In this document: piece after piece, positions 1 through 12,894 of the stretch
Position numbering within the stretch: the first letter of the stretch is position 1
Layout: the number at the start of each line of letters is the position of its first letter
NCBI GenBank assembly: GCA_030668825.1
Contig: DAOVET010000076.1
Location: 1-12,894, forward strand
Source: Candidatus Heimdallarchaeota archaeon
GTDB lineage: Archaea; Asgardarchaeota; Heimdallarchaeia; Heimdallarchaeales; Heimdallarchaeaceae
Direction of reading: 5' to 3'
DNA length: 12,894 nucleotides
Notes under the pieces: generated by a model
Databases searched by the model: none
What the model saw: only the letters and a program-made list of their open reading frames with translations
What the model was told of the DNA's origin: nothing
Program-made: the position numbers and the translations under genes

Positions 1-2
1 CA

Positions 3-155
3 ATATTGGTCAATCTTATAATCTCATTCATCAGCTTCTTTATGATTTTCAATGCACTATATCAAGAACCATTTTACGGTTTAGGTGTTCTTCCTGCTTA
101 TGGTGTTTTTACTAAAAAAAACTCGAAGAGAATCAGGAAAATTATGAAAAGATAA
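3..155 (+). CDS. 5'-truncated membrane protein with C-terminal YG motifs; probable paralog of the next gene and candidate rSAM substrate
   Basis: Not in the ORF track. My translation from base 3 is ILVNLIISFISFFMIFNALYQEPFYGLGVLPAYGVFTKKNSKRIRKIMKR*, with TAA at 153-155. It has a hydrophobic helix, then FYG (72-80) and AYGV (96-107), then a basic tail. Confidence 0.8.
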   Translation: MLVNLIISFISFFMIFNALYQEPFYGLGVLPAYGVFTKKNSKRIRKIMKR

Positions 156-169
156 AGGTGTTTTTCCAT

Positions 170-673
170 ATGAATGAAGAAAAATTAAATGAAGTAGGAG
201 CATTAACAGAAGTAGATTCTAAGGATATAAATAAGAACAAGATTAGAAAGAAAATTACCTTAGTATATTATTATCTTATACAACTAGGATTTTTAGCAAT
301 CTCAGGATTTATTGGATTTTTATTTGGTTTATATAAGGACACAAATTCTACTTATCCCTTTAGTAGTTTTGATCAAAGTTACATTTTCGGACCAATTTTC
401 ATAGTAATTGCACAAGGAGGAAATTTAGGACTATCTTACGGTATGAGAAAGAAAGACAAATTAATTTTGAAAAAAGGGGTAAATATTAGGCTGTCTCCTT
501 TCTATGTATATCCAGCTGTTTTTCTAAATTTTGTTTTATCGGTATTCTTCTTCTTATCTATCTATCATATAATGGTTTCTGGGAATGCTTTCACAGCTAC
601 AACTAGATATGGTGTATATACTAGAAAGAAAGCAACATGTAATAATCTTGCTAGTAGGAGTAGTTATGTATAG
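170..673 (+). CDS. Small ~3-TM membrane protein with C-terminal RYGV motif; candidate rSAM substrate
   Basis: ATG at 170 follows AGGTG (156-160), so it is preferred over GTG 158. Three hydrophobic segments. RYGVYTRKK (from 605) lies just after the last helix. The stop overlaps the rSAM start (ATGTATAG, 666-673). Confidence 0.8.
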   Translation: MNEEKLNEVGALTEVDSKDINKNKIRKKITLVYYYLIQLGFLAISGFIGFLFGLYKDTNSTYPFSSFDQSYIFGPIFIVIAQGGNLGLSYGMRKKDKLILKKGVNIRLSPFYVYPAVFLNFVLSVFFFLSIYHIMVSGNAFTATTRYGVYTRKKATCNNLASRSSYV

Positions 674-1730
674 ACTAGACTGTGCGATTTGGGAACTTAC
701 CTTAGCTTGCAACATGCGTTGTAAACATTGTGGTTCAAGTGCAGGAGAAGCTCGAAAAGACGAACTTTCTTTAGAAGAGTGCTACAAATTATGCAGAGAA
801 CTTGCAGATGAAGGATGTAATTTAGTTACTTTGATGGGTGGTGAACCATTTGTTAGAAAGGACTGGAATCAAATTTCTTGGTGTATTAAAGACCTTGGAA
901 TGGACCTAGGGTATGTAACAAATGGACTATTGGTCCCTAAAATTATTGAAGACCTAACATTACTTGAACCACTGGTTGTCGGTATCTCTTTGGATGGTGT
1001 AAAAGAAACTCATGATAGTATCAGAAGAGAAGGGTCTTATGATTCCGTAATTAAGGTACTGGGTCTTCTGGAAGAAGCAGGTATTCAGATCACTGTAATT
1101 ACAACCCTAAGTAAAACTAATTTCAAAGAATTGCACAGTATAAAGGAGATTATCCAGGATAGAAAAGTCAATTGGCAGTTACAAATAGGTTTACCTTTTG
1201 GTAATTTTGATCCTGAACTCACTCTGAGTTTAGAAGAGTTTTATGCATCTGCAATGTTTATCACTGCTGAGGGATTTAAAAACAAATTCGATCATATGCC
1301 TGTAGTTGGAGCGCATTGTTATGGATATTATTCACATCTTCTTCCTAACAACAAGAATTGGAAGGGATGTACAGCTGGTATAAATACAATAGGCATAACA
1401 TCTGATGGTTCGATAGTAGGATGTTTATCAATGGGTAACGATAAATTTATTGAGGGAAATATCAGAGATCGTAATTTCTCAGATATCTGGAATGATCCTA
1501 ATTCCTTTGCATACAATCGGCAATTTACTAGAGCAAACTTAGGTGAGAATTGTGTTAATTGCTTATTTGGTGAAACCTGTAAAGGGGGCTGTAACTCCAC
1601 TTCTTATCATCTTAATCAAACTTTTCATAACACAGCTTACTGTTTCAAGCAAATTGAAGAAAACCTCTTTGATGCAAAACAATACCGTAAAGAGATCAAG
1701 TGGTTAAAACAAAAGGGAGTTAAAACTTGA
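666..1730 (+). CDS. Radical SAM/SPASM peptide/protein maturase, PlpX (splicease)-like
   Basis: CxxxCxxC (CNMRCKHC, 708-731), GGEP and SLDG motifs, plus SPASM cysteines Cx17C...Cx2Cx5Cx3Cx16C. Start moved to ATG 666 because AGGAG lies at 656-660. The blocks WELTLACN..C.HCGS.AG, WQLQ...PFG, GYY and WKGCTAG...GI..DG.I.GC.S match my recollection of PlpX. The rSAM/SPASM call is firm; the subfamily call is less so. Confidence 0.92.
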   Translation: MYRLDCAIWELTLACNMRCKHCGSSAGEARKDELSLEECYKLCRELADEGCNLVTLMGGEPFVRKDWNQISWCIKDLGMDLGYVTNGLLVPKIIEDLTLLEPLVVGISLDGVKETHDSIRREGSYDSVIKVLGLLEEAGIQITVITTLSKTNFKELHSIKEIIQDRKVNWQLQIGLPFGNFDPELTLSLEEFYASAMFITAEGFKNKFDHMPVVGAHCYGYYSHLLPNNKNWKGCTAGINTIGITSDGSIVGCLSMGNDKFIEGNIRDRNFSDIWNDPNSFAYNRQFTRANLGENCVNCLFGETCKGGCNSTSYHLNQTFHNTAYCFKQIEENLFDAKQYRKEIKWLKQKGVKT

Positions 1731-3013
1731 TGATAAAACTTAATCTAGGCTGTGGTGTTTTTTATAAACCTGGATATATCAATATTGATTTATCAGAAAA
1801 CGATGTTGCTGACGAGATACAGAATGTCGCTAATCTTAAGTTTGAATCTAATAGTGTGGATGTCATAGAAGCATCCCATATTCTCGAACACTTCGATATT
1901 ATTCATCTTCCATACGTTCTTGCAGAGTGGTTTAGAGTACTAAAAACGGATGGAGAATTGTACATTGAAACGCCAAATCTAGTGAAATCTATTATTTCTT
2001 TGAAGCCTAAAAGCGATGAGTCAAAGAAACTCACATACCGATTTCTATTCGGCATTGATTTTGAAGGAAATGTCCACAAAATAGGTTTCACTACTCGGTT
2101 TTTGAAGAAATATCTTATTTCTACTGGTTTTACTAAGATATCCAAACAAAAACAAAAAAGCTTCAAATCAGAGAAGAGTATAAGGTACTGCTGCAAGAAA
2201 CCTGCAGAGATTCCACTGACTAACACAAAATTCCTGATAAATTATTTCAGAATACTAATTAAAACTCAATTTGGTTTATTAGATACTCTCTTTTTAGATC
2301 ACTGTGAGTCAAATTGTATAAGTCTTTTCAACAAATTAAAACTAAAAAATGACATGAATAATTTGAGTGATGAATTATGCTTAGAACTAATAGCTTCATT
2401 AACACTTTTTAGTCCTAAGGTTGCTAAAATCTTCGTTGAGCTCTTCTCAGACAATTTACCAACTCACATAAATATTGATGTATTATATTATTTGGATTCT
2501 ATTGATTTCTCCTCAAAAATGTATGAGAATTGGAAGAGCTGGAGAAAAAATAAAGATAAACCAAAATATGATGTATTCTTTTTCTATAATCATTGGATTT
2601 CAAAAATAAAGAAAAGTTTGTTATCAGAAACTAAGATTGATGTCATGTATAATTATATTGAATCAGTGGAAAGAAGCGAGTATGATTACTTTTGTTTTGA
2701 GCTAGTAGATATCTTATCTCTCAGAAAATCTAATCAAGGCTTACGATACTTCTCAAACAAGAATTTTGAAAAAGCAAAAGAATTATTCTTAGAAACCTTG
2801 AAACTTCAACCCTATGATCCTGTTTCAAACTGGAATCTAGCTAGATTATCAAAAAATTCTGAGAACAAAGAGAAGCTGCTCATATATTATAAACAAGCAA
2901 AGATGAATGCCTTATCACGTGAGCATAAGAAGAAAATAAAAAAGGAGATTCATCTCTTGAAGAATGGTAATGAAAAACTAATACCACTAGAACCCATACA
3001 AATCAGATTCTAG
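1730..3013 (+). CDS. Class I SAM-dependent methyltransferase with C-terminal TPR-like repeat
   Basis: KLNLGCG motif I, GYINID, SVDVIEASHILEH and WFRVLKTDGELYIETPN. The C-terminal segment GLRYFSNKNFEKAKELFLETLKLQPYDPVSNWNLARL is TPR-like. ATG 1730 overlaps the rSAM stop (TGATG). Confidence 0.88.
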   Translation: MIKLNLGCGVFYKPGYINIDLSENDVADEIQNVANLKFESNSVDVIEASHILEHFDIIHLPYVLAEWFRVLKTDGELYIETPNLVKSIISLKPKSDESKKLTYRFLFGIDFEGNVHKIGFTTRFLKKYLISTGFTKISKQKQKSFKSEKSIRYCCKKPAEIPLTNTKFLINYFRILIKTQFGLLDTLFLDHCESNCISLFNKLKLKNDMNNLSDELCLELIASLTLFSPKVAKIFVELFSDNLPTHINIDVLYYLDSIDFSSKMYENWKSWRKNKDKPKYDVFFFYNHWISKIKKSLLSETKIDVMYNYIESVERSEYDYFCFELVDILSLRKSNQGLRYFSNKNFEKAKELFLETLKLQPYDPVSNWNLARLSKNSENKEKLLIYYKQAKMNALSREHKKKIKKEIHLLKNGNEKLIPLEPIQIRF

Positions 3014-3175
3014 AACTTTTTCATCATTTACTACAGATAATCTCAGTAGTCAATTTTTCTATAACTGCATAAAATCTATCAATCTTGAGTTGTGTGCAAT
3101 TTTCTTTTATTATTGCTCGTTCAAACTAAAACTTAAAAGCAACTCTCTTTTCCTAAGATTATAACTTATCAAGGG

Positions 3176-4474
3176 TTGTTTAGAGTGGAGAAAGTTTCCT
3201 TCAGAGAATCAATTAAGAACATGAATTATAATGTCAAATTGGTTTTTCTTTTCTCATTTTTCACATCATTTGGGAGAGGAATTTGGATGGGTAATGTGCT
3301 GACAGCATACATCTATTTCTTCACAAATAAATCCAATATTATTGTTGGTCAGACCTCTTTAGCTATGGGACTGACCATGACTGTTTTTGTTCTTCCTTCT
3401 GGTTATTTTGCAGATAAAATTCGTCGAGACATTCTATTAAAAATCGCTTCAGTTGTTGGAGTGGTTGGTCTTGTAGTTATTCAATTTGGCAATACCATTA
3501 CAACCATCTTCGTCGCTCTTGCTTTGTGGGGGTTGTTTCAAGCTCTAACTAGACCTTCTTTAGAATCTATTTTTGCAGATTCTGTTGAATCAGGAAAGAG
3601 AACGAAAGTCTATTCCTTGGTACACTTGGTCAGGCAATTAGCTCAAGCAATTGGACCCTTTGCTAATGTTCTTTTCTTCCTTTGGCTTGGTAATGAATGG
3701 ACACTCAAGAATATGAAAAACGTAATGCTTATTGGAATTCTAATCACTTTTATATCCATTATAATTATGGTGTTTTTCAAAGACAATAAAAGTCTAGGGA
3801 GTTCAAGTGAATCCATTGAAGAAAATATGGTAGAGACAGAAGAATTGAAACATAATGGGCTTTCATCAAGGTTGTCTGTTAGTAGAGCAACTAAGCTTAT
3901 TCCATATCTTTTGGTTGGTTCAAACATTATAATTGGAGTAGGTGCTGGTATGACGATCAAATATTTTCCCCAGTTCTTTATAGAACAATATCATCTAGAA
4001 CCTATTTGGGTTCAGATAATTATGGGTCTGACAGCTATTTTCACAGGATTATTGGCACTTCTTGCACAAAAGTTTTCTGTAAAACGAGGGCGACCACTAA
4101 TAATTTTCTCTGTTCAACTCATAGCTACACTTTGTTTATTTGGAATAGCATTCTACCCAAACATCTGGCTATTAGTACCTCTGTTTATAACTAGGGGAGC
4201 ATTGATGAATGCAGGTCAACCCTTGAGTAGATCGATTCTCATGGATGTAGTTCCGAAAAATAAAAGAGGAAAATGGAATTCTTTGGAAACGCTGGCGTGG
4301 GGATTTTTTTGGAACTTCTCAGCTTTGATAGGTGGTTATATAGTAGGTGACATTGATCCCAGATTTTGGTTAGTCTTTGTAGTAACTGCTTGTGTTTACC
4401 TTGTTGGAATCATTCCTCTCCTGTTCCTAATTCCTCTTGTAGGCAAGGAAAAATACGCGGAAAAAGGCACCTAG
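3176..4474 (+). CDS. Major facilitator superfamily (MFS) transporter
   Basis: About 12 hydrophobic segments in two halves with a hydrophilic linker. Motif A-like SGYFADKIRR in the first half and SVKRGR in the second; ILMDVVPKNKRGK near the end. Exact start uncertain (TTG 3176, or a slightly later GTG/ATG). Confidence 0.92.
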   Translation: MFRVEKVSFRESIKNMNYNVKLVFLFSFFTSFGRGIWMGNVLTAYIYFFTNKSNIIVGQTSLAMGLTMTVFVLPSGYFADKIRRDILLKIASVVGVVGLVVIQFGNTITTIFVALALWGLFQALTRPSLESIFADSVESGKRTKVYSLVHLVRQLAQAIGPFANVLFFLWLGNEWTLKNMKNVMLIGILITFISIIIMVFFKDNKSLGSSSESIEENMVETEELKHNGLSSRLSVSRATKLIPYLLVGSNIIIGVGAGMTIKYFPQFFIEQYHLEPIWVQIIMGLTAIFTGLLALLAQKFSVKRGRPLIIFSVQLIATLCLFGIAFYPNIWLLVPLFITRGALMNAGQPLSRSILMDVVPKNKRGKWNSLETLAWGFFWNFSALIGGYIVGDIDPRFWLVFVVTACVYLVGIIPLLFLIPLVGKEKYAEKGT

Positions 4475-4482
4475 AAGGTTAG

Positions 4483-4489
4483 TTTTTTT
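4483..4489 (+). terminator. Oligo-T archaeal-type terminator after the MFS gene
   Basis: A run of seven T begins 8 nt after the TAG stop. Confidence 0.45.
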
Positions 4490-4547
4490 ACTTTCAGTGT
4501 AGCCTTTCATCTACTGATTTATATATTAATTTCAACAATAGTTTCTT

Positions 4548-4610
4548 GGAGGAGGTTGAAATGACCTCTTTTCCACTTGGGGGGTAAAACCCCCACCCAA
4601 ATTCTTTTGT
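4548..4610 (+). other. Structured intergenic element (two tandem hairpins); possible small RNA or micro-ORF
   Basis: Hairpin GAGGTT-gaaat-GACCTC (4552-4568) and hairpin GGGGGT-aaa-ACCCCC (4580-4594). Preceded by TTTATATA (4518-4525) and followed by TTCTTTT. Confidence 0.4.
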
Positions 4611-4716
4611 CGCATTCAGTTAGATAGTATACAAGATTTCATTATTTAAACCTCAAAGGCAAAAATTGATAAGTATCTTTCTTCAATACTATTTTAAGCT
4701 CTATATTTGATAAAAT

Positions 4717-4722
4717 AGGTGA
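4717..4722 (+). promoter_or_regulatory. Ribosome-binding site AGGTGA
   Basis: Archaeal-type Shine-Dalgarno (SD) sequence 7 nt before ATG 4730. Confidence 0.65.
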
Positions 4723-4729
4723 TATCAAA

Positions 4730-5338
4730 ATGAAAAGAAAAACTGCTCTTCTAACATTTGCATTACTAGCAGTCATTCTTCCTACAGTTGTTTCTGGATC
4801 CCCTTTCTATTATGTTCCTAACACAATGATTGAAGATATGAAATATGGTTCATTTTCAGTAATTGTTGAAGAAGGGTTCTATTTCCTGATTTTTGATAAC
4901 ACAGGATATATAACAGATAACTATACTAGGGTTGATTCCTATGTTATCTTCACTCTGGACTTCGAAGAAAAAGGTATGAGAGATATAAATGCTCAGAAAT
5001 CAGTAAAAGCTGGCGAATATACTTTCATCTCTTTCAATTTTGATGTATCTGGAATTTTTGTCACAGAATGCGATTTTGAAATGACAGCTTCTGAGAGAAT
5101 ATCTGCCTTTCTAACTGATTCTACTGGTTTAGCAGAATACTTTGAAGAGACAGCTGATCTTACTCAAGACCAAAGACGGCAAGAGATAATATTAGTCTCT
5201 AGCATTAGTTCAAGCATTGTAGCAGCTTTATTGATAGTAATTATTTCTATGCGATATAGACTTATTTGGCGAATCAAAAAGAAATACCAAACATATCGAA
5301 ACAAAAAAGCTGGAAGAAGATTCAAAAATATAGGATAA
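4730..5338 (+). CDS. Secreted, C-terminally membrane-anchored protein with a beta-rich (GOLD/p24-like?) domain
   Basis: Signal peptide MKRKTALLTFALLAVILPTVVSG, GFYFLIFDN motif, C-terminal TM helix and a strongly basic tail. Good SD. Confidence 0.8.
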   Translation: MKRKTALLTFALLAVILPTVVSGSPFYYVPNTMIEDMKYGSFSVIVEEGFYFLIFDNTGYITDNYTRVDSYVIFTLDFEEKGMRDINAQKSVKAGEYTFISFNFDVSGIFVTECDFEMTASERISAFLTDSTGLAEYFEETADLTQDQRRQEIILVSSISSSIVAALLIVIISMRYRLIWRIKKKYQTYRNKKAGRRFKNIG

Positions 5339-5343
5339 AAAAA

Positions 5344-6621
5344 CTATTTTGTGGATTTAGGTTTTGTTTTAGCAGGAGTTTTTGGAGTCTTCTTTCCAAA
5401 GATTCTTTCACCATTTTCCACAAAAGTTTTAGTTATTTTTTCTCTCAATAATAGAGCTTGATCGTGATTAAAGAAAATATGTGTATGAATATTGAACAGC
5501 GGTTTCCTTATTTTAGCAATTTTTGGAGGTAGTAGCAATAGTAGATCATTACTTGAGAAGTTCTCATCTATTTCTAGAACTTTTCTAAAATCACTTAGCT
5601 TAAGTTTTATCCTTTCAGTTAATTCAATGAAACGATTTGCTTTCAATTCATATTCAGTCATTTTCTGCTTAATCAAAAAAGCATCATATTTTTCTTGAAT
5701 AACAAAAGTGAACCACTTAGCTTTCCTTACTTCCTTCAGAACAGCACCATAACGAGTGAATTCTAAACTCAATTGTCTCTTTAGTTGGAGCTGTTTTAGG
5801 AGGAAAATTGTCTCTTCTAAAGAAATGCCTATATCAAGTGCAACAGTTGTTAAATTAACATCCTCTTCGAAATTGAGTGAATTTATGATTAGTTTTCTTT
5901 TAGCTTTTCGAACTATTGAAGGACGTATGAAAACATGATAGAGAAGCCAGAAAAATTGTATGAATAAGACACCAGTAATTATAGCTAAATATCCTGAGAA
6001 TGTGTGATATTTTCTCCATTCCAATTCTGCAGGAGAACCAGCTATGGCTTTTCTGAATAGCGAGTTTTTTATTGTTTCTTTCTTTGTTAAGAGGTATGTC
6101 TTCAGCACTATGTGGCTAACAAAACAATAATTCATGAACACATACATTCCTATAAGAAAACCAATAGCAGGTACTGAGTAACCATATGAACTAGGGGCAT
6201 CGGCTAAAGGAAAAGCTAGAGTAATTAATGCAGCTATACTTAGAAATCTGACAATATATATCTTACCTCTATGAGTTGAATCCAAGCCAAAAATATAGAA
6301 GTAAGTATTAAGCAATGCTAGAGCTGGAATTGCAAAAATTAATACTAATGTCCATGGATAGGGGGAATGAATGATATATATCCATCCATCATAATAAACA
6401 TTGAAGAACAAATCGGGGGCTACACTCATTAAACTAAAACAAACAATTATTAGAACAAGAATTGCACTTTCAGATAAGAATAAGTAAAATGGAAATTTTC
6501 TTTTTTTCACTGGAGCATCTGCTAATTGTTGTTTATTATTGTTTGGTTTTACAACAACTTTACCGTTTTCTATTTCTTTCAATTTCGCACTAGGAATAGA
6601 CTCTTCATTCTTAGCGGTCAT
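5344..6621 (-). CDS. Multi-pass membrane protein with cytoplasmic putative winged-helix region
   Basis: About 5 hydrophobic segments, then a soluble region with a wHTH-like pattern (VNLTTVALDIGISLEETIFLLKQL) and a Lys-rich tail. 425-aa open frame. Confidence 0.8.
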   Translation of the reverse strand: MTAKNEESIPSAKLKEIENGKVVVKPNNNKQQLADAPVKKRKFPFYLFLSESAILVLIIVCFSLMSVAPDLFFNVYYDGWIYIIHSPYPWTLVLIFAIPALALLNTYFYIFGLDSTHRGKIYIVRFLSIAALITLAFPLADAPSSYGYSVPAIGFLIGMYVFMNYCFVSHIVLKTYLLTKKETIKNSLFRKAIAGSPAELEWRKYHTFSGYLAIITGVLFIQFFWLLYHVFIRPSIVRKAKRKLIINSLNFEEDVNLTTVALDIGISLEETIFLLKQLQLKRQLSLEFTRYGAVLKEVRKAKWFTFVIQEKYDAFLIKQKMTEYELKANRFIELTERIKLKLSDFRKVLEIDENFSSNDLLLLLPPKIAKIRKPLFNIHTHIFFNHDQALLLREKITKTFVENGERIFGKKTPKTPAKTKPKSTK

Positions 6622-6640
6622 GAGAATAAAATTTCAATCA

Positions 6641-6650
6641 TTATATATAA
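6641..6650 (-). promoter_or_regulatory. TATA box for the minus-strand gene (probably leaderless transcript)
   Basis: Palindromic TTATATATAA lies 20-29 nt upstream of the ATG at 6621; no SD is visible. Confidence 0.55.
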
Positions 6651-6686
6651 AGGCATGTAAATAAAGAAACCGCAATACTGTTTAAA

Positions 6687-6706
6687 GGCGACTAATTGGC
6701 GACTAA
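6687..6706. repeat. Tandem 9-bp direct repeat GGCGACTAA-tt-GGCGACTAA; candidate operator
   Basis: Perfect copies at 6687-6695 and 6698-6706 (11-bp period) in the divergent intergenic region. Confidence 0.6.
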
Positions 6707-6731
6707 AAAGTTTCGTTTTTGCTTTCACAAG

Positions 6732-6739
6732 TTTAAATA
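6732..6739 (+). promoter_or_regulatory. TATA box TTTAAATA for the gene at 6769
   Basis: Consensus-like archaeal TATA about 30 nt upstream of the ATG. Confidence 0.5.
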
Positions 6740-6768
6740 TGAAAGTCTATATTATGGAATGAGCAGAC

Positions 6769-8610
6769 ATGGCTAACGTCTACTATAGAACATTCATCAT
6801 ATTGGCAGTGATTAGTATCTCATCTCTTGGATATAATACTAATCATGGTCATCTCGGGTCAAGTCTGCTCGCCCACTCGTATAACTCATCACACACACAG
6901 GAAGGGGTGCTTTCACACCACTTAGGTGAGGACCTGGTCTTCAACTATACAGACTCTTTTACAGAAAGCACCTAAAAACTATCCTTAACAAGTCTAAAAT
7001 TAACATATCACAATGAACTTAACACAAGTTTCTTAGTTGAAGGTGATAGTTCTACTAGCTCTGGTATTTCTATAACCTTCAATTTCGACACAATAGCTGT
7101 TAATCTTACGGTTGAAAGGTATTTTCAAGATAACCAAGTTCACTCATTAACTCAAGGATTTTTTGTAGGTGAACCTATTGTAAAGGATTTCATTGTTAAT
7201 ATTACAATCTCAGGAGAAGCAGGATTTGGAAAAAGTGGTTCTATCACTGTGTATGCAACAAGTTTCATTTCCAACATTCCTATGATAGATCTTTCTGAGG
7301 AACAGAAAATGCTGTTTATAACTCCAGAAAATTTACTTTTTGAGGGAGAAACGTTTGGAACCAAAGAAGTCACTGTACTAACTGTTATTAGTAATTCATT
7401 CAATGATTCATATAATTTAGAACTAAACCTGGAATTTCTAGTTAATGATTTTCAATCTTTTACAAAAGAAGTTATTCTAACCACAAATTCTACTGAGCTT
7501 GCAAGGAGTAATTTCGCTGATAATCAATTGAATAATCTCGATTTTCAATTGGATATAGAGCAAGGTTATTTTCCATTATACATAACTTTTCACGTAGAAA
7601 TTAGTAGTGATTTAGTGGAAATTAGCGATATTCAACTATCAGCTAAAATTAATGAGATAACCACAAATAAGGATATTTTTTGTGAAGCTAACTGGATCGA
7701 TGGAATCGATGAGAACATAGATATTTCGTTCTTCAAACCACAGTCTGCTCTCTCAGAACAGATATTAAATATCTCATTCTTTTCCAGTTTCGAAGGAAGT
7801 ATTGTCTATTCAGGAATAGGCTTTGAAATAAAACAAGGAAGCACTTTGCTCGCTTATGGAACGATTTCAATCAATAAACAGAATGGAGAAATTCAACTCA
7901 TTATAATAGATACCTATACATTAAATTATCAAGATGACCTGTACATCAACTTTCAAGCGGATGTTTCAGGCTCAGGAACTATCAAAATCTACAGTTCAAC
8001 AACAATCGAAATAAGAGATATCCTTCATGTAGATACTGAAATTCATCAGATGCAGTTTGAGGAATCTCTTGTGTTCGAAACACCATCTTATGGATCGATT
8101 GCTCTATTGTTTTATGATGTTATATTTATCGAAAATGCTTCTGTTGAGTATAGAAATGATTTTCTCATGGAATTCTCTGTATCTGACTATAATTTTGATA
8201 GCTTAACTTTGACTTGTTATGTCAATGATATAGCTACTTATACGAAAACTTTCCGAAATCCAGGAGATGTTCATGTTTCAGAAGAAGTTACCTTTACAGA
8301 AGGAATTAATGAATTAAACTACATTCTAATTATTCTAGGTGGAGGATCGGAAATAACTATTGGAAATATGAGATATTCATTACAACAAATAACCGGATCC
8401 GAGAACGGTGTATTTCCTACAGGAGGTATAGATATTCCTTTCTTCCAATTGCCAAAGAACTTTTTTCTAGGGGTGTTTGTCCTGTTTGATTGTTGGTTAG
8501 TAATGGGAATAATGTTGAGAATTTATAAAGGTCGCAAATTGAGAAAGAGTAGACAAACAGAAAATGACGAGTTTATACTTGAAATTGCTCAGATGTCTCA
8601 AGATTACTAA
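6769..8610 (+). pseudogene. Large cell-surface glycoprotein (signal peptide, C-terminal TM anchor) interrupted by one in-frame TAA; pseudogene or sequence error
   Basis: Track ORFs 6769-6975 and 7249-8610 are in the same frame. After TAA 6973-6975 the frame stays open (KLSLTSLKLTYHNELNTSFLVEGDSS...GSITVYATSF), giving 614 codons in total. Signal peptide at the N-terminus, many N-x-S/T sequons, acidic beta-rich body, TM helix followed by RIYKGRKLRK. Confidence 0.8.
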
Positions 8611-8667
8611 AGAGCACATCAAAATTTTCATCCTTTTTATATGAAATTGATTATAATATTTATAGAC

Positions 8668-10134
8668 ATGGCGGTTAATACATTTGCATCCACTCTTTTA
8701 GGTAAACTAAAAAAGTTTGGAAAAAATCAGAAGGAATCAATCAAGGAAAACCTTTGTACTAAAGGTGAGTTACCTTTGTTAGTGCAGATTTTTGGAGCAG
8801 TTTTTCTTTGGTTTCTTCTATTCATAGTGTTCGTGACCATAATTACACCAACTCAAAGATGGATTGTAGCTTTGGTTGCTGTAATAGTAGCATCTGGCTT
8901 TGTTCAGGGTTTGAATTTCATTGGACGAAAACTGGTTCTTAAGGATTTCAGAGAAGAGGAATTTCCAGAAATTAATTCGCTTGACTTAACTGATAATTCA
9001 ATTTTAATAGGGGAGGAGTTTCAACAGGGTGGATTAGTATTATCTCAAAAAGTTAGAGGAAGATATCACCTCACACCTATAGTTGCTCTCAAAATTGATT
9101 CCATTTCTTCCTCAACATCTTCAATTTTCAGCTCGATATCCAACATTACTCTACAAAAATTAAGTCTAAAATATCATTGCAGCATTATTGACACTGCTAA
9201 ATATGAAATTCTTCTCCTGAAAGGACAACCAAAAAGCTCTAAGCACACTTCATTATTCATTACCCTTCAGATTTTAGAGGAGAGCTTTTTCCAGAAAGTA
9301 TTCGATATTTTGACAGAGTTTACAAGAGAAAAAAAGATTTCATTCGAGAAGCTTGATCAGAGTGTATTGAAAGAGATTTTTCCTCTATATGAAAACGTAC
9401 TTTATATTTCACAAAATAGAGAACAAATACAAACCGTTCCAGAATCAGCAGATATAATCGATAGTAATCCAGATGATCAAGATGATCGAGATGAAAGATT
9501 TGTGGAATTTCTAGTTAAAGAAAACAATAAAGACTCCACTGAAGAAACTGTAACTGTTAAAGAACAAAGTAATGTCATCATTCTAGACAAAGTTGATGAA
9601 AAGCAATTGATTGATTCGGAACAAGTGAATCAAGAATCAGATTCAAACCAAAAAGAGATGATCAAAAATATTCTTTTAGGTGAACTAAATTTTTCTATCG
9701 ACAGTTTTCTTTCAGCTGCTAGAGGTTATTACAAGAAGGCTATAGAAACAGCTCTAGAAACTAAATATAAAGCAAATACAGAACGTTTCTTGAAAACTGT
9801 TCATCTCTATTGCGAAAGAGAAAATATTCCTTTTTATTATCCATCATATTCTTATCTTCTCAAAATTGTTGAATTTCTAGATATAGAACTGCCATCATCA
9901 ACAGAAATTGAGAATTTCGTAGATAGATTATCTGAAGAATATACTTCAATCTCAATAGATGATGAGAACAAACAGAAATTAAGCACTTTTCTAGAGTCGA
10001 AATTCAAAGATTCACAAGATAATCCAAATGAATCAGTCAAGAATTTAGATGAAGCAGCGGATATCTCTTCAATTCCACAACCACCTGCAGCACGAAATAC
10101 CAAAAAGGAATTACTAATAGATGGAGGAGATTAA
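8668..10134 (+). CDS. Hypothetical protein with 2 N-terminal TM helices and a large acidic cytoplasmic region
   Basis: Long open frame with two hydrophobic segments near the N-terminus. ATG 8668 is preferred over 8641 because of the TATA-like TTTTATAT at 8635-8642 and the AGACATGGC context. Confidence 0.8.
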   Translation: MAVNTFASTLLGKLKKFGKNQKESIKENLCTKGELPLLVQIFGAVFLWFLLFIVFVTIITPTQRWIVALVAVIVASGFVQGLNFIGRKLVLKDFREEEFPEINSLDLTDNSILIGEEFQQGGLVLSQKVRGRYHLTPIVALKIDSISSSTSSIFSSISNITLQKLSLKYHCSIIDTAKYEILLLKGQPKSSKHTSLFITLQILEESFFQKVFDILTEFTREKKISFEKLDQSVLKEIFPLYENVLYISQNREQIQTVPESADIIDSNPDDQDDRDERFVEFLVKENNKDSTEETVTVKEQSNVIILDKVDEKQLIDSEQVNQESDSNQKEMIKNILLGELNFSIDSFLSAARGYYKKAIETALETKYKANTERFLKTVHLYCERENIPFYYPSYSYLLKIVEFLDIELPSSTEIENFVDRLSEEYTSISIDDENKQKLSTFLESKFKDSQDNPNESVKNLDEAADISSIPQPPAARNTKKELLIDGGD

Positions 10135-10791
10135 ATGATAGAGGATATATTCTTACTTGAGATTATCGAGTTTTACTTGAAATTCTGGTTAATTTCTCTC
10201 GCAATGAGATGGATGTTATCTTTTCTACCTGGGAGAATTTTCGATTTAATACGTTTCACAGGCAACTTAGCTAGATATCCAGTTAAACGCTTATTGTACC
10301 TTATCTATGGTGTTCAAATTCTTGAAACAGATTTTGAGAAATCATTATTCAAAACAGAGGAAGTTGATGATTTTGATTGCAGAATTACTTCAAATGTAAT
10401 CGCACCACTTCTCATATTGACTTATGTTGGTTCATTCATTCTGTACTGGGCAGATGTATTATATGACACAAAATACACATGGATAAGTATTATACTGTTT
10501 GTTCTAGGTTTCGCAATCATATTAATGTCAGCTCCAGATTTTCGTGAAGCTGAAGAATTACTCAAAACTAATCTAAAATCGATCTTCAAATGGTTCGCAA
10601 AACTAGTCTTTCTCGCACTTCCAACGTATTTCATTTTACACTACTTTGTCGGGATTGATGCTCTATCACAAGGAGTGTTCTTCATTCTACTATTAATCCC
10701 AGTCTATCATCATAGAAGAAAAAATGTTGGAGAAAAATGGGTTAAATCGAAAAAAGCAAAAGTTTTAGAGGTTGACCCTTTTGGAGAATGA
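10135..10791 (+). CDS. Multi-pass membrane protein, possibly a degenerate M50-like metalloprotease homolog
   Basis: GGAGG at 10123-10127; the ATG directly follows the upstream TAA. About 5 hydrophobic segments and an IAPL motif, but no HExxH. Confidence 0.75.
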   Translation: MIEDIFLLEIIEFYLKFWLISLAMRWMLSFLPGRIFDLIRFTGNLARYPVKRLLYLIYGVQILETDFEKSLFKTEEVDDFDCRITSNVIAPLLILTYVGSFILYWADVLYDTKYTWISIILFVLGFAIILMSAPDFREAEELLKTNLKSIFKWFAKLVFLALPTYFILHYFVGIDALSQGVFFILLLIPVYHHRRKNVGEKWVKSKKAKVLEVDPFGE

Positions 10792-11857
10792 ACATAAACT
10801 CAACGAAATTGTAGATGAACTTTTGAAAGATGTTGAATCTACATTAGGGGAATTAGAGAAAAACTTTAAGCTAAATCAAGTAAGTGAAATTCACACACAA
10901 GAACAAGTAGAGATAGAAGAGAAACACAAGTTTCCATATCCAAGTGTGAGATATCCAACCTCAGATCAGAATTTCAAAGATAACCAGCAATTAACCACTA
11001 ATAGAAATATGACAACTGTTGTTGACACCTCTAAAACAGATAAAGAGAAGATAGAGGAGAAAAACATCAAAGCTGATGATAAGATTGATATAAAAGATTA
11101 TGAAAAAACCCCAATTGTTCAAGACATACCATCTGTTCCAAAGGAAAGGATTAGCTCTGTTAAACATAGCATCATACAATATTCTGAATCATTGGCAACT
11201 GAGGAAAAACTAGATACAGAAGAACTGATGTCAGAAGAAGAGGCATATTATCTTGATATAAAGAGAGAAATAAGGCTAGTACACATTTTTGGACCTCCTG
11301 GTTCAGGCAAAACAACTATTGGAATTCAAGCGTCTATTGAAATAGTTCCGAGAAAAACATATTATTTTATTACTAGTCATGGAACATCAGTCCTTAAACG
11401 AGTAAAACAGATGATATCTGACGAACGATGGTCAGATTTTACGGGAGTAAAACAGAGTTTCTTCCCTATAGAAATCACAAATTTAGACGAGTTAGAAATC
11501 CAACTAGACAAAATAGCAACACTTCATCCAGAAGAGTTAGGGATGATAGTTATTGATCATATAACAGATTATTGTAGGGGGCAGATATACCAAGAAGAAA
11601 AACGAATACAACTACGAAATATTTTAGAGAAACTCTACCTTCTAGCTGACGAGAAAAAATGTAAAGTATTGCTAATTAATGGTTTTTCTTACAAGGATTC
11701 AGCACCTGCAGAGGATATAATTGAATCATTCTGTGATATGACAATTAAAATGAAAATAGAAGATTTTAAATCGAAACTACTGTTTCAAGAAGAAGAGATT
11801 GAATTAGCAGTCGACAATTCAGGGATTTCAAATCTTCATCTGAATATCTACTACTAA
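10772..11857 (+). CDS. RecA-superfamily (RadB-like) P-loop ATPase with long acidic N-terminal extension
   Basis: Walker A in LVHIFGPPGSGKTT (GPPGSGKTT at 11291-11317), Walker B MIVID (11543-11557), and RadB-like spacing of LYLLADEKKCKVLLIN. The start may be TTG 10781, downstream of GAGGT. Confidence 0.82.
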   Translation: MTLLENEHKLNEIVDELLKDVESTLGELEKNFKLNQVSEIHTQEQVEIEEKHKFPYPSVRYPTSDQNFKDNQQLTTNRNMTTVVDTSKTDKEKIEEKNIKADDKIDIKDYEKTPIVQDIPSVPKERISSVKHSIIQYSESLATEEKLDTEELMSEEEAYYLDIKREIRLVHIFGPPGSGKTTIGIQASIEIVPRKTYYFITSHGTSVLKRVKQMISDERWSDFTGVKQSFFPIEITNLDELEIQLDKIATLHPEELGMIVIDHITDYCRGQIYQEEKRIQLRNILEKLYLLADEKKCKVLLINGFSYKDSAPAEDIIESFCDMTIKMKIEDFKSKLLFQEEEIELAVDNSGISNLHLNIYY

Positions 11858-11912
11858 TAATCAACTTTCTTGTCCTTTTAAATGAATTAAAGAATATATT
11901 ATTAGAAAAGAC

Positions 11913-12407
11913 ATGGCTTTAACAACTGAACAAGATTTAGTTGATTCCTTAGCCACAAAGTGGTTATCAGAAAAAAAATTCGTTGTCACTGAACTAACTA
12001 TTCCTATTATTCATCAAATTTATTATGACGATTACTTGGAGGGAAGAGATTACGTCAGGATAGATTTAGCAGCTTTTGACCAAGTGACTGGGGAGGTTAT
12101 TTTTGTTGAAGCTGAAAATGGTTTGTATTTACAGCATCCTCAGATCTATCTTCCTTTTTGCCATTCTCTTTATATTCTCTGTCCAGAAGACCATTCTTCT
12201 TTCCGAGATGAACAAGTAGATTGGAGTAAAAGTCAAGGTATAGGTATTATTGAGAAGAATAAAAATGGAAAACTGATTTTTTCCTTAGATCCCAAATCTA
12301 GAAAAATTAATCCAGCAGTTGAAGCATTTGTAAAATCACGACTACTGAAAAAATTTGAGAAGGAGATGAAATCAAATGTCATCATTGATGTCAAAGAAAA
12401 AGCATAA
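11913..12407 (+). CDS. PD-(D/E)XK nuclease-fold protein
   Basis: N-terminal helix TEQDL, then TEL, RIDLAA, IFVEAE, QIYLPFCHSLYILCP and GIGII, a layout typical of small restriction-endonuclease-like proteins. Confidence 0.7.
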   Translation: MALTTEQDLVDSLATKWLSEKKFVVTELTIPIIHQIYYDDYLEGRDYVRIDLAAFDQVTGEVIFVEAENGLYLQHPQIYLPFCHSLYILCPEDHSSFRDEQVDWSKSQGIGIIEKNKNGKLIFSLDPKSRKINPAVEAFVKSRLLKKFEKEMKSNVIIDVKEKA

Positions 12408-12894
12408 AAAATTCTTAGGCTCGAACAAATCCATATATTCCATAAGAAAAGGGGGAAAAGTTACTCTCTACGCTGCATTCATAGTTAAACCACACAAAGA
12501 ATCAACTGAAGAAGCACCAGACAGGAGAAATTACTGGAGGAAAGACCAAGAATTAAATGAAAAACTTCCATCTGTTCTTTCTATATTAACTCAAGTTAAG
12601 AGATTAAAAACATCTCTTCATCGATTATTTCTTCCAGGGAATGTCAAACGCAAAAGTCAATCAATGAACGAAGTTAAGAAAACAGCTGATTCTTCGCTCC
12701 TTGATCAGCTCTTTGAAGAAAAAAACAAGAACATCAATGTTAAGCTATCGTTTTATCTTTTAAAAACATGGAAGCTGTATGATATTTCTGAATCGTTCCA
12801 GACAATAGAGGATTTAGTGGAAGATTTTGTCTATCTTTTAAGAAATGAATTAAAGCAGAAATTAGAAAGTGTTGGGAATGTTGGACGATTATTA
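12376..12894 (+). CDS. 3'-truncated hypothetical protein
   Basis: Not in the ORF track. ATG 12376 follows AGGAG (12361-12365) and the frame is open for 173 codons to the window end (MSSLMSKKKHKKFLGSNKSIYSIRKGGKVTLYAAFIVKP...ESVGNVGRLL). It overlaps the previous gene's end. Confidence 0.8.
   Translation, partial: MSSLMSKKKHKKFLGSNKSIYSIRKGGKVTLYAAFIVKPHKESTEEAPDRRNYWRKDQELNEKLPSVLSILTQVKRLKTSLHRLFLPGNVKRKSQSMNEVKKTADSSLLDQLFEEKNKNINVKLSFYLLKTWKLYDISESFQTIEDLVEDFVYLLRNELKQKLESVGNVGRLL

What the first reader, a model, noticed from the sequence alone, without database searches (positions are those of the whole stretch)
3..3013. Candidate archaeal splicease locus: PlpX-like radical SAM enzyme coupled to YG-motif membrane proteins and a methyltransferase
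Seen: four tightly linked genes (14-nt gap, then ATGTATAG and TGATG overlaps), with XYG-bearing proteins directly upstream of the rSAM/SPASM gene. Established: PlpX-type rSAM enzymes excise a tyramine equivalent from XYG motifs, leaving an alpha-keto-beta-amino acid in the backbone, and such ketoamides can inhibit proteases. Inference: this enzyme shares recognisable PlpX blocks beyond generic SPASM features (WELTL.CN..C.HCGS.AG, WQ.Q...P.G, GYY, W.GC.AG), so it may splice integral membrane proteins in an archaeon rather than leader-peptide precursors. I cannot confirm from the sequence alone that this arrangement is undescribed.
Basis: partly seen in the sequence, partly recalled or inferred. 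Interest (0 to 1): 0.88.

Follow-up and report, generated by a model that had tools for sequence, protein, structure and literature searches.

The report
Archaeal splicease-like membrane-protein maturation cassette
A conserved gene cassette in Asgard and other archaea pairs a radical SAM enzyme, whose closest named relatives cut a tyrosine fragment out of peptide backbones, with a methyltransferase and several small membrane proteins that all end in the same tyrosine motif, so natural backbone editing of membrane proteins can now be tested directly.

Summary
Window 3-3013 holds a cut precursor paralog, a 167-aa three-helix membrane protein, a 355-aa radical SAM/SPASM enzyme and a 427-aa methyltransferase with a helical domain.

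The link between these genes is not chance. In 50 of 53 archaeal loci that hold the enzyme there are 1-8 paralogous small membrane proteins. They were recruited by homology with their last 25 residues removed. Of these, 122 of 127 end in x-Y-[G/N/S/D]-V-[Y/F], against 66 of 1574 other ORFs. The methyltransferase is present in 42 of 69 loci.

The enzyme's best curated matches are the two splicease-type models, TIGR04103 (196 bits) and TIGR03913 (190 bits). Both are far below cut-off. In a tree the archaeal enzymes form their own clade, not nested among those families.

A complex model puts the tail (NAFTATTRYGVYTR) into the conserved barrel (ipSAE 0.64; best control 0.00).

My reading is a RiPP-like system with a leader, membrane helices and a C-terminal core. 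That the enzyme acts on the tail tyrosine motif I put at about 0.85. Tyramine excision is the leading chemistry at about 0.45, and it is unproven.

The cassette is patchy: 62 of 301 Asgard genomes sampled have it. One is the cultured Promethearchaeum syntrophicum. I rate it a new variant of a known kind.

The parts
3..155 (+). C-terminal part of a precursor paralog (last membrane helix plus tail). It is cut by the contig start and its conserved site is AYGVF at nt 96-110.
   Evidence: One search gives the translation; it matches the family profile at positions 103-149, E 7.9e-9; a copy at the end of own-genome contig C112 shares a 21-residue stretch with it, so the assembly broke inside a paralog repeat.
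170..673 (+). 167-aa small membrane protein, the putative substrate. It has an N-terminal leader-like motif (about nt 173-259), three predicted helices that span the membrane region, an invariant Y62-P63, and a disordered C-terminal tail with the site R-Y-G-V-Y (nt 605-619; Tyr147 = nt 608-610).
   Evidence: Searches cover the family, the motif logo and the invariant Y62, P63 and Y147. AF2 model with pLDDT 80.7, helices 3-13, 17-55, 69-94 and 110-137, tail 138-167 of low confidence; no Pfam or NCBIfam match, and every name that a source gives for these membrane-protein homologs is 'hypothetical protein'; no structural match, best E 2.3.
666..1730 (+). Radical SAM/SPASM enzyme of about 354 aa, with the CX3CX2C motif at C16/C20/C23 and a full SPASM cysteine set. 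It is the putative maturase acting on the tail motif.
   Evidence: Pfam; NCBIfam; invariant cysteines; tree; shared blocks; modelled interface.
1730..3013 (+). 427-aa protein with an N-terminal class I SAM methyltransferase domain (about residues 1-160) and an all-helical, partly TPR-like domain (about 165-411). It is a conserved third component. Its substrate is unknown.
   Evidence: Methyltransf_11 E 3.9e-7, TPR_2 E 0.0017; a BLAST hit at E <= 1e-5 in 42 of 69 loci, near full length in most; invariant G7, G9, N18, D20, E53 and H54; model pLDDT 89.3, with generic class I methyltransferase matches at E about 1e-5.
3176..4474 (+). MFS transporter directly downstream. It is probably not part of the conserved cassette.
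   Evidence: MFS_1 E 4e-37; a BLAST homolog in only 1 of 69 loci. Unrelated MFS genes do follow distant homologs of the enzyme.

Best explanation
This is a three-component post-translational modification cassette. The small membrane proteins are gene-encoded substrates built like RiPP precursors. They have a conserved N-terminal cytoplasmic leader-like motif (KLxEIGxxLxVxxxDI), two to three membrane helices, and a short C-terminal core ending [FY][GS]x[AGS][IPTV]-x-Y-[G>N,S,D]-V-[Y/F]-x-[R/K]. The radical SAM/SPASM enzyme takes this tail into its barrel and, by SAM-derived radical chemistry, modifies the invariant Tyr. The most likely reaction is the one catalysed by its closest named relatives, the spliceases. 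[quoted passage not shown] The methyltransferase/helical-domain protein then methylates the product or helps present the substrate. What is shown is gene linkage, motif conservation, family resemblance and a modelled interface. The chemistry, the methylation target, the topology of the tail and the biological role are all inferred. One possible role is a membrane-tethered electrophilic ketoamide acting as a protease inhibitor. My odds: the enzyme acts on the tail motif, about 0.85; the reaction is tyramine excision, about 0.45.
For: 1. Linkage. 50 of 53 archaeal-clade loci hold 1-8 family members. In 38 of 53 loci one member ends within 150 nt upstream of the enzyme gene, and 119 of 127 members are on the enzyme's strand. 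Of the three loci without a family member, two have other ORFs with the motif: L030 has a 65-aa ORF ending ..SYGVYSRK, and L053 has an 85-aa peptide with three ..YGT[VI]S sites.

2. Motif. Tyr is present in all 126 aligned sites, G in 96, V in 112 and Y/F in 112. The residue before the Tyr is hypervariable (L 23, D 22, R 17, M 15, K 14, E 12), as at splice sites. In 148 further metagenomic representatives, 144 carry the motif.

3. Enzyme. Its best NCBIfam hits are TIGR04103 at 196.5 bits and TIGR03913 at 189.9 bits, and the next is 142. More distant bacterial and archaeal homologs score 184-271 bits on the same two models. Their neighbours are Tyr-motif peptides too: Agathobacter ..VMYGTGVRM, a delta-proteobacterial Gly-rich protein with four YG, and Nostoc Nif11 ..ALYGLPP.

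4. Blocks. WQxQ and WxGCxAG are shared with annotated TIGR04103 and TIGR03913 proteins and absent from the TIGR04133, MftC and NirJ rows.

5. Complex model. ipSAE was 0.59, 0.66 and 0.64 (median 0.64) against a best of 0.00 in 3 controls. This mark was reached by 58 of 80 solved complexes and 2 of 110 mismatched pairs. The runs agree in at least 70% of contacts, and the partner's pLDDT is 60-65. The confident partner contacts are residues 139-152 only, which is the motif. 28 of the 45 enzyme interface residues are at least 90% conserved, against 129 of 355 overall. They include N170, Q172, Q174 and 213-222. The tool's own caveats apply: my own alignments were used, ligands rode along, and a score is not binding.

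6. Literature. Spliceases act at XYG, need no leader for catalysis, are activated by a helix, and can splice tags placed in whole proteins (PMC11414181, parts 1-2 read; PMC10533398, passages).
Against: - Scores are far below the curated cut-offs: 196.5 against 725, and 189.9 against 591.75.
- The archaeal clade is separate from the TIGR04103+TIGR03913 clade, and their relationship is unresolved. Only MftC and NirJ served as outgroups.
- 30 of 126 sites have N, S, D or E where known splice sites have G. The papers I could read describe only YG sites.
- The strongly conserved V at +2 and aromatic at +3 are not explained by splicing alone and would also fit a cross-link.
- The archaeal enzymes have an invariant H218-C219 where the TIGR04103 and TIGR03913 rows have N-N/I.
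- No Nif11 or NHLP leader and no PlpY-like gene was seen.
- With three helices and a positive N-terminus and second loop, the tail could lie outside the cell. Modification would then have to precede insertion.
- The leader-like motif made no confident contact in the model.
- There are no experimental data.
Confidence: 0.45

Rival explanations
1. The enzyme acts on the same substrates and the same tail motif but does a different radical chemistry on the Tyr. One possibility is a carbon-carbon or ether cross-link within Y-x-V-[Y/F], such as a three-residue cyclophane from the Tyr ring to the Val beta-carbon, or a Tyr to +3 aromatic link. Another is a beta-carbon modification. The methyltransferase would decorate the product.
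For: V at +2 (112 of 126) and Y/F at +3 (112 of 126) are as conserved as the G, while +1 tolerates G, N, S and D. In the complex model the lowest-error contacts involve residues 148-151, not only the Tyr. The archaeal clade is distinct from the named splicease families and differs in a barrel-lining block. That Omega-x-x cyclophane-forming rSAM/SPASM enzymes exist is recalled from memory, not from a call.
Against: No cyclophane or cross-linking maturase model is among the 25 best NCBIfam hits shown. The lowest of those scores 69.9 bits, and 79 families matched in all, so lower ones were not seen. Hypervariability of the residue before the Tyr is the signature of splice sites. The closest curated models are the splicease-type ones.
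Confidence: 0.35
2. The enzyme makes a small molecule or cofactor, as MftC does from a C-terminal Gly-Val-Tyr, or as NirJ and AhbD do in haem chemistry. The membrane proteins would be scaffolds, carriers or unrelated neighbours, and the MFS transporter would export the product.
For: The tail contains G-V-Y, which recalls the mycofactocin precursor end (recalled from memory). MftC, NirJ and AhbD models match at 120-124 bits. An MFS gene follows the cassette here, and MFS genes follow distant homologs.
Against: The +3 residue is F in 45 of 126 sites and is never C-terminal, since at least 4 residues follow the invariant Tyr. An MftC-type decarboxylation of a terminal Tyr therefore cannot apply. 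No MftA, MftB or haem-pathway genes are adjacent. A homolog of the window's MFS is in 1 of 69 loci. In the tree the MftC and NirJ rows fall outside all the other 56 rows.
Confidence: 0.08
3. The co-occurrence is incidental, and the YG tails are a structural or sorting feature unrelated to the enzyme.
For: The topology is unresolved and no direct data exist.
Against: 50 of 53 loci across Asgard, Thermoplasmatota and DPANN-labelled MAGs keep the linkage. Gene order changes while linkage is kept: family members lie upstream in most loci, and downstream of the methyltransferase in P. syntrophicum. The motif is enriched at 122 of 127 against 66 of 1574. The complex score is 0.64 against 0.00 for controls.
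Confidence: 0.03

Closest known systems
Spliceases of spliceotide RiPPs (PlpX, PcpX, RhaX, RcsX; NCBIfam TIGR04103 'nif11-class peptide radical SAM maturase 3')
   Same: Both are rSAM plus full SPASM enzymes. TIGR04103 is the best curated HMM hit for the window's enzyme. The WE.TL.CN..C.HCGS.AG, WQ.Q, G[YF][YF] and W.GC.AG blocks are shared. The substrate site is x-Y-G with a variable x near a C-terminus. Several precursor paralogs sit beside the enzyme. A model places the site in the barrel, as reported for PlpX, PcpX and RhaX (PMC11414181).
   Different: Identity is 33% (tblastn against the Nostoc plasmid protein), and the score is 196.5 against a cut-off of 725. The archaeal enzymes form a separate clade. 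The substrates are 112-244-aa membrane proteins with their own leader motif, not Nif11 or NHLP peptides. There is no PlpY. The +1 residue can be N, S or D, and +2 V and +3 Y/F are conserved. A 430-aa methyltransferase/helical protein is an obligate neighbour. The hosts are archaea.
TIGR03913 'GDL motif peptide-associated radical SAM/SPASM maturase' with DUF1843 peptides (Azospirillum, Aureibacter)
   Same: It is the second-best HMM hit at 189.9 bits and shares the same blocks. Its neighbours are 2-3 tandem small peptides with x-Y-[G/A/M]. The Aureibacter locus also has a class I methyltransferase right after the enzyme.
   Different: The Tyr site is N-terminal in DUF1843 peptides and the peptides are soluble. 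The enzymes are about 475-516 aa with a C-terminal extension. The window's score is below the cut-off of 591.75. I found no paper in the held library describing their chemistry.
MftC (mycofactocin maturase, TIGR03962)
   Same: It is an rSAM/SPASM enzyme acting on a Val-Tyr at a peptide's end, with 123.8 bits here.
   Different: The cut-off of 265 is not reached. It needs a C-terminal Tyr and MftB, neither of which is present here. It served as the outgroup in the tree.
CrpC/CrpA of Methanococcus voltae (PMC13692751; abstract and outline seen)
   Same: It is an archaeal SPASM rSAM enzyme that modifies a full-size protein encoded next to it. This is a precedent for RiPP-like modification of proteins in archaea.
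   Different: It forms thioether (ranthionine) links on a Cys-rich soluble protein. The tails here carry no conserved Cys. I did not test whether the enzymes are related.

Membership tests
Radical SAM / SPASM superfamily | CX3CX2C cluster motif and the SPASM cysteine set; Pfam PF04055 plus PF13186 above their cut-offs | tested here: met
   PF04055 82.8 bits (cut-off 29.5) and PF13186 36 bits (cut-off 21.5); invariant C20, C23 (C16 nearly invariant), C219, C236, C254, C297, C300, C306, C310 and C327.
Splicease, TIGR04103 (PlpX type) | Score at or above the curated equivalog cut-off (725 bits) | tested here: not met
   196.5 bits; 195.4 bits on the genome, 'over cut-off: no'.
Splicease, TIGR04103 (PlpX type) | Phylogenetic placement inside the clade of recognised members | tested here: not met
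   the archaeal clade of 35 rows (100/99) is separate from the 5-row clade that holds the TIGR04103 and TIGR03913 proteins (100/100). The backbone is unresolved, and only one annotated TIGR04103 member was included.
Splicease, TIGR04103 (PlpX type) | Adjacent precursor(s) with an x-Y-G site | tested here: met
   50 of 53 loci. Tyr is invariant and G is present in 96 of 126 sites; 30 of 126 have N, S, D or E instead.
Splicease, TIGR04103 (PlpX type) | Nif11 or NHLP leader on the precursor and, in type I, a PlpY-like partner | tested here: not met
   no family hit for ORF1 or ORF2; a different leader-like motif. No small PqqD-like ORF was noticed in the loci, but I did not search for one with a profile.
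Splicease, TIGR04103 (PlpX type) | [quoted passage not shown] | not testable with these tools
   Needs co-expression and mass spectrometry.
TIGR03913 (GDL motif peptide maturase) | Score at or above 591.75 bits and DUF1843 peptides adjacent | tested here: not met
   189.9 bits. The neighbours are not DUF1843.
TIGR04133 radical SAM/SPASM with putative lipoprotein | Score at or above 425 bits; associated lipoprotein gene | tested here: not met
   142 bits; it is a separate clade; it lacks the WQxQ and WxGCxAG blocks.
MftC / NirJ / AhbD (cofactor-type SPASM enzymes) | Score above the cut-offs (265, 515 and 500 bits) and pathway genes adjacent | tested here: not met
   123.8, 121.8 and 119.9 bits. 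No mft, nir or ahb genes are in the window.
Three-residue cyclophane (triceptide-type) maturases | Aromatic-x-x site cross-linked by an rSAM/SPASM enzyme (-2 Da) | not tested
   The Y-x-V pattern is compatible. No model of that family is among the 25 best NCBIfam hits shown. The family definition is recalled from memory.

The most novel reading that the evidence does not exclude
[quoted passage not shown] Each paralog would then carry a different alpha-keto-beta-amino acid (from L, D, R, M, K, E and others) as a membrane-tethered electrophilic ketoamide, further processed by a dedicated methyltransferase. As far as I could find, this would be the first natural backbone beta-amino-acid editing of membrane proteins, and the first such editing in archaea. 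It would use a precursor architecture of leader, membrane helices and core.
Probability: 0.4. Interest if true: 0.88.

Novelty: new variant of a known kind. Interest (0 to 1): 0.72.

Why it matters
Tyramine splicing is so far documented for bacterial peptides and for engineered tags. If it happens here, it becomes a natural modification of membrane proteins.

This cassette is a conserved, widespread archaeal system that no database names. More than 1000 enzyme homologs were found, and 445 clusters of substrate relatives at 50% identity. None of the substrate relatives has a Pfam or NCBIfam family.

Splice-type chemistry here would extend ribosomal beta-amino-acid formation to archaea and to membrane proteins. 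It would also give a set of natural, short C-terminal tags with many different residues before the Tyr, together with a compact 340-aa enzyme that lacks an RRE domain. That would be useful for protein engineering.

If the chemistry differs, this is a new Tyr-directed radical modification.

Either way the hypothesis is directly testable by co-expression and mass spectrometry, and in a cultured Asgard archaeon.

Tried and rejected
**Expression.** The look-up of sequencing runs listed no holder on record as RNA. Two runs labelled 'RNA-Seq' and judged 'probably DNA' hold five short contigs of 153-332 nt over parts of the enzyme and methyltransferase genes. I draw nothing from this.

**ESM Atlas look-up of ORF2.** The best score was 0.82, below the level at which a hit means anything.

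**Foldseek of the ORF2 model against the PDB.** There were no matches at E <= 0.001, and the best was E 2.3.

**Foldseek of the methyltransferase model.** It returned only generic class I methyltransferases at E about 1e-5. LahSb, a RiPP C-terminal methyltransferase, was at rank 8. This gives no clue to the substrate, and the helical domain was not matched.

**PDB sequence search with the enzyme.** It found only SkfB (63 bits) and a cytosylglucuronate decarboxylase, so no close structure exists.

**Topology.** Hydropathy found two strong hydrophobic segments in 97 of 127 members and three in 25. AF2 gives three long helices. I could not decide on which side of the membrane the tail lies.

**The MFS transporter as a fourth component.** I rejected this because a homolog is in only 1 of 69 loci.

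**The second YG in each window protein (FYG, SYG) as further sites.** I rejected this because they are not conserved in the family.

**Literature.**
- Scott et al. 2022 (Chem), the survey of spliceases, is not held, and supplements are closed.
- From passages in PMC10849128, it mined 3418 rSAM-SPASM proteins and reported YG-rich neighbours in 189 bacterial genera.
- From a passage in PMC11626197, it detected BGCs 'in bacterial and archaeal genomes'. It may therefore already list this archaeal group, and I could not check.
- Searches for 'spliceotide'+'archaea' (5 papers), 'splicease'/'radical SAM'/'tyramine', 'spliceases', 'Asgard'/'SPASM'/'RiPP' and 'DUF1843'/'GDL motif'/'TIGR03913' showed no listing that describes this cassette.

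**Rows dropped.**
- Of the 77 loci I analysed 69. I left out L005, L052, L062, L069, L070, L073 and L076 because their matches are partial or cut. I also left out L015, whose match lies at the contig start, without a good reason.
- The tree used the window, 45 of the 69 loci, 3 extra paralogs and 9 plasmid-record proteins.

Full report
**What is in the window**

The window is a whole 12,894-bp contig (C125) of a 2.76-Mb, 33% G+C archaeal MAG. Its nearest relatives are Heimdallarchaeota MAGs.

- The end of a small protein (3-155), followed by a 14-nt gap.
- A 167-aa small protein (170-673).
- A radical SAM/SPASM gene, whose ATG at 666 overlaps the previous stop (ATGTATAG).
- A methyltransferase gene, whose ATG at 1730 overlaps the enzyme's stop (TGATG).

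Pfam finds Radical_SAM plus SPASM in the enzyme. It finds Methyltransf_11 plus a weak TPR in the last gene, and nothing in the two small proteins.

**The enzyme**

MftC (124), NirJ (122) and AhbD (120) come next. All are far below their cut-offs.

The enzyme belongs to a large, strongly conserved family. A search found 1074 proteins at E <= 1e-10. The 120 listed are 54-96% identical. Where a source names them, they come from Asgard groups and Thermoplasmatota. The CX3CX2C and SPASM cysteines are invariant in a 24-row alignment.

**Neighbourhoods**

A scan of one genome per species returned 77 loci, of which I analysed 69. I dropped eight partial or cut ones, including L015 without a good reason.

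Next to the enzyme there are almost always tandem small ORFs ending in a Tyr motif. To avoid circularity I recruited this family by iterated profile search on ORFs with their last 25 residues removed:
- 127 ORFs in 50 loci were recruited.
- 122 have Y[GNDS][VTAIL] in the removed 25 residues.
- Three more have it just upstream.
- Among the other 1574 ORFs of 60-300 aa in the same loci, 66 have the loose motif and 2 have YGV[YF]. In the family, 76 of 127 have YGV[YF].

Of the 53 loci in the archaeal clade, 50 have 1-8 members. In 38 of the 53 loci one member ends within 150 nt of the enzyme's start. Two of the three exceptions carry other ORFs with the same site (L030 and L053).

The logo is [FY][GS]x[AGS][IPTV]-x-Y-G-V-[Y/F]-x-[R/K]. 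Y is present in 126 of 126 sites. At +1 there is G in 96, N in 14, S in 8, D in 7 and E in 1. V is present in 112 sites and Y/F in 112. The residue before the Tyr is hypervariable. A median of 9 residues follows the Tyr.

A profile search of 1.84 billion representatives found 445 relatives at E <= 0.001. Of 148 newly listed ones, 144 carry the motif. Close homologs of ORF2 carry no Pfam family of their own, and every name a source gives for these membrane proteins is 'hypothetical protein'.

The methyltransferase/helical protein is found in 42 of 69 loci by BLAST at E <= 1e-5, near full length in most. Its GxG, NID and EH motifs are invariant.

In the cultured Promethearchaeum syntrophicum MK-D1 the order is enzyme, methyltransferase, then three paralogs with YN, YD and YG sites (L012).

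This genome has at least four paralogs. Two more lie at the end of contig C112, and the assembly broke inside a stretch shared by two copies.

**Anatomy of the substrates**

The proteins share an N-terminal motif (KLxEIGxxLxVxxxDI) ahead of the first membrane helix. They also share an invariant Tyr-Pro after that helix and the invariant tail Tyr.

The same N-terminal motif heads soluble 61-85-aa peptides with YGT[VI]S sites. These peptides sit beside paralogous enzymes in two Thermoplasmatales loci that also keep the methyltransferase protein. So the membrane proteins look like RiPP precursors with membrane helices inserted between leader and core.

The AF2 model (pLDDT 80.7) has helices 3-13, 17-55, 69-94 and 110-137 and a disordered tail. 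No solved structure resembles it. Hydropathy and charge do not settle whether the tail is inside or outside the cell.

**Relation to known spliceases**

A tblastn search of plasmid records gave annotated members of the named families:
- A Nostoc TIGR04103 protein beside Nif11 precursors, one of which ends ..ALYGLPP...
- Azospirillum TIGR03913 proteins beside DUF1843 peptides with N-terminal x-Y-[G/M/A].
- An Aureibacter homolog followed by a class I methyltransferase.

The 58-row maximum-likelihood tree shows the following:
- The archaeal enzymes form their own clade (35 rows, 100/99), including the paralogs with soluble peptides.
- The TIGR04103+TIGR03913 clade (100/100) groups with some bacterial and Methanosarcinales homologs (94/86).
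- The branching between these groups and the TIGR04133 group is unresolved.
- Only MftC and NirJ served as outgroups.

The more distant homologs also score best on the two splicease-type models, at 184-271 bits. They sit beside Tyr-motif peptides.

An alignment shows that WQxQ and WxGCxAG are shared by the archaeal family, TIGR04103 and TIGR03913, but not by the TIGR04133, MftC or NirJ rows. The archaeal family has GAHCYGYYS where the others have GNNIGYYG.

So the enzyme works in the same neighbourhood of sequence space as spliceases, and on the same kind of site, but it is not a member of either curated family.

**Enzyme-substrate model**

The job used the enzyme alignment, SAM, three 4Fe-4S clusters and the full-length ORF2 alignment.
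- ipSAE was 0.59, 0.66 and 0.64 (median 0.64), against a best of 0.00 in 3 controls.
- The tool's mark was reached by 58 of 80 solved complexes and 2 of 110 mismatched pairs.
- The runs agree in at least 70% of contacts, and the partner's pLDDT is 60-65.
- The tool warns that its counts hold only roughly with my alignments and ligands, and that a score is not binding.

The only confident partner contacts are residues 139-152 (NAFTATTRYGVYTR). On the enzyme, 28 of 45 interface residues are at least 90% conserved, against 129 of 355 overall (hypergeometric p = 1.4e-4). They include the WQxQ block and residues 213-222. This supports the tail as the substrate. It does not show which atom is attacked.

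**The methyltransferase protein**

The model (pLDDT 89.3) has a Rossmann-type domain (about residues 1-160) and a helical domain (165-411). Foldseek finds only generic class I methyltransferases. Its target is unknown. I infer that it methylates the product or helps bind the leader.

**Distribution**

In an even sample of the phylum, 62 of 301 genomes have the enzyme at E <= 1e-80. Among high-quality genomes the count is 18 of 90. In the window's own genus it is 8 of 22 other genomes. The cassette is therefore accessory and patchy.

The tree mixes Asgard, Thermoplasmatota and DPANN-labelled rows. Contigs binned as Chloroflexia (L051) and Patescibacteria (L021) carry the archaeal-type cassette. 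This could be gene transfer or mis-binning.

**What is known**

From the papers I could read:
- Spliceases excise C8H9NO at XYG sites and leave a ketoamide that can inhibit proteases.
- They were found in hundreds of bacterial pathways.
- They can act without a leader, are activated by a helix, and have been engineered to splice tags in whole proteins.

Sources are PMC11414181 (parts 1-2), PMC11626197 (passages), PMC10533398 (passages), and PMC11002830 and PMC10849128 (passages).

One passage says the 2022 survey found spliceotide clusters in 'bacterial and archaeal genomes'. That paper is not held, so I cannot exclude that this group was already listed there. My five searches showed nothing describing natural membrane-protein substrates or this cassette.

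An archaeal SPASM enzyme that modifies a whole protein (CrpC) was reported in 2026. I saw its abstract.

**Verdict**

That the enzyme matures the Tyr tails of these membrane proteins is well supported by comparative genomics and a modelled interface (about 0.85). That it splices out tyramine is the leading hypothesis but is unproven (about 0.45). A different Tyr-directed cross-link is the main rival (about 0.35).

I rate it a new variant of a known kind, with interest 0.72.

Noticed in passing
window 3176-4474 (+); L057 6804-8003; L083 5173-6432: An MFS transporter follows the cassette in the window. Unrelated MFS genes also follow distant homologs of the enzyme in a Methanosarcinales MAG and in Agathobacter rectalis. 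A homolog of the window's MFS is in only 1 of 69 loci.
   Followed up: partly
own genome C112:10376-11533 and window 1-155: Two more precursor paralogs lie at the 3' end of contig C112, and the last one is cut at the contig end just after its YGVF site. It shares a 21-residue stretch with window ORF1 and then diverges. The assembly probably broke in a paralog repeat, so C112 likely lies upstream of the window.
   Followed up: partly
L053 3343-8680; L054 3581-7724: Two Thermoplasmatales MAG loci hold two to three paralogous enzymes each. Beside them are soluble 61-85-aa peptides with the same N-terminal leader motif and one to three ..Y(Y)GT[VI]S sites. L054 also has the methyltransferase/helical protein. 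This looks like a classical RiPP version of the same system.
   Followed up: partly
L057 about 4817-4936; L060 and L061, same position: Methanosarcinales- and Nanoarchaeota-labelled loci have a conserved 37-40-aa peptide (..GFSSIY[S/A]C..) just upstream of a distant homolog of the enzyme. The enzyme is followed by a 229-259-aa methyltransferase of another type, and in L057 also by an MFS-like gene.
   Followed up: no
window ORF2 residues 62-63 (nt 353-358): A Tyr-Pro pair after the first membrane helix is invariant in all 112 aligned family members, as conserved as the tail Tyr. Its role is unexplained.
   Followed up: no
L051 (binned as Chloroflexia); L021 (binned as Patescibacteria): Contigs assigned to bacteria carry the archaeal-type cassette: the enzyme at 46% and 57% identity, the methyltransferase protein, and small proteins ending ..LYDVFSR or ..KYNVYSRG. 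This is either gene transfer or mis-binning.
   Followed up: no
window 4730-12894: The rest of the contig encodes proteins with no Pfam family at E <= 0.01: 202, 425, 453, 497, 164 and at least 173 aa. Several have hydrophobic ends. There is also a 218-aa membrane protein with only weak sub-threshold Pfam hits (LrgB-like, E 3e-4) and a 361-aa P-loop protein with weak AAA_25 and KaiC matches (E 1e-5 and 2e-4, below cut-off) at 10772-11857.
   Followed up: partly
The genome search rows G298, G211, G119, G296, G120, G257, G254 and G269: Eight of the 65 listed enzyme matches in the phylum sample contain 1-3 in-frame stop codons. They may be decaying copies or assembly errors.
   Followed up: no
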